Assembly: GCA_018267725.1 (NCBI GenBank)
Contig: JAFDXY010000031.1
Location: 23,778 to 87,777, forward strand
From: Bacteroidota bacterium
GTDB taxonomy: Bacteria; Bacteroidota; Bacteroidia; Chitinophagales; Chitinophagaceae
Direction: 5' to 3'
DNA: 64,000 nucleotides
Shown here: positions 1 to 64,000 of the stretch, piece by piece
Layout of the letters: each line of letters starts with the position of its first letter
Numbering within the stretch: the stretch's first letter is position 1
Made by a program: the position numbers and the translations under genes
The notes under the pieces: model-generated
What the model saw: the letters and a program-made list of their open reading frames with translations, nothing else
Told to the model about the DNA's origin: nothing
Databases searched by the model: none

Positions 1-101
1 TGATTGGCAATAAAATTGGATAAAATTTTTCCATCGGCACAAATAGATGCAGATGTTTCATCGCAAGAAGATTCTATGGCTAAAATAATTATCGGCTTCA
101 A
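1..101 (-). CDS. tsaD: tRNA N6-adenosine threonylcarbamoyltransferase TsaD, N-terminal fragment (gene runs off the left edge)
   Basis: Minus-strand translation from TTG at 101..99 gives (M)KPIIILAIESSCDETSASICADGKILSNFIAN. ILAIESSCDETS is the canonical TsaD/Kae1 N-terminal motif. The fragment is too short for the ORF track and the start codon is uncertain. Confidence 0.55.
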   Translation of the reverse strand, partial: MKPIIILAIESSCDETSASICADGKILSNFIAN

Positions 102-180
102 GTATTAATATTAAATTGCAAAATTAACTGCTAAGTTTTTAATGCTTTAGGCTTCTTTCTTAAATCGAAAACTATATTTA

Positions 181-1437
181 TTATTTACTTCTTATAGCAA
201 CAACAGGATCCATTCGGGCAGCTATAAACGCAGGAATTATTCCGGCTAAAACACCTAATACTACACAAACCGTCATGGCCATTATTATAATATTTCCTGC
301 AATAAAAATAGGGAAGGGCATAACAGAACTTAAGAATAATGTAAGCAACCAAACAAAGAACAAACCTAATATTCCGCCAATTACACATAAGAATGCACTT
401 TCTAATAAAAACTCGGTTAATATGGTTCTTCGTTTAGCACCAATAGCTTTTTTTAAGCCTATTTGGCTGGTTCTTTCTCTTACGGTTACAAACATTATAT
501 TGGCTACACCAAATGCACCAACCAATAAACTTAACCCTGCAATAAACCAACCGGCTAAATTTATAGAGCCTGCCATTTGATCTATTACTTGGCTGAATAA
601 TTGAATATCATTCAATGCAAAATTGTCTGCTTCTTGCGGGCTAAGTTTTCTTAACTGACGCATGTAACCTCTTATTTCATCTATTAAAGATTGTTTAGCA
701 GCATTATCTTTTCCTTCAACAATAATTAAATTTTGTCCTGCATGCAACACATCAAACATTGAAGCAAAATATTGATAGGAAATAAGTAAACAATTATCAA
801 ATTGAAACCCAATTCCTTCTGTTCCTCTTTTTTCAATTAAACCAACAATGGTAACTTTTCTTCCATTCATTGAAATTTGTTTACCAATGCACGATGCATC
901 TGCTACACCAAAAAGATTTTCTGCTTGCTTGGCTCCAACAATACAAACGGGGCTTCCTCTACTAAATTCAGCATCGCTAATAAATCTTCCTTCAGCAATT
1001 TTTAAATCTTGAATTTTATAAAAATCTTCTGTTACTCCGTATAATGGAACATTTTGTATAGAAGTGCTTTCATATTCTGCAGTAACACTGTTAGGAACAA
1101 AGTAAGCTACGTTTTTTGCCTGTGTTAAATTGGCTTTTAAAAACTGCATTTCATTATACTTGTTGGTAGGTCTTTTATAATATTTCCACCAAGGAAACCC
1201 ACCATCTCCACCATCGCTATAATCAAATTTATCAATCCATATAGAGTTAGTACCTAAGGCTTTTATTTGAGATTGAACATTATCTTTTAAACTATCTACC
1301 GTTGCTAAAACACCTATAATACAAAAAATACCAATGGTAATTCCGAACAGCGAAAGAAAGGTACGCAGTTTATTAACACGCAACTCTTGCAATGCCATAC
1401 GAAAGCTGTTCCATAAAATGTTTAGCAGTTTAAACAT
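181..1437 (-). CDS. ABC transporter permease, FtsX/MacB-like
   Basis: 418-aa ORF with an N-terminal TM helix (LRTFLSLFGITIGIFCIIGVL), a large extracytoplasmic domain and a C-terminal FtsX-type helix bundle (GLKKAIGAKRRTILTEFLLES). Confidence 0.8.
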   Translation of the reverse strand: MFKLLNILWNSFRMALQELRVNKLRTFLSLFGITIGIFCIIGVLATVDSLKDNVQSQIKALGTNSIWIDKFDYSDGGDGGFPWWKYYKRPTNKYNEMQFLKANLTQAKNVAYFVPNSVTAEYESTSIQNVPLYGVTEDFYKIQDLKIAEGRFISDAEFSRGSPVCIVGAKQAENLFGVADASCIGKQISMNGRKVTIVGLIEKRGTEGIGFQFDNCLLISYQYFASMFDVLHAGQNLIIVEGKDNAAKQSLIDEIRGYMRQLRKLSPQEADNFALNDIQLFSQVIDQMAGSINLAGWFIAGLSLLVGAFGVANIMFVTVRERTSQIGLKKAIGAKRRTILTEFLLESAFLCVIGGILGLFFVWLLTLFLSSVMPFPIFIAGNIIIMAMTVCVVLGVLAGIIPAFIAARMDPVVAIRSK

Positions 1438-1557
1438 GTTTCAAAAGTAAGTACTGCAAAACAAAAAAGAACGGTAAATATTATTTGTTTGATGAAAGGT
1501 TTTTTATAAATGCCGAAGGCAATATTTTAAATAATGCCGAAAAAATAAAAATCATAA

Positions 1558-1588
1558 TTGCATTACATTGATTTGATAATTACTTTTG
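1558..1588 (+). promoter_or_regulatory. Putative Bacteroidota-type promoter of the sdh operon
   Basis: TTG (1558-1560), then 20 nt, then TACTTTTG (1581-1588), an exact match to the TAnnTTTG -7 consensus. It lies 32 nt upstream of the sdhC ATG. Confidence 0.35.
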
Positions 1589-1619
1589 CCGAGAATTATC
1601 CAAACCTCAACTTCGCTAT

Positions 1620-2306
1620 ATGACCTGGAAACAGATGTTTACCTCTTCAATTGGAAGAAAATTAGTAATGAGCTTTACTGGAATTTTTTTAGTACTCTTT
1701 TTAATTGTACATGTTAGTATTAATGCGTGCATTTTTGCTAACGATGGTGGAGAAATGTTTAATAAAGCTGCCCACTTTATGGGAGCCAATATTGTTCCCC
1801 GTATTTTAGAAATTGGTTTATTCTTAGGTTTCATTCTTCATATTGTACAAGGCTATATGCTTGAAGCTAAAAACCGAAAAGCAAGATCAGCCAAGTATGC
1901 CGTATCTTATGGTAATAAAGGCAGTAAATGGTATAGCCGTAGTATGGCTTTATTAGGTACATTAATATTAATTTTTTTAATACTTCATTTATCTAATTTT
2001 TGGTTACCTAACAGAGCCAGCCAAGGTTTAAGTTTAAGTGGTGAAATTGATTTATATGCAAAAATGAAAGATACTTTTTCAGGTCATAACCCTGTAACTG
2101 CAATTACCATTTTAGTATATGTGTTAGGTTGTGCTGCATTAGGCTATCATTTGGCACATGGTTTTCAAAGTGCTTTTAGAACTATTGGCGTGCATAATAA
2201 ACGTTATAACAAAATGCTTACAAGTATTGGCTATGCTTTTGCAATTATAGTTCCATTAGCTTTTGTAATGATGCCTTTATGTTTTCACTTTGGTTGGATT
2301 AGTTAA
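1620..2306 (+). CDS. sdhC: Succinate dehydrogenase/fumarate reductase cytochrome b subunit (b558 family)
   Basis: 228-aa polytopic membrane protein with conserved His residues, immediately upstream of the flavoprotein subunit. This is the typical Bacteroidota sdhCAB order. Confidence 0.85.
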   Translation: MTWKQMFTSSIGRKLVMSFTGIFLVLFLIVHVSINACIFANDGGEMFNKAAHFMGANIVPRILEIGLFLGFILHIVQGYMLEAKNRKARSAKYAVSYGNKGSKWYSRSMALLGTLILIFLILHLSNFWLPNRASQGLSLSGEIDLYAKMKDTFSGHNPVTAITILVYVLGCAALGYHLAHGFQSAFRTIGVHNKRYNKMLTSIGYAFAIIVPLAFVMMPLCFHFGWIS

Positions 2307-2357
2307 GAAAAAACTTCGCTCAATTCATTTCATAATTAATAATTCATAATTATTAAA

Positions 2358-4331
2358 ATGCTAAACTCAAAAATACCCGCAGGAAAATTAGAAGAAAAAT
2401 GGATAGATTATAAAGGCCATTGTAAATTAGTAAACCCTGCCAACAAACGTAAATTAGAAGTTATAGTTATTGGCACAGGATTGGCAGGAGCCAGTGCTGC
2501 AGCCACTTTGGGAGAATTAGGGTATAAAGTAAAAGCATTTTGCTTTCAAGATTCTCCACGCCGTGCACACAGTATTGCTGCACAAGGTGGTATTAATGCA
2601 GCTAAAAATTATCAGAACGATGGTGATAGCACATTTCGTTTATTTTACGATACTGTAAAAGGCGGAGATTATCGCTCAAGAGAAGCTAACGTACATCGCC
2701 TTGCCGAAGTGAGTGCAAATATTATAGACCAATGTGTTGCACAAGGTGTACCATTTGCAAGAGAATATGGCGGTTTATTAAGTAACAGAAGCTTTGGTGG
2801 TGTGCAGGTACAACGTACATTTTATGCAGCCGGACAAACGGGTCAGCAATTATTAATAGGAGCTTACCAAGCATTAGAACGTCAAGTTGCTTTAGGAAAC
2901 GTAAAAATGTATAGCAGACATGAAATGCTTGATGTTGTTATAGTTGATGATAAAGCAAGAGGAATTATTGCCAGAGATTTAATTACAGGAAAATTAGAAC
3001 GCCATTTTGGTCATGCAGTTTTATTATGCAGTGGCGGTTACGGAAACGTATTTTATCTTTCAACAAACGCAATGGGCAGTAATGTAACTGCTGCATGGAA
3101 AGCACATAAAAAAGGAGCATTTTTCGGTAATCCTTGTTTCACACAAATTCATCCAACCTGTATTCCCGTTAGTGGAGACCATCAATCTAAATTAACCTTA
3201 ATGAGTGAATCGTTAAGAAATGATGGAAGAATTTGGGTTCCTAAAAAACAAAACGATAACAGAAAGCCAAACGAAATTTCTGCAGAAGAAAGAGATTATT
3301 ATTTAGAAAGAAGATATCCTGCATTTGGAAATTTAGTACCAAGGGATGTTGCAAGCCGTGCAGCTAAAGAAAGATGCGATGCAGGCTACGGCGTAGGTAC
3401 AAGTAAACAAGCAGTATATTTAGATTTTGCTTCTGCAATAGAACGTTACGGAAGAATTGAAGCCAATAAAGAAGGAAAAGAAGATGCATCAATAGAACAA
3501 ATTATTACATGGGGCAAAGAAGTTGTAAAAGAAAAATACGGCAACCTGTTTGATATGTACGAAAAAATAACAGGCGAAAATCCTTATGAAACTCCAATGA
3601 GAATTTATCCTGCCGTTCACTACACAATGGGTGGTTTGTGGGTAGATTATGAATTAATGACTACCGTAAAAGGTATGTATGCTTTGGGTGAAGCCAACTT
3701 TAGTGATCATGGTGCAAATCGTTTAGGTGCAAGTGCATTAATGCAAGGTTTGGCCGATGGTTATTTTGTAATTCCTTATACAATAGGAAATTATTTGGCC
3801 GATGAAATTTATAACAAACCTATTTCAACAGAGCATGAAGCATTTGCCGAAGCAGAAAAAAATGTGCGTGAAAGAATTGAAAAATTAATGAATATTAAAG
3901 GAAAAACTTCTGTTGAAAGTTTCCATAAAAAATTAGGAAAAATAATGTGGGATAAATGCGGAATGGCCCGCAATGAACAAGGTTTAAAAGAAGCCATTGT
4001 AGAAATTCAACAATTAAAAAAAGAATTTTGGAATGATGTAAGAGTGCCCGGAGAAATAAATGAATTTAATCCTGAATTAGATAAAGCAGGGCGTGTTGCC
4101 GATTTTATAGAATTAGGAGAACTAATGTGTAAAGATGCTTTAAACAGAAGCGAAAGTTGTGGTGGGCATTTTAGAGAAGAATCTCAAACAGCAGAAGGCG
4201 AAGCAATGCGTAATGATGATTTGTTTATGCATGTATCTGCATGGGAATATAAAGGAGAAAGCAATTGGGATATGCATAAAGAAAATTTAGAATACGAAGT
4301 AATTAAACCAACACAACGTAATTATAAATAA
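2358..4331 (+). CDS. sdhA: Succinate dehydrogenase/fumarate reductase flavoprotein subunit
   Basis: 657 aa with an FAD-binding [10 protein letters not shown] motif, [12 protein letters not shown] (covalent FAD His) and HYTMGG. Confidence 0.95.
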
Positions 4332-4777
4332 TGGTAAAAATTGCAGTTATATTTTCAATAATTGTTTTTGTTTCATGCAACAATAATCATTCAACAATAA
4401 AAGAAAATACGGCAGCAAAACAACCATCTTTATTAGGTCTTTGGAAAATAAAATATATAACTGAAACAGATTTTGCTATTGAAGGAAACGATACATTAGT
4501 TGGCCCGTTTACCGATACGGCAAAAAATGAAACCTTAACATTTAAGCAAGACAGTATTATATATTTTAATGGAAGTGATGAATCACCTAAAACAACTAAC
4601 TATGTTTATCATAAAATAAACGATTCTGTTTTGTATGTTTTAAATGTAGCAAGTAAAGATTCTATGAAATTTCATATTCACCAATTAGATTCATCTAAAT
4701 TAAAATTTACGAATATTAGAATAGATAATAGGAGAGAAGAACGATACGAAGTAACAATTGAGTGTAGCAAAAATTAA
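4331..4777 (+). CDS. Small lipoprotein of unknown function embedded in the sdh operon
   Basis: 148 aa with a signal peptide and lipobox (IVFVSC). The ATG overlaps the sdhA stop codon (TAATG at 4329-4333). There is a lipocalin-like LLGLWKI motif. Confidence 0.6.
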
Positions 4778-4803
4778 AAATTAAAATCAAAAGCATTCGG
4801 GTT

Positions 4804-5568
4804 ATGGAACACTACAACATGAATTTGAATTTAAAAGTTTGGCGTCAAAAAAACTCAAACACAAAGGGCGAGTTTAAAATGTATAGAGTAGAAAACATTT
4901 CTTCTGAAATGAGTTTTTTAGAAATGTTTGATGTATTGAATGAAAAATTAATTGCAGATGGTGAAGAACCTATTGCCTTTGACCATGATTGTCGTGAAGG
5001 TATTTGTGGTGCCTGCTCTATGTATATTGACGGTAAACCACATGGCCCTTGGCATGCAAACACTACTTGCCAATTACACATGCGTGCTTTTAAAGATGGA
5101 GATACAGTTGTGGTAGAACCTTGGCGTGCCAATACTTTTCCGGTAATAAAAGATTTAGTGGTTGATAGAACAGCTTTTGATAGAATTATTCAGGCAGGCG
5201 GTTATATTTCTGTAAACACAGGTAATGCGGTAGATGGAAATGCTTTACCAATTAATAAAGATAAAGCCGATGCATCTTTTGCTGCAGCAATGTGTATTGG
5301 TTGTGGTGCATGTGTAGCTGCTTGTAAAAATAGTAGTGCTATGTTATTTTTATCTGCAAAAGTTTCTCATTTAGCATTATTACCACAAGGTGAGCCTGAA
5401 CGCCATAGCCGTGTGTTAAACATGATTGACCAAATGGATAAAGAAGGTTTTGGCTCATGCACTAATACCGGAGCATGCGAAGCAACTTGCCCTAAAGAAA
5501 TTTCAATAAGTAATATTGCTAAATTAAATCAAGAATATTTGTGTGCAAGCTTAACAAGTGAGAAATAA
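4804..5568 (+). CDS. sdhB: Succinate dehydrogenase/fumarate reductase iron-sulfur subunit
   Basis: Cys clusters [20 protein letters not shown] and [12 protein letters not shown] are present. The real start may be the internal ATG at 4819 ([10 protein letters not shown]). Confidence 0.95.
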
Positions 5569-5619
5569 ATAGGTATAATGCAGCGTTTGCATAATTTATT
5601 CTTTCTTGTAATAAAAGCA

Positions 5620-6051
5620 ATGAATATGAATTTTTCAAAAATAGTATTTGGGTTATTTATTTGCATTTCTACTTTGCTATTTGCGTGCAATAAACAATCT
5701 ACAGAAACAAATAATTTGCCAGCTAATTCTTTAGCAATAAATGTTAGTAACAGTTCATCTATTACAATTAATAATCAAAACATTACGGTTTATTTGGATT
5801 CTATTGTGCAAGATAGCAGATGCCCCAAAGATGTTGTATGTGTTTGGGCTGGCATTGCTGAGTGCAAACTAAAACTGTTATTCAATAACCAATTTTACAC
5901 TTTTAAATTAGGGACTTTAATTAATAGTATATATAAAAGAGATACAACTATAAATGGTTATAAATTTACGCTTGATAGTTTAACGCCATACCCATCTACT
6001 TTTTCACCTCATCTTTATTCAGAATATAAAGCGTATATAAAGATTAATTAA
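5620..6051 (+). CDS. Lipoprotein of unknown function (DSRCPxDVVCVWAG motif)
   Basis: The ORF-track ORF is 5578..6051. I prefer the start at M15 (MNMNFSKIVFGLFICISTLLFAC, lipobox). It lies directly downstream of sdhB. Confidence 0.55.
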   Translation: MNMNFSKIVFGLFICISTLLFACNKQSTETNNLPANSLAINVSNSSSITINNQNITVYLDSIVQDSRCPKDVVCVWAGIAECKLKLLFNNQFYTFKLGTLINSIYKRDTTINGYKFTLDSLTPYPSTFSPHLYSEYKAYIKIN

Positions 6052-6054
6052 TTT

Positions 6055-8271
6055 TTATATGTAAAACTGCTTTTTAAAACTTGCTATTTCTTTAGTGTAT
6101 TTTTTTAATACTTCTTTTTGTTGTTGAATAAAATTATTTTCTTGTAAAGAGCCTAATACTGTATTCATTTCTTCTTCAGAGCTATACATCATTTTTCTAA
6201 AAGCATTAGTATAATCTTTTTTGCGTGAGTTGAAAATATTTGTTGTAATTAATTGTTGTGTATCTAATGCTGCATCTAACAAATTGTTTAAAGCAGATTT
6301 ATCTATTTTCTTTAAATTAATTTTACTTATTTCAATTAAACTTGCCAATGCATGTTTTGTTTTTTGTTCTGCGTAATTTTTACCTTCTTTTAAATAATAT
6401 TCATGCACCGCATCCCAAGTATTTATTTTGCCCAATTTTATTTGCTGATTTAGTTTATTAACTGATTGTGTTGTAATTAATTGTCCGCCAACATTTAACC
6501 ATTCTTCTCTTAAAAGCTTTGCAGGAACAGCTTTTTGAAGTTGTTGAATAGATTTTATACTTTTTACTTTAATAAATTCTGTTAATTGCTGAATGCCATA
6601 AAATTGAATCATTCTAATAAAAAAATTATACGACTCTCTTACTTTTAATAACTGAACTTTTCTTTTACTGTTTTCAATTCCTTCTATAAAAATTTCTATT
6701 TCATCAATAGCTTTATCATTTTGTTGTAATAAATTTTTTCCTTTTTTTATTGCTAACTCTTTGCTTATGTTGGTTTGATTTTGTAATTGTAAAAATGCTT
6801 TACCAACTGCTTCTTCCATTAATGGTAACGATGCAAACATTTCATTAACCGTATCGGGTGCTAAATAGTTGTATTCAATTAATTGCGTTTTATTAGTTCT
6901 TTTATCTCTATCAATATATTTCCAACTGTTTCTTACCAATGCATACATATTATACATAAACCAATAGGCAGGCATAAGGGTTAAGTTATTATTAATTTCA
7001 TTAATACTAACTAATGAAAATGGAATAGTAATATTTAATTCATTTTGATAATCGCCTTTGGCTAAAATAGTAAAGCTTGCAAACTTTGAATTGTGTTTAA
7101 TGCTAACACATAAACCCGGCCAAAAGCCACGCCCCATAACGGCTTCTCCATCTGCACTGCGTGAATTATGGTTAGAACCTAATGTTGCACCAGCTGCTAC
7201 ATTGCTTTGCCCCATTAATAATGCTGCACATAAAAATGAGTTGTTGTGATGTTGCTCGTGTGCAGGAAATATTAATGAATTTAAAACTTCGCAACATGAA
7301 ATGGTTGCATTGTTGCCGAGGTATGAATTAATTAATCTTGCACCATATTTTAATTGCGAGTGCGATGCCATAATAAAACGAACAGCTTTTACACCATAAA
7401 ATATTTTGCAACCAAAATCTATAATACCATTTACTAATTCGCAACCTTCGCCAATTTGTGTTTTACCTTCTTCACCAGAGTTGATGGTAAGATTTTTCAT
7501 TTTGCTTGCACCTTTTATGTAAGCATCTTTTCCTACCCAAACATCTTTTATAATTGAACAATTTTTTATAACTGTTCTATCTCCAACTTTTCCGTAATAA
7601 CCTCTGTTATGATTAAATTTTTTTTCGGTTAGTTGTTTAAATTTTTCAAGTAGTGCATCATCATCTCTAAACTTGCTCCATAAAAAAGCATCGCCGGGTA
7701 ACATGCCATTAAAAGGAATTACTTTCCTCCCTGCATTTTCATTACATATTTCTAACCAAATTCTTACTTCTTCATCTTCACCTTCTTTCACAATACCGTT
7801 ACCAAATTTTGCATGGTTGGTAGTAACTAATTCATTTATATTAATTAAAATAACTTCATTGCCAACTATGTAATGACTCATATAGTTTACATTATCTACT
7901 ACAACATTATCGCCAAAATCGCAACTAATAATGGTTGAATTGTATAAACCAACCGGAACTTTTAAATCGCTAAACATTAAACAATACGGCTCTAATTTCC
8001 CTATACGAACCAATCCGTAAAACTTACAATTTTTTACTAATTCAGGATTGAATGCATTGCTTACTAAAATTTTATTCCAATCGCCACAAGTATTTCTGTT
8101 TCTTACCAATGCTTCAATTTCATAAGCCGTTAAATTTCTATATTCAATGCCACTGCGGTTTTGAAGGTTTCGTAAATAATATTCATTTTTTCCTTTAGGA
8201 ATATATTCTTCTTTTATAAAGCCATAACCTAAAGATGTAATGGTTGATTTGGTGATATTATTTTGCTGCAT
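6055..8271 (-). CDS. Large left-handed beta-helix (hexapeptide-like) protein, resembles the DUF4954 family
   Basis: 738 aa with a repetitive beta-helix-like central region (GDNVVVDNV, GKDAYIKG, IGEGCELVNGII) and a helical C-terminal third. The family assignment is from memory. Confidence 0.5.
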   Translation of the reverse strand: MQQNNITKSTITSLGYGFIKEEYIPKGKNEYYLRNLQNRSGIEYRNLTAYEIEALVRNRNTCGDWNKILVSNAFNPELVKNCKFYGLVRIGKLEPYCLMFSDLKVPVGLYNSTIISCDFGDNVVVDNVNYMSHYIVGNEVILININELVTTNHAKFGNGIVKEGEDEEVRIWLEICNENAGRKVIPFNGMLPGDAFLWSKFRDDDALLEKFKQLTEKKFNHNRGYYGKVGDRTVIKNCSIIKDVWVGKDAYIKGASKMKNLTINSGEEGKTQIGEGCELVNGIIDFGCKIFYGVKAVRFIMASHSQLKYGARLINSYLGNNATISCCEVLNSLIFPAHEQHHNNSFLCAALLMGQSNVAAGATLGSNHNSRSADGEAVMGRGFWPGLCVSIKHNSKFASFTILAKGDYQNELNITIPFSLVSINEINNNLTLMPAYWFMYNMYALVRNSWKYIDRDKRTNKTQLIEYNYLAPDTVNEMFASLPLMEEAVGKAFLQLQNQTNISKELAIKKGKNLLQQNDKAIDEIEIFIEGIENSKRKVQLLKVRESYNFFIRMIQFYGIQQLTEFIKVKSIKSIQQLQKAVPAKLLREEWLNVGGQLITTQSVNKLNQQIKLGKINTWDAVHEYYLKEGKNYAEQKTKHALASLIEISKINLKKIDKSALNNLLDAALDTQQLITTNIFNSRKKDYTNAFRKMMYSSEEEMNTVLGSLQENNFIQQQKEVLKKYTKEIASFKKQFYI

Positions 8272-8285
8272 GTTTTTTTATATTG

Positions 8286-8328
8286 AATTTTGAATATTGT
8301 ATTATAAATTAATTGAACATTCAAAATT
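8286..8328 (-). terminator. AT-rich hairpin between glmS and the downstream gene (possible terminator)
   Basis: AATTTTGAATATT (8286-8298) pairs with AACATTCAAAATT (8316-8328), 12 of 13 complementary with a 17-nt loop. Confidence 0.3.
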
Positions 8329-8344
8329 TATCATTTAAAATAAA

Positions 8345-10183
8345 CTATTCTACCGTAACACTTTTGGCTAAATTTCTGGGTTTATCTACATCATAACCTT
8401 TTGCAATACCTACATAATAGCTTAATAATTGTAATGGTATAACGCTTAACAATGGAGCAATAATTTCATCGGCATCGGGTACAAACATTACATCGTTTGC
8501 CATGTTGGGAATTACATTATCATCTGCTGTTGCTACTGCAATTACTTTTCCTTTCCTGGCTTTTATTTCTTGTACATTACTTACTATTTTTTGGTAATAC
8601 GAATCTTTAGTGGCAACAAACAATACAGGTAATTTTTCTTCAACCAAAGCAATGGGACCGTGTTTCATTTCGGCGGCAGGATAACCTTCGGCATGTATGT
8701 AAGAAATTTCTTTTAGTTTTAATGCACCTTCTAATGCAATAGGAAAATTATATCCTCTTCCTAAAAATAAAAAATCACTTGCATCTTTATACTTATTGGC
8801 AATGTGCTGAATGTTGGTTGTATCTTTTAAAATTTCTTTTACTTTTTCGGGAACACTTTCTAAATCTTTCATTAACTGTATATAACGCTCATGAGTAATG
8901 GTTGCTTTAGCATAACCAATTTTTAAAGCCATCATTATTAAAACGGTTAATTGCCCTGTAAATGCTTTGGTACTTGCAACGCCAATTTCGGGGCCTGCAT
9001 GTGTGTATGCACCGGCATGGCTTAACCTTGCAATGCTGCTGCCTACTGCATTTACCACACCAAAAATAAATGCACCTTTTTCTTTAGCACTTTCTAACGC
9101 AACTAAAGTATCGGCAGTTTCTCCGCTTTGCGATATGGCAATAATTACATCGCCTTTATGTATTACAGGATTTCTATATCTAAATTCACTTGCATATTCT
9201 ACTTCAACCGGAGTACGGCATAATTCTTCAAACACATATTCGGCAATTAAACCTGCGTGCCAACTTGTACCGCAAGCAACAATAATTATACGCGGTGCAT
9301 TTTTTAGTATTTCTATATTTTGTTCAATGCCACTCATTACAATTTTTCCATCGTGCAGTAATAATCTTCCTCTTAAACAATCGTAAATGCTATCGGGTTG
9401 TTCATTAATTTCTTTTAGCATGAAATGTTCATAACCACCTTTTTCAATTTCAGCCAAATCCATATCCAGCTTGGTTATATAAGGCGTTTGTTTTTCATTA
9501 CCCAAATTTTTTAATATTAATTCATCGCTTTTTACAATAGCAATTTCATAATCGTTTACATAAACTACTTCTTTGGTATATTCAATAATTGGGCTGGCAT
9601 CGCTTGCTAAAAAATGTTCATTCTTTCCAATACCAATTACTAAGGGGCTGCCTTTGCGTGCTGCAATAATAGTTGTAGGATCGTTTACATCAATCAATAA
9701 AATACAGTATGCACCTACCACACGTTTTAATGCTATGCGTAATGCTTCTTCTAATGTGCAATTATTATTTTTTTTAATATCTTCAATAAAATTCAGTAAT
9801 ACTTCTGAGTCGGTATCGCTTTTAAATGTGTAACCTTTTTTTACAAGTTCTTGTTTTATTAAAACATAGTTTTCAATAATACCATTGTGTATTAAAGCAA
9901 ACGCTCCATTGTTTGAAATGTGTGGGTGTGCATTTCTATCACTTGGTTCTCCATGGGTTGCCCAACGTGTGTGGCCAATACCAATATTGGCGTGTACATC
10001 TTTTCCTACGGCATATTCTTCTAACTCTGCTACTTTGCCTTTTTTCTTGTAAACATTTAATTTATTGTTTCCAATTAATGCAACGCCTGCACTATCGTAC
10101 CCACGATATTCTAAACGTTTTAAACCTTTTAAAATAATGGGGTAAGCTTCTCTTTGGCCAATGTATCCAACAATTCCGCACAT
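8345..10183 (-). CDS. glmS: Glutamine--fructose-6-phosphate aminotransferase (isomerizing)
   Basis: 612 aa with the MCGIVGYIG Ntn-amidotransferase N-terminus, two SIS domains and the C-terminal KSVTVE. Confidence 0.97.
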   Translation of the reverse strand: MCGIVGYIGQREAYPIILKGLKRLEYRGYDSAGVALIGNNKLNVYKKKGKVAELEEYAVGKDVHANIGIGHTRWATHGEPSDRNAHPHISNNGAFALIHNGIIENYVLIKQELVKKGYTFKSDTDSEVLLNFIEDIKKNNNCTLEEALRIALKRVVGAYCILLIDVNDPTTIIAARKGSPLVIGIGKNEHFLASDASPIIEYTKEVVYVNDYEIAIVKSDELILKNLGNEKQTPYITKLDMDLAEIEKGGYEHFMLKEINEQPDSIYDCLRGRLLLHDGKIVMSGIEQNIEILKNAPRIIIVACGTSWHAGLIAEYVFEELCRTPVEVEYASEFRYRNPVIHKGDVIIAISQSGETADTLVALESAKEKGAFIFGVVNAVGSSIARLSHAGAYTHAGPEIGVASTKAFTGQLTVLIMMALKIGYAKATITHERYIQLMKDLESVPEKVKEILKDTTNIQHIANKYKDASDFLFLGRGYNFPIALEGALKLKEISYIHAEGYPAAEMKHGPIALVEEKLPVLFVATKDSYYQKIVSNVQEIKARKGKVIAVATADDNVIPNMANDVMFVPDADEIIAPLLSVIPLQLLSYYVGIAKGYDVDKPRNLAKSVTVE

Positions 10184-10389
10184 ATAAATTTGTTTAATTT
10201 AAAATGCAATATCAAATTTTTTAATCAATTATTATTGCTATTGTTTAATGAATTTGAAGAATGTAATTTGGTTGATGTTTATATGAATTATGTATTACAA
10301 ATTAATTGCGTTTTGTTGCAATATTTTACTTTAAATGCTTGCAATAATTTGCTTGAGTTTAATTTGAGTGAAGTAAATAATGAGAAAAT

Positions 10390-11550
10390 TTAATTAACTG
10401 CTTTTATTGTGTTACCAACTTTTTTAATAAAATAAAGTTTATTGTTTTCGTAATATTCAATATTGTTATTGGTGTTTTTGTTGGGAAGAATATTAAATTG
10501 ATTGAATAGTTTGAATTTGTTTTCTGAGAAATGATTGAACATAAGTTCACTACCATATTCAAAATATAAATGAGAAAAATAATACATTGCTTCATAACCT
10601 TTTAGTAACATATCTGTTGCATGCTGGTTAAATGTTTGTTTGTATTTTGTTGAAATGGAATTGTATAACGTAGTGTTTTTTGCATAATAAAATGGCGTTG
10701 AATAAACTGTTTCAACAGTTGCATCGTCAGGTATTAATACATCCCAAGTTGGCATACCTATAAGTACTGAACGATAATTTTTTAGTGTATTAATTGTTTT
10801 AATTAATCTTATACCAAATGCTTCATCAAGCGAGCCACAAATAATAGTATTGTGTTTATTGCTATCTAAATAATCTGTAATTTGTTTGGTAGAAAAACTA
10901 TCTGTTAGTTCAACTGTTTTTATTTTTAAAGGAATGGCAGCAGTGGTTCTACCCATTTCTGAAAATAAACTTTGTATATAATTTTCAATAGCACCTTTGC
11001 GTGTAAAATAAACTAAATTACCTATTGCGTAGTTCTGTTGAATATGTTTATACAATTCTTTGCAATGCATACGCAAAGTAGAATTGAGAAGAATGAAATA
11101 ATGATTATTGGAAATACCACCATCATTAGGATAAGTAGCAGATATGAGTGGAATTTTGTTGACTGATGCATAGTTACTTAGCGTTTTAATTTCATTTCTA
11201 TTATTAAATGAAGCTATCATTAAACCAAAACCTTTCATCTCTTCTTTTTGTAATACATTATTTATATTTTCTATGCTGCTTTTGGTATCGTAAATATTTA
11301 CTTCGAACGAGTAGCCTTCTGCTTTTAAAGAATCAATAGCCATCATTATACCGTTATAAAATTCTAAACCGGGCAACATATTTTTAGGTAAATTATTGTT
11401 ACCTAATTTATAATTGCTTCCATCAAATGCACTATCAATATACAAAGGTGCAAATACTGCAATTTTATTTATAACAGTTTGTGCTTTTGTTTTTAAACTA
11501 AATAATGAAAACAAAAAAACGAACAGTAATATAGATGCTAACTTTTGCAT
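10390..11550 (-). CDS. Secreted protein with a periplasmic-binding-protein (type 1)-like fold, function unknown
   Basis: The ORF-track ORF extends to 11619 and overlaps guaA. I prefer the start at 11550 (MQKLASILLFVFLFSLFSLKTKAQ signal peptide). The fold assignment is tentative. Confidence 0.45.
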   Translation of the reverse strand: MQKLASILLFVFLFSLFSLKTKAQTVINKIAVFAPLYIDSAFDGSNYKLGNNNLPKNMLPGLEFYNGIMMAIDSLKAEGYSFEVNIYDTKSSIENINNVLQKEEMKGFGLMIASFNNRNEIKTLSNYASVNKIPLISATYPNDGGISNNHYFILLNSTLRMHCKELYKHIQQNYAIGNLVYFTRKGAIENYIQSLFSEMGRTTAAIPLKIKTVELTDSFSTKQITDYLDSNKHNTIICGSLDEAFGIRLIKTINTLKNYRSVLIGMPTWDVLIPDDATVETVYSTPFYYAKNTTLYNSISTKYKQTFNQHATDMLLKGYEAMYYFSHLYFEYGSELMFNHFSENKFKLFNQFNILPNKNTNNNIEYYENNKLYFIKKVGNTIKAVN

Positions 11551-11605
11551 AAAGTTTAAAGCTAAGTTTGTTTTTTTATGAAAAAAAGAATAATGTAAAA
11601 CAAGT

Positions 11606-13186
11606 TTATTCCCACTCAATAGTAGCCGGAGGTTTACTACTTATATCATAAACTACTCTGTTAATGCCACGTACATTATTTATAATCTCGTTTGAAACAT
11701 GTGCTAAAAAATCGTAAGGTAAATGAGCCCAATCTGCCGTCATTCCATCAACACTTGTAACGGCTCTTAATGCAACGGTAAATTCATACGTTCTTTCATC
11801 GCCCATTACACCTACACTTTTTACAGGCAATAAAATAGTGCCTGCTTGCCAAACTTTCTCGTATAAATTAAATTGTTTTAAAGCATTGGTATAAACAGCA
11901 TCGGCATTTTGTAGCAGTGTTACTTTTTCTTCTGTAATATCTCCTAAAATTCTAATAGCTAAACCAGGGCCTGGAAATGGATGACGAAATAATAATTCAT
12001 GTGGAATGCCTAACTCTAAACCTACTTTTCTTACTTCATCTTTAAACAAAAAACGTAAAGGTTCTACCAATTCTAACTTCATTGTATCTGGCAAACCACC
12101 AACGTTGTGATGTGATTTAATTGTTTGCGAAGGTCCGTGCACACTAACGCTTTCAATAACATCAGGATAAATAGTTCCTTGCCCTAACATTTCAATACCT
12201 TCTAATTTGTGAGCTTCTTCATCAAAAATTTCAATGAAAGTATTTCCAATAATTTTTCTTTTTTCTTCGGGGTCTGTTTTCCCTGAAAGTTTTGTATAGA
12301 AAATATTTTTTGCATTAACACCTTTTACATTAAGGTCTAAACCTTTATAGGTTTCTATAACTTGTTCAAATTCATTTTTTCTTAAAACACCATTATCAAC
12401 AAATATTCCGAATAAATTTTTACCTATGGCTTTGCTTATAAGCATTGCAGCAACAGTACTATCTACACCGCCGCTTAAAGCCATAATAACTTTTTTATTA
12501 CCAATGGTTTGTTTTAATTGCGTTATAGTTTCTTGAACAAAATTTGCGGGTGTCCAATTTTGTTGGCAACCACATATACTTACTAAAAAATTTTTTATAA
12601 TTTCTTTTCCTTGTGTTGAATGATATACTTCTGCATGAAATTGAATGCCATAAAGAGGATAGTCAGTAAAGTCTGGTTTTGGATTTTCTTCTATTGTCTT
12701 ACTGTCTTTCAAACGCCCTGACTTTTTAAATGCTGCTACCGGAATACTTTCTGTAACAGCTAATAATTCAAAGCCTTGTGGTAAGGTTGTTATAGAATCG
12801 CTATGGCTCATCCAAACTTGCGAGCCGTTGTGTACATTATTAAATAAAACATCTTGTTGTTTAATTTCTAATTTGGCTCTGCCGTATTCTCGTTTATTAC
12901 TTTTATCTACTTTTCCTCCAAAAACTTTTGCAGTTAATTGTGCACCGTAACAAACACCTAAAACGGGTACTTGTTTAATCATTGCTTCAATATTAACCAA
13001 AGGAGCTTTTTCTTCATTAACACTAAAAGGAGAACCGCTAAGAATAATTCCTTTTATGGTGTTATTTATTTCAAATTTTTTATGATAGGGAATTATCTCG
13101 CAATAAATATTGGCTTCTCTTACGGCACGGGCAATTAGTTGTGTGTATTGGCTGCCAAAATCGAGAATTAAAATTTTTTCTGTCAT
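11606..13186 (-). CDS. guaA: GMP synthase (glutamine-hydrolysing)
   Basis: 526 aa with a GATase1 domain (CYGAQL), an ATP-PPase SGGVDS motif and the C-terminal PPATIEWE. Confidence 0.97.
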
Positions 13187-13251
13187 GCCGCAAAAGTAAG
13201 TTTTATACTGTGTAGATATTTTTAGTTTAATAATCTGTGAATAGTTTTATG

Positions 13252-14256
13252 CTAATTCAAATCAAGTAAAAATTGAATGGTATCAACTCCATCTGCATAA
13301 TCGGTAAGCGTTGGTTCTTGTGCTTTTCCAAATGGAATAAATTCTTTTCCTACAATGCATTGAATATCGTTGTTTTGAGATAGTTGTTCAATTAATATTT
13401 CTTTATCAGAATAATAATCGTAATGCAAATGACTTATTGCCGAAAACACAGAAGCATTTTCTGAAAGCAAAATAGAACCATTGTTCATATACTGTTTATT
13501 ATTCATAATAAGTAATGCCAATTGATAATCGAAATTGTGTTTGTATTTATGAAATTCAATTAAGTAATCGTAAGTTCTTAATGCTTCTAATAATTTCATA
13601 AAATCATACTGTTGCGGAACATATAGTTTAGTAATATTTCTGCAACCCAAACCAAAATATAATTGAATATCTGTTGAAAGATTTTGTAATTCTTCTTTTG
13701 TTTCATTTCCTTCTAAAATCGCTACAGATGTACGGTTTCGGCGAATGATATGTGGATACTTTGAAAAATAATATTCAAAATATCGGCTGCTATTGTTGCT
13801 GCCTGTAGCAATATAAGTATCGCAACTTTTTAAAGTATTTGCAAATGCAACAAGCTCTTTTACTTCACTATTCCACTCAGTTAATTTGCTTACAAAAAAT
13901 GGTAATAAAATTTCATCTTGTGATGAGAGTTTAATTAATAATTTATTTCCTGTAATAAATCCGCATAAAAAATCGTGAAAACCAACCAACGGAATATTTC
14001 CAGCCATTACAATACCTATTGTTTTTGGGTTATTATTTTTTTCGGGAATAGAGTAAGAAGATACCCATTGTTGCAACTTATTTTCACTTAAAAAATTAGT
14101 AACAATTTGTTTAACGGCTATATTAATAAACTCGGGTGTAAACCATGGATTGGTAAGTGAGGCTTTGGTTTTAGCTGCTTTCCATTGTTCATTATTATCT
14201 TCTTCAATAAAAGTTTTCAACTTTATTAATAATTCAATTCTTTGTTGTAAATTCAT
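13252..14256 (-). CDS. LuxC-like acyl-CoA reductase family protein
   Basis: 334 aa, divergent from a small ferredoxin gene. This is a pairing I recall as conserved in Bacteroidota. The call rests on family resemblance only. Confidence 0.5.
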   Translation of the reverse strand: MNLQQRIELLIKLKTFIEEDNNEQWKAAKTKASLTNPWFTPEFINIAVKQIVTNFLSENKLQQWVSSYSIPEKNNNPKTIGIVMAGNIPLVGFHDFLCGFITGNKLLIKLSSQDEILLPFFVSKLTEWNSEVKELVAFANTLKSCDTYIATGSNNSSRYFEYYFSKYPHIIRRNRTSVAILEGNETKEELQNLSTDIQLYFGLGCRNITKLYVPQQYDFMKLLEALRTYDYLIEFHKYKHNFDYQLALLIMNNKQYMNNGSILLSENASVFSAISHLHYDYYSDKEILIEQLSQNNDIQCIVGKEFIPFGKAQEPTLTDYADGVDTIQFLLDLN

Positions 14257-14277
14257 GTTGTATATTGCTTTAAAACT

Positions 14278-14285
14278 TACATTTG
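14278..14285 (+). promoter_or_regulatory. Putative -7 promoter box for the ferredoxin gene
   Basis: TACATTTG is an exact TAnnTTTG match, 32 nt upstream of the ATG at 14317. Confidence 0.35.
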
Positions 14286-14316
14286 ATTATTCAATTAAAA
14301 AATCAAAATTAAACGT

Positions 14317-14664
14317 ATGGCTATAAAAATTACCGACGAATGTATTAATTGTGGTGCTTGTGAACCTGAATGCCCTAATAATGCTATTTATGAAGGTGGC
14401 GTAGAATGGGCTCTTGCAGATGGAACAACTGTAAAAGGAAGTGTAACTTTAATGGATGGAAGTTCTATGGATGCAGACTTACGCAATGCACCAATTTCTA
14501 CAGATACCTATTATATTGTGCCAAATAAATGTACCGAGTGTCAAGGTTTTCATGAAGAGCCACAATGTGCATCAGTATGCCCGGTAGATTGTTGTGTACC
14601 AGATGATATGTATAAAGAAACCGTAGAAGAATTGTTGGCTAAGAAAGATAAATTACACATATAA
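14317..14664 (+). CDS. 4Fe-4S dicluster ferredoxin
   Basis: 115 aa with [12 protein letters not shown] and CTECQG...[10 protein letters not shown] cluster motifs. Confidence 0.85.
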
Positions 14665-14790
14665 ATGTGCTAAACTTTTTTAGTAATAATTGTTTGAAAT
14701 ACCAATTAATTAATGTAGGTTTATGTTCTAATAATTGTTGCCAACTAAGGCAACATCAGTAACGGCGGGTGATATTTCCCGTCAGCATTA

Positions 14791-14821
14791 GGTGAAGAAA
14801 AAACTTTCTTCACCTTTTTTG
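14791..14821 (+). terminator. Rho-independent terminator after the ferredoxin gene
   Basis: GGTGAAGAAA / TTTCTTCACC form a 10-bp perfect stem (14791-14814), followed by TTTTTTG. Confidence 0.65.
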
Positions 14822-14895
14822 TTAAATAGAAAATAAATTAATAAAAAAAGAAATTTTTAATTGTAAGGCAAACATTATAAATCATCTATCATAAT

Positions 14896-14903
14896 TATAT
14901 TTG
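14896..14903 (+). promoter_or_regulatory. Putative -7 promoter box for ddl
   Basis: TATATTTG is an exact TAnnTTTG match, 23 nt upstream of the ATG at 14926. Confidence 0.35.
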
Positions 14904-14925
14904 GCAAGATTTAATTTTTATTTCA

Positions 14926-15903
14926 ATGAAGAAAAAAATTGCTTTAGTTACCGGCGGTTATAGTGGTGAAGCAGAAATTAGCTACAAAAGTGCTGTTACA
15001 GTTGGCAACAATATTGATAGAGAAAAATTTGATGTATATAAAATTGATATACACCCAAGTGGTTGGTGGTATGTAAATGATGCAGAAAATAAATTTGCGG
15101 TAAACAGAGAAGACTTTACAATTATTCATAGTGAAAACAAAATAAAGTTTGATGCTGTTTTACTTTGCATACACGGCACACCCGGTGAAGATGGAAAACT
15201 ACAAGGTTATTTTGATATGTTGGGTTTGCCTTATACCAGTTGCGATGCTGCAACTTCTGCATTAACTTTTAATAAAAGATATACTGTTGCCATAGCTGCT
15301 TTTGGCGGAATAAACGTAGCAAAAAGTATGCACTTATTTAAACATACACCAATAAGTACCGAAACTATTTTACAACAATTACAACTACCTGTTTTTGTAA
15401 AACCCAATAACGGCGGAAGTAGTATTGGAATGAGTAAAGTAAATGAACCGAATGAATTACAAACTGCATTAAACAAAGCATTTAAAGAAGATAATCAAAT
15501 TTTAATAGAAGAATTTATTAAAGGAAGAGAGTTTACTATTGGTGTTTTTAAAACAAAAGGCGAAATAATTGTATTGCCTATTACCGAAATAAAAACACAG
15601 AAAGAGTTTTTTGATTTTGAAGCAAAATACCAAGGTAAAAGTGAAGAAGTAACGCCTGCACAAATTTCTAATGAAATGCTTAAACAATTAGAAACAGCAG
15701 CTAAAAATGTTTACGAAATATTAAACTGCCGAGGCATTGTAAGAATTGATTTTATTTATAGCGAAAAACACAATGCACCATTTATGTTGGAAGTAAACAC
15801 AGTACCCGGACAAAGTGCCGCAAGTGTAGTGCCACAACAGGTTGTAGCAAAAGGCTGGACTTTAAAAGATTTTTATACAGCAGTAATTGAAGAATGTTTG
15901 TAG
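14926..15903 (+). CDS. ddl: D-alanine--D-alanine ligase
   Basis: 325 aa with an ATP-grasp architecture (HGTPGEDGKLQG, GGSSIGMSKV, LEVNTVPG). Confidence 0.95.
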   Translation: MKKKIALVTGGYSGEAEISYKSAVTVGNNIDREKFDVYKIDIHPSGWWYVNDAENKFAVNREDFTIIHSENKIKFDAVLLCIHGTPGEDGKLQGYFDMLGLPYTSCDAATSALTFNKRYTVAIAAFGGINVAKSMHLFKHTPISTETILQQLQLPVFVKPNNGGSSIGMSKVNEPNELQTALNKAFKEDNQILIEEFIKGREFTIGVFKTKGEIIVLPITEIKTQKEFFDFEAKYQGKSEEVTPAQISNEMLKQLETAAKNVYEILNCRGIVRIDFIYSEKHNAPFMLEVNTVPGQSAASVVPQQVVAKGWTLKDFYTAVIEECL

Positions 15904-16019
15904 AAGAAAGATTAAGAAGTTGAAAACCGCAAATCGCAAGTTGTAAATTTTAATATCAACTCACAATTAACGATTCTCAACTCACGAGTAAATAAATCAT
16001 ACATTGTAAATAAAAGAGC

Positions 16020-16826
16020 GTGTTTAAATTTATTACATCAAAACCATTGTGGGTTAATATTTTGGTAGGAATTGCATTTGCATTTTTACTTATATTAATA
16101 TTTTTTGGTTTATTGAGTTCTATTACGGGGCACGATAAATACCAAAAAGTTCCATCTGTATTAGCACAAAATATAGATGCAGCTAAATTAACTTTAATGA
16201 ATTCGGGCTTTAGTGTTGAGGTAACAGATTCGGTGTATGATATGTCTGTTGGTGCATTGTCTGTAGTACGCCAATCCCCCGAACCTGATGCATTGGTTAA
16301 AGCAGGCAGAAAAATATTTTTAACCATAAACCGTGCAGTAGCACCACAAGTTGAAATGCCTAATTTGGTTGGCTTTTCATACAGAAGTGCAGAAATGTAT
16401 TTAGTTACTTTGGGCTTAAAAGTTGGCGATACTTCTTACCGTCCGGATATTGCACGTAATGCAGTTTTAGAGCAATTATATAATCATCAAGTTGTTAAAG
16501 CAGGCACTAAATTGCCGGTAGGTAGCAGTATTAGTTTTGTATTAGGAAGCGGAGAGGGTAGCGGTGAATTATTAGTGCCAGATTTAGTAGGCTTAACTTA
16601 CGAGCAAGCAAAAGGCCAGTTGCAAACATTAAATATAAATATTGGTTCAATTGTTTTAACCGATGCTGTAAAAGATAGTGCTGCTGCATTTATTGTAAAA
16701 CAAAATCCGCCTGTTTATATTGAAACTACACCTAATGTTAAAACACTAAATAAAATGAAACCGGGGCAATTAATGGATTTATATTTAAACACCATTGCAC
16801 CAATAAAAGATACCACTAACCATTAA
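16020..16826 (+). CDS. PASTA domain-containing membrane protein
   Basis: 268 aa from a GTG start. It has an N-terminal TM helix followed by three PASTA-like repeats (VPSVLAQ, MPNLVGFSYRSA, VPDLVGLTYEQA). Confidence 0.85.
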   Translation: MFKFITSKPLWVNILVGIAFAFLLILIFFGLLSSITGHDKYQKVPSVLAQNIDAAKLTLMNSGFSVEVTDSVYDMSVGALSVVRQSPEPDALVKAGRKIFLTINRAVAPQVEMPNLVGFSYRSAEMYLVTLGLKVGDTSYRPDIARNAVLEQLYNHQVVKAGTKLPVGSSISFVLGSGEGSGELLVPDLVGLTYEQAKGQLQTLNINIGSIVLTDAVKDSAAAFIVKQNPPVYIETTPNVKTLNKMKPGQLMDLYLNTIAPIKDTTNH

Positions 16827-16836
16827 AAATAAAACA

Positions 16837-17145
16837 ATGAAAACAATAACAGCAGAAGAAATAAAAGCAAGATTAGATGCAGGAGAAAAAATAAATTTAT
16901 TAGATGTTAGAGAACCACACGAACACGCAGAATTCAATATTGGCGGTACTTTACTTCCTTTAGGAAATATTCAAACCATGCAAATTGATGATATTGAAAA
17001 CTTACGTGGAGAAGAAATAATTGTGTATTGCCGTAGCGGTAACCGCAGCGGACAAGCCTGTATGTTTTTAGAACAAATGGGTTTTAGCAATGTTTCAAAC
17101 CTTACAGGAGGAATGTTGTATTGGCAAGATAAAATTGCAAAATAA
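16837..17145 (+). CDS. Rhodanese-like domain protein
   Basis: 102 aa with the active-site loop YCRSGNRS. Confidence 0.9.
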   Translation: MKTITAEEIKARLDAGEKINLLDVREPHEHAEFNIGGTLLPLGNIQTMQIDDIENLRGEEIIVYCRSGNRSGQACMFLEQMGFSNVSNLTGGMLYWQDKIAK

Positions 17146-17161
17146 TATAGCGTAAAAATTA

Positions 17162-17464
17162 TTACTTTTTTAATTCTGCTGCTGCCACCAATTGCTCAGG
17201 ATTTTTAAGAAAATTGGCTTTACATTCTTTAGAACAAAAACCATATCTCTTTCCTTTATAACTAACTGTATCGCTAATGCCGGCAGTTACGGGCATTCCG
17301 CAAGAAGGGTCTTTGGTGTTATCTACAAAACGAACGTCTATTGATTGAGGCACTTCGCTTTGCATTGCAGTAGAATCTTTTTTATCAACTTGTTTGGGTT
17401 GTTTATTATTAGCACATGCAATTAAAAATAATGTTGCACTAAATAATACAATAAGTTTTTTCAT
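17162..17464 (-). CDS. YHS/TRASH-domain lipoprotein (putative metal binding)
   Basis: 100 aa with a lipobox (LIAC) and CGMPV...YKGKRYGFCSKECKANF. Confidence 0.75.
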   Translation of the reverse strand: MKKLIVLFSATLFLIACANNKQPKQVDKKDSTAMQSEVPQSIDVRFVDNTKDPSCGMPVTAGISDTVSYKGKRYGFCSKECKANFLKNPEQLVAAAELKK

Positions 17465-17613
17465 AACGGTAGTTTTTTCAAAGATAGAATAACAGTATTT
17501 TCTGTAATATAAAATGTGTTGTTATAAAGTTAATTTTATTTGAATAAATAAAGATTGAATAACAATATGACTACTAATCTTCAACAAATTTTTTGTAACT
17601 ATCTTCGTTTAAA

Positions 17614-18303
17614 ATGATGCACAAATTTAAAAAAATAGTAGTAATTGTTGCCGGCGGAAATGGTTTGAGAATGGAGAGTGATTTGCCAAAACAATTTTTG
17701 TTGTTAAAAGGTAAACCTTTATTGTGGCACAGCATTAAAGCATTTATAGATGCGTATAATACTATAAAAATTATTTTAGTATTGCCTAAAGCATATATTA
17801 AAAAAGGAGAAGAAATAATAAAAGAATTTAAAGCAGAAATAATTATTGTTGAAGGAGGAGAAACTCGTTTTCACTCTGTACAAAACGGATTACAACATGT
17901 GAATGATAAAGCTATTGTTTGGGTGCATGATGCTGTAAGATGTTTATTGACTGTTGATTTAATTAAAAAATGTTACGATAAAGCAATTGAAAAAGGAAAT
18001 GCAGTGCCGGCGGTTGCTGCAACAGATAGTTTGAGAATAATTAAAGATGAAAAAAATAAAATTATTGATAGAAATAATGTTAGAATAATACAAACACCGC
18101 AAGCATTTAAAGCACATATTTTATTAACGGCTTTTAGGTTGCCATATAAAGAAAGTTTTACAGACGAAGCATCGGTTGTTGAAGCAAGTGGTAATGAAAT
18201 TTTTTTAATTGAAGGAGAGTACAACAACATTAAAATTACTCGTCCTATTGATTTAATTATTGCAGAAAAAATAATGAATGATAGAGAAAAAACTATTGTT
18301 TAA
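17614..18303 (+). CDS. ispD: 2-C-methyl-D-erythritol 4-phosphate cytidylyltransferase
   Basis: 229 aa with VIVAGGNGLRM, the PKQFL motif and IQTPQAF. Confidence 0.9.
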   Translation: MMHKFKKIVVIVAGGNGLRMESDLPKQFLLLKGKPLLWHSIKAFIDAYNTIKIILVLPKAYIKKGEEIIKEFKAEIIIVEGGETRFHSVQNGLQHVNDKAIVWVHDAVRCLLTVDLIKKCYDKAIEKGNAVPAVAATDSLRIIKDEKNKIIDRNNVRIIQTPQAFKAHILLTAFRLPYKESFTDEASVVEASGNEIFLIEGEYNNIKITRPIDLIIAEKIMNDREKTIV

Positions 18304-19213
18304 ATAATCTTAATAAATGTAAAAGATTATTAAAATGCCAATGATAATAAGGCTGATTAATTGCACCAAATTTCTCATAAAATTTTTTAACACCTTCTAT
18401 ATTGCTTCCTTCAAAATCAAATATTGGAATTCCTTCATTTTGTAATTCTTCAAACAAACAATTGTATAAAAAATAATTTGCATTAACTTCTCTTCCTTTT
18501 GGCGAAGTATAATTTAGAATATTGTAAAATCTGTTTTTATCTTTCAATAAAATTACACTGCTAAGTAGTTCTTTATTTTCAGTAATTACTTGTCGTGCAA
18601 ATACATTTAAACGAGCTGTAAATGTTTTAATTAACTGAGTAAATTTTTCATAATCATTATTTGTTAAGTGTGCCAAATTTTTTTTATTGTATTGCTTGTA
18701 TAGGCTAATAGTTTCTTCTATACTTTCTAATAAAACATAGGTACAGCCTAACTTTTTAGCTTTTTGTAAACTTTGTGCAACAGAAGCGTGATATTTATTT
18801 TTTACATTATTGTAACCTTTACTTAAATCAATAACATAATTATTTCTTAGTGTAACATTTGCCTCATGCTCTATAAAGTTATTTTGATGATTTAAAAAAA
18901 CATCTCCATACTTAAAATGTTTTTTTATGTATTGTATAACTTGTAAACATAGTTCGTTATTTATATTTCCTATAATGCCCAACTGTTGTGTAAAAGGAGG
19001 AGTGTATATGTATTGTATACCCCATTTTTTTTTTACAGGTAATGCCATTACTGCTTCATAATTATTTACAATTAATGCGTAACAATTATTGCAAATTGTA
19101 TTTAAATAAGTGTAAGTAGAATATATAAGACCATTATGTTTTGCAATAACTTCATTCCATTTTTGTTTGTCAACTTTTTTAAATGGAATTATTTGTATGG
19201 TAAAAGGTTGCAT
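18293..19213 (-). CDS. FemAB-like / GNAT-fold acyltransferase family protein (tentative)
   Basis: The ORF-track ORF extends to 19240. I prefer the ATG at 19213 (MQPFTIQIIP), which abuts the stop of the sugar transferase. The family call is weak. Confidence 0.4.
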   Translation of the reverse strand: MQPFTIQIIPFKKVDKQKWNEVIAKHNGLIYSTYTYLNTICNNCYALIVNNYEAVMALPVKKKWGIQYIYTPPFTQQLGIIGNINNELCLQVIQYIKKHFKYGDVFLNHQNNFIEHEANVTLRNNYVIDLSKGYNNVKNKYHASVAQSLQKAKKLGCTYVLLESIEETISLYKQYNKKNLAHLTNNDYEKFTQLIKTFTARLNVFARQVITENKELLSSVILLKDKNRFYNILNYTSPKGREVNANYFLYNCLFEELQNEGIPIFDFEGSNIEGVKKFYEKFGAINQPYYHWHFNNLLHLLRLFKQ

Positions 19214-19214
19214 A

Positions 19215-19838
19215 CTATTTTCCTTTTCCTGTAAAAACAATACTAATGGTTTGCAGTATTATTTTTAAATTTTTTGATAGAGATGGTTGCTCAATATATT
19301 CAACATCAAACTGCATTCTTTTAATTATTTGCTCAACGGTAGATGCGTAACCGTAATTAACCATTCCGGCAGAAGTTAAGCCCGGCTTTATTTGCAGCAG
19401 TTTGTGGTAATTAATGCCTTGTTGTGTTATTTGTTCAATAAAATATTTTCTTTCAGGCCTTGGGCCTACAAAATTCATATCTCCTTTAATAATATTCCAT
19501 AACTGAGGTAGTTCATCTATTTTAAATCTTCGCATAAACTTCCCCCAAACAGTTACCCGTATATCTTTATTGTTTGAAAGCTCTGGCCCGTTTTTTTCTG
19601 CATTACTATACATGCTTCTAAATTTGTATATTGTAAATGGAATTTTGTTTAAGCCAATTCTCTCTTGCTTGTAAATAATATTTCCTTTTGAGCTAAGTTT
19701 TGTAATTATGGCAACTATTATTAATAATGGCATTAAAATAATTAATAATATAACTGCACAAAAAAAATTTACAGTTCTTTTTATAAAGAGCCTGCTGTTT
19801 GATAAATACATTTGTTTTTCTGTAATCAGCAAATCCAT
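19215..19838 (-). CDS. Small phosphoglycosyl (bacterial sugar) transferase, PglC/WbaP C-terminal type
   Basis: 207 aa with one N-terminal helix, KFRSM and the DELPQLWNIIKGDMNFVGPRPE motif. Confidence 0.9.
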   Translation of the reverse strand: MDLLITEKQMYLSNSRLFIKRTVNFFCAVILLIILMPLLIIVAIITKLSSKGNIIYKQERIGLNKIPFTIYKFRSMYSNAEKNGPELSNNKDIRVTVWGKFMRRFKIDELPQLWNIIKGDMNFVGPRPERKYFIEQITQQGINYHKLLQIKPGLTSAGMVNYGYASTVEQIIKRMQFDVEYIEQPSLSKNLKIILQTISIVFTGKGK

Positions 19839-20813
19839 TTAGTTGGCAATATTGGTGTTATTTATTTTAGCAATAATTTGATGTGCAACTTGCATAGCCA
19901 ATAAACCGTCAATTTCATTAACAACAGGTGTTGTATTGTTAAGTATTGAATTTACAAAACTTTCTAACTCTAATTTTATTGCATTGGTTTTAGGAATTTC
20001 GGGTGTTGCAACTGCTATTGTTTTTTTTCCGCTTGGTGTTTCTAAATCAAATTCAAAAATATCTTTATCTGTATCTTCTTTTAGTTTTATAATTTCTGTT
20101 TTCTTTTCTAAAAGGTCTAAACCAATGTATGCATCTTTTTGAAACAATCTTACTTTACGCATTTTCTTCATACTAATTCTGCTGCTGGTTAAATTAGCAA
20201 CACAACCATTATTAAATTCAATTCTAACGTTGGCAATATCAGGTGTATCAGTCATTACAGCCACACCACTTGCATAAATATTTTTTACATCGCTTTTTAC
20301 TAAACTTAAAATAATATCAATATCATGAATCATTAAATCTAATATTACACTTACTTCTGTACCACGCGGATTAAATTGTGCCAACCTATGAACCTCAATA
20401 AACATGGGGTTTAGCTGTATATTTTTTAATGCTAAATAAGCAGGATTAAATCTTTCAACATGCCCAACCTGAAATTTTATATTGGCTTCTCTAACCATGT
20501 TTACCAACTGTTTTGCTTCATCAATAGTATGTGTTAATGGTTTTTCTACAAACACATGTTTGCCTTTTCTTACAGCTTGCACACATATTTCAAAATGTTT
20601 ATCTGTTGGCACAACTACATCAATAATATCACAAGCATCCATTAATTTTTCTTCGTCTGAAAAACGTTTTAACCCATATTCTGCAGTTACTTGTTTTGCG
20701 TTATCGTTATTAGGATCAAAAAAACCAACAAGTTTTACATTCTCAATTTCTTTCCAATTATTCAAATGAAATTTTCCTAAATGTCCAACTCCAAAAATTC
20801 CAACTTTAAGCAT
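19839..20813 (-). CDS. Gfo/Idh/MocA family oxidoreductase
   Basis: 324 aa with an N-terminal Rossmann motif (VGIFGVGHLGKFH) and EKP. Its stop abuts the sugar transferase start. Confidence 0.85.
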   Translation of the reverse strand: MLKVGIFGVGHLGKFHLNNWKEIENVKLVGFFDPNNDNAKQVTAEYGLKRFSDEEKLMDACDIIDVVVPTDKHFEICVQAVRKGKHVFVEKPLTHTIDEAKQLVNMVREANIKFQVGHVERFNPAYLALKNIQLNPMFIEVHRLAQFNPRGTEVSVILDLMIHDIDIILSLVKSDVKNIYASGVAVMTDTPDIANVRIEFNNGCVANLTSSRISMKKMRKVRLFQKDAYIGLDLLEKKTEIIKLKEDTDKDIFEFDLETPSGKKTIAVATPEIPKTNAIKLELESFVNSILNNTTPVVNEIDGLLAMQVAHQIIAKINNTNIAN

Positions 20814-20921
20814 AACAAAATTTTAGCCCGTAAAGATAATTATTAGGCGAAGCGAATAAATTATTTAAAAACAATGTGGATAGTTTTGTGTAACCAACTT
20901 TTTGTTATTAATAAAACTTTT

Positions 20922-20941
20922 CTTGCGTCGCACACTTGTAC
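20922..20941 (+). repeat. Copy 1 of the dispersed intergenic motif CTTGCGTCGCACACTTGTAC
   Basis: The 19-nt core TTGCGTCGCACACTTGTAC is identical to the copies at 45142-45160 and 50779-50797. Confidence 0.9.
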
Positions 20942-20962
20942 TTTTAATTTGCTGTGCAACCA

Positions 20963-21682
20963 TTAAGCGTTGTAGTTTGTAATATATCTTACCAAACTTC
21001 TTTTAGCAACAGGTAATAAAGTTTCTTCAATAGGAAAACTCATATTGGTTTCTACCGCATATACAGCAGGGTTGGGCATTTCACTTCTGTTTTTTAATAA
21101 TTCGCTTTTTATATTTTGGTAACTATTTACATAATTGTGTTGCCATACATCTATAAACTCTGTTTTAATACTTCTGTATTTGGCATCGTGTTTTTCAAAC
21201 ATACTTAACCTGTATTGATACACCCAAGTGTTTTTAGCTTTGCCTTCGCATAAAAAGAAATAACCTTCCTTATTTTCTAAAGGAATAATGCCAACGGGCT
21301 CAATATTTATTTTGTTTTCTACAAACTCATAAATTTCACTTCCGCTACTAATAGTTTCTTTCATGATAGTTGCAGAATAATTTATAATATCTTCTAATTC
21401 ACACATAAGATCGTCATCTTCAATCATACTTTCATATAAAATTTGTAATTGCTGTAACTGAATGCCTGTAAGCTTTTTAGGAAAATGTTCTTGCAAATAT
21501 TTTTTGTTTTCTTTAAATGCAATAATGTTGTTGTAATGAAAAATTACATCTGCCAATTGCGGATATAATTTGTTTTCGGTAAAATATTTATTTACTTCTT
21601 GCAGGTAGGCGAGGAGCGTGTATTTCTTTAATTCAAAATCTATATAACCATCTGCAAACCATGTTTGTGAAAGTGTTTTCAT
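20963..21682 (-). CDS. Conserved hypothetical protein
   Basis: 239-aa ORF with coding-like composition and no motif I recognise. Confidence 0.55.
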   Translation of the reverse strand: MKTLSQTWFADGYIDFELKKYTLLAYLQEVNKYFTENKLYPQLADVIFHYNNIIAFKENKKYLQEHFPKKLTGIQLQQLQILYESMIEDDDLMCELEDIINYSATIMKETISSGSEIYEFVENKINIEPVGIIPLENKEGYFFLCEGKAKNTWVYQYRLSMFEKHDAKYRSIKTEFIDVWQHNYVNSYQNIKSELLKNRSEMPNPAVYAVETNMSFPIEETLLPVAKRSLVRYITNYNA

Positions 21683-21942
21683 ATTCTGAATTTTAGTTGG
21701 ATGAATTTACTTGATAGATTGGTTTTAACATAGAGTTGTTTATTCACACTATGTTAAAATAATTAATAATGCAATAAAAAACGATGAATGTTTAGTAAGC
21801 AACTAAACTATAACTAAACTAAATGTTTGCACTATAAGTATTGTAATAATTTTAAATCATATACCTTTAAACGCAACAGTTTATTTGATGTTTACTAATT
21901 TCTCAGTTTATTAAAACGAATACATAAAAAATAATACACGCT

Positions 21943-22839
21943 ATGAAATATTTTTTTTTGTTATTAACTGGTATTTCTGTTTTTTCAGTATCAGCTCAAA
22001 GTGTAGATAAAAAATTGGAAGCATCTATTCAAAAAGAAATTTCAAATTTTCATGGAGATATTGGTATTTATGTTCATCATCTTAAAAAAAATAAAGTTGT
22101 TGCCATAAATGCAGATACTGTTTTTCCTACGGCAAGTTTAATTAAAGTGCCTATTCTTACAGGTGTTTTCAAAAAAATACACGATGGAGAATTAAAACTT
22201 TCTCAACCTTTTACTTATAATGCTAAAAGAGCTTACGGAGGCTCGGGTTTAATGCAATTTTATAAAGACAGTGCTATTACCGATTTATCTACAATGATTT
22301 CTTTAATGCTTACTTACAGCGATAATGTGGCTGCTATATGGTTGCAAGAATTAAGTGGCGGCGGAATAGTTATTAATAAGCTAATGGACTCTCTTGGTCT
22401 TGTTAATACAAAAGTTAATTCACGTACAGAAGGCCGACAAGAAATATGGAAAAAATATGGTTGGGGGCAAACTACACCAAAAGAATTAGCAACATTATTT
22501 ACTTTAATTCGTGAAGGAAAAATTATTGATGAACGTTATTCCGATAAAATGTATCGTTATCTAAAAAATCAATTTTATAATGGTCGTTCTTTATCTCAAT
22601 TACCACCCACTGTTAATACTATTTCAAAAACAGGTTCGGTAGATGAAGCTCGCGGAGAAGTGGTTTTAGTAAATGCCCCAAGTGGTGATTTTGTTTTTTG
22701 CATACTCACTAAAAATAATAAAGACAAAAGTTGGACTGATGCTAATGAAGCTGAAACACTTACACGAAAAATTGCTGCTTTAATTTGGAATTATTATGAA
22801 CCCAAACATTCTTTTAAAAATTATATACCAATTAATTAA
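21943..22839 (+). CDS. Class A beta-lactamase-family serine hydrolase (secreted)
   Basis: 298 aa with a signal peptide and the SxxK (ASLIK), SDN (YSDN) and KTG (KTGS) motifs. Confidence 0.8.
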   Translation: MKYFFLLLTGISVFSVSAQSVDKKLEASIQKEISNFHGDIGIYVHHLKKNKVVAINADTVFPTASLIKVPILTGVFKKIHDGELKLSQPFTYNAKRAYGGSGLMQFYKDSAITDLSTMISLMLTYSDNVAAIWLQELSGGGIVINKLMDSLGLVNTKVNSRTEGRQEIWKKYGWGQTTPKELATLFTLIREGKIIDERYSDKMYRYLKNQFYNGRSLSQLPPTVNTISKTGSVDEARGEVVLVNAPSGDFVFCILTKNNKDKSWTDANEAETLTRKIAALIWNYYEPKHSFKNYIPIN

Positions 22840-22916
22840 ATGTATGTAGTGAAAACAGTGAGAAACCCTTCGACCTGCTGTGTTTTGCACACGATTTGCC
22901 TTTTGTTTTTGAAAAT

Positions 22917-25112
22917 TTATTTTGGTTGAAAATCCTTATGCCCGGATTGCCACAATAAAAAGAATACCATTTTTAAAACCGTTCTCCATTTATCAATCAT
23001 TGTTTCAGCATTGGCATCTGCATTATGACCGCCTTCAAAAAAAGTATAGAGCAAAACAGGTTTGCCTGATGTACTGCTTGCTTGCAATGTAGCTGCCATC
23101 TTACCTGACATCCAGATTGGTACCCTCGGGTCATTCATGCCAGCTTGATAATAAACAGCAGGATATTTTGTATCAGGTTTCACATGAATTGTTGCATCCG
23201 CTTCTATCAACCCTTTCATTTCAGATTCTATATCAGGGTTTCCAAATTCAGGATAATTATAAATTAAATTTGCCCAGGCTTTACTTCTTATCAGATTTAC
23301 TGTACCTGATTGAATTGTAGCTGCTGCAAACAGATCGGGCCTTTCGGTAATTGCCCTGCCAATTAGAGTGCCACCGGCACTCCCTCCAAAGCAACTAAGT
23401 TTTGATGATTGTGTGTATTTGTTTTGTATAAGATATTCTGCACAAGCTATAAAGTCTTTCCAGCTATTAGGTTTGGTTTCCTTCATTCCCGCCCTATGCC
23501 ATGCTTCTCCTTTTTCTCCACCACCACGCACATAGGCATGAACCAATACAACACCACGCTGAACCAGAAGGTTATTAGAAATATTGAATTCATTGAAGTA
23601 ATTTTCCTTTCCAATAATTCCATAAGCTCCATAACCCCACAAAATGCAAACATTATTACCATCCAGCTTTGTATTTTTATTTCTCATAATACTCATTGGC
23701 ACAAGTGTGCCATCGTATGATGGTACTTCTATTAGTTCAGTCACAATATCATCACTGCCTTCAATAAAAGTTTGCCCGTGAGAAGCCCAGAAATCATCAT
23801 TGCTTAAAGTATTTTTCTCAACATTGAGTAATAACCCACTTTTAGGTTTGTTTACAGGCTCGTTATAAAATACACACTCATCGGTTTTCGTCCCCATTGT
23901 CCAAATGCTGTACCTGTCATAAGCTTTTATAGCAGATACATTAATTTTTTTTCCGGTTTTTTTGTCAATAAAAATTATTTTGTTGAGAAAACCATATTTG
24001 GAATAATTAACAAGAATGTATGATTTTGTTTCATCTATGTATTCCAATTGCCAAATACTGTCTTCAGGAAAAATAATTTTAGCATTAGCAAAGTCAGGAT
24101 TATTGTATGATGTATAACGAAGACTTTTAAAACCATTACCTTTTGCTGAAATAAAATAATAGCCATCATTGCTTTCTTTAAAATCATACACCGAGTCTGT
24201 TTTCGAATATAGTTTTTTCCATTGTTTGGCCGGGTTTAATAATTCAGTATTGCTAATGTAAAAGGCACTTTTATCAAGCCCAAAACCAGCATTGGGAATA
24301 CAGTACAATCTTTTTGAACTATTATTTGAATAAATATATGCACGATAAGTATTACTAACTTTCTTTTCAATTGTGTTTCTTATTTTGTCATCCATAATAA
24401 TTTTATCGGCAGTAAAACTTGTAAAAAGGGGATGATATTTTGTTACTTCATATTCTGAAGCATTAGAGGCATTGCGGTCGCCTGTATTATATTTGTAAAA
24501 GAAACCTTTGCTATTACTTGTCCAATTAATACTACCAGCCAAACAGTTTGGTATGCTATCTTTCAGCCATTTTTTATTTACAATATCATATGTTTTTACA
24601 AAAGGGTATTCTTCGCCGTTTTTATCAAATGATGCAAAAATATATTTTTCATCCGGAGAAAGACCTATGTCGTACAATTCATATCGCATACCAGAATGAA
24701 TGCTCCAGGTATCAAATATCAAATGCTCGGTTGTGTCATTTATTGCTTTGTAATATAGTTTTTGTGATAGTTGCCCACGCTTCGAAAGCATATAAAAGTA
24801 TCCAGATGCTGTTTTAAAATATGGTTCTCTTTTCCATGTTTTTGCATCTAAAAAATGCTGTATCTGACCAAGAAAACTATCCACTCCACCAAGTTTTTCC
24901 ATTTTTTTATCGGCAAATACTTTTTGTTCTTTTAGCCAGTTTAGTACTGTGCTGTCCTTTAAGTTTTCTAACCAACGGTATGGGTCTTTGTAAGTAACTC
25001 CAAAATAAGTGTCGCTGCTGTCAACTGTTTTGGTAGCTGGATAATTATTTTGAGCTTTAGAAGAAACACAAATCAATAGAAATAGAATGGTTTGTACAAC
25101 GTTTCGTTTCAT
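22917..25112 (-). CDS. Prolyl oligopeptidase (S9) family serine peptidase
   Basis: 731 aa with a signal peptide, a beta-propeller N-domain, the GGSAGG nucleophile elbow and a C-terminal Asp/His region (GMNDPRV, EGGHN). Confidence 0.85.
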   Translation of the reverse strand: MKRNVVQTILFLLICVSSKAQNNYPATKTVDSSDTYFGVTYKDPYRWLENLKDSTVLNWLKEQKVFADKKMEKLGGVDSFLGQIQHFLDAKTWKREPYFKTASGYFYMLSKRGQLSQKLYYKAINDTTEHLIFDTWSIHSGMRYELYDIGLSPDEKYIFASFDKNGEEYPFVKTYDIVNKKWLKDSIPNCLAGSINWTSNSKGFFYKYNTGDRNASNASEYEVTKYHPLFTSFTADKIIMDDKIRNTIEKKVSNTYRAYIYSNNSSKRLYCIPNAGFGLDKSAFYISNTELLNPAKQWKKLYSKTDSVYDFKESNDGYYFISAKGNGFKSLRYTSYNNPDFANAKIIFPEDSIWQLEYIDETKSYILVNYSKYGFLNKIIFIDKKTGKKINVSAIKAYDRYSIWTMGTKTDECVFYNEPVNKPKSGLLLNVEKNTLSNDDFWASHGQTFIEGSDDIVTELIEVPSYDGTLVPMSIMRNKNTKLDGNNVCILWGYGAYGIIGKENYFNEFNISNNLLVQRGVVLVHAYVRGGGEKGEAWHRAGMKETKPNSWKDFIACAEYLIQNKYTQSSKLSCFGGSAGGTLIGRAITERPDLFAAATIQSGTVNLIRSKAWANLIYNYPEFGNPDIESEMKGLIEADATIHVKPDTKYPAVYYQAGMNDPRVPIWMSGKMAATLQASSTSGKPVLLYTFFEGGHNADANAETMIDKWRTVLKMVFFLLWQSGHKDFQPK

Positions 25113-25215
25113 ATTTTTTTAAATTTTAGAGAGTGTTCAAGAGCATGGCAGGTAACGGTTTTAGCAATACCTTGTTGGCTGTAGTGCTTCGCTTCTCTAT
25201 CAATAAAATGACTTA

Positions 25216-25728
25216 TTATTTCTTTTCAGTTGTAAAAGCTGGTGGCGGCGGCGAATTTTTTGACCATGTTCCTTGCCAATTTTTATACTTCCAAACTCCG
25301 CTTTGCTTTACAAAAACTGCTGTGTACAATATTTCAGCAGCGTATTTTTCATTTGAAAAAGCCTGAACTCGTCCATTTATAATAGCAACATTGTCAAATA
25401 CTTTTATTTTTTGGTCGAAAAATTTAAACTTTAAAGATTCAAGCATTTTCAGCCGTGCGGTGTCAGCAAGCGTTTCTTCCATATTGGCAGTTACTCCGTC
25501 TGCGTCAATTGCAAAAAAATCGTCCGCAACATCGGTTTTCATGTAACTGGCAAGATTTGTCAAAGTAACGTTCTCCCACATTCTTTTAAAAGCACTATCA
25601 ACTTGTTGCTTTGAAATTTCTGTGTTATCAATTGCTGTGTTGTTTTTTACCTTCTCTGATTGTGAACAACCCACAAATAATAAGAAAGAAGTCAAAAAAA
25701 ATGTTGTCAGGCAAAAATTTTTTTTCAT
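25216..25728 (-). CDS. NTF2-like (DUF4440/SnoaL-like) lipoprotein
   Basis: 170 aa with a lipobox (LLFVGC). The family call comes from size and pattern only. Confidence 0.5.
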   Translation of the reverse strand: MKKNFCLTTFFLTSFLLFVGCSQSEKVKNNTAIDNTEISKQQVDSAFKRMWENVTLTNLASYMKTDVADDFFAIDADGVTANMEETLADTARLKMLESLKFKFFDQKIKVFDNVAIINGRVQAFSNEKYAAEILYTAVFVKQSGVWKYKNWQGTWSKNSPPPPAFTTEKK

Positions 25729-25821
25729 TTGTGTTTTGTATTTAGTGCCTACTCTATTCGGTTTTCGGCTTACCCCGTTTTAATTGTTAAGAGTTGATTG
25801 CAGTTTTGTCTGTCCGAATTA

Positions 25822-25913
25822 CAGTCAACTCAAAACTATGCAAAATTGTTTATCAGTAAAATGAAAACTTTCACCATTTAATAAAGCTACCAAAATGAAA
25901 AAGCCACCCCTTC
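25822..25913 (+). repeat. Left copy of the ~90-bp imperfect direct repeat bracketing the PIN-TM gene cassette
   Basis: CAGTCAACTCAAAACTATGCAAAATTGTTTATCAGTAAAATGAAAACTTTCACCATTTAATAAAGCTACCAAAATGAAAAAGCCACCCCTTC aligns with 28133-28223 in the same orientation. I counted about 10 substitutions and 2 one-nt indels by hand. Confidence 0.85.
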
Positions 25914-26143
25914 GCTTTGGAATGTGTCTTCACACACCAAGTATAAATTTTATAATTAATTTGATTGATATGTTTCGTGAGACACGAAACAGGGCAGAGT
26001 GGTGTTTTTGTAACACTAACAAATTATTTAATTATATAATGCCTCGTACGGACACAAGACAGGGCGGGGAAGATGCCATGTTGCTGATGTTGAGGTATAA
26101 AGCCCTACCCCAATAATGCCAAACTTAATGTTGGCTGCTGGGC

Positions 26144-28096
26144 TTACTTTTTCAATAACATAAAAATTGCTATTAAAAATGCTACTGTTGTCGAAATCCA
26201 CGCTGTCCTTGTAGACTTTTTATAAATTCCAAAAATTATTGTAATCAACATAAATTGAATTAACGCTTTAATAATTATGATGTTTGGAATAATTGGAATA
26301 GTGATAAATTTTTCAATAGTCCAAACAAAAGAAGAAACTAATGAAAGAACAATGACAACTATGCTATTTTTTAAAATTCTATTTTGTCTGATTAGGTTTT
26401 TGTCAATAGGATTTACAACTTCCACTATTTCCTTTTCAACTTTTTGGGTAGCTAAATTCTTTTCTTCTTTTTTATCTGCTTGTTGCTTTTGAATAACTAA
26501 TTCTAATTTGTCTAATACTTTTACCAATTTATCAGTCATTTCTTTCTCTTCTTGCCTACCTCGTTCTGCATATGATTTAACTTCAGAGATGAAATGACTC
26601 GAATTTGAAGTTGCAATTTTGTTTAAGACTTCTGGGTTTACAATACGTTTCTTTGCAATCATACTTGCAATCATTACTGTATCATCAGCTGAAATATTAC
26701 TTTCACCGTAAGTATTGAAGTTTTCATCAAGCTCTCTTAATACTTTTGGATTAGGAAGTGAATAAGAAATTGTTGATGATACAAGTCTTGTCAAACCAAG
26801 AGAACTAATTTCTGAACTGTTTAAAAATTGTGTTACGTTAGGATTGCTTAACCATAAAAAGTTTAGCAATTCTTCTGCTCTAATTATTTCAGGAAGATTT
26901 TCAGCTGCATTTGGGGTTTTTATATTAAATGGTGTGTTAGTTACAAACCAGCAATTAGCTTTCATAATATCTCCACCTTTTTGTTGAGTGCCACCACGTT
27001 TTTCTCTTACATAAGCTATAGCAGTTGTGTCGTGTAATGCACTAAAATTATAATTGCCACGAATGTTTTGGTAAAACTCTAATACAGACGAATATTGATA
27101 TTTGGCAAGGGTTCTAAATTTTGTATCATTTGCTACTTTGTAAATTTTATATTCTTTCTCTAAAACATCTTCCAAACTATTAGAGATTCGAAATAATTGG
27201 GTTTTAGATAGATTGCGTCTTTTAGAAGCATTATAAATACTTTCTGGGTCTAAATAACCTTGGAAAAATGCTGTTTCAATTTGATTAGCTTTTCTTTCGA
27301 TTAGCATTTGTGTTTCTTCAATGGTGAAAGGTAAAACTGATTTTGAAAAACCAAGCTTGTCGCAAATCTCAATTATTTTCCTACAAGTATGAGTTGACTC
27401 TGATGAGTTTAAATCAAGAATTCCTAGTATGAAATTAGTATCAATAAGTATTTCAATTTTATTATTTGTTTCCCCAATTTCAACTTCTAAATATGCAGCA
27501 ATTAGTGAACCTAAATAAATTCTTCTTAAAGTGTTATAAATTCTTTTATTAATCTTCACAGAGTTAATAAAGTTAGCTTGATGGACAAACTCAACTTCTA
27601 ATTGCTTGTTCTCTTGGTATGCAAAAAAACGAGAGAGATTAATTCTATTTTGATCAATATACTCAAATATTGAAACTTCTTTATTGATTTCAACTCTGAT
27701 TGAATTCAAATATGTATGGTAAAGTCTTTCAATTTCTTGTATTTCACTTTCTTTTTCTTCAAGTTCATTTTCGTAGTCGGCAAATAAAAAATCATTCATT
27801 AAAAAGGAATTGTCCTTGTGTAAAATGAATTGATTCTCTAAATTTTTTTCTACTTCATTTGAAATTTTAAAAAGTAATTTTTTAAGAATTGGAATTGGGA
27901 TGTCTAATGCAAAAGTGTTATCAATTTGGTTCTTAATTTCAATGATAGTTTGTCCACTCTTTACCCCATTTTGATTAAGTCTGCAAAGTGAAGATTTTAC
28001 AATTGGTATAAAAATGTCGTCAAAATTTTTAATGCCAATATTATTGTCATTAATATGAGCTAATAAACTAAATGCAGCTACTTTTTTATTATTCAT
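26144..28096 (-). CDS. Uncharacterised 650-aa protein: unknown N-domain + PIN-like nuclease signature + coiled coil + three C-terminal TM helices
   Basis: Candidate PIN-like acidic residues are KIEILIDTNFILG (D219), FTIEET (E260/261), ALHDTTAIA (D356) and CWFVTNT. A charged helical stretch spans aa ~505-565. Hydrophobic helices lie at aa ~575-595, 598-625 and 632-648. The gene looks AT-richer than its neighbours in spot counts. Confidence 0.6.
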   Translation of the reverse strand: MNNKKVAAFSLLAHINDNNIGIKNFDDIFIPIVKSSLCRLNQNGVKSGQTIIEIKNQIDNTFALDIPIPILKKLLFKISNEVEKNLENQFILHKDNSFLMNDFLFADYENELEEKESEIQEIERLYHTYLNSIRVEINKEVSIFEYIDQNRINLSRFFAYQENKQLEVEFVHQANFINSVKINKRIYNTLRRIYLGSLIAAYLEVEIGETNNKIEILIDTNFILGILDLNSSESTHTCRKIIEICDKLGFSKSVLPFTIEETQMLIERKANQIETAFFQGYLDPESIYNASKRRNLSKTQLFRISNSLEDVLEKEYKIYKVANDTKFRTLAKYQYSSVLEFYQNIRGNYNFSALHDTTAIAYVREKRGGTQQKGGDIMKANCWFVTNTPFNIKTPNAAENLPEIIRAEELLNFLWLSNPNVTQFLNSSEISSLGLTRLVSSTISYSLPNPKVLRELDENFNTYGESNISADDTVMIASMIAKKRIVNPEVLNKIATSNSSHFISEVKSYAERGRQEEKEMTDKLVKVLDKLELVIQKQQADKKEEKNLATQKVEKEIVEVVNPIDKNLIRQNRILKNSIVVIVLSLVSSFVWTIEKFITIPIIPNIIIIKALIQFMLITIIFGIYKKSTRTAWISTTVAFLIAIFMLLKK

Positions 28097-28132
28097 TAAT
28101 CTTTTTAAAAATTGTGGGTTCTCATAGCCTTG

Positions 28133-28223
28133 CAGCTAACTCAAAAATATGCGAAATTATTTATCAGTAAAATGAAAGCTTTCACCATTTAATAAAACTG
28201 CCAAAATTAAAAGCCACCCTTCC
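28133..28223 (+). repeat. Right copy of the ~90-bp imperfect direct repeat
   Basis: See 25822-25913. This copy contains the terminator hairpin of the E2 gene. Confidence 0.85.
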
Positions 28224-28233
28224 AGAGTGGCTT
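28203..28233 (-). terminator. Rho-independent terminator of the E2 acyltransferase gene
   Basis: On the minus strand, AAGCCAC / GTGGCTT form a 7-bp stem with a 9-nt loop (28211-28233), followed by TTAATTTT. Confidence 0.55.
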
Positions 28234-28259
28234 TAGCTATTTTTATATATTACAAAATA

Positions 28260-29999
28260 TTAATCTACATATTGTTCTTGTACAACCAATTTTAATTCTC
28301 TGTTTACATTCCAGTTTTCAAATTCTTTGGCAACTTCTGTTAAAAAACTTGCACCAACACTGCCATCAATAATTCTATGGTCGTAGCTTAAAGATAAATA
28401 CATCATGTGGCGTATGCCAATAAAATCTCCTTTCTCTGTTTCTAAAACAACAGGGCGTTTTTTTATGGCACCAACGGCTAATATGGCAACTTGTGGTTGA
28501 TTAATGATTGGTGTGCCCATTAAACTTCCAAATGAGCCAACATTGGTTAATGTAAAGGTACCGCCTTGTGTGTCATCTGGTTTTAATTTTCCGTTGCGTG
28601 CATTGGCTGCCAAAGCATTTACAGATTTTGCCAAATTAACTAAACCCATTTGCTCTGCATTTTTAATTACAGGAACAATAAGATTATTATTAGGCAAAGC
28701 TGTTGCCATTCCTATATTAAAATAATTTTTTATAAGAATTTTATCTCCTTCAACAGAACTGTTAATAATAGGAAAACGTTTCATAACTTTTATTAAACAC
28801 TCAATAAACATTGGTGTAAAAGTTATTTTAGTTCCCGTACGTTTTTCAAAATCTTCTTTCTTTTTTTCACGCCATAAAACCATATTGGTTACATCGGCTT
28901 CTGCAAAACTTGTTACATGGGCACTGGTTTGTTTGCTGTTTACCATGTGCTGTGCAATTAGTTTACGCATTCTATCCATCTCAATAATTTCAACACTTGG
29001 TTTAGGTGCTTCTATAATTGGTGGAGCAACATAAACAGGCTCTGGTTGTGGCTGCGGTTGAACTACAATGGGTTCAGGTACAGGAGCTATATAAACAGGT
29101 TGTGGTTGTTGAAACTCAACTTGTATTGGTTGTTGCTGTTGCTGAATAGGTTGCGGTTGTGGTGCAACTGTTTGTGTTTGAATTTGTGGAACAACATAAA
29201 CAGGTTCAGGCTGCGGTTGAACAGCAATTGGTTCTGGTATTGAAACAATAACAGGCTCTTGCTGAACAGGTGCTGCTTGTGCAATAATTGTTGGCGGTGG
29301 AGGCTCAGGAGCAATAACTTGTTCTTGATGTGTAAAAGTTTCTATAACCGGAACTGCGGGTGGTATTGGTTGTGCTGCAACAGGTTGTTGATAAACAGGT
29401 TGCGGTGCAACAAATGCAGCTACTTTTCCTGCTTTTTTATCGGCTATATATTGTAGAATATCTCTTTTAGAAACTCTTCCATCTGCTCCGGTTCCCGGAA
29501 TTCTTTCTAACTCACTTAAACTTAAACCTTCACTATTGGCAATATTTAAAACCAATGGAGAAAAGAATTTATTATTTCCTCCTACTGAAGTATTTGCTGA
29601 AGGAACATAAGTTGGTTGTGGTGTAAAAGGTACTTGTTCGGGTTGTGGTGCAACAACAGGTTGCTGTATAGGTTGTACGGGTGGCGGATTATAAACGGGC
29701 TGTTGTGGTGTAGCAGGTTGAACGGGTGGTGGCGGTGTTGTAGGAACAAAGGTTGCACTTACGGCTTCAATTTTTGCTATTACTGCACCAACGGGTACTA
29801 CATCATTTTCTTTAAATAAAATTTCTGTAATAACACCATTAGCGGTAGAGGGTACTTCGCTATCAACCTTGTCTGTAGCAATGTCTAAAACAGTTTCATC
29901 AAGCTTAACGGTATCGCCAACTTTTTTATGCCAACGCAGTACTGTGGCTTCCATTATGCTTTCGCCCATTTTAGGCATCACCAAATCTACTATTGCCAT
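28260..29999 (-). CDS. 2-oxoacid dehydrogenase complex dihydrolipoamide acyltransferase (E2) with very long Pro/Gln-rich linkers
   Basis: 579 aa with a lipoyl domain (DIATDKVDSEVPS), a subunit-binding domain (SPLVLNIANSEGLSLSELERIPGTGADGRVSKRDI) and a catalytic domain (SYDHRIIDG). Confidence 0.93.
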   Translation of the reverse strand: MAIVDLVMPKMGESIMEATVLRWHKKVGDTVKLDETVLDIATDKVDSEVPSTANGVITEILFKENDVVPVGAVIAKIEAVSATFVPTTPPPPVQPATPQQPVYNPPPVQPIQQPVVAPQPEQVPFTPQPTYVPSANTSVGGNNKFFSPLVLNIANSEGLSLSELERIPGTGADGRVSKRDILQYIADKKAGKVAAFVAPQPVYQQPVAAQPIPPAVPVIETFTHQEQVIAPEPPPPTIIAQAAPVQQEPVIVSIPEPIAVQPQPEPVYVVPQIQTQTVAPQPQPIQQQQQPIQVEFQQPQPVYIAPVPEPIVVQPQPQPEPVYVAPPIIEAPKPSVEIIEMDRMRKLIAQHMVNSKQTSAHVTSFAEADVTNMVLWREKKKEDFEKRTGTKITFTPMFIECLIKVMKRFPIINSSVEGDKILIKNYFNIGMATALPNNNLIVPVIKNAEQMGLVNLAKSVNALAANARNGKLKPDDTQGGTFTLTNVGSFGSLMGTPIINQPQVAILAVGAIKKRPVVLETEKGDFIGIRHMMYLSLSYDHRIIDGSVGASFLTEVAKEFENWNVNRELKLVVQEQYVD

Positions 30000-30212
30000 A
30001 CTTTAGTTTACTTAATTTATTAGGTAAATTTCCTTGCTAACCTTATCCAATTTATTTGCTATTTTTTGGTACACAATAAAAGCGAGTTAGTTTTAAAAAG
30101 TTATTTTCAATATTTAAAACTTGCTCAAAAAAATCTTTAAAAAATAATATTATTGCGTAGCAAGTATCAACAAACAATTACTCAAAAATAATTTTTAGAT
30201 GTTAAAAGTTAT

Positions 30213-31481
30213 TCAATGGTTATCCACAATTAACTGACGTAACAAATTCAATGTATTCACAGCAGTTAATTCAATATTTTTTTCTCTATCAAATCTAAAG
30301 TGAAATTTTCTGGTAATTATTTTGTTTTTGTTGGCTACAGCAACCCATGCAGTGCCAACAGGTTTATCGGGTGTTTCTCCACCCGGACCCATAATTCCAC
30401 TTACTGCAATGCCGTAATCTGTATTCATTATTGTTATAACGTTTTGCACCATTGCTTTTACGGTTTCTTCACTTACGGCACCGTATTTTATAAGTGTTTC
30501 GTGCGGTACTTTTAAAACTTCTTCTTTTACATTATAAGAATAACTTATTACGCTTCCTTCATAATAATCTGATGAACCGGGAATAGTAGTTAATAAGTGT
30601 GAAATATAGCCACCGGTGCAACTTTCAGCAGTGGCAACGGTTTTATTTTTTTCTTTTAATAATTTTCCTACAATGGTTTGCATAGAAATATCTTCATCGG
30701 CAACCATTACATCTTTTACATAATTTTTTAAAGATGAAAAATGTTGATTAATATTTTTTTGAAGTTCTTCTTTATCATTTCCAATTGCAGATAATCTTAA
30801 TCTTACCATTCCGTAATTGGGTAAGTAGGCTAATTTAAAATTTGCCGGTAATGCTTCTTCAAATGGTTTTATTTTTTCTGCTAAAAAAGATTCGCCAATA
30901 CCTGCGGTTAATAATGTTCTATGTTCAATAAATGCTGTTTTAAATTTTTGTATAATGGTTGGTAAAACTTGATTTTGTATTAACCATTTCATTTCATGCG
31001 GAACGCCGGGCATAGCAATAAAAATTTTCTCATCTTTTTCAAACAACATTCCGGGTGCTGTTCCTTTTTCGTTTTTTAAAACGGTGCAAACATCGGGTAC
31101 TTCTGCTTGCTTTTTGTTTCTATCAAGCAAAGGCATTGGGCGTTTAAAAACATATTCAAACAAATAATTTACATGTTCTAATGTTGGTTGGTGCATTATC
31201 ATCTTTCCGTTAAAATACTTGCACAGTAAGGGTTTGGTAATATCATCGGCAGTTGGACCTAATCCGCCTGTTATTAAAATAATGTTTGCGTGTTTGCTTT
31301 CTTCATTTAAAGTATTCCAAATATCATCCCACACATCTCCAACGGCAACACGCCTTTTAACAGGCACTCCAATTTTATTTAATTCTTGTGCAATAAATGC
31401 ACTATTGGTATCAATTACTTGACCAATTAATAATTCATCTCCAATGGTAATAATAGATGCACAAATTGTATTACTGCTCAT
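30213..31481 (-). CDS. cinA: CinA family competence/damage-inducible protein (NMN amidohydrolase)
   Basis: The ORF-track ORF extends to 31526. I prefer M16 (MSSNTICASIITIGDELLIGQVIDTNS). It has a MoCF-binding N-domain and a CinA C-domain (TAESCTGG). Confidence 0.9.
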   Translation of the reverse strand: MSSNTICASIITIGDELLIGQVIDTNSAFIAQELNKIGVPVKRRVAVGDVWDDIWNTLNEESKHANIILITGGLGPTADDITKPLLCKYFNGKMIMHQPTLEHVNYLFEYVFKRPMPLLDRNKKQAEVPDVCTVLKNEKGTAPGMLFEKDEKIFIAMPGVPHEMKWLIQNQVLPTIIQKFKTAFIEHRTLLTAGIGESFLAEKIKPFEEALPANFKLAYLPNYGMVRLRLSAIGNDKEELQKNINQHFSSLKNYVKDVMVADEDISMQTIVGKLLKEKNKTVATAESCTGGYISHLLTTIPGSSDYYEGSVISYSYNVKEEVLKVPHETLIKYGAVSEETVKAMVQNVITIMNTDYGIAVSGIMGPGGETPDKPVGTAWVAVANKNKIITRKFHFRFDREKNIELTAVNTLNLLRQLIVDNH

Positions 31482-31533
31482 AATTATTTTTGAAAACTTA
31501 TCAATTACTTTTATGCAAAATAACAATGCTAAA

Positions 31534-32940
31534 ATGAAAACGGTTAAACTTTTATTTTGTTTAATGTGTGTTACTTGTATAAAATCTCAAACTATTCAGA
31601 ACAAGTTAGATGCAGAAATGAAAACATTTTTGAAAGATGCACAAATGAAACATGCTATTATTTCATTATATGTTGTAAATACAAAAACAAATGAAGTAGT
31701 ATATGCATTGAATGAAGAAACGGGATTAGCATCTGCCAGTTGTCAGAAAATTTTTACAAGTATTGCTGCATTTGATTTATTAGGAAAAGATTACCGCTAC
31801 AAAACTGAAATAGGATATAATGGAAATATTGTAAACGGAACATTAAACGGAAATATTTTTATAACAGGATATGGAGATCCAACTTTAGCAAGTTGGCGTT
31901 ATACCGATACAAAAGATTCGGTTTTATTAAATAGATGGATGCGTGCAATAAAAAATAATAACATAAAAAAAATAAATGGAAACTGTTATTTAGATAATTC
32001 GAAATTTATTTTTAATGCTATGCCCGGTGGTTGGATTTGGGATGATATGGGAAATTATTACGGTGCAGGCACATGGGCATTAAACTGGCACGAAAATCAG
32101 TTTGATTTAATAATGCAACCCGGTAAACAAGAAGGTGATAGTGTTAAGATTATAAAAACAGAACCCAGTTTGATTAATTACAAATTAAAAAATTTTATAA
32201 CAACAGGAAAAGCAGGCAGTGGAGATAATGCATACATTTATTCATCTCCGTATGCTACAACAGCTTTTGCAGAAGGTACAATTCCTGCACAAGAAAAACC
32301 TTTTACTATTTCGGGTTCAATACCTTTCCCTTCGGTACAAATAAAAGCAGCATTCGAAAAATATTTTAAATTATTTAATATTTCTGTACATCAAATTAAA
32401 TTATCTGAAGAAGTTAATAATAATAAACAACTTACTGCAACACCAACTAAAATTATTTATACCAATTACTCTCCAACATTAGATAGTATTAATTATCATT
32501 TCTTGAAAAAAAGTATAAATTTTTATGGAGAAACTTTTGTAAGAACTATTGCTTTAGAAAAAACCAGCATAGGAAATTTTGATTCAGGAATTAATATTGT
32601 AAGAAGATATTGGAAGGAGAGAGGTATTGAAAAAGCTGCTTTACATATTATAGATGGTAGTGGCTTATCTCCGCAAAACAGAGTTACCACACATGCTTTA
32701 GTTACTGCTTTGCAATATGCTCAACAACAAACATGGTTTAACTTTTTTTATAATGCATTGCCCGAGTATAATGGGATGAAATTAAAAAGCGGAACCATTG
32801 GTGGAACAAAAAGTTTTGCAGGCTATCATACTTCAAAAAACAAAACAGCATATACTGTTGCAGTTATTGTAAATAATTTTGATGGCAGTGCTAACGAAAT
32901 TGTAAAGAAAATATTTAAAGTATTAGATGAGTTGAAATAG
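31534..32940 (+). CDS. dacB: D-alanyl-D-alanine carboxypeptidase/endopeptidase (PBP4, peptidase S13)
   Basis: The ORF-track ORF starts at 31444, overlapping cinA. The plausible starts are 31513 or 31534 (MKTVKLLFCLMCV signal peptide). It carries SxxK (SASCQKIF) and KSGT motifs. Confidence 0.85.
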   Translation: MKTVKLLFCLMCVTCIKSQTIQNKLDAEMKTFLKDAQMKHAIISLYVVNTKTNEVVYALNEETGLASASCQKIFTSIAAFDLLGKDYRYKTEIGYNGNIVNGTLNGNIFITGYGDPTLASWRYTDTKDSVLLNRWMRAIKNNNIKKINGNCYLDNSKFIFNAMPGGWIWDDMGNYYGAGTWALNWHENQFDLIMQPGKQEGDSVKIIKTEPSLINYKLKNFITTGKAGSGDNAYIYSSPYATTAFAEGTIPAQEKPFTISGSIPFPSVQIKAAFEKYFKLFNISVHQIKLSEEVNNNKQLTATPTKIIYTNYSPTLDSINYHFLKKSINFYGETFVRTIALEKTSIGNFDSGINIVRRYWKERGIEKAALHIIDGSGLSPQNRVTTHALVTALQYAQQQTWFNFFYNALPEYNGMKLKSGTIGGTKSFAGYHTSKNKTAYTVAVIVNNFDGSANEIVKKIFKVLDELK

Positions 32941-32950
32941 TTTGTAAAGA

Positions 32951-32982
32951 AGAAGGTATGTTGTTGTTTTAACATACCTTCT
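32951..32982. terminator. Bidirectional hairpin terminator between convergent dacB and the RND adaptor gene
   Basis: AGAAGGTATGTT / AACATACCTTCT form a 12-bp perfect stem with an 8-nt loop. Confidence 0.6.
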
Positions 32983-32989
32983 TAATAAT

Positions 32990-34150
32990 TTATTCATCAT
33001 CATTTACCATTTTCATTTTCATAAGCAATGTGTATGCACCTTTGGTTACAATTAATTTTCCTGATAAGCTATTTGCATCTTCATTATTTATTTGAACAAG
33101 ATTATTATTAGTGTTAAGTACAGAAACTTTTTTTAGTGTATAAGTGTATTTGTCTTTCACTACAAAAACATAATTATTCCCTTCATAACTTACAACACTT
33201 TCATCGGGTAAAGTATTTCCTACTGTATTGGTAATTTCAATTTCTGCATTCATATACATGCCCGGAAGCAAAGTTTTATCATAACTTTCAAAATGGCAAT
33301 GCACATCAACAGTACCTTCTTTGCTTACATCTTTACTTATTAAAACAATTTCACATTCATATTTTTTTGTTGGGTTGGCATTGGTGTAAGCAATTACTTT
33401 TTTGCCAATTGCTAATGTTGCAACATCTTTTTCAAACACTTTTAAATTCAAATGAATATCAGACGGATTAACTGCATCAAACAAAATTTCAGTTGGCGAA
33501 ACATATTTGCCAATGTTTACATTTACTTTGGTAATAAAGCCATCAATAGGGGCATATAAAAAAATACTTTTTGAAATATTTGCAGGTGTTATTTTGGTTG
33601 GGTTAATATTTATCAGCTTTAATTTTTCACTTAAAGATGCTAATAAAATAGTTGCATTTTTAAATTCTGTTTCTGCTTGCTGCATTACTTTATTGCTGCT
33701 TGACTGTGTTTCATTTAATTCTTTTTGCCTATTGTATTCTGTTTCTGCATAATGTAGTTTAGATTTAGCAAGCAAATAATCTTGTTGCAACTGAATAAAT
33801 TGTTGGTCTTCAATAGTTGCAATTATTTCTCCTTTGCTAATATGCATGCCAGGCAACAGTTTGGTATCTTTTAAATACCCGCCCATTGGGCAACTTATTG
33901 AAACAAGATTTTGCGGAGGCACTTCAATTAAGCCATTTATTTTTAATGCAGTTGAAATATTTTTTTGTTGTAAACTTATAGTTTCTATACCTGCATTTTT
34001 TAGTTGAGCATCGGTAAGTGTTACAATGCTATCGTTAATTTCTGTTTTTGTGGTTTCTTGTGTTGAAGATGATTTACATGAAAATAAAAACACACTTGCA
34101 AAACTTATGGCACAGAAATAAGAGATATTTTTTTTGATGATTGAATACAT
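32990..34150 (-). CDS. Efflux RND transporter periplasmic adaptor subunit (CzcB/HlyD-like)
   Basis: 386 aa with a lipobox (LFSC), coiled-coil hairpin and barrel-sandwich patterns. It lies immediately downstream of the RND pump. Confidence 0.85.
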   Translation of the reverse strand: MYSIIKKNISYFCAISFASVFLFSCKSSSTQETTKTEINDSIVTLTDAQLKNAGIETISLQQKNISTALKINGLIEVPPQNLVSISCPMGGYLKDTKLLPGMHISKGEIIATIEDQQFIQLQQDYLLAKSKLHYAETEYNRQKELNETQSSSNKVMQQAETEFKNATILLASLSEKLKLININPTKITPANISKSIFLYAPIDGFITKVNVNIGKYVSPTEILFDAVNPSDIHLNLKVFEKDVATLAIGKKVIAYTNANPTKKYECEIVLISKDVSKEGTVDVHCHFESYDKTLLPGMYMNAEIEITNTVGNTLPDESVVSYEGNNYVFVVKDKYTYTLKKVSVLNTNNNLVQINNEDANSLSGKLIVTKGAYTLLMKMKMVNDDE

Positions 34151-34157
34151 ATTAAAA

Positions 34158-35375
34158 TTATTTTAAAATGAAATTAATTTCTACCACTATGTTGTTATGA
34201 TTTTGAATGGCTTCAATATATCCGCTTTCAATAGCAATACTTTGGTTAAGCAGTATAACAAAATCTAAATAATTTATTTCGCCTGTTGTAAATTGTTTAT
34301 CGGCTGTATTGCTTATGGTTGCTGCGTTTTTTAAACCCGTTGTTTCAAAATATTTAAGTGAAACATTATTGTTTGCATACGCAGTTAAAAGCTTTTTCAT
34401 GTTTATTTGCAACTCTTGTTGTGTGTTTGCAGATTCGTTTGCGGCAATTAACTGAGCAGTTTTACTACTTTTAATTTTTGCTTTTTGGCTTTGTGTAAAA
34501 ATGGGAATACCCACACCAATTTGAACAGATGCAAATCTGTTGGCTGTTGTGTATATGTTATTGTCTGCAGCACTTCCGCTAAAAGTGGTAGCATTAACAC
34601 CAAAATTTATATCAGGATTTAGTTTAGCTTTTTCTAAATCTGTTTTACGTTGTTCTATAACAATTTGCTGATTTAATAACTGTAACAACGGATGATTTTT
34701 TAAATTGCTTGTATCTATAACAGCTTTTATTTTGTTTAAATTATTTTCATATTCTGGAATACAATTATTGTTATTAATTAAATATTGAAACAACAATAAA
34801 TTACTTTCTATTTCTTGATGAATTTGATTTAGTTGTAATTGAATAGAAGCTTTTTGATTTTCGGCTGTTGCTTTTTCAAGTACGTTAGATTCTCCTTTTT
34901 GTAATCTTAATAATGCTTTGTTGTAAAACAACGTATATAAACTATCGGCTTTCAATAATAAACTTTCTTTTGCTTTTAGTGATTGATGAACGTAATAACA
35001 TTGTGTTACCGCTTTTTTCAATTCAAAAATTTTTAACTGCTTATTTAATATTGCAGAACCGTATTCGGCAGTTAATACTTCTTTTTGTTTTTTATAAACC
35101 GTTGGAAATTGTATGGTTTGATTAATACTGAATTTATAATCGAACAGAGGACTATTTATTTGTCCCCACTCACTAAACAAATTTGTTTTTGGAATATCTG
35201 CCGATGTTTGAATTAAACTTTTTGCATAAGTTTCTTTCAACACTTCATTTTTTATTCTGTTATTGTTTATTACTGCACTATCAACAGCTTGATTTAAGTT
35301 TATAGAATTTTGTGCATGAATATTTTGCGTAAACAATAACAAAACTATTATTGCAGTAATTGATTTTGTTTTCAT
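34158..35375 (-). other. TolC/CzcC-like outer-membrane factor module with its own ATG and signal peptide (possible independent translation)
   Basis: The internal in-frame ATG at 35375-35373 encodes MKTKSITAIIVLLLFTQNIHAQ-NSINLNQAVDSAV. Confidence 0.5.
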
Positions 35376-38300
35376 TTTTTTTATCTTAATTCCTTGTTCA
35401 AAAATTATATATAATAAAGGCAATACAAACAATGTAAGAAAAGTTGCTATTAATAATCCGCCAATTACAACAGTTGCTAAAGGTCTTTGTACTTCGGCAC
35501 CTGCACCATTGCTTATGGCCATTGGTAAAAACCCGAGTGATGCTACAGAAGCAGTCATTAAAACCGGACGTAGCCTGAGTTTTGTGCCTTTAATTACAAT
35601 TAATGGTAACGATTGAATGCCTAATAATTTAAGCCTATTAAACTCTGCTACTAATACAATTCCGTTTAATACAGATACACCAAATAATGCAATAAAACCA
35701 ACGCCTGCACTTATACTAAATGGCATACCTCTTAACACAAGAAATAAAATTCCGCCAATAGCAGATAATGGAATGGCAGTATAAATTAATAAACCTTGTT
35801 TAATGTTTTTAAATGCAAAAAATAATAAAATAAAAATGAGTATGAGAGAAACAGGAACAGCTATCATTAATCTGTTTTTTGCTTGTACTAAATTTTCAAA
35901 AGCACCACCATAGGTAACATAATAGCCTGCCGGAAATTTAAGTTGTTTATTTGTTTTTTGTTGAAGTTCTTCTACAATACTTTGTATATCTCTTCCGCTA
36001 ACATTAAACCCAACAATAATTCTGCGTTTAGCATCTTCTCTTTGAATTTGGTTTACATCATTCTTAATATTTATGTTGGCTAATTGGTATAATGGTATTT
36101 GCATTCCGTTAGAAACGGGTACTAATAAATTTTTTATATCATCAATATTTTTTTTATTATTTCCGTTTAAACGAACAACAACATCAAATCTTTTTTCATC
36201 TTCAAAAAATAATCCTGTGCTTTGCCCTGCAAAAGATGAATTAATTATTTTATTAATATCTGAAATAGATAAATGATATTGTGCAATAGTGGCTCTGTTG
36301 TATTCTATAACTACTTGAGGCATTCCTTTAATAGGCTCTATATATAAGTTTGAAGCACCTTTTACGGTTGAAATAATTTTTCCGAGTTGTGTTGCGTAAT
36401 TAGCAAGTGTATCTAAATTTTCGCCAAATATTTTGCAAACAATATCTTGCCTTGCACCAGTCATTAATTCATTAAACCTCATTTGTACAGGAAATTGAAA
36501 ACTTGTTGTTATTCCTGCAACATTGTGTAAAGCAGTACTCATTTTATTTTCTAACTCTGTAAATGTTTTGGCAGATTTCCATTCTTTTTTATCTTTTAAA
36601 ATAACCATCATATCACTGGCTTCCATAGGCATGGGGTCTGTTGGTATTTCTCCACTGCCAATTTTAGTAACTACTTTTTCTACTTCAGGAAACTGTGTTT
36701 TTAATATATGTGCTGCCTTTTGTGTATAAGCTATGGTTGTAGTAAGATTGCTACCTGTTAATACTTTTGTATCTACTGCAAAATCTCCTTCTTCTAATGC
36801 AGGAATAAATTCTCCACCTAAACGTGTAAGCAATATTATACTTCCAACAAATAATATAAATACGCTTGTTAAAATAGTTTTAGGATATTTTAAAACAAAT
36901 GCTAATTTTTTTGCAAACAAATATTCTAATTGCAACATTATTTTTTCTGAAAGATTAATCTTGTGTTTATGTTTTTTTGATAATACAAGGCTACTCATCA
37001 TTGGAATATAGGTAAGCGATAATATGAATGCACCCAATAATGCAAACGAAACTGTTTGTGCCATGGGTTTAAACATTTTTCCTTCAATACCTTGTAAAGT
37101 AAAAATGGGTAGATACACCACAAGAATTATTATTTGACCAAACACGGCACTGTTCATCATTTTTTTAGCAGATGTTTCTACCAATACATTCATTTTTTGT
37201 TGAGAAATAATATTGTGTTTGTATATTTTTTGATTGTTGTGAAGTATATGCATTACGGCTTCTACAATAATTACGGCACCATCTACAATTAACCCGAAAT
37301 CTAATGCACCAAGGCTCATTAAGTTACCGCTTACACCAAACAAATTCATCATGCAAATGGCAAACAACATTGATAAAGGAATAACTGATGCTACTAATAA
37401 GCCTGCTCTTAAATTTCCTAAAAAAACTACTAATACAAATACAACAATTAAAGCTCCTTCAACTAAATTTTTTTCAACAGTACCAATAGCATGGTTTACC
37501 ATTTTTGTTCTGTCTAAAAAAGGTTCTATTACAACTCCTTCAGGTAATGTTTTTTGAATTTGTGCTACACGTTCTTTTACATTTTTTATTACTTCACTAC
37601 TGTTAGCACCTTTTAACATCATTACTACGGCACCACTTACTTCGCCTTCATCGTTATAACACATTGCACCATAACGTGTAGCATAACTTATGTTTACATC
37701 TGCTACATCTCGTATAAAAAGTGGGAGCGTAGCATTGGGTTTGTTGATGGAAATATTTTTAATATCATCAATACTTTTTAATAACCCTTCAGTTCTTATA
37801 AATAATACGGTTGGGCCTTTTTCAATATATGCACCACCTGTGTTTTGATTATTGTTTTCAAGTGCATTAAAAATATCGGTTATGGTTATGCCATAAGCAT
37901 TTAATTTATTAGGGTTTACAGAAATTTCATATTGCTTTAACTTGCCGCCAAAACTGCTAACATCTGCTACGCCTTTAACACCTAATAATTGTCTTCTTAC
38001 AATCCAATCTTGAATAGTTCTTAAAGCAATAACATCATATTTTTTTTCAAATCCTTTTTTAGGTCTAACAACATATTGATAAATTTCTCCAAGTCCTGTT
38101 GTAATAGGTCCTAACTGCGGTGTACCAATGCCTGCAGGTATTTGAGATTGTATTTGTTGAAGTTTTTCTGTTACTTGTTGCCTTGCCCAATAAACATCAA
38201 CATTATCGTTAAATACAATGGTTACAAGTGAAAGCCCGAATCTTGAAAAACTTCTTATTTCTTTTATTCCGGCAATATTACTATTGGCTTGCTCTACCGG

Positions 38301-38501
38301 GAATGTTACAAATCTTTCAATATCTGTTGCACTAAATGATGGAGCAACTGTTATAACTTGTACTTGATTGTTGGTAATATCTGGTACGGCATCTATAGGT
38401 AATTTACTTGTTTGATAAATACCTGTTGCAATAAGGGCAATTACCAAAAGCCCAATAATGAGTTTGTTTTTTATTGAAAACTCAATAATTCTGTTAAGCA
38501 T
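34158..38501 (-). CDS. CusA/CzcA-family heavy-metal efflux RND pump read in frame into a TolC-like outer-membrane factor (1447 aa)
   Basis: Residues 1-1042 form a complete 12-TM CzcA-type pump (MLNRIIEFSIKNKL...PIDAVPDITNNQVQV). Residues 1043-1447 begin with a signal peptide (MKTKSITAIIVLLLFTQNIHAQ) followed by OEP/TolC-type repeats. No stop codon separates the two parts. Confidence 0.85.
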   Translation of the reverse strand: MLNRIIEFSIKNKLIIGLLVIALIATGIYQTSKLPIDAVPDITNNQVQVITVAPSFSATDIERFVTFPVEQANSNIAGIKEIRSFSRFGLSLVTIVFNDNVDVYWARQQVTEKLQQIQSQIPAGIGTPQLGPITTGLGEIYQYVVRPKKGFEKKYDVIALRTIQDWIVRRQLLGVKGVADVSSFGGKLKQYEISVNPNKLNAYGITITDIFNALENNNQNTGGAYIEKGPTVLFIRTEGLLKSIDDIKNISINKPNATLPLFIRDVADVNISYATRYGAMCYNDEGEVSGAVVMMLKGANSSEVIKNVKERVAQIQKTLPEGVVIEPFLDRTKMVNHAIGTVEKNLVEGALIVVFVLVVFLGNLRAGLLVASVIPLSMLFAICMMNLFGVSGNLMSLGALDFGLIVDGAVIIVEAVMHILHNNQKIYKHNIISQQKMNVLVETSAKKMMNSAVFGQIIILVVYLPIFTLQGIEGKMFKPMAQTVSFALLGAFILSLTYIPMMSSLVLSKKHKHKINLSEKIMLQLEYLFAKKLAFVLKYPKTILTSVFILFVGSIILLTRLGGEFIPALEEGDFAVDTKVLTGSNLTTTIAYTQKAAHILKTQFPEVEKVVTKIGSGEIPTDPMPMEASDMMVILKDKKEWKSAKTFTELENKMSTALHNVAGITTSFQFPVQMRFNELMTGARQDIVCKIFGENLDTLANYATQLGKIISTVKGASNLYIEPIKGMPQVVIEYNRATIAQYHLSISDINKIINSSFAGQSTGLFFEDEKRFDVVVRLNGNNKKNIDDIKNLLVPVSNGMQIPLYQLANINIKNDVNQIQREDAKRRIIVGFNVSGRDIQSIVEELQQKTNKQLKFPAGYYVTYGGAFENLVQAKNRLMIAVPVSLILIFILLFFAFKNIKQGLLIYTAIPLSAIGGILFLVLRGMPFSISAGVGFIALFGVSVLNGIVLVAEFNRLKLLGIQSLPLIVIKGTKLRLRPVLMTASVASLGFLPMAISNGAGAEVQRPLATVVIGGLLIATFLTLFVLPLLYIIFEQGIKIKKMKTKSITAIIVLLLFTQNIHAQNSINLNQAVDSAVINNNRIKNEVLKETYAKSLIQTSADIPKTNLFSEWGQINSPLFDYKFSINQTIQFPTVYKKQKEVLTAEYGSAILNKQLKIFELKKAVTQCYYVHQSLKAKESLLLKADSLYTLFYNKALLRLQKGESNVLEKATAENQKASIQLQLNQIHQEIESNLLLFQYLINNNNCIPEYENNLNKIKAVIDTSNLKNHPLLQLLNQQIVIEQRKTDLEKAKLNPDINFGVNATTFSGSAADNNIYTTANRFASVQIGVGIPIFTQSQKAKIKSSKTAQLIAANESANTQQELQINMKKLLTAYANNNVSLKYFETTGLKNAATISNTADKQFTTGEINYLDFVILLNQSIAIESGYIEAIQNHNNIVVEINFILK

Positions 38502-38599
38502 ATAATATTTTTGTTATATTTCTGTATGAAATAATTGCGTATTGTAATAAACCTTACTACGGCTTAGTACAATTCTTAAACAATAAAAATTAGGATAGC

Positions 38600-38986
38600 T
38601 TAACAAAACTTAGGAGGCTGCCAAATATTATTTAGATGTGCAGGAGAGAGATTGGATGCTTGATACTCAAAACTCTTTATTTTTTTTATAAAGAATTCTT
38701 GTTTTTTTATAATGAAATTAGTTTGCGGAAAAACATTTAACACCGTAAATGCAAAATTAAAATTTAATGTTTTAAAAGGAAGTTGCATGTCTTTATCATA
38801 ATCTGCATATTGAGGGTCTCCATTAAAATAATGCATTTTTAAGTATGCAATAAAACTCATCCCTTCATTTTGAGATTTATGTTCTATGTAATGCGTAATA
38901 AGCAAAGGCAACTTGCCTAATTCTTTTAAAGGTGTATAGGCAAGAAGGAAAGAAATAAAAAGTATGGCTACTAATATTTTTTTCAT
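38600..38986 (-). CDS. Small exported hypothetical protein heading the metal-efflux operon
   Basis: 128 aa with an N-terminal hydrophobic segment and His-containing motifs (THYIEHKSQ, KMHYFNGD). Confidence 0.5.
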   Translation of the reverse strand: MKKILVAILFISFLLAYTPLKELGKLPLLITHYIEHKSQNEGMSFIAYLKMHYFNGDPQYADYDKDMQLPFKTLNFNFAFTVLNVFPQTNFIIKKQEFFIKKIKSFEYQASNLSPAHLNNIWQPPKFC

Positions 38987-39048
38987 GCTTGCAAAAATAA
39001 CTAATTATTGGCTACATTTTTTTAAGTGAAGTTTTAAAAAGTACATTA

Positions 39049-39459
39049 TTAATGAAAGAAGGTTGCAAATTTATCTTTTAAAGCCTGTGGCATAGTTGTT
39101 TTTTCTTTAGTGGTGGCATTTAAAAAGTATAAAACTACTTTTCCTACTGTTAATAATTTTTCGTTCTCATTATACACTTCGTGATGAAATTCAATTCTAT
39201 AATTTGTAGGCAATTCTTTTAGTATTGTTTTCACGGTTAATAAATCATCGTAATGTGCAGGACGTAAATATTTGCAATGCAATTCTACAATTGGCATAAT
39301 AGTACCAGATGCTTCCATTTCTTTATATGAAACTCCTAAACTTCTCATGCTTTCAACTCTGGCTACTTCAAAATACTGAGCATAATTTCCATGATACACT
39401 ACATTCATTTGGTCTGTTTCGGCATATCTAACTCTTACTTGTGTTTTATATTCAAACAT
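39049..39459 (-). CDS. Acyl-CoA thioesterase, YbgC/4HBT hotdog family
   Basis: 136 aa with VRVRYAETDQMNVVYHGNY, typical of this family. Confidence 0.88.
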   Translation of the reverse strand: MFEYKTQVRVRYAETDQMNVVYHGNYAQYFEVARVESMRSLGVSYKEMEASGTIMPIVELHCKYLRPAHYDDLLTVKTILKELPTNYRIEFHHEVYNENEKLLTVGKVVLYFLNATTKEKTTMPQALKDKFATFFH

Positions 39460-39620
39460 GTTATTCTATTTCTGTTGGTAAAGTTATGCAAGCTTATTCT
39501 TTATCCACAAAAAATATGGAATGGCATTTGCTTGTAAAGGGCTTATTATCTTTAAAAAGATTTTACTTTTTATTAAGAAGTAAAACACAATCTTTGTTTG
39601 TAATGCCCCATATCTACTCT

Positions 39621-42600
39621 ATGAAATACAGAGCACCATTCATTTGTACTGTGGTAGGTTTTTTATTTACCATTAATGTTTTTGCACAATCAACAAAAAT
39701 TATTAGCGATCCTGATGCTGCATTTAAGCAAGCTAAAGATTATTATCAGCAACAGTATTACAGTTTAGCCTACAATTTATTTAAAGATATTTATTACCAT
39801 CCTGTAAAAGGAAATTTTCCTTCAACCATTCAGTCTGAAGTAAAATATTATTACATTGTTTGTGGTTTAAAGTTAGATGATAGTGCTGCAGCAACTTTGG
39901 CGGTTGATTATATTAATTTAGATAATAACATTCCCAAAATTCAATCGTTAAGTTTCTATTTAGCAGAATATTATTTTAGAAGTAAAAACTTAACCGATGC
40001 ATTAACTTATTATAATAAAAGCAGTATTGAAAATTTAAGTAATGATGATGTAGCCGATTTAAAATTTCATAAAGGCTATATTTCATTTACAAAGCAACAG
40101 TTTAATGAAGCCAAGCCGTTGTTAGATGCAGTAAGACAATTAAAAAACAACAACAATTATTACGATGCTAATTATTATTACGGGTTTATTGTATTCTCTC
40201 AAAAAAATTATACTGAAGCATTAAACGCATTTAACGTAGTTGAAAATTATCCCGTATATAACAATATTGTTCCATTTTATATTGCAGAAATTTATTATTT
40301 TATTGGAGAAAAAGATAAAGCATTAACCTATGCCGAAACCAAAATAAAACAAGGCAATCAGTATTACGATTTACAGTTAAAGCAATTAGCAGGTCATTTA
40401 TGGTTCGATAAAAAAGAATATGCCAATGCACTTCCGTATTTAAAAGAATATGCTGCAAAAACCGATAAAATTAGAAGAGAAGATTTATACGAATTAAGTT
40501 ATTGTTATTATGCTGCAGGCAATTGGCAAGAAAGCATTACAGGCTTTAAACAATTAGGCGGCAAAGAAGATTCATTAGCACAAAACAGTATGTATTTATT
40601 GGCAGATGCATACTTAAAAATAAATGATAAACCGAGTGCCAGAAATGCATTTCAATTTTGTGCAACCAATAATAGCAACGTTGCACAAAAAGAAGTTTCG
40701 GCATTTAATTATGCAAAACTTAGTTATGAGTTAGGCTTTACAGATATTGCTTTAAAAGCATTACAAAATTTTATTGCAACTTATCCAACATCAATTAATT
40801 TATTAGAAGCTAAAGAATTAACCATTAGTGTTTTAGCAAATACAAGTAATTATAAAGAGGCTTTAAATTTATTCGAAAGTTTAAATGTAAAAACAGAAAT
40901 AGCCAAACAAATTTATCCGAGAATTTTATATGGTCGTGCTGTTGAAATGATTAACGATCAACAATTAGAAAGTGCAGATGTGTTATTAACCAAACTTATT
41001 GCTGCTCCTTATAATGAAAAACAAATACAATTAGCTTATTTCTGGAAAGGAGAAATTGCATACCGAAATAATAATTTGCAAGAAGCAATTAATTATTTGG
41101 TAAACTACTTAAAAAATCCGCAAACAAACGGAGAAGTAAATGCAAGCAATGCCAAATATAATTTAGCTTATTGTTTATTAAAAAGAGAACAGTTTACAAA
41201 TGCTCTTTCTTATTTTCAACAAGTTTCATCTTCTGTATCTACTGCTGCCACTGCATTAGAGCAAGATGCGTATGTACGTGCTGCCGATTGTTATTTTATG
41301 AACAAAAATTACAAAGAAGCAGTATTAATGTACAATAATATAATTGCTTTAAACACAAAAGGCTCCGATTATGCCTTATTTCAAAAAGCAATTATTGCTG
41401 GTGCGTACAATAAAACAAACGATAAAATTACTTTATTACAAAATCTTATTAAACAATTTCCTAATTCAACACTTATTGCCGATGCCAATATGGAATTGGC
41501 AAACACATATTTAGCCAACGAGAATTTTGCAAATGCAATTAATCCACTTCAACAAATATTAAACGATAAAGCAGCCTCTGTATTTTTTCCGAGAGCTTAT
41601 TTAAAATTAGGCGTAGCTTATTTTAATTTAGATAAGAATGATGATGCATTAAAAAACTTTACGCAGTTAGTTTCTAAATATCCTAATTCAACAGAAAGTG
41701 ATGAAGCTATTGAATACATTAGAAATATTTTTATTGAACAAGAAAAGCCGGGAGAGTTTATAACTTTTATGGCACAAAATGGTAAGCCGGTTAATTATAG
41801 TGAGCAAGACTCACTTACTTATCGCTCTGCCATGTTGCGTTACGATGCAAAAGATTTTGCTGCAGCACAAACAGGCTTTATATCTTATTTAAAATCTTTT
41901 ACCGATGGTAAGTATGCAATTGAAGCCAATTATTTTGTAGCCGAAATATTTATTACTAAAAAAGATTATAACAATGCATTGCCTTATTACAATGCAGTTG
42001 CAGCAAAAGCTCCCAATAAATATGCTGAACGCAGCAGTTTGCAAAGTGCAAGAATTTATTATTTTAATTTGAAAGATTATGCCAATGCAAGTAAATATTT
42101 TGCTCAATTAAAATCAATTGCTTCATTGCAAGAAAATAAATTAGAAGCCATGCGTGGTTTATTGCGTTGCCAATACAAATTGCAACAATGGAAAGAAGCA
42201 ATGGATAATGCACAAGATTTATTGAAAGAAAAAGCAATTGCAACCGATGATAAAATGATGGCCAATTTAATTTTAGGTAAAAGCTATCAATTAGATAGTG
42301 TGTTAGACAACGCAATACTTTCTTACAAACAAGTTACTTTATTAGGGAAATCTGAATTTAGTGCAGAAGCACAATACCACATTGCAGAAATATTATTACA
42401 ACAAAACAAATTGCCCGAAGCAGAAAAAGCAGGCTTTGAAACCATTAAAAAATATGGCTCGTACGATTATTGGGTAACCAAAAGTTATATTTTATTGGGA
42501 GATGTTTATGTTAAAGAAAAAGATTGGTTTAATGCAGAAGCTACTTATAAAAGCGTAGCAGAAAATGCAACCGATGCAACTTTAAAGAAAGAAGCATCTG

Positions 42601-42659
42601 ATAAATTAGCTATTGCAACAGCCGAAAAAGCAAAAACAGAAAAAGTAGAACAAAACTAA
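39621..42659 (+). CDS. Large secreted tetratricopeptide-repeat protein
   Basis: The ORF-track ORF starts at 39441, overlapping the thioesterase. I prefer the ATG at 39621 (MKYRAPFICTVVGFLFTINVFAQ). TPR-like A/Y/L periodicity runs throughout the ~1010 aa. Confidence 0.8.
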   Translation: MKYRAPFICTVVGFLFTINVFAQSTKIISDPDAAFKQAKDYYQQQYYSLAYNLFKDIYYHPVKGNFPSTIQSEVKYYYIVCGLKLDDSAAATLAVDYINLDNNIPKIQSLSFYLAEYYFRSKNLTDALTYYNKSSIENLSNDDVADLKFHKGYISFTKQQFNEAKPLLDAVRQLKNNNNYYDANYYYGFIVFSQKNYTEALNAFNVVENYPVYNNIVPFYIAEIYYFIGEKDKALTYAETKIKQGNQYYDLQLKQLAGHLWFDKKEYANALPYLKEYAAKTDKIRREDLYELSYCYYAAGNWQESITGFKQLGGKEDSLAQNSMYLLADAYLKINDKPSARNAFQFCATNNSNVAQKEVSAFNYAKLSYELGFTDIALKALQNFIATYPTSINLLEAKELTISVLANTSNYKEALNLFESLNVKTEIAKQIYPRILYGRAVEMINDQQLESADVLLTKLIAAPYNEKQIQLAYFWKGEIAYRNNNLQEAINYLVNYLKNPQTNGEVNASNAKYNLAYCLLKREQFTNALSYFQQVSSSVSTAATALEQDAYVRAADCYFMNKNYKEAVLMYNNIIALNTKGSDYALFQKAIIAGAYNKTNDKITLLQNLIKQFPNSTLIADANMELANTYLANENFANAINPLQQILNDKAASVFFPRAYLKLGVAYFNLDKNDDALKNFTQLVSKYPNSTESDEAIEYIRNIFIEQEKPGEFITFMAQNGKPVNYSEQDSLTYRSAMLRYDAKDFAAAQTGFISYLKSFTDGKYAIEANYFVAEIFITKKDYNNALPYYNAVAAKAPNKYAERSSLQSARIYYFNLKDYANASKYFAQLKSIASLQENKLEAMRGLLRCQYKLQQWKEAMDNAQDLLKEKAIATDDKMMANLILGKSYQLDSVLDNAILSYKQVTLLGKSEFSAEAQYHIAEILLQQNKLPEAEKAGFETIKKYGSYDYWVTKSYILLGDVYVKEKDWFNAEATYKSVAENATDATLKKEASDKLAIATAEKAKTEKVEQN

Positions 42660-42670
42660 AGTATTATACA

Positions 42671-44503
42671 ATGAATTTTGTACATAAAATATTATTAATT
42701 AGTTGTATTAGTTTATTTCCTTTTGTAATGCTTAACGCTCAAAAAACTACAAAAAAGAAAAAAGCTACAACAACCGCAACTAAAAAAATTGCTTCAAAAA
42801 AGAAAAGCAAAAAAACTACTGCAAGAAGAAAAACAAAAGCCAACACAAAAAACGAGCAAACCAATGCAGCTAACCCAATGGGCGAAACTATTAGAATGGC
42901 TGAAAAACAAAATACTGAAAATAAAGACACACTTACACCAAGAGTAGTTAATGTTACATCGGCATTTAAACCCGTTTTAAAAAACGCAGCCAAAATAAAT
43001 TTTACGGCAGCAACACCAGTGTTTGACTCTTCTAAAATTGATGTTACTTATAATATTCCATCACACAATTTATTTTTTAATTATCAACCTGTAGCTATAA
43101 AAGCAATTGCATATCAGCCAGATTCTGCAAGCATTTGGAGCAACAATCAATACATAAAAATTGGTTATGGTAATTATGCTTCTCCACATATTGAAGCAGG
43201 TGCAACTTTCGGAAATCCTAAAACAACAACTGTTAATCTTCATGCAAAATATCTTGCATCAAATGGAAATCTTCCGTTTCAAGATTATAATAAAACTAAT
43301 ATAGATGCCAACATTAATTTTAATATTTCAGAAAAAAATGAATTAATTGTAAAAGGCTTGTATTACAACAACAATCAATACAAATACGGTTTTACAACCG
43401 GTAGTTTTACTAAAGATCAATTACAACAACAATTTAATTTAATAGGCGGTAGTGTTGCTTTACATAGCAAAGGCATAAGTGAATATGGTATAACTTATCA
43501 TCCTGAAATAAACGTATCAAACTTTACAGATAATAGAAATGCCAATGAGTTTAGTGTATTAATTAAAGCACCAATTAATAAATCTTTCGGAAAATCTTTT
43601 GCTTTTGATTTATCTGCAACAGCAGATTTAAGTAAACTCTATCAACCAACCATTGCATTGCCTTATACTAATTTAAATAATAATTTATTTTACATTAATC
43701 CAACGCTTCAATTTAAAGCGGATAACTTTAAAATTAATGCAGGCATACAACCCAGTTGGGATAATAATAGTTTTTCTATGTTGCCTAATGTAAGTGCCGA
43801 AATAAAATTGAATGAAGAAAAAAAATTGGTAGGGGAAATAGGTTGGGTTGGTTCGTTTACAAAAAATACTTATCGTTCATTAACAGAGTATAATCCATTT
43901 ATTGCACAACCCGGTAATTTATTAAACACTAAAAATATAGAACAATATATTGGCATAAAAGGCAGTACAGGTAATCATTTTACTTATAATGCCAGATTTA
44001 GTTTGCTTAAAGTAAATAACCTTGCTTTATTAACTAATGATACTGCAACTAATAACAGTCAAACATTTGTTGCTTTATTTGAACCCGAATTGCAAGGCAT
44101 TAAATTGCATGGCGAAATTGGTTATACATGGCAAGAAAAAATATTTGCAACAGCATCAATTAATTATACAAACTATACGCAACAACAACAATATAACAAA
44201 GCTTGGGGTATTATTCCTATTGAAGTAAATGGCACACTGCGTTATAAAATAACAAAAGATTTTGTAGTAAAAGGCGATTTGTTTTTTTGGGATGGAGCCT
44301 ATTACAGAAACCCGCAAACCCTTGCTACCAGTAAACTTCCCGTTGCTATAGACCTTAATGCAGGTGCAGAATATACCATTGCCAAAAGGTTAAATTTATG
44401 GTTACAAATGAATAATGTTTTCAACAATAAATATCAACGTTGGAATCAATATCAGGTTTTAGGGTTTAATTTTTTAACAGGAGTTGTATATTCGTTTCAC
44501 TAA
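42671..44503 (+). CDS. Putative outer-membrane beta-barrel protein with a Lys-rich disordered N-terminal region
   Basis: 610 aa with a signal peptide, then KKTTKKKKATTTATKKIASKKKSKKTTARRKTKANTK. It has an alternating beta-strand pattern and a C-terminal aromatic end (GVVYSFH). Confidence 0.6.
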   Translation: MNFVHKILLISCISLFPFVMLNAQKTTKKKKATTTATKKIASKKKSKKTTARRKTKANTKNEQTNAANPMGETIRMAEKQNTENKDTLTPRVVNVTSAFKPVLKNAAKINFTAATPVFDSSKIDVTYNIPSHNLFFNYQPVAIKAIAYQPDSASIWSNNQYIKIGYGNYASPHIEAGATFGNPKTTTVNLHAKYLASNGNLPFQDYNKTNIDANINFNISEKNELIVKGLYYNNNQYKYGFTTGSFTKDQLQQQFNLIGGSVALHSKGISEYGITYHPEINVSNFTDNRNANEFSVLIKAPINKSFGKSFAFDLSATADLSKLYQPTIALPYTNLNNNLFYINPTLQFKADNFKINAGIQPSWDNNSFSMLPNVSAEIKLNEEKKLVGEIGWVGSFTKNTYRSLTEYNPFIAQPGNLLNTKNIEQYIGIKGSTGNHFTYNARFSLLKVNNLALLTNDTATNNSQTFVALFEPELQGIKLHGEIGYTWQEKIFATASINYTNYTQQQQYNKAWGIIPIEVNGTLRYKITKDFVVKGDLFFWDGAYYRNPQTLATSKLPVAIDLNAGAEYTIAKRLNLWLQMNNVFNNKYQRWNQYQVLGFNFLTGVVYSFH

Positions 44504-44521
44504 ATTTGGATTAAAGCATTC

Positions 44522-45100
44522 ATGTACAACATTTTTTACAAATATTTACTCTTAAACCATAAAGCAACTGTGCCGGGCATTGGCTATTTTGCTGTTGAAG
44601 AAACACCTGCAAAAATGGATTTTATAACACAAACTATTACGGCTCCTAATCAAGAGTTTAAGTTTGTTAATGAAGCCGGTGATTTATCAGATAAAACTTT
44701 TCTTTTATATTTATCAAAAGAATTAAACGTTAATGAAGTTGAGGCCACCAACCGTTTCAAACAGTTTGCACAAACAGTAAAAGAAGGTGCATTAAACGGC
44801 GGCGTAAATTTGCCAGGCTTAGGCACATTAAAACGCTCGTATGAAGATGTTATTTATTTTCTTCCCGAATATAATTACAACAAACAACCCATACTAACCA
44901 ATATTCATATAGAACAAACCGTTGCCGCCAATGCTAATTTGGTTGATTTATATGATGCAGGAGATACAAGAATTTTAAAACAAGAAAACGCACCCGCAGA
45001 AGAAAAAATTGTTATTCGCGAAAAAGAAGATTATTGGTGGGTGTATGCAATTATTTTAGCAATATTAGGGTTGGGGGCTTTGTTGTATTATTATATGTAA
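44522..45100 (+). CDS. HU-like (CCDC81-type bacterial HU domain) protein with a C-terminal TM anchor (tentative)
   Basis: 192 aa with an N-terminal YLLLNHKATVPGIGYF pattern and a C-terminal WWVYAIILAILGLGALLYYY helix. Confidence 0.45.
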   Translation: MYNIFYKYLLLNHKATVPGIGYFAVEETPAKMDFITQTITAPNQEFKFVNEAGDLSDKTFLLYLSKELNVNEVEATNRFKQFAQTVKEGALNGGVNLPGLGTLKRSYEDVIYFLPEYNYNKQPILTNIHIEQTVAANANLVDLYDAGDTRILKQENAPAEEKIVIREKEDYWWVYAIILAILGLGALLYYYM

Positions 45101-45138
45101 TACTAATAGGTAATCAGCTTTATATCTCTAATCAAATT

Positions 45139-45160
45139 CTGTTGCGTCGCACACTTGTAC
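45139..45160 (+). repeat. Copy 2 of the dispersed intergenic motif (CTGTTGCGTCGCACACTTGTAC)
   Basis: The core is identical to the other two copies. The extended match to copy 3 is TAATCAnnTTCTGTTGCGTCGCACACTTGTACnTTCT. Confidence 0.9.
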
Positions 45161-45190
45161 GTTCTTAACGCTATTCAACTTGCCTTTAAA

Positions 45191-46087
45191 ATGTCATTAA
45201 TCAATTACATAAAATGCCCTGCTTGTCAATCTTCCAGCATTAACAAAAATTTACAAGCAAAAGATTATACGGTAAGCAATCATATTTTTGAAATATGGCA
45301 TTGCAATAATTGCACATTACGTTTTACGCAAAACATTCCAGATGCAAACAATATAGCACCTTACTATCAATCTACAGCTTATGTTTCTCATTCAGATACA
45401 CAACAAGGATTAATTAATAAATTATATCATCTTGTTCGCAACAAAACTTTACAAACAAAAAAGAAATTAATTATTAACGAAAGTGGTTTACAAAAAGGAG
45501 TGTTGTTAGATGTTGGTGCAGGTACCGGAGCTTTTGTAAACACTATGCAACAAGCCGGTTGGATTGTTACAGGCTTAGAACCAGATGATTCTGCAAGAAG
45601 AATAGCAGCAAGTAAATATCAATTACAATTACAATCTTCTGAAAACTTATTCAATCAAAAAAATGAAAACTTTAATGTAATAACCATGTGGCATGTTTTA
45701 GAACATGTGCATGATTTACATAAATACATTGATACACTTTATAAAATATTAAAACCCAACGGCACATTAATTATTGCAGTACCCAATTATACAAGTTATG
45801 ATGCCGAAGTATATAAAGAATATTGGGCAGCTTACGATGTGCCAAGACATTTATATCATTTCTCTCCTAAAAGTATGGAATTACTAATGGGCTTTAAAGG
45901 CTTTACTGTAAAGGCTTTTAAGCCAATGCTGTTTGATAGTTTTTATGTTAGCATGTTAAGTGAAAAATATAAAACCGGAAAAAATAATTTAGTGAAAGCA
46001 GTTTATAATGGTTTTATTTCAAATCTTAAAACATTAGGTAATAGTAAAAATTGCAGCTCGGTTATTTATGTAATAAAGAAAAAATAA
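45191..46087 (+). CDS. Class I SAM-dependent methyltransferase with an N-terminal zinc ribbon
   Basis: The ORF-track start at 45155 is a TTG inside the repeat motif. I prefer the ATG at 45191 (MSLINYIKCPACQSS...WHCNNC). The SAM motif is LLDVGAGTG. Confidence 0.85.
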   Translation: MSLINYIKCPACQSSSINKNLQAKDYTVSNHIFEIWHCNNCTLRFTQNIPDANNIAPYYQSTAYVSHSDTQQGLINKLYHLVRNKTLQTKKKLIINESGLQKGVLLDVGAGTGAFVNTMQQAGWIVTGLEPDDSARRIAASKYQLQLQSSENLFNQKNENFNVITMWHVLEHVHDLHKYIDTLYKILKPNGTLIIAVPNYTSYDAEVYKEYWAAYDVPRHLYHFSPKSMELLMGFKGFTVKAFKPMLFDSFYVSMLSEKYKTGKNNLVKAVYNGFISNLKTLGNSKNCSSVIYVIKKK

Positions 46088-46091
46088 TTTA

Positions 46092-48647
46092 CTACTCTGT
46101 ATTTTTCTTTTTAATAAAATGAATAACTGCATTGTGTTGTAAATCGCTTGTAAGGTTTAGTGGAGTTCGTTTTCCGGTAGTATCGGTAATAATTACCAAT
46201 GCAGAGTTTGGTGGTTGCTGTCCTAAATTTTCTGCAAATAAAATAAGTATGTTATTATTTGAATTACTATTTATTGATGCTGTAAAACTAACAGGTTTAT
46301 CGGGTTGTAATAATTGTTTGTGTATTACTATTTGGTTATTGTAAACTACCGAAATACTATCGTAATCAAACAAACCATCATCATAAAAATCAATCTTTAC
46401 AGAATCAGATAAAGTATAAATTTCAAAAGGTTGTTTGTTTAATCGGGTAAAAATATTTTTAACAACAGTATTTTGTTCTGTATTAGTGGTATCGGCATTT
46501 TCAGTATTGGTTACTTCGGTAGGTTTAGTTGTTGTTTCAGATGTTTTAATAACTTTATTTGTATGTATTTCATCTTCATTAATTGGTTGCCTTTTTGCAT
46601 TGCCTGTTGTTAGTAAATTTATTTTAGCTGCTGTTTTTGTTTTTGCTTTAGCAGCTGTTTTAATTAATCTTGTGGGATATTTTGGTGCATTATCGGCTTG
46701 TGTTTTTTTAACTAACTCATCTAAAATTTCTATAATATCTATTTCTTTGCCAGATGGTATCCAATCGGCATTTTTTTCTTTAGTCAATAAAATATCTGCA
46801 CGTCTGTTTTGCATTTGTTCTGCTTCGTTATAAGAGCTATCATCTGCACAATATTTTACATAATGTTTTGCTACAAAATAATAAGTGCGTATTTTATTTC
46901 TTTCAATTCCTTTCTTAATTAAAAAATCTCTTACAACTTTTGCTCTTCTTATAGCAACATTTTTATTGGCTTCTTCTTTCCCTTTACAATCGGTAAAACT
47001 TCCTATTACAATATTTAATTCGGGTGTTTGTTTTAGTTTAGTAAATGCACTGTCTAATGTTGGTATATCTTCACTAAGAATATTGCTGCTGTTAAGTTTA
47101 AAGTAAATAGAATAACGAGCTTCTAATTTACTGTTTAAAGAATCTACAACATGTTTCCAAAAAGGAGTGGTATTTGTTTTTGGTGAAGTATCAGTTTTAT
47201 TGGTTGCTTTGGTTGTATCGGTTGGTTCTGTTTTTTTGTTTGAAGTTACAGTAACAGTATCGGTGTTAGTGCTAACTGTTTCTGTTGATTGTTTGGCAGC
47301 AACAATGCTATATATTTCTAAACTGTTATCGTTTTCTCTGTTAGAACTTAAATAAGCTGTGGTGTTGTATTGTTTGTAATAAAGTTCGTCTTTAGGTGTG
47401 TTAATAGGGTAGGACAATAATTCTGCTTTTTGCCATTTATTGGTTGATAAATTACCATTACTGCTATAAATATCAAATCCTCCAATACCATCTTTTCTGT
47501 GCGAACTGAAATATAAAATGTTTTGTTCATTATTATAGTATGGCGAAATTTCATCATCTGTTGTATTAATATTATATCCTAAGTTTTTAGCATCGCCAAT
47601 AATTTTCCCATCTTTTATTTCTACAAACCAAATATCAAATCCTCCAATGCTACCTTGCCTATTTGATGTAAACAATAAATATTTTCCATCGCTTGTTATA
47701 AATGGATGTTTGGCACTACTGTGTTTTTCATTTACAGGATATTCCATTTCTGTTGGGTTGCTCCATTCTGCATTAATACTTGTTCTTTTTATATAATATA
47801 TTGCGTTTAAATTTTTTCCTTTCCATGCAGTAAAATAAAGTGTAAGTCCATCAGGTGATAATGAAGATGCTGCCATTTCGGGGTTTTTCCCGTTTACAAT
47901 TGTTTTTCTAATTTCTTTTAAATTATTAAAATTTCCCCAATAAACCGTAAGTGGGTAATTTACTTTTTTACCAATAGTATCGGGTATTACACTACTATAT
48001 AAAAAAAGGCTATCGTTATATTGTTGTAAAGCAAAACTGTTATCAATGCCATTAATCGGTTGTGCTAATTTGGTGATAATTGGATTTTGTTTTGAATTAG
48101 TAATATCAACCATTACACGGCATTCTTCAATTTGTTGTTTGGCTGATTGTGTGTAATTATCATTTTCTTGATGATGAGCAATAAAGTCTTTGAATACTTC
48201 TATAGCCAATGCAGGATTATTACTATTTTTTAAACATTGTGCATACCAAAATTTTGATAAAGGATAACTACCTTCTTGTTTAAAACGAAAAAATTTTTCG
48301 TACATTCTGGATGCATTAATGTAATCGCCTAATTTTCTAAAACATTCTGCAACCTGATAAGTAAGATAAGCAGGATTATCATCAACTTTTTTAGGGCGGT
48401 ATTTATGATTGTACGGAATGAAAGGATAAACAATGCTATCATTATTCTTATCAACCGATAAAGCTTTTAAATAAAGTATTCCTGCTTGCTCATATCGTTG
48501 TTTTTGAAATTTAGCATCGGCCGCTTTGTGGTAAGAATTAATTTTTTGTGCAGTAGCTTTTGTTATGGGGGCGGTTATTGCAACCAATAAAAAAAATATA
48601 TTAGCTGTAAGCAGATAATTGTATTTGTGTTGATTTGTTTTCATCAA
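46092..48647 (-). CDS. OmpA-family protein with TPR, TolB-like beta-propeller repeats and a ~227-aa C-terminal extension
   Basis: 851 aa. The OmpA-like region is IVIGSFTDCKGKEEANKNVAIRRAKVVRDFL...NRRADILL. Upstream are WD40-like repeats (PFITSDGKYLLFTSNR, ISPYYNNEQNILYFSSHR). Confidence 0.8.
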   Translation of the reverse strand: MMKTNQHKYNYLLTANIFFLLVAITAPITKATAQKINSYHKAADAKFQKQRYEQAGILYLKALSVDKNNDSIVYPFIPYNHKYRPKKVDDNPAYLTYQVAECFRKLGDYINASRMYEKFFRFKQEGSYPLSKFWYAQCLKNSNNPALAIEVFKDFIAHHQENDNYTQSAKQQIEECRVMVDITNSKQNPIITKLAQPINGIDNSFALQQYNDSLFLYSSVIPDTIGKKVNYPLTVYWGNFNNLKEIRKTIVNGKNPEMAASSLSPDGLTLYFTAWKGKNLNAIYYIKRTSINAEWSNPTEMEYPVNEKHSSAKHPFITSDGKYLLFTSNRQGSIGGFDIWFVEIKDGKIIGDAKNLGYNINTTDDEISPYYNNEQNILYFSSHRKDGIGGFDIYSSNGNLSTNKWQKAELLSYPINTPKDELYYKQYNTTAYLSSNRENDNSLEIYSIVAAKQSTETVSTNTDTVTVTSNKKTEPTDTTKATNKTDTSPKTNTTPFWKHVVDSLNSKLEARYSIYFKLNSSNILSEDIPTLDSAFTKLKQTPELNIVIGSFTDCKGKEEANKNVAIRRAKVVRDFLIKKGIERNKIRTYYFVAKHYVKYCADDSSYNEAEQMQNRRADILLTKEKNADWIPSGKEIDIIEILDELVKKTQADNAPKYPTRLIKTAAKAKTKTAAKINLLTTGNAKRQPINEDEIHTNKVIKTSETTTKPTEVTNTENADTTNTEQNTVVKNIFTRLNKQPFEIYTLSDSVKIDFYDDGLFDYDSISVVYNNQIVIHKQLLQPDKPVSFTASINSNSNNNILILFAENLGQQPPNSALVIITDTTGKRTPLNLTSDLQHNAVIHFIKKKNTE

Positions 48648-48789
48648 CCAGTTTAAAGTTGTTAGGCTTTCATAAAATACGAATTATGTTTCTAAGTTAA
48701 GTATAAATAATTAGAATTGTTTTAATTTGTTTACTGCAAAGCGTATTGGCAAATACATGTATAAATTTTGATTGTATGTTCTAAGTACT

Positions 48790-49605
48790 TTAATTAAGCT
48801 TTACTTCAAACATTTTAGGCCAGTTTTTTCCTGTAATATAAAATATGTTTTTGGCACTATCATATGCAATACCGTTTAAAACATCTCTTTTTTCAGTTTC
48901 ATTAGCAGGGGCATATTTATCTAAAACACCTGTAAAATCAAGTATTCCAACTACTTTGCCTGTTGCTGCTTCTATCTTTACTATTTTATCAAAATCTGAT
49001 GTCCATGTATTGGCATATATAAAACCATTTACATATTCTAACTCATTTATAAATATAACGCCATTGCTTGTTGGCATACCAACAACAGGAACAGTTTTAG
49101 TTATAGCAAATGTTTCGGGATTGCGATAGAAAAGAATATTAGAACCGCTGTCCATAATAATTTCCTTGCCATTGTTCGTCATGCCCCAACCTTGCCCTTC
49201 ATATGTAAATGTATTTAGCAGCTTAAATGTTTTGGCATCATAAACAAAACATTTATTTTCTTTATATGTAAGTTGATAAATTTTACCATTCAACATGGTT
49301 AAACCTTCACCAAAATATTGTTTAGCAAGATTTACTTTTTGCAAATCTTTTCCGGTTGTAATATCGGTTTTAACTAAAAGGCTATTCCCTTTATAATCAG
49401 GATCGCCAGTGCTTTCATACAAAAAACCGTTATGAAATTCTAAACCTTCTGTATAAGAATCTATATTGTGTGGATATACATTGGTTATGGTATATGCAAT
49501 ATTGGGAATGGTAGAAGTTGCTGTTATAGGCTCATCAGGACTTGGATTGGTTTGACAACCAACTAAAACAATTGCCAAATTTAATATCCAAAATATTTTT
49601 TTCAT
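48790..49605 (-). CDS. Glutaminyl-peptide cyclotransferase (beta-propeller type)
   Basis: 271 aa with a lipobox (LVGC), YPHNIDSYTEGLEFHNGFLYESTG and GEGLTMLNGKIYQLTY. Confidence 0.88.
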   Translation of the reverse strand: MKKIFWILNLAIVLVGCQTNPSPDEPITATSTIPNIAYTITNVYPHNIDSYTEGLEFHNGFLYESTGDPDYKGNSLLVKTDITTGKDLQKVNLAKQYFGEGLTMLNGKIYQLTYKENKCFVYDAKTFKLLNTFTYEGQGWGMTNNGKEIIMDSGSNILFYRNPETFAITKTVPVVGMPTSNGVIFINELEYVNGFIYANTWTSDFDKIVKIEAATGKVVGILDFTGVLDKYAPANETEKRDVLNGIAYDSAKNIFYITGKNWPKMFEVKLN

Positions 49606-49626
49606 AAAGTTGTTTGTTATTGTAAA

Positions 49627-50724
49627 TTATACATTAAATCTAAAGTGCATAATATCTCCATCTTTCACTATATATTCTTTTCCTTCAATTCTTAAACGGC
49701 CGTTATCTCTTGCTGCTGCTTCGCTTCCGTATTTTACATAATCTTCGTACGATATTACTTCTGCTTTAATAAAACCTTTTTCAAAATCGGTATGAATTAC
49801 GCTTGCAGCTTGTGGTGCTTTCCATCCGTTATGTATTGTCCATGCTCTTACTTCTTGCACACCTGCTGTAAAATAAGTTTCTAATTGTAAAAGTTTGTAT
49901 GTGCTTTTTATCATTCTGTTTAATGCAGGCTGCGTCATTTTATATTCATCCATAAACATTTGTTTATCATCTGCATTTTCTAATTCTGCAATTTGTGCTT
50001 CAATGTTATTACACATTACAATTACTTCTGCACCTTCATCTTTAACTCCATTAATTAAAGCTTCAGAATATTTATTGCCTGTATGCATATTGGCTTCATC
50101 TACATTGGCAACATATAAAACAGATTTATCGGTTAGTAAAAACAAATCGGCAACAGCAATTTTTTCTTCTTTACTTAAACCTAAACTTCTAATATTTTTA
50201 CCTGCTTCTAAATGCAGTTTACAACGGTTTAAAACTTCTAATTCTACTTTTGCTTTAGGGTCTGTTTTTGCCATTTTTTCGGCACGTTGTAGTTTTTTTT
50301 CAACGCTTTCTAAATCTTTTAATTGCAATTCGGTATCAATAATATCTTTATCACCCATTGGGTTAATAGCACCTTCATCACGCAAAACATTTTCATCTTC
50401 AAAACAACGTATTACATGAATTATTGCATCTACTTCTCTAATATTTCCTAAAAATTTATTTCCTAAACCTTCGCCCTTACTTGCACCTTTTACTAAACCT
50501 GCAATATCAACTATTTCTAATTGTGTAGGCACAATTCTGTTGGGTTTAACTAATTCTGCTAATTTGTTTAAACGTTCATCAGGCACATCAACCAAACCTG
50601 TGTTAGGTTCAATAGTACAAAATCTATAATTACTTGCTTGTGCTTTGGCACTATTACTTACTGCATTAAATAAAGTTGATTTACCAACATTAGGTAGCCC
50701 TACAATTCCTGCTTTTAAACTCAT
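49627..50724 (-). CDS. ychF: Redox-regulated ATPase YchF
   Basis: 365 aa with GIVGLPNVGKST, DIAGLVKGAS and a TGS-like C-terminus (GDIMHFRFNV). Confidence 0.96.
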   Translation of the reverse strand: MSLKAGIVGLPNVGKSTLFNAVSNSAKAQASNYRFCTIEPNTGLVDVPDERLNKLAELVKPNRIVPTQLEIVDIAGLVKGASKGEGLGNKFLGNIREVDAIIHVIRCFEDENVLRDEGAINPMGDKDIIDTELQLKDLESVEKKLQRAEKMAKTDPKAKVELEVLNRCKLHLEAGKNIRSLGLSKEEKIAVADLFLLTDKSVLYVANVDEANMHTGNKYSEALINGVKDEGAEVIVMCNNIEAQIAELENADDKQMFMDEYKMTQPALNRMIKSTYKLLQLETYFTAGVQEVRAWTIHNGWKAPQAASVIHTDFEKGFIKAEVISYEDYVKYGSEAAARDNGRLRIEGKEYIVKDGDIMHFRFNV

Positions 50725-50773
50725 AATAATTTTATTTTTTTAATATGTACTTAACAGTTAATCAATAATCATC

Positions 50774-50797
50774 TTCTGTTGCGTCGCACACTTGTAC
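50774..50797 (+). repeat. Copy 3 of the dispersed intergenic motif (TTCTGTTGCGTCGCACACTTGTAC)
   Basis: It lies in the divergent ychF / spmAB-like intergenic region. Confidence 0.9.
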
Positions 50798-50908
50798 ATT
50801 CTGTTCTTTATTAAAAAATTTATTTTGGCTGCAAATGTAATGTTGTAAAAGAAATTAGGTATTAGATTTTGAAATTTGTTAATTTGAAACCCTAAACACC
50901 TATTATTT

Positions 50909-52321
50909 ATGGCTTTAAGCAGAATATGGAGTGCATTTATTTTAATAGCAATTATAGTTGCCACTTGTAAAATTGCTTTTTTTAACGGAGGTAAAGAAAT
51001 ATACAGCCGTATGGTTGTTGGCAAACAAGGCGATACTGCTTATACCAAAACAATAGATAGTGCTGCACTTTCTGCAACCATAATTAATAAAATTTCTCAA
51101 CACAAAGAATATAAAGAAGGCGATATTATTTACACTAAAACAACACAAGGCAAGTATATAAGTTATTATGCTCAGTCTGCCGATGGTGTTATTGCAACTT
51201 GCAAAAGTGCAGTTGAGATTTGTTTAGGTTTAATTGGTATTATGGCTTTGTTTATGGGTTTTATGAGCATTGCCGAAAGAGCAGGGGGCATAAGGTTTTT
51301 ATCAAGAATTGTTGGCCCGTTTTTTTCAAAACTTTTTCCCGAAATCCCTAAAGGCCACCCGGCAATGGGGCACATGATTATGAATTTTTCTGCCAACCTT
51401 TTAAACCTTGATAATGCTGCAACACCTTTTGGTATAAAAGCAATGGAAAGTATGCAAGAATTAAATACCGATAAAACCAAAGCATCTAATGCACAAATTA
51501 TGTTTTTGTGTTTGCATGCATCGGGTTTAACATTAGTACCCGTAACAGTTATTGCAGCAAGAGCATCGGTAAAAGCAGCAAGCCCAACCGATATTTTTAT
51601 TCCTTGCATGATAGCAACTTTTGCAGCAACAATGGCTGCCTTGTTTATTGTTTCTTTCAAACAAAAAATAAAAATTTTTCAACCTATTGTGTTGGCATGG
51701 ATTGGCGGAGCAAGTGCATTAATTGCTTTGCTGGTGGTTTATCTTCATTCACTTTCATCAGATGCAATGAAAACTTTTTCGGGTTTGTTAAGTAATGGTT
51801 TGATATTATGGATTTTTGTAGCTATTATTATTGGTGCTGCTATTTATAAAAAAATTGATGTGTTTGATGCATTTGTTGATGGAGCAAAAGGAGGTTTTGA
51901 AACAAGTATTAAAATTATTCCTTATGTGGTGGGAATATTGGTTGCTATTAGTTTATTAAGAACCAGCGGCAGTTTTGAAGTATTGTTATCTGGTATGAGA
52001 AATTTATTTGGCATAATGGGTTTTGATACAAAGTTTGTTGATGGTTTGCCAACTGCTTTAATGAAACCTTTAAGCGGCAGCGGTGCCAGAGGTATGATGT
52101 TTGATACAATGAAAGCCTATGGCCCCGATTCTTTTGCGGGCAAATTAGCAAGCATATTACAAGGCTCATCTGATACAACTTTTTATGTAGTAGCTGTTTA
52201 TTTTGGTGCTGTTGGTATTAAAAATACAAGATACTCAATTGGTACTATGTTGTTGGCAGATTTGGTTGGTATAATAACTGCCATTTTATTATGTTATTTA
52301 TTTTTTGGAAATGCAGTTTAA
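50909..52321 (+). CDS. Nucleoside-recognition (SpmA/SpmB-like fused) membrane protein
   Basis: 470-aa polytopic membrane protein with LNLDNAATPFG and KPLSGSGARG motifs, typical of Gate-domain proteins. Confidence 0.75.
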   Translation: MALSRIWSAFILIAIIVATCKIAFFNGGKEIYSRMVVGKQGDTAYTKTIDSAALSATIINKISQHKEYKEGDIIYTKTTQGKYISYYAQSADGVIATCKSAVEICLGLIGIMALFMGFMSIAERAGGIRFLSRIVGPFFSKLFPEIPKGHPAMGHMIMNFSANLLNLDNAATPFGIKAMESMQELNTDKTKASNAQIMFLCLHASGLTLVPVTVIAARASVKAASPTDIFIPCMIATFAATMAALFIVSFKQKIKIFQPIVLAWIGGASALIALLVVYLHSLSSDAMKTFSGLLSNGLILWIFVAIIIGAAIYKKIDVFDAFVDGAKGGFETSIKIIPYVVGILVAISLLRTSGSFEVLLSGMRNLFGIMGFDTKFVDGLPTALMKPLSGSGARGMMFDTMKAYGPDSFAGKLASILQGSSDTTFYVVAVYFGAVGIKNTRYSIGTMLLADLVGIITAILLCYLFFGNAV

Positions 52322-52362
52322 CCTAATAGATTAGTGAAAAGATTTTTACAATTTAAAATTTT

Positions 52363-52440
52363 CTACGTCATTTCGAACGTAGTGAGAAATCTCATGAATA
52401 ATTCATAAACAAATTTCTCGTTTCGCTTTGCTCAACATGA
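52363..52440. repeat. Nested inverted-repeat / hairpin cluster
   Basis: Three stems are present: CTACGT/ACGTAG (52363-68 / 52377-82), GAGAAAT/ATTTCTC (52384-90 / 52413-19) and the inner palindrome ATGAAT-A-ATTCAT (52394-52406). Confidence 0.6.
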
Positions 52441-52513
52441 AAAACCAATGAAGAGATTGTTTCAGGCAAAAGTTTTCGCTATGTAATATAGCAATTGAAA
52501 CATTTGCATAGTA

Positions 52514-53215
52514 TTAATATAAATACTGTTTTAATTTCTCTACACCTTCACTTGCAGTAGCTTCAATTTTGATAACACCATTAATATTAGTCGGCGGAAT
52601 TTTTTTATCTATTATAATTTTTTGTGCAAACGGTGGTACATAATGAATTAAACCTGCCGCAGGATATACTAATAAAGATGTGCCTATTACAATAAAAATA
52701 TCTGCGGTTGTTGTAATGGCTGCAGCATTTTCTATTAAGGGTACGGGTTCTTCAAACCAAACAATATGTGGTCTTAATTGTATGCCGTTTTCATCTGTAT
52801 CTCCAACATTAATATCATTTCGTATATTATAAATTTTATTATTGTTATGAATGTTTCTCATTTTAAAAATTTCTCCGTGTAAATGAACAACGTTGGTGCT
52901 TCCTGCACGTTCATGTAAATCATCTATGTTTTGTGTAATGATGGTGATGTTAAAATCTTTTTCAAGTTCAGCTAAACCAAAATGTGCAGCATTGGGTTTT
53001 GCATTGGCAACATCTTTTCTTCGCATATTATAAAAATCCAACACCAATTGCGGATTAGCTGCAAAGCCTTGTGGAGTGGCTACTTCATGCACATTGTAAC
53101 CTTCCCATAAACCATTGGTATCTCTAAAAGTTTTTAATCCACTTTCTGCACTAATGCCAGCACCTGTTAATGCAACTATATGTTTTTTGTTTTCGATTTT
53201 TTCTTTTTTCTCCAT
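52514..53215 (-). CDS. cobB: NAD-dependent protein deacylase (Sir2/CobB family)
   Basis: The ORF-track ORF extends to 53254. I prefer the ATG at 53215 (MEKKEKIENKKHIVALTGAGISAESG). It carries QNIDDLHERAG. The gene overlaps the upstream gene by 40 nt. Confidence 0.88.
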   Translation of the reverse strand: MEKKEKIENKKHIVALTGAGISAESGLKTFRDTNGLWEGYNVHEVATPQGFAANPQLVLDFYNMRRKDVANAKPNAAHFGLAELEKDFNITIITQNIDDLHERAGSTNVVHLHGEIFKMRNIHNNNKIYNIRNDINVGDTDENGIQLRPHIVWFEEPVPLIENAAAITTTADIFIVIGTSLLVYPAAGLIHYVPPFAQKIIIDKKIPPTNINGVIKIEATASEGVEKLKQYLY

Positions 53216-54039
53216 GCCCATAAAACTACAACAATACCAATAATTATAGGCCAAATATTAATGGCGGCAAGTATTAATTGCTCAAATAATTTAATGCTGT
53301 TAATGAATGCATTTTTTACTTTAAAAATAAAACCTCCGTTATAGTTGTTTGATAAGTTGGTGTTGTATTCGTAATAAGTTAAATTAATAGTGCTGTATGC
53401 TGCCGAGTGTGTAAGATAATTTACACGGCTTGCTGCTGCTTCAATATCTTCTTGAATATTGTTTATTTCTTTTTGTATTTCTAAAATATCTTTTATATTT
53501 TTTGCTTGCTTTAATAATTCTAAGTATTGCAATCTCACTTGTTTTTTAGCTTCCATTCTTGCTTTGGTATCTACAACTTCTGCGGTAACATCTTCACTGT
53601 TAATTCTTTTATCAATAATATTTATATCATCTCCATTTATTGAGTTTACTAAATCTTCAAACTTTTCTACCGGAACTTTTATTGTTATTGTGTTCTGAAA
53701 AACGCCATCAGTTTGTGTTTGTTCTTCTTTATCAATATATGCTCCAAAATTTTTTATGTTTGAACGAATACTATTGTTGTATTTACTATAATTTTTTACT
53801 TCTATTCTAATATCGGCAGTTCTAATAATTTTCTTTTCCCAATTGTATTTTTTAGTTGCTTCTTTTTTTTCGTCTGTTGTATTGCCATTGCCCGATGCGT
53901 AGCCTGATGTATCTGCTTTATACTTGTTTGTTTCTTCTTGCTTTGCTGGCTCGGGAGTTTGCATTGCAGCTTCTTTATTGCTGTTATTGCATGAGAATGA
54001 TAGTATAGTAATGATTACTATAAGAAATAGTTGTTTCAT
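53176..54039 (-). CDS. DUF4349-like lipoprotein with a C-terminal TM helix
   Basis: 287 aa with a lipobox (ILSFSC), a coiled-coil centre and a C-terminal IWPIIIGIVVVLWAW helix. Confidence 0.6.
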   Translation of the reverse strand: MKQLFLIVIITILSFSCNNSNKEAAMQTPEPAKQEETNKYKADTSGYASGNGNTTDEKKEATKKYNWEKKIIRTADIRIEVKNYSKYNNSIRSNIKNFGAYIDKEEQTQTDGVFQNTITIKVPVEKFEDLVNSINGDDINIIDKRINSEDVTAEVVDTKARMEAKKQVRLQYLELLKQAKNIKDILEIQKEINNIQEDIEAAASRVNYLTHSAAYSTINLTYYEYNTNLSNNYNGGFIFKVKNAFINSIKLFEQLILAAINIWPIIIGIVVVLWAWRKKKKSKTKNI

Positions 54040-54212
54040 GTTTTTTTGTTTGAATAAGAGATGCCTAACAAAATCTTATTACATAATAAAACTATATTTT
54101 TAATGCAATAGTTGTAGCGTAATAAAAGGAGTTAGGTTACAATATTTCAATACGAAAAAATACAAAATGTAACCTTAAATTTTGTTAATTAAAGCAACGC
54201 TAATAGTGGTTG

Positions 54213-54653
54213 TTACTTAATAAGTTTTTGGTAAAAGTGATAAATATAGCAGCCTGCACAAAACCCGATAAATGATTCTAAAGAAGAAAAAATAATTAAT
54301 ATAATTACCCCAATAAATGAACTGTAATTATAATTTATAACACTGCTTATACTTATAAATAATGTTAATGCAAAACCCATTTGTGCTGCAAATTTTTTAG
54401 GGGCTCTATCAACCGGTTTATTGCCTAATAAAGTTTTAGCAAGAATATAATTAGCTGCATAACTTAACACACTTAGTTTGCCATTAACAAAAGAACGCAG
54501 AAAAAAGTCGGCACACATAAATGCTGCAATTATCCAATAATCTGTAACGATAAAAATAATTGATAACGTAAAAACTAAAAAAGCAATTACTCTTATTTTA
54601 TATTCATTAACTGTAACAAAATCTACAGGGCAAACTATATTATTATTTTTCAT
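54213..54653 (-). CDS. DUF4395-like small membrane protein
   Basis: 146 aa with four hydrophobic segments and an N-terminal CPVDF motif. Confidence 0.55.
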   Translation of the reverse strand: MKNNNIVCPVDFVTVNEYKIRVIAFLVFTLSIIFIVTDYWIIAAFMCADFFLRSFVNGKLSVLSYAANYILAKTLLGNKPVDRAPKKFAAQMGFALTLFISISSVINYNYSSFIGVIILIIFSSLESFIGFCAGCYIYHFYQKLIK

Positions 54654-54665
54654 TATTTGTTTTTA

Positions 54666-55544
54666 TTAATGTTCAAACTTTTTTTCTCCTGCGGTTATTG
54701 CAATTGGTAAAACATTTTGTTTAGGTGGAAGTGGACAAGTTGCGTAAGGCGTAAATGCACAAGGTGGATTAAATGCTTTATTAAAATCTAAAACAACGTT
54801 CCCATCTTTATCAGGCATATTTGCGTAAACAAATCTTCCGGCAGGATATGTTTCGTTACCACTTGTTGCATCTCCAAAAATAATAAATAATTGATTATCT
54901 TCTTCTAAAGCATCTAAACTGTATTGTTTATTATTTAAGGTGAAAATTAATTTACCCGGAGAGTTTTGTGCATTGGTTTGCCCAATAATATTTGTAATAA
55001 AAACAGAAGAATTTTTTTGTGAAGGTTTTTGCAGATATGCTTTTACTTTAAAAGTACTATCAGCAGCATAGTAAGGTATGCCTTTAAAATTTGTTACCAA
55101 GTTGCTGTTTAAATCTCTTAACCTTATTCCAATTTTATCATCACGTTTTATAATAGACCATCTCAAACTTTTGTAAGAGCAAACAATTGGTTTTTCAGAA
55201 TCTGTGGTAAAAACTATTGTATTGTTTTTTTCAATTCCATTTATTAAAACTTTTGTTTTGCTATTTGTATGAAGTGTAACAGTTGTACCTTTTAACTCAA
55301 ACCAACCTGCATTTTCTATAATACTATTTACTGGAAATTTTATTTGAACATTATTGCCAGAACCAAAAGTATTGGTGCCTTGTTGTAACCAATATAACCC
55401 CACTAAATTTAACCAGCCATTTTCTTTTTTTAAACTTTCTACACGTTTAATATGCCATGCATCTATTTCTTGTTGGTAAGTTACTTGTGCATTTGTGGTA
55501 AATGTAAATAGGAATAAAAAACTAATTAATAAAACTTTCAACAT
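54666..55544 (-). CDS. DUF1684 domain-containing protein
   Basis: 292 aa with the C-terminal NPPCAFTPYATCPLPP motif characteristic of DUF1684. Confidence 0.8.
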   Translation of the reverse strand: MLKVLLISFLFLFTFTTNAQVTYQQEIDAWHIKRVESLKKENGWLNLVGLYWLQQGTNTFGSGNNVQIKFPVNSIIENAGWFELKGTTVTLHTNSKTKVLINGIEKNNTIVFTTDSEKPIVCSYKSLRWSIIKRDDKIGIRLRDLNSNLVTNFKGIPYYAADSTFKVKAYLQKPSQKNSSVFITNIIGQTNAQNSPGKLIFTLNNKQYSLDALEEDNQLFIIFGDATSGNETYPAGRFVYANMPDKDGNVVLDFNKAFNPPCAFTPYATCPLPPKQNVLPIAITAGEKKFEH

Positions 55545-55599
55545 AAATATCTGTTATGCTGCAAATATAGTCTACTTAAATTATAGGGTAATAATTTTT

Positions 55600-56013
55600 C
55601 TAAATTTTAGTTTCGGCTAATGTTAAAATAATTTCTAACTCTTCTGACTTTACTGTTTGCACAGATAACCTTCCTAAACGTACTAAATCCATTTGCTGTA
55701 AACGTTTATCGGTTTTTATGGTTGCTAAACTAACGGGCTTTTTTAATTTTTTGTGAGGCTTTAAATCAACCACAACCCATGCATCTTCAGTTGTTGTAGG
55801 ATCTTGATAAAATTCTTTTACAACTTTTGCTATGCCTACAATTTCTAAACCTTCGTTGCTGTGATACCATAAAACATAATCTCCTTTTTTCATGGCTTTT
55901 AAATTATTGCGAGCAGCGTAGTTGCGAACACCATCCCAAAATGTTTGACCATCTTTTTCAAATTGTTGCCAACTGTATTTAAAGGGTTCTGATTTTACTA
56001 ACCAATGATTCAT
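55600..56013 (-). CDS. EVE (PUA-like) domain protein
   Basis: 137 aa with HWLVKSEP...WDGVRNYAARNNLKAMKKGD...YHS. Confidence 0.85.
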   Translation of the reverse strand: MNHWLVKSEPFKYSWQQFEKDGQTFWDGVRNYAARNNLKAMKKGDYVLWYHSNEGLEIVGIAKVVKEFYQDPTTTEDAWVVVDLKPHKKLKKPVSLATIKTDKRLQQMDLVRLGRLSVQTVKSEELEIILTLAETKI

Positions 56014-56115
56014 AAGGTATTATTTTAATATGTTGTATTTTAAATTTTGAATGAAAGACTAATAATCAATTTTAGGATGAAATTGTGCTTATAACTTATA
56101 ATTCATAACTCTCAA

Positions 56116-56832
56116 TTACTCACTTGCCAACACATCTGCTAAATGCAAAACTTTTATTTTATTGTTATGATTTTTTAAACAACCATCAATATGCATAAGG
56201 CAACTCATATCGGTACTTATAATATAATCTGCACCAGTTGCAGTGGCATTAGTAATTTTTTGTTCTCCCATTGCAATACTTATTGGTTCAAATTTTACGG
56301 CAAATGTTCCACCAAAACCACAACAAGTTTCGTTATCATTCATTTCAATTAATTCTAAGCCTTTTACTTTACTTAATAAGCGGCGAGGTTCTTCTTTTAA
56401 TTTACATTCACGCAATGCAGCACAACTATCGTGGTAAGTTGCTTTGCCATTAAAGGTTGCACCCACATCATCAATATTCATTACTTTGGTTAAGAACTCG
56501 CTAAACTCAAATGTTCTTTCACCTAAACTTTTTACATCATTATGTACAGATGAATTATTAAACAAAGTAGGATAGTAGTTGCGTATAAAACCTATACAAC
56601 TTGCACTGGGAGCAACTATATATTCTGCATTAGAAAAATCTTTTAAAAATTTTGAACAAATATCTTTTGCTTCTCCCCAAAAACCTGCGTTAAATGCAGG
56701 TTGCCCGCAACAGGTTTGGTTGGTATTGTAAGAAACCTTGCAACCAACTTTCTCTAATACTTTAACCATATTAAATGCTACTGTTGGATAAAGCTGATCT
56801 ATAAAACAAGGTATAAATATTTGAACATTCAT
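56116..56832 (-). CDS. (Fe-S)-binding CCG-domain protein, LutA/GlcF-like
   Basis: 238 aa with two CCG motifs (TCCGQP, TCCGFGG). Confidence 0.85.
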   Translation of the reverse strand: MNVQIFIPCFIDQLYPTVAFNMVKVLEKVGCKVSYNTNQTCCGQPAFNAGFWGEAKDICSKFLKDFSNAEYIVAPSASCIGFIRNYYPTLFNNSSVHNDVKSLGERTFEFSEFLTKVMNIDDVGATFNGKATYHDSCAALRECKLKEEPRRLLSKVKGLELIEMNDNETCCGFGGTFAVKFEPISIAMGEQKITNATATGADYIISTDMSCLMHIDGCLKNHNNKIKVLHLADVLASE

Positions 56833-56869
56833 ATTGCCTCCCTTAATCCCTTCAAAGAAGGGAAATAAT

Positions 56870-57358
56870 TTATTTTTTAGTGATAAATTTTTTATTGAGA
56901 GCTATCATTTTTAAAGCAGTAACGGCTGCTTCTTCTCCTTTATGTCCGTGCTTTCCGCCAATTCTTTCTTTGGCTTGTTCTTCTGTGTTTACGGTTAGTA
57001 CACCAAATATTACAGGTACTTCTAATGCCAAGTTTAATTGTGATACGCCATTGGTAATACTTTGGCAAACATAATCAAAGTGTGGTGTATCGCCTTTTAT
57101 TACAGTGCCTAAAACAATATAGGCATCGGGCATTGGGTTACTATGTGTATAATGTTGTTTAACTGCAAATGGAATTTCAACGGCACCGGGAACAGTTATA
57201 GTTTTGTGTTGAATATTATTTGCTTTGAAAATTTTTTTGCAGCCTGCTTCTAATTTATTTACAATGGTTGCATTCCATTCTGTTTTTACAATAATTACAA
57301 AGGCATCCTTTAATGCAGGGATGCCTTTGTGTAATGATGTGTTTCCTTTTGTTGCCAT
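56870..57358 (-). CDS. ribH: 6,7-dimethyl-8-ribityllumazine synthase
   Basis: 162 aa with VPGAVEIP, GTVIKGDTPHFDYV and a KGEEAA tail. Confidence 0.95.
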   Translation of the reverse strand: MATKGNTSLHKGIPALKDAFVIIVKTEWNATIVNKLEAGCKKIFKANNIQHKTITVPGAVEIPFAVKQHYTHSNPMPDAYIVLGTVIKGDTPHFDYVCQSITNGVSQLNLALEVPVIFGVLTVNTEEQAKERIGGKHGHKGEEAAVTALKMIALNKKFITKK

Positions 57359-58044
57359 TAGTTTATGCTCAAATCGTTTTTTTCAATACTTAATTGATAA
57401 ATGTATTTATCGCTACGGCCATTATCTACTTTAGGGAATTTTTCTTTAATTGTTTTGTACAACTCTATAGCTTGTTGAGTTTTGCCGTTTACTTTGCTTA
57501 ATGCTGCTGCACGAAATAAATATTCTGCGGCTGCATCATCTTCAAAGTTATTTCCTGCTTTTTTGTAATATTCAATTGCATCATCGTTTTTCTTTAATTC
57601 GCTGTAAGCATCGCCCAATGCACCATAAGCAGAAGTTTGAATTTGTTTAGCATCGGTTGAAAAATCTTTTAATTGATCAACTGCTTTTTGAAATTGCCCT
57701 GTTTGTAAATAACAAACGCCTGCATAATATTTTGAAAGGTTAGCAGCTTTTGTTCCGCTATAATTTTTTTCAATATATAAAAATCCTTTTGTAATACCAT
57801 CGCCATTTAAAGCAAGGTTAAAAGAATCTTTTCTAAAATATTCTTCGGCTTTATAAATAACTTCTTGTGCTTTTTCTTCTTTAGGTTTAACTATTAAATT
57901 GTTGTAACCATACCAACCGCCCACAACAACTACTACAGCAATTAGAGCTATTATAATTGTTTTTTGATTTTTATGCCAAATACCTTGTGCTTGTAACAAC
58001 ACATCTTTTTCAACTACAGGTTCCTCTGTTTTATGTGCACTCAT
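57358..58044 (-). CDS. Membrane-anchored tetratricopeptide-repeat protein (YfgM-like)
   Basis: 228 aa with one TM helix (IIIALIAVVVVVGGWYGY) followed by TPR-like repeats. Confidence 0.7.
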   Translation of the reverse strand: MSAHKTEEPVVEKDVLLQAQGIWHKNQKTIIIALIAVVVVVGGWYGYNNLIVKPKEEKAQEVIYKAEEYFRKDSFNLALNGDGITKGFLYIEKNYSGTKAANLSKYYAGVCYLQTGQFQKAVDQLKDFSTDAKQIQTSAYGALGDAYSELKKNDDAIEYYKKAGNNFEDDAAAEYLFRAAALSKVNGKTQQAIELYKTIKEKFPKVDNGRSDKYIYQLSIEKNDLSIN

Positions 58045-58074
58045 TTTTAAGAATTGTTTTTTTATTTTAAAGAA

Positions 58075-59094
58075 TTAATCAACATCAAATTCAAAATTAT
58101 CTCCTACATATACATCTTTCAATACTTCACTATCATCTGGCCAAGGGCTTTCTTCTGCAAATTTTACACTTTCTTCAACTACTGCATTTATTCTGCTATC
58201 AATAGCATTTAATTCTTCTTGTGTAGCAAAATTATTTTCAAGAATAGTGTGCATTACTTTCACAATAGGATCTTGTTGTTTATACTCATCTACTTCTTCT
58301 TTGGTACGATACTTTTGCGGATCGCTAATAGAATGCCCTTTGTAGCGATAAGTTTTCATTTCTAACAAAGTAGGGCCGCCGCCTTCTCTTGCACGTTTTA
58401 CGGCACGGGCAACTGCTTCGTGTACTGCTTCGGCACTCATTCCATCTACTTTATCGGCAGGCATTTCGTAAGCATCTGCCAATTTATATATATCCTGTAC
58501 GTTTGATGTACGCTCAACCGAAGTACCCATTGCATAATTATTATTTTCACAGATATATATTACTGGCAACTTCCACAACATTGCCAAATTAAAACTTTCG
58601 TGTAAAATACCTTGCCTTGCTGCACCATCGCCAAAATAGCAAAGTACAACATTGCCTGAGTTTTTATATTGCTCTGCAAATGCCAAACCTGTGCCTGTAC
58701 CAATTTGTGCACCCACAATACCGTGGCCACCAAAGAAATAATTTTTAACATCAAAAAAGTGCATACTACCACCTTTGCCTTTTGCACAACCTGTTGCTTT
58801 GCCGTATAATTCTGCCATGCAAGCATTAGGTGTTGTTCCTTTTGCTAAAGCCAAACCATGATCACGATAGGCAGTAATAAACGGATCTTCGTGTTGTGTT
58901 GCAGTCATACAGCCTGCTGCAATAGCTTCCTGACCAATATAGGCATGAAAAAATCCACGAATTTTTCCCGCCATTTTATACATTTCTTCGGCCTTTAGTT
59001 CAAATTGGCAAATAAGTTGCATTAATTCGTACCAATACAAATAAGTTTCTTTAGAAAATTTAGTAGGCACTGTGCTGAAATTTTTGAGGGGCAA
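58075..59094 (-). CDS. pdhA: Pyruvate dehydrogenase (acetyl-transferring) E1 component alpha subunit
   Basis: 339 aa with a thiamine-diphosphate motif region (GDGAARQG...NNNYAMGT). The only in-frame start before the conserved N-terminus is TTG at 59094. Confidence 0.9.
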   Translation of the reverse strand: MPLKNFSTVPTKFSKETYLYWYELMQLICQFELKAEEMYKMAGKIRGFFHAYIGQEAIAAGCMTATQHEDPFITAYRDHGLALAKGTTPNACMAELYGKATGCAKGKGGSMHFFDVKNYFFGGHGIVGAQIGTGTGLAFAEQYKNSGNVVLCYFGDGAARQGILHESFNLAMLWKLPVIYICENNNYAMGTSVERTSNVQDIYKLADAYEMPADKVDGMSAEAVHEAVARAVKRAREGGGPTLLEMKTYRYKGHSISDPQKYRTKEEVDEYKQQDPIVKVMHTILENNFATQEELNAIDSRINAVVEESVKFAEESPWPDDSEVLKDVYVGDNFEFDVD

Positions 59095-59219
59095 ATATAG
59101 TGGAAAGTAGAAAAAGGTAAATAGGAAATTGTGAACAGGAGGTTGAAGCGGGAAAATTGGAAATTTAAGAGATGGAATTGTGATTGATTAATTTAAAATG
59201 AAGTAACCTTTATAAGTAA

Positions 59220-59840
59220 TTATTTGGTAACTTTTTTTGCTGCAATAAAAACCAAATAAGTAAATGGAAATGCTGCCAACACATCAATACTATAATGTAC
59301 ATGTTGCATCAAAACCATTATTCCAATTGCCATTGATGCAATAAACGCTATTAGTTTTTCTATTTTTTTTTGAAGACATAAACCCATTAAAAACAAAGTA
59401 GAAGTGTGTCCGGAATAAAATAAATCTTTACTAATAAATTTTCCGCCATAAAAAATATTGGTGATAGGGTCTATTAACGGAATTAAACCTTGTGGCGGAT
59501 TTAAAGGAACTAAACTTATGGTAATTATTCTGGAAATATTTAAAAAAACATAACACCATAAAAACAGCAAAAACATTTTTGGATTATTAATGCATCTTAT
59601 AACTACTAAAACGGTTATAAACCAAATAGGTGTAAAAATAAAAAGAGATAAATCTGCCGGCGTTATTTTTTGTAACAACCAATCATTTAAAACGATACCT
59701 TGTCTGGTTTCTATATTTTTAAAAAAAAATGAATATTGTGAAAGAATAACAAGTAAAACAAATAAGCCCAACAACAACTTTTGTTTAAATAGTTTTTGTT
59801 GCCAGGCTTGCTTCCAAAGTATAGTTGCAGATTGCTTCAT
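59220..59840 (-). CDS. PAP2-superfamily membrane protein, sphingomyelin-synthase-like (PAP2_C) type
   Basis: 206 aa, polytopic, with YSGHTS and HYSIDV motifs (C2/C3 of lipid phosphate phosphatases). Confidence 0.7.
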   Translation of the reverse strand: MKQSATILWKQAWQQKLFKQKLLLGLFVLLVILSQYSFFFKNIETRQGIVLNDWLLQKITPADLSLFIFTPIWFITVLVVIRCINNPKMFLLFLWCYVFLNISRIITISLVPLNPPQGLIPLIDPITNIFYGGKFISKDLFYSGHTSTLFLMGLCLQKKIEKLIAFIASMAIGIMVLMQHVHYSIDVLAAFPFTYLVFIAAKKVTK

Positions 59841-59888
59841 TCAAATGCAATGATAAATTGTAATTATGAGGTATTGAAGTTTTTGTTC

Positions 59889-60188
59889 TTATTTCCGAAG
59901 CTTATACCATTCGGGCTTTCTTTTAAAATGGCTAAATGCTATTACAGAAATTGTATAAGTACTGGGCTCTATAACATATACTATTTCATAAGGAAATATT
60001 GTTAGCGATGCTGCTCTTAACTCGTTAGTAATTTTTGTTGTGTAAAAAGGGTTGAGAATTATTTTATTGGCAGTGTTATCAAAATCTTCAATCAATTTAA
60101 ATCCTAAACCAACGTTTTTTTCTTCATACCAAATAAATGCTTCGTCTAAATCAATCTGGGCAAAGTGTTGTATAATAAGTTTATACAT
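59889..60188 (-). CDS. Type II toxin-antitoxin system RelE/ParE-family toxin
   Basis: 99 aa. The N-terminal pattern (AQIDLDEAFIWYEEK...GLGFKLIEDF) is typical of ParE-like toxins. It sits 13 nt downstream of a small antitoxin-like ORF. Confidence 0.7.
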   Translation of the reverse strand: MYKLIIQHFAQIDLDEAFIWYEEKNVGLGFKLIEDFDNTANKIILNPFYTTKITNELRAASLTIFPYEIVYVIEPSTYTISVIAFSHFKRKPEWYKLRK

Positions 60189-60201
60189 TAAGGGAAGTTT
60201 A

Positions 60202-60414
60202 TTAGGGAAGATATTTTTTTCTTAACTCTTCCCATTCAACTCCTTCAGTAGGGTTTGTTTTATAGTATGCTAACCTTTCTTTGTATAAATCTGCTTTCCA
60301 TTTAGGAAGGTTGTTATTTTCAGGATGTAATGCAATACTTTCCATTAAGTCGGCTATAATTTCTTTTTTATCTTGCTCTGGTAATGCTATCAGTTCTTTT
60401 ATATTATAACTCAT
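60202..60414 (-). CDS. Putative addiction-module antitoxin component
   Basis: 70 aa with the pattern LPEQDKKEII..L..S.......LP.W......RL..Y......GV.WEEL, recalled from the addiction-module-component family. Confidence 0.65.
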   Translation of the reverse strand: MSYNIKELIALPEQDKKEIIADLMESIALHPENNNLPKWKADLYKERLAYYKTNPTEGVEWEELRKKYLP

Positions 60415-60497
60415 ACAAAAGGGTTTTGCTTAAAGATAAAATGATTTGTTGGTATTGTAAAACAATATTGAACAAATAACGTGGTGTATTTGATTTA

Positions 60498-60532
60498 AAC
60501 TTGTGCTTGTTGTTATAATACAAGCACAAGTT
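60498..60532. terminator. Strong hairpin downstream of nagB (terminator candidate)
   Basis: AACTTGTGCTTGT / ACAAGCACAAGTT form a 13-bp perfect stem with a 9-nt loop, 20 nt past the nagB stop. Confidence 0.6.
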
Positions 60533-60551
60533 GGAGTAATATTTTGGGGAA

Positions 60552-62477
60552 TTAATAATGCCATCTTACAAAAGCTTCCATGGCTGCATATTTGGTTAAA
60601 CCAAGGTTGGCGTAAAGATTAGCTGTGTTGGCATTTCTATCTTCGGCACGTTGCCAAAATTCTCGGTTATCTGTACCTTGAAACGGAACCATATCTTTTT
60701 GAGATTGATGTATAAAAATTCCAAATCGTTTTTTCATTACTTGGTCGGGGCTCATTGGTATTGCCATTTCAATATCTGCAATATCCCATTCTTGCCATGC
60801 ACCTTTGTATAACCAAACCCAACAATCTTTCACCCATTTTTCTCCATTGGCTTTTAAGCGTTTCATACTTTCAAAAATAATATCTAAACAAACTTTATGT
60901 GTTCCGTGTGGGTCTGCCAAATCTCCGGCACAATAAATTTGATGAGGTTTTAATTTGTTCAAAAATTCCATGGTTATTTTAATATCTTCTTCGCCCATAG
61001 GTTTTTTTTGAATGGTTCCTGTTTCGTAAAAAGGAAGGTTTAAGAAATGTGCATTTTCATCTTTTAAACCAACATAACGGCAGGTTGCTTTTGCTTCGCA
61101 TCTTCTTATTAAACCTTTTATATTTCTTATTTCAGATGTATCTACTTCATTTAATTTTTTTGTTGAAAGAAAGTTTCTTGCTTCGTTTAAAACATCTTCT
61201 GTTTTTTTATTATCAATTCCAAACATATTTTCAAAACCTACTGCAAAATCTAAAAAGCGGGTAACAAATTCGTCTGTAACGGCAATGTTTCCGCTGGTTT
61301 GATAACCTACGTGTACATCATGCCCTTGATCGTGTAAACGCATAAAAGTTCCGCCCATGCTAATAATATCATCATCAGGGTGCGGAGAAAATATTAAACA
61401 TTTTTTTGGATGTGGTGCACTTCTTTCAGGATGGTTGGGAATAACTGCATTGGGTTTTCCGCCGGGCCAACCTGTAATGCTATCGCGAAGCATATAATAT
61501 ACTTGCAAGTTTATTTCATAGGCTTCTCCTTTTTCAACCAATAAATCTCCTAAACCGTTTTCGTTATAATCTAATGTAGTTAAACTTAAAACGGGTTTGT
61601 TCATTTTTAATGCCATATGTGTTACGGCACGTTTAATGGTTTTTGCATCCCACTCAACCTCGCCGGTAAGCCACGGAGATTTTATTCTGGTTAATTCTGT
61701 TGCTGCGTTTTTATCTATAATAAAAGTACAATCGTTATGTTGTTGTAAAATGCTGGCAGGTATTTGTTCTGTTACAAAACCTTCAACACTTTTGGCTATT
61801 ATAGGTGCTTTCATTCCCCATGCCATTAATAAAATTCTTTTGGCTTTTAAAATGGTGTTTATGCCCATTGATATTGCCATACGTGGTACTTGCGAAATAT
61901 TTTGAAACTCGAATGAGTTGGCAATGCGTGTACTGTTTTCTAAACTTACTAATCTTGTTTTTGAATAAATGCTGCTGCCGGGCTCATTAAAACCAATATG
62001 TCCATTATTACCAATACCTAATATTTGTAAATCAATACCGCCTACTGCTTCAATTAATTGATCGTATTTCTGGCAATATTTTTTTATTTCTTCTTTTGGC
62101 CATTGCCCGTTGGGAATATGAATGTTTGCGGGGTCAATATCTACATGGTTAAATAAATGCCTATGCATAAAACTCCAATAGCTTTGCAGAGCTTCTTTTT
62201 GTAACGGATAGTATTCATCTAAATTAAAAGTGATAACATTTTTAAAACTTAAACCTTCTTCTTTGTGCATGCGTACTAATTCGGCATAAAGCGTAATGGG
62301 CGTAGATCCTGTGGCTAAACCTAATATACAGTCTTGCCCTTTTTTTTGTTTTTCTTTTATTAATGCAGCAATTTCTTTAGCTGCATGAATTGAGCCTTGT
62401 TTAGGGGTATCAAAAATTTTTACGGGAATTTTTTCGAAACTGTCAGAAAGATCGACGGATAATTTAGATTGAATCAT
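60552..62477 (-). CDS. nagB: Glucosamine-6-phosphate deaminase fused to a LmbE/PIG-L-like domain (long Bacteroidota NagB)
   Basis: 641 aa with an N-terminal LGLATGSTP / GIGNNGHIGFNEPGS deaminase domain and a C-terminal SPHPDDDIISMGG (PIG-L motif). Confidence 0.92.
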   Translation of the reverse strand: MIQSKLSVDLSDSFEKIPVKIFDTPKQGSIHAAKEIAALIKEKQKKGQDCILGLATGSTPITLYAELVRMHKEEGLSFKNVITFNLDEYYPLQKEALQSYWSFMHRHLFNHVDIDPANIHIPNGQWPKEEIKKYCQKYDQLIEAVGGIDLQILGIGNNGHIGFNEPGSSIYSKTRLVSLENSTRIANSFEFQNISQVPRMAISMGINTILKAKRILLMAWGMKAPIIAKSVEGFVTEQIPASILQQHNDCTFIIDKNAATELTRIKSPWLTGEVEWDAKTIKRAVTHMALKMNKPVLSLTTLDYNENGLGDLLVEKGEAYEINLQVYYMLRDSITGWPGGKPNAVIPNHPERSAPHPKKCLIFSPHPDDDIISMGGTFMRLHDQGHDVHVGYQTSGNIAVTDEFVTRFLDFAVGFENMFGIDNKKTEDVLNEARNFLSTKKLNEVDTSEIRNIKGLIRRCEAKATCRYVGLKDENAHFLNLPFYETGTIQKKPMGEEDIKITMEFLNKLKPHQIYCAGDLADPHGTHKVCLDIIFESMKRLKANGEKWVKDCWVWLYKGAWQEWDIADIEMAIPMSPDQVMKKRFGIFIHQSQKDMVPFQGTDNREFWQRAEDRNANTANLYANLGLTKYAAMEAFVRWHY

Positions 62478-62576
62478 GATTGCTTGCTTTTGCGTTGCGA
62501 AGATAAATTATCGCAATTATTTGTGTATTATTTTTAAGTGATTATATGTTTTTTTTGATTTTTTTCTTTTGAAAAT

Positions 62577-64000
62577 TTATTTCTTGCCAAAATAATTTAC
62601 TCCCCACATATTGTATCGTATTTTTTGAGTTTCAATTCTTCTTTTAAAATCGGCTTCATTTTTTTGTTCAGAAGGAGTCCATAAAACTTCGCTTAATGCA
62701 CTCATTCTTGGAAAAATCATGTATTCTAATTTTGAAATACTGCCAATATATTCTGTCCACACGTTTGCTTGTGCTCCTAAAACATATTTTTTATTTTCGT
62801 TATTTAATTCTTTAGGAACGGGGTCGTAACTATACACTTTTTCTAAACTTGTAAAACCGCCAATAGTTACACTATCTTCTTTTTGAGTTTGTGAATGATC
62901 AAAATAACACCAACCTCCGGGAGTCATTATTACATTGTGTTTTTGTTTAGCTGCTTCAATACCGCCTTGTTCTCCTCGCCAACTCATTACGGTTGCATTG
63001 GGTGCAAGACCTCCTTCTAAAATTTCATCCCAACCAATAATTTGCCTTCCTTTTGTATTTAAATATTTTTCTATACGTTGTATAAAATAACTTTGTAAAC
63101 CATGTTCATCTTTTAAACCTTTTTCTTTTATTAGTTGTTGGCAAAATGCAGAACGTTTCCAACTTTCTTTAGGGCATTCATCTCCACCAACATGAATATA
63201 TTTTGATGGGAACAATTGCATTACTTCATTTAAAACATTTTCTAAAAAATTAAAAGTATATTCTGTTGGTGCATATACATCTTCAAAAACACCCCATGTT
63301 TGTTGCACTTGTTTGGTAGTGCTGTCTCCATGCCATGCAGTTCTTGCATTGTGTTTGGTAGGCTCGTTAGGGAAACAACTTAATTCAGGATAAGCTGCAA
63401 TAGCAGCAGAAGAGTGGCCGGGCATTTCAATTTCAGGAATAACGGTTATAAATCTGTTGGCAGCATATTGCACAACTTCTTTTATTTGTTCTTGTGTATA
63501 ATATCCACCGTAATATTCTCCATCGTTTCCTTTGCCGGGGTAGCGGCCAATTATTGTTCCATTTCTAAAACCGCCAACTTGTGTTAATTTAGGATATTTT
63601 TTAATTTCTATTCTCCAACCTTGGTCGTCTGTTAAGTGCCAATGAAACGTATTCATTTTATGTAAGGCAATAAAATCTATATATTTTTTTATATAATCAA
63701 CGGGGAAAAAATGTCGGCTAACATCTAAATGCATTCCTCTGTAAGCAAAGCGTGGAGCATCTTCTATAGAAATAAAAGGAATGGGTAATTTATTGTTTTT
63801 AGTTGTTGGAAGTAATTGCAATAAACTTTGTACTCCATAAAAAGTTCCGTTTAATGAACTGCCTTGAATATGAATAGATGATTTGTTTACGGTTAAAGTA
63901 TAAGCTTCTTCATTATTGGGTTTACGCACAAAAACAGGCGTAGTTAAATTAATAAAATTTGAAGTTGCTTTGGTAACTTGTTTTAATTTAAAACCATAAA
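62577..64000 (-). CDS. Beta-N-acetylhexosaminidase (GH20), N-terminus beyond the right edge
   Basis: The frame stays open upstream of the ORF-track GTG start to the window end (...YGFKLKQVTKATSNFINLTTPVFVRKPNNEE). Catalytic motifs are HWHLTDDQGWR and HVGGDE. Confidence 0.92.
   Translation of the reverse strand, partial: YGFKLKQVTKATSNFINLTTPVFVRKPNNEEAYTLTVNKSSIHIQGSSLNGTFYGVQSLLQLLPTTKNNKLPIPFISIEDAPRFAYRGMHLDVSRHFFPVDYIKKYIDFIALHKMNTFHWHLTDDQGWRIEIKKYPKLTQVGGFRNGTIIGRYPGKGNDGEYYGGYYTQEQIKEVVQYAANRFITVIPEIEMPGHSSAAIAAYPELSCFPNEPTKHNARTAWHGDSTTKQVQQTWGVFEDVYAPTEYTFNFLENVLNEVMQLFPSKYIHVGGDECPKESWKRSAFCQQLIKEKGLKDEHGLQSYFIQRIEKYLNTKGRQIIGWDEILEGGLAPNATVMSWRGEQGGIEAAKQKHNVIMTPGGWCYFDHSQTQKEDSVTIGGFTSLEKVYSYDPVPKELNNENKKYVLGAQANVWTEYIGSISKLEYMIFPRMSALSEVLWTPSEQKNEADFKRRIETQKIRYNMWGVNYFGKK

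Follow-up and report, generated by a model that had tools for sequence, protein, structure and literature searches.

The 64,000-nucleotide stretch of DNA that we analysed (the window) carries a minus-strand gene for a 650-aa protein, with the gene for E2, a 2-oxoacid dehydrogenase acyltransferase (Pfam 2-oxoacid_dh E=2.6e-79, Biotin_lipoyl and E3_binding), on one side and a small DUF4440/SnoaL-like gene on the other (Table 1). The DUF4440 match itself (E=2.5e-5, 25.1 bits) falls just under the 25.2-bit cut-off, and the leader of this gene holds a DUF805b-like motif that matches the full-length Rfam model RF02914 (32.1 bits against a gathering score of 35.6, E=2.1e-6). Beyond it follow genes for an S9 prolyl-oligopeptidase, a beta-lactamase-family protein and a 239-aa protein. 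The 650-aa gene is not phage-borne, and the window copy stands among housekeeping genes, outside any large defence island.

Table 1. Features of the cassette locus and its flanks (positions in the window)
Feature	Position	Strand	Remarks
E2 (2-oxoacid dehydrogenase acyltransferase) gene	28260..29999	-	conserved upstream flank of the hotspot
E2 intrinsic terminator hairpin	28210..28234	-	AAAGCCACTCTGGAAGGGTGGCTTT plus T-run, 11 pairs (terminator scan)
Right (upstream) repeat copy	28130..28219	-	-7 box TATTTTTG at 28142-28149; ends GAGTTAGCTGCAA
Allele-specific segment	26138..28129	-	33-nt leader, 650-aa ORF and 6 nt past the stop
650-aa ORF	26144..28096	-	N-terminal domain, PIN-like (putative nuclease) domain, helical region, coiled coil, three hydrophobic helices
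N-terminal domain, aa 1-205	27482..28096	-	helices and a small beta-hairpin; no assigned fold family
PIN-like domain with large helical insert, aa 214-416	26849..27457	-	
Charged coiled-coil stalk, aa 499-572	26381..26602	-	AF2 secondary structure
Three hydrophobic helices (type A membrane module), aa 574-648	26153..26377	-	hydropathy
230-nt non-coding tail	25914..26143	-	~96% identical between both alleles
Weaker terminator-like hairpin	25905..25924	-	6 pairs; downstream of the cassette gene, start of the left repeat
Left (downstream) repeat copy	25819..25909	-	-7 box TAGTTTTG at 25831-25838; ends GAGTTGACTGTAA
DUF805b-like cis-regulatory RNA motif	25746..25778	-	leader of the DUF4440 gene
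DUF4440/SnoaL-like gene	25216..25728	-	followed by CTACAGCCAAC at 25173-25183
S9 prolyl-oligopeptidase gene	22917..25112	-	Pfam
Class-A-type beta-lactamase-family gene	21943..22839	+	Pfam Beta-lactamase2 E=1.7e-48
239-aa gene	20963..21682	-	conserved downstream core flank; no Pfam match

The two repeat copies align over 83 nt (25819-25901 with 28130-28212, spacing 2311) at 88% ungapped identity, rising to 68 of 75 nt (91%) in the core, and a 37-nt pattern from this core occurs exactly twice in the 64 kb against 0.00 expected from shuffles. Read from the sequence, both copies contain a Bacteroidetes-type -7 box of consensus TAnnTTTG (TATTTTTG and TAGTTTTG). The right copy starts with the 3' arm of the E2 terminator hairpin. 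The non-coding tail opens with CAGCCAAC, which is inverse to the GTTRGCTG at the end of the repeat, and holds two REP-like units, each a GCCCTGT motif plus hairpin (motifs at 26051-26065 and 25981-25995; the second unit spans 25923-25999); a search with this motif gave two matches against 0.13 expected, and a 24-mer from the REP-like tail occurs as tandem arrays in a Ferruginibacter MAG. No Rfam family matched the tail, and its largest ORF (73 aa, antisense) is frameshifted in the other allele described below.

The preliminary description had pictured a single 650-aa minus-strand ORF and a non-coding tail between ~90-nt direct repeats, with the E2 terminator in the right copy, a weaker hairpin in the left and a repeat copy upstream of each of two minus-strand genes; all of this is confirmed, the DUF4440 gene having the same 5' repeat module. 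Its further reading, that the cassette was dropped into the E2-DUF4440 spacer with duplication of that spacer, needs correction: of the two parts of the repeat, the closest relative found (L025) has the E2 terminator hairpin behind its E2 gene but lacks the one that bears the promoter, which therefore belongs to the inserted material. Nor is there the anomaly in base composition that had been suspected. The 650-aa gene has a GC content of 28.1% (window mean 31.2%) and a GC3 of 19.5%, inside the 17-26% spanned by neighbouring genes with conserved synteny in relatives.

A second allele of the locus was found on another contig (L009), which carries the E2 3' end, the repeat, a gene for a 245-aa PLD protein, the tail, the repeat again and a gene for an identical DUF4440 protein. 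By blastn, its positions 1-256 match window positions 28385-28130 at 96.1% and its positions 1040-2194 match 26137-24982 at 98.5%, with no match to the window between 256 and 1040, so that a 783-nt PLD-gene segment replaces the allele-specific segment of the window. The PLD protein matches PLDc_2 (E=5e-7), the PADLOC DrmC models (E=3.6e-9) and phrog_9329 (E=6.5e-52), and both alleles co-occur in one sludge sample (ERZ937806). The 650-aa gene is thus an accessory one, and a PLD-family nuclease gene forms the other allele in precisely its place.

The order S13(-)/CinA/E2/239-aa gene is kept across the loci of ~80 relatives, and in many of them (including L047, L076, L083, L085, L088, L095, L073 and L074) E2 stands directly beside the 239-aa gene, with gaps of ~80-250 nt. 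In L025, where the 239-aa gene is 88% identical, the slot between the two holds Dazbog (DzbA E=8e-36, DzbB E=2.4e-14); in L101 and L104 a response regulator and an RRM protein occupy it, which shows that defence genes are not the sole cargo of the hotspot. The slot between E2 and the 239-aa gene is therefore a core-gene-flanked hotspot with strain-variable cargo, and the idea of a single-gene accessory cassette survives the search for empty sites, although its point of insertion had been placed wrongly: the downstream core flank is the 239-aa gene and not the DUF4440 gene, for which tblastn found no match in any of 80 relatives' loci. The beta-lactamase-family gene likewise had no match in these 80 loci, and the S9 peptidase gene, like the other two, is absent at every relative locus examined. 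None of this co-cargo (DUF4440, S9 peptidase, beta-lactamase) is defence-like.

Defence hotspots flanked by core genes are already known, and the slot resembles cDHS1/2 of Pseudomonas aeruginosa (PMC10250203) and the hotspots of E. coli (PMC10121019) in its conserved core flanks and variable cargo (by strain or species the PIN-TM gene of the window, the PLD nuclease, Dazbog, or nothing). It differs from them in being very small (1-4 genes), in lacking mobile-element genes, in holding partly non-defence cargo and in that its cassette genes each come with a duplicated ~90-nt promoter module and short inverted repeats.

Our analysis of the 650-aa protein bears out the domain layout first proposed for it. 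By hydropathy the protein has no hydrophobic segment before aa 560, and three follow at about aa 574-648, in the order TM1, WTIE (family motif WWTF[ED]), TM2, K..R.AWI, TM3; before them, the charged coiled coil (40% charged residues over aa 499-572) lies within one helix that AF2 predicts for aa 499-597. The N-terminal domain, unrecognised in the preliminary description, found no match in Pfam or the PDB; a profile of it retrieved short or partial proteins but none with a different architecture, and it was present in all 220 full-length relatives checked. That the protein belongs to no named system also stands, since PADLOC, Pfam and NCBIfam gave no credible match. The sole match in PADLOC-DB v2.0.0, to HEC-02A (E=0.0018), covers only the coiled coil (aa 494-568) and was rejected as compositional noise, because HEC-02A is an ABC ATPase.

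The central domain is predicted to adopt a PIN fold (alpha/beta/alpha with a central parallel sheet), as its acidic pattern had hinted. The AF2 model of this domain alone has a pLDDT of 85.6 and a pTM of 0.86, and with it Foldseek ranks PIN/VapC proteins first in the PDB (8 of the first 9 matches; led by PcrIIC1, PAE2754, AF1683, VapC2 and VapC20), at probabilities of 0.63-0.99 and TM-scores relative to the target of 0.40-0.64, if with weak E-values (0.02-0.3 for these matches, 0.02-1 for the Foldseek matches as a whole, which have probabilities of 0.9-0.99 at the top). The full-length model gave 1w8i (PDB) and a "PIN like domain" (BFVD, probability 1.00) as top matches. At the sequence level the Pfam PIN match lies below threshold (E=0.17; 12.9 bits, cut-off 23.6), 11 of 53 relatives match PIN_3 or PIN (best values 4.8e-4 and 0.021, respectively), and a profile of the domain found no PIN protein among PDB sequences. 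By E-value, then, no line of evidence for the PIN identity reaches its threshold. Five residues (D219, T258, E261, H355 and D356) are invariant in 53 of 53 aligned homologues, and D219 (after beta-1), E261 (after beta-2) and D356 are constant also across the 220 full-length relatives, all of which have the PIN-like domain; at position 387, the usual fourth acidic residue of PIN domains, N is found in 42 and D in 6 of the 53 sequences. Since they are invariant in all aligned members, D219, E261 and D356 argue for a PIN domain that is catalytically active.

The predicted fold and the invariant acidic residues are shared with the VapC-type PIN RNases, and several PIN-containing defence proteins have recently been validated: DS-3 and DS-5 (DefensePredictor, PMC13092281) and HEC-03B (bioRxiv 10.1101/2024.01.29.577857). 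The 650-aa protein is, like DS-3, a one-protein unit with no antitoxin. It differs from all of these in having no sequence match above any family threshold, in its large helical insert, its preceding 205-aa domain and its tethering to the membrane via a ~100-residue helix and 2-3 TM helices; it also lacks the ABC ATPase partner of HEC-03 and the antitoxin of VapBC. A VapBC-type module was rejected as its identity, given that no antitoxin gene is adjacent, that leader and tail hold no conserved small ORF and that the six homologue contexts described below have no neighbour in common. A looser version of the same thought, which would make the gene an addiction toxin in a toxin-antitoxin-like module that serves chiefly to stabilise the accessory segment rather than to ward off phage, could appeal to VapC toxins as the closest structural relatives of the PIN domain and to the self-contained unit between terminator and promoter. 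We hold it to be very improbable: the one antitoxin-sized candidate in leader and tail is the ORF frameshifted in the other allele, no neighbour is conserved, and 650 aa in several domains compare poorly with the ~130 aa of VapC-type toxins.

The protein belongs to an unnamed Bacteroidota family with at least 390 clusters (at 50% identity) among 1.84 billion representatives. The N-terminal and PIN-like domains are constant across this family, and the membrane module differs, with at least three unrelated types; among the 220 full-length relatives we counted 78 with type C, 61 with the MCU-like type B, 32 with type A (the type in the window) and 49 with other modules. The type B relatives carry a true MCU pore domain (profile against MCU structures E=6.7e-14) arranged as coiled coil, TM1, W[DNS]xxEP, TM2 and coiled coil; a literal WDIMEP is among these motifs, and in the DxxE filter S or N often replaces the first acidic residue. 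They thus share the layout of the MCU pore (Pfam PF04678) and differ from MCU in being fused to a putative nuclease. MCU identity was rejected for the module in the window, an unrelated three-helix module with an hhalign probability of 0.5% against type B and no match to PF04678 or in the PDB.

These relatives raise the question of which end of the protein would do the killing. The C-terminal helices might form or open a depolarising pore, akin to an MCU-like ion leak, with the PIN-like domain as a nucleic-acid sensor or regulator; exchange of the C-terminal module among unrelated types while the rest stays constant is usual for defence effectors, and more than a quarter of the relatives (61/220) do have an MCU pore domain with its W-[DNS]-x-x-E-P motif. 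We regard this as unlikely for the protein in the window, given the invariance of the three acidic residues and a module that is unlike MCU and gives no indication of pore formation, although nuclease and pore activities could coexist.

The surroundings of the homologues point to defence, as had been anticipated. Four of the six homologues examined lie in defence islands (a small sample, with no statistical control). One (P0014) has AbiE, DUF1156/DUF499-HEPN, WYL, CD-NTase with STING, and YobI as neighbours, another (P0106) an integrase, WapI, GmrSD and RnlAB, and two (P0025 and P0053; 58% and 39% identical to the window protein) are embedded between hsdR and hsdM-hsdS, with gaps of 2-8 nt or abutting genes. 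The other two (P0033 and P0055, both MCU-type) have contexts that are not recognisably defence islands. No partner gene is conserved across the six, which makes the 650-aa gene a single-gene unit. Such embedding in a type I R-M operon predicts a role in defence, a rule that has experimental support (bioRxiv 10.1101/2024.01.29.577857). It also recalls PrrC and RloC, latent nucleases of type I R-M loci, and by this analogy suggests a back-up nuclease triggered on restriction failure; unlike them, the 650-aa protein has neither an ABC-ATPase nor an anticodon-nuclease domain and is membrane-anchored, and the window copy is not beside R-M genes.

A non-immune role, as a membrane-associated RNA-processing or quality-control nuclease or in some other niche function, with accessory status by chance, would have membrane-anchored RNases for comparison, as well as PIN proteins with TM helices and no assigned function that are already catalogued (e.g., PIN.COG4956; PMC5499597), and would suit both the two homologue contexts that are not defence-like and a window copy that sits among housekeeping genes beside peptidase, beta-lactamase-family and DUF4440 genes. 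It seems to us quite improbable in view of the strain-level variation, the PLD nuclease as replacement and the Dazbog system in the L025 slot, the defence islands around four of six homologues (two of them operonic with type I R-M genes) and the small size of the family (~390 clusters at 50% identity among the 1.84 billion representatives).

Since the slot is filled by other genes, for nucleases or against phage, in other strains and in a sister species, we consider the 650-aa gene to be most likely a phage defence gene. The protein is probably an undescribed, single-gene anti-phage candidate of the abortive-infection type, a putative PIN nuclease held at the membrane and encoded in the strain-variable hotspot between E2 and the 239-aa gene; the defence function we infer from genomic context. 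The PIN-family nuclease would sit at the inner face of the cytoplasmic membrane, where the protein may oligomerise via its coiled-coil stalk and transmembrane helices and stay inactive until infection is sensed, either by the N-terminal domain or through a disturbance of the membrane; once activated, the PIN domain would cut RNA in the manner of VapC-type PIN domains, and the infected cell would cease to grow. Zorya (ZorAB) and Kiwa (KwaA), membrane-anchored defence systems with long coiled-coil stalks, likewise connect a membrane module through an extended helix or coiled coil with nuclease activity in the cytoplasm, and the sensing of phage-induced envelope events is plausible; the 650-aa protein differs from these in that it is one polypeptide, lacks MotAB-like and DUF4868 components and has no detected homology to them.

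If this is confirmed, the one-gene phage defences would gain a family that is spread across the Bacteroidota and numbers at least 390 clusters (50% identity). Its undescribed architecture would join an N-terminal domain of no assigned fold and a PIN nuclease, by way of a long stalk, to a membrane module that can be exchanged. The homologues within type I R-M operons hint at a role as a PrrC-like back-up, which is open to direct test, and the PIN-MCU fusions among the relatives offer a concrete route to the function of bacterial MCU homologues.

How the alleles are exchanged is a separate matter. No integrase, transposase or recombinase (tyrosine recombinases included) is present among the Pfam-annotated genes called in the 64 kb. 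The ~90-nt repeat is probably a duplicated module of terminator tail and promoter that supplies the cassette gene and the DUF4440 gene each with its own promoter, and the simplest route for the exchange of alleles would be homologous recombination within flanks that are 96-98.5% identical.

A dedicated mechanism of site-specific recombination or transposition, integron-like or that of a non-autonomous element mobilised in trans, could instead act on short inverted repeats that flank the ORFs (GTTRGCTGYA ... TRCAGCCAAC). The PIN-TM, PLD and DUF4440 ORFs each lie between inverted repeats of 14-16 nt (12/15, 14/15 and 11/14 matches, respectively), the positions 9-16 of which fit their own partner (5, 6 and 4 of 8) better than those of the other cassettes (1-4 of 8); GTTRRCTGYA occurs four times against 1.0 expected, three of these at the cassette locus, and the allele boundaries are sharp and fall exactly at the inverted repeats. 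The boundary cores (GTTAGCT, GTTGGCT or GTTGACT, and AGCCAAC) match the integron consensus GTTRRRY and RYYYAAC at 6 of 7 positions, with cassette-specific complementarity. As in integron cassettes, the ORFs are single, promoter-proximal and in the same orientation between a GTTRRRY-like core and its inverse, and the cassette start is complementary to its own 3' core; unlike them, they have no attC hairpin, IntI or array beyond two or three genes, their cores are off consensus (GTTRGCT/AGCCAAC) and each cassette has a promoter. An attC-type site was rejected, as the single-stranded fold of the 336-nt tail plus repeat (25815-26150) has a z of -1.24 and leaves the two cores unpaired in the minimum-energy structure. 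With only three examples at one locus, no target-site duplication beside the inverted repeats, no mobility gene and flanks that suffice for homologous exchange, we rate a dedicated mechanism as distinctly unlikely.

A bolder proposal, which we put forward as speculation and expect to be wrong rather than right, would make the family a new class of membrane-coupled immune nucleases, built from an N-terminal and PIN sensing/nuclease core with interchangeable membrane modules (the MCU pore included), and, separately, would have some undescribed mechanism move the cassette along with its neighbours by way of the ORF-flanking inverted repeats, duplications of ~90-107 nt and the REP-like hairpins. 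If true, bacterial MCU homologues would act in abortive infection, and the pore of the eukaryotic mitochondrial uniporter would have relatives, or its origin, in prokaryotic immunity.

By whatever route, the locus is a clean natural case in which alleles are swapped at a defence hotspot that is very small and has no mobility genes, and should be useful for studies of hotspot turnover in uncultured activated-sludge bacteria. The S9 peptidase gene is also polymorphic (present or absent) in the population: on a contig without it (L008), one 77-nt REP-like tail unit stands where the gene would be.

The gene for the 650-aa PIN-TM protein belongs to a block of DNA whose content is exchanged between conserved genes. 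Exact-protein look-ups found the window's gene arrangement in many activated-sludge assemblies, and a single sample (ERZ937806) yielded both a contig with the 650-aa gene and another contig, L009, with a different gene at exactly the same place. The first 256 nt of L009 (the end of the E2 acyltransferase gene and the repeat) match the window at 96.1%, and its nt 1040-2194 (tail, second repeat, DUF4440 gene and the first part of the S9 peptidase gene) do so at 98.5%; in between, 783 nt have nothing in common with the window and code for a 245-aa PLD-family protein that matches PLDc_2, the PADLOC DrmC models and phrog_9329. Another locus, L008, carries the PLD allele without the S9 peptidase gene. 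The S9 prolyl-oligopeptidase gene thus varies by presence and absence: in L008 the same flanking sequences enclose, in its place, just one 77-nt REP-like unit of the tail (97% identity to the window's).

Among the loci of about 80 relatives, the order S13 (minus strand), CinA, E2, 239-aa gene is conserved, with an E2-to-239-aa-gene gap of about 80-250 nt in many, and PIN-TM, DUF4440, S9 peptidase and beta-lactamase genes occur in none. The closest relative found, L025 (BFBZ01000014.1), whose E2 is 79% identical over its best segment and 97% over the catalytic domain, has the two genes of a Dazbog system in the slot (DzbA, E=8e-36; DzbB, E=2.4e-14); in two more distant relatives the slot is taken by a response regulator and an RRM protein. 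Because the flanks are conserved and the cargo is variable or absent, the entire segment between them is accessory cargo of a hotspot flanked by core genes, an arrangement already established for defence genes (PMC10250203, PMC10121019). The preliminary description had the cassette dropped into an E2-DUF4440 spacer, which is not the ancestral state, since none of these relatives has DUF4440. The empty site that it anticipated exists in the sense that E2 and the 239-aa gene are adjacent in many relatives; the exact order E2, one repeat, DUF4440 was never found, because the metagenome collection scanned first, with 0 matches to the repeat core, does not include this species. The class-A-type beta-lactamase gene (Beta-lactamase2, E=1.7e-48) is also hotspot cargo. 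The Dazbog insert has no long flanking direct repeats, and its 3' end has its own, different REP-like hairpin pair.

Coordinates of the features discussed (window positions unless a comparison locus is named)
Feature	Location	Strand
650-aa PIN-TM ORF	26144-28096	-
Hotspot cargo, entire	21683-28259	
239-aa gene	20963-21682	
DUF4440 gene	25216-25728	
Beta-lactamase gene	21943-22839	+
S9 prolyl-oligopeptidase gene	22917-25112	
Direct repeat, left and right copies	25819-25901; 28130-28212	
Strong hairpin, 3' of E2 gene (right copy)	28234-28210	-
Weaker hairpin (left copy)	25924-25905	-
TAnnTTTG boxes, one per repeat copy	28142-28149; 25831-25838	
Inverted-repeat pair, PIN-TM	28131-28146 / 26129-26143	
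Inverted-repeat pair, DUF4440	25820-25835 / 25173-25188	
Inverted-repeat pair, PLD allele	L009:243-258 / 1035-1050	
PLD allele gene	L009:292-1029	
REP-like GCCCTGTTTYGTG-NCN-CACGAAAC hairpins, window	25923-26065	-
The same hairpins, other loci	L016:1448-1471, 6727-6750; L017:1857-2111	
Segment with a single tail unit at the S9 gene's place	L008:1576-1749 (unit 97% identical to window 25923-25999)	
Dazbog system	L025:8415-10888	
Hairpin pair at Dazbog 3' end	L025:10977-11062	
Junction duplication, Ferruginibacter MAG	L016:1295-1401; 1475-1581	
DUF805b RNA motif	25746-25778	-
Imperfect direct repeats in E2 gene	29016-29406	
Unstab_antitox and 99-aa genes	~59889-60414	-

The direct repeats of about 90 nt said to bracket a single minus-strand ORF of 650 aa were borne out, as was that ORF: the copies are 83 nt long at 88% ungapped identity and a spacing of 2311, their core agrees at 68 of 75 positions, and a 37-nt core pattern has just two occurrences in the 64 kb and none in shuffles. 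At the start of each copy the minus strand has a terminator-like hairpin, strong in the right copy and weaker in the left, as first described, and each contains a TAnnTTTG box, which we take to be the Bacteroidetes -7 promoter element. With both signals in each copy, the repeat looks like a duplicated module of terminator tail and promoter preceding two consecutive minus-strand genes. The E2 terminator is all that L025 has in common with the window here; the promoter part is missing from L025, so the repeat belongs to the inserted material.

The early remark that the window lacks an integrase or transposase holds for any recombinase throughout the 64 kb; to account for allele exchange, homologous recombination between the near-identical flanks suffices. 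The PIN-TM, PLD and DUF4440 genes are each bracketed by inverted repeats of 14-16 nt (GTTRGCTGYA... / ...TRCAGCCAAC), the outer halves of which match the partner at their own ORF better than the partners at other ORFs; these outer positions covary within each cassette. The inverted repeats resemble integron core sites, but the tail and repeat do not fold into an attC hairpin, and an integron attC model was rejected for want of both hairpin and integrase.

The 230-nt tail between the stop codon and the left repeat is non-coding, as proposed, with no conserved ORF. A small gene or antitoxin was rejected there (an antisense ORF of 73 aa is frameshifted in the other allele), as was a structured RNA family (no Rfam match in the tail at E<=1). 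Its hairpins are REP-like units of the form GCCCTGT plus hairpin, the same 24-mer forming tandem arrays in a Ferruginibacter sp. MAG (JAHBTO010000016.1). Across all loci fetched, the 24-mer is restricted to this hotspot and that MAG; about 40 kb of flanking sequence from the window's genome (L105, L106) lack it, and within the roughly 100 kb of that genome examined REP-like elements are confined to the hotspot, a distribution that hints at a Ferruginibacter-like donor. In the MAG, an insert of about 75 nt with REP-like hairpins sits between the copies of a directly duplicated two-gene junction (107 nt, 91% identical). The duplication keeps both one gene's end and the next gene's start, and its geometry is that of the window's repeat.

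Composition does not mark the 650-aa gene as foreign, and the GC anomaly suspected earlier is not real: at 28.1% GC (window, 31.2%) and 19.5% GC3 the gene is like neighbors that are syntenic in relatives. The DUF4440, S9 peptidase and 239-aa genes and the PLD allele have a GC3 of 26-30% versus 14-22% in surrounding genes; unlike these, the PIN-TM gene is not raised. The E2 gene carries imperfect direct repeats of 27-48 nt between its lipoyl/E3-binding and catalytic domains. GC is higher there (about 40-43%), the probable source of the high-GC line used in the earlier comparison.

No threshold-passing match to the 650-aa protein was found in Pfam, NCBIfam, PHROG or PDB sequences (Pfam PIN gives E=0.17 over aa 216-274, a hint only), and PIN-domain and N-terminal-domain sequence profiles retrieved nothing useful from the PDB. 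The sole PADLOC match, HEC-02A at E=0.0018, lies over the coiled coil and is noise, since HEC-02A is an ABC ATPase (bioRxiv 10.1101/2024.01.29.577857). The full-length AlphaFold model (mean pLDDT 77; 84-96 over most of the PIN region) has as its top PDB match 1w8i (prob 0.98), listed as a PIN-like structure by Matelska et al. (PMC5499597), and as its top viral match a protein named "PIN like domain" (prob 1.00). When aa 205-420 were modeled alone (pLDDT 85.6, pTM 0.86), eight of the first nine PDB matches were PIN proteins (PcrIIC1, PAE2754 and VapC2 with two chains each, AF1683, PAE0151 and VapC20), with probabilities of 0.63-0.99 and E-values of only 0.02-0.3. An alignment of 53 relatives has D219, T258, E261, H355 and D356 invariant, among them the acidic positions (D219, E261, D356) predicted in the preliminary description. 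On these structural matches and invariant positions we accept a predicted PIN-like fold that includes a large helical insert, at the level of structure and motif and not of a family threshold. The model continues as a single helix (aa 499-597) and then hydrophobic helices; hydropathy agrees with the three segments originally noted, at about aa 574-648, and places none earlier.

The family comprises at least 178 proteins in one search and 390 clusters at 50% identity (E<=0.001) in a second. Full-length relatives are mostly Bacteroidota (Flavobacterium, Saprospiraceae, Bacteroidales, Larkinella, Sunxiuqinia), plus one Ignavibacterium sequence; a scan found no member on viral contigs, and PHROGs contain none. 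All 220 full-length relatives examined have the N-terminal and PIN domains, and a search for other architectures with the N-terminal profile returned short or partial proteins only. The C-termini of the 220 are of at least three unrelated types: A (32, including the window protein), B (61) and C (78), with 49 unclassified. In type B (about 28%; among others P0033, P0037, P0046, P0055 and P0069, none of them in the window) a true calcium-uniporter (MCU) pore domain is joined to the N-terminal and PIN core. A profile of this domain aligns with MCU structures (E=6.7e-14) over TM1, the W-D/N/S-x-x-E-P loop, TM2 and the coiled coil after it; of the 53 aligned relatives, 11 pass the Pfam MCU scan (best E=1.5e-14), and individual proteins carry WDIMEP, WNIMEP or WDTIEP. 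Type A shows no relation to type B (hhalign probability 0.5%) or to any solved structure, so the window protein is not an MCU homologue and an MCU-like reading of its membrane module was rejected. The literature searched yielded no account of what bacterial MCU homologues do and nothing relevant on PIN-TM proteins or MCU in phage defense. That membrane modules are swapped on a constant core bears on the main rival explanation, in which the exchangeable module would act as the effector by forming a pore, with a sensing or regulatory part left to the PIN domain; we consider this unlikely, although somewhat ahead of the other alternatives to a nuclease defense.

Of the six homologue contexts examined, four agree with the proposed proximity to defense genes: P0014 lies among AbiE, DUF1156/DUF499-HEPN, WYL, a CD-NTase with STING, and YobI; P0025 and P0053 each lie between hsdR and hsdM-hsdS, the former near McrB and AbiJ and the latter near AbiE and a PLD/SNF2 pair; and P0106 is in an island with an integrase, WapI, GmrSD and RnlAB. 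The two MCU-type members, P0033 and P0055, do not recognizably do so, being among uncharacterized small genes. Genes embedded in type I R-M loci are experimentally enriched for defense functions (bioRxiv 10.1101/2024.01.29.577857). No neighbor gene recurs across the six contexts, so the protein works as a one-gene unit. A toxin-antitoxin role is very improbable and a non-immune role improbable; both fit the data worse than a one-protein defense of the abortive-infection type, the most likely reading, which we favor with moderate confidence. In such a defense, the long stalk would tether the PIN nuclease to the membrane, and the nuclease would stay latent until infection activates it to cut RNA. 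The analysis shows that the gene is accessory, that its locus behaves as a hotspot, that homologues occur in defense islands, that the PIN fold has invariant acidic residues and that modules are swapped; oligomerization, trigger, substrate and phenotype are what we infer. The observation is borne out and the original interpretation partly so, its core standing and several details having been corrected. The family has no name in Pfam, NCBIfam or PADLOC v2 and no describing paper that we found; it belongs with nuclease-based single-gene defenses and core-flanked hotspots, while its architecture is a new variation on them, the more so for the PIN-MCU relatives. The clean allelic evidence, the type I R-M link and the MCU connection make it stand out among uncharacterized defense candidates, though the E-values for the fold are weak.

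Two further features may be recorded. Between the putative promoter in the left repeat and the DUF4440-like gene, in that gene's leader, lies a full-model match to the Rfam DUF805b RNA motif (E=2.1e-6), its 32.1 bits lying below the gathering score of 35.6. Farther along (coordinates converted from the L106 gene calls), a 70-aa Unstab_antitox (Phd-like) gene followed by a 99-aa gene of no known kind probably forms a small toxin-antitoxin pair amid housekeeping genes.
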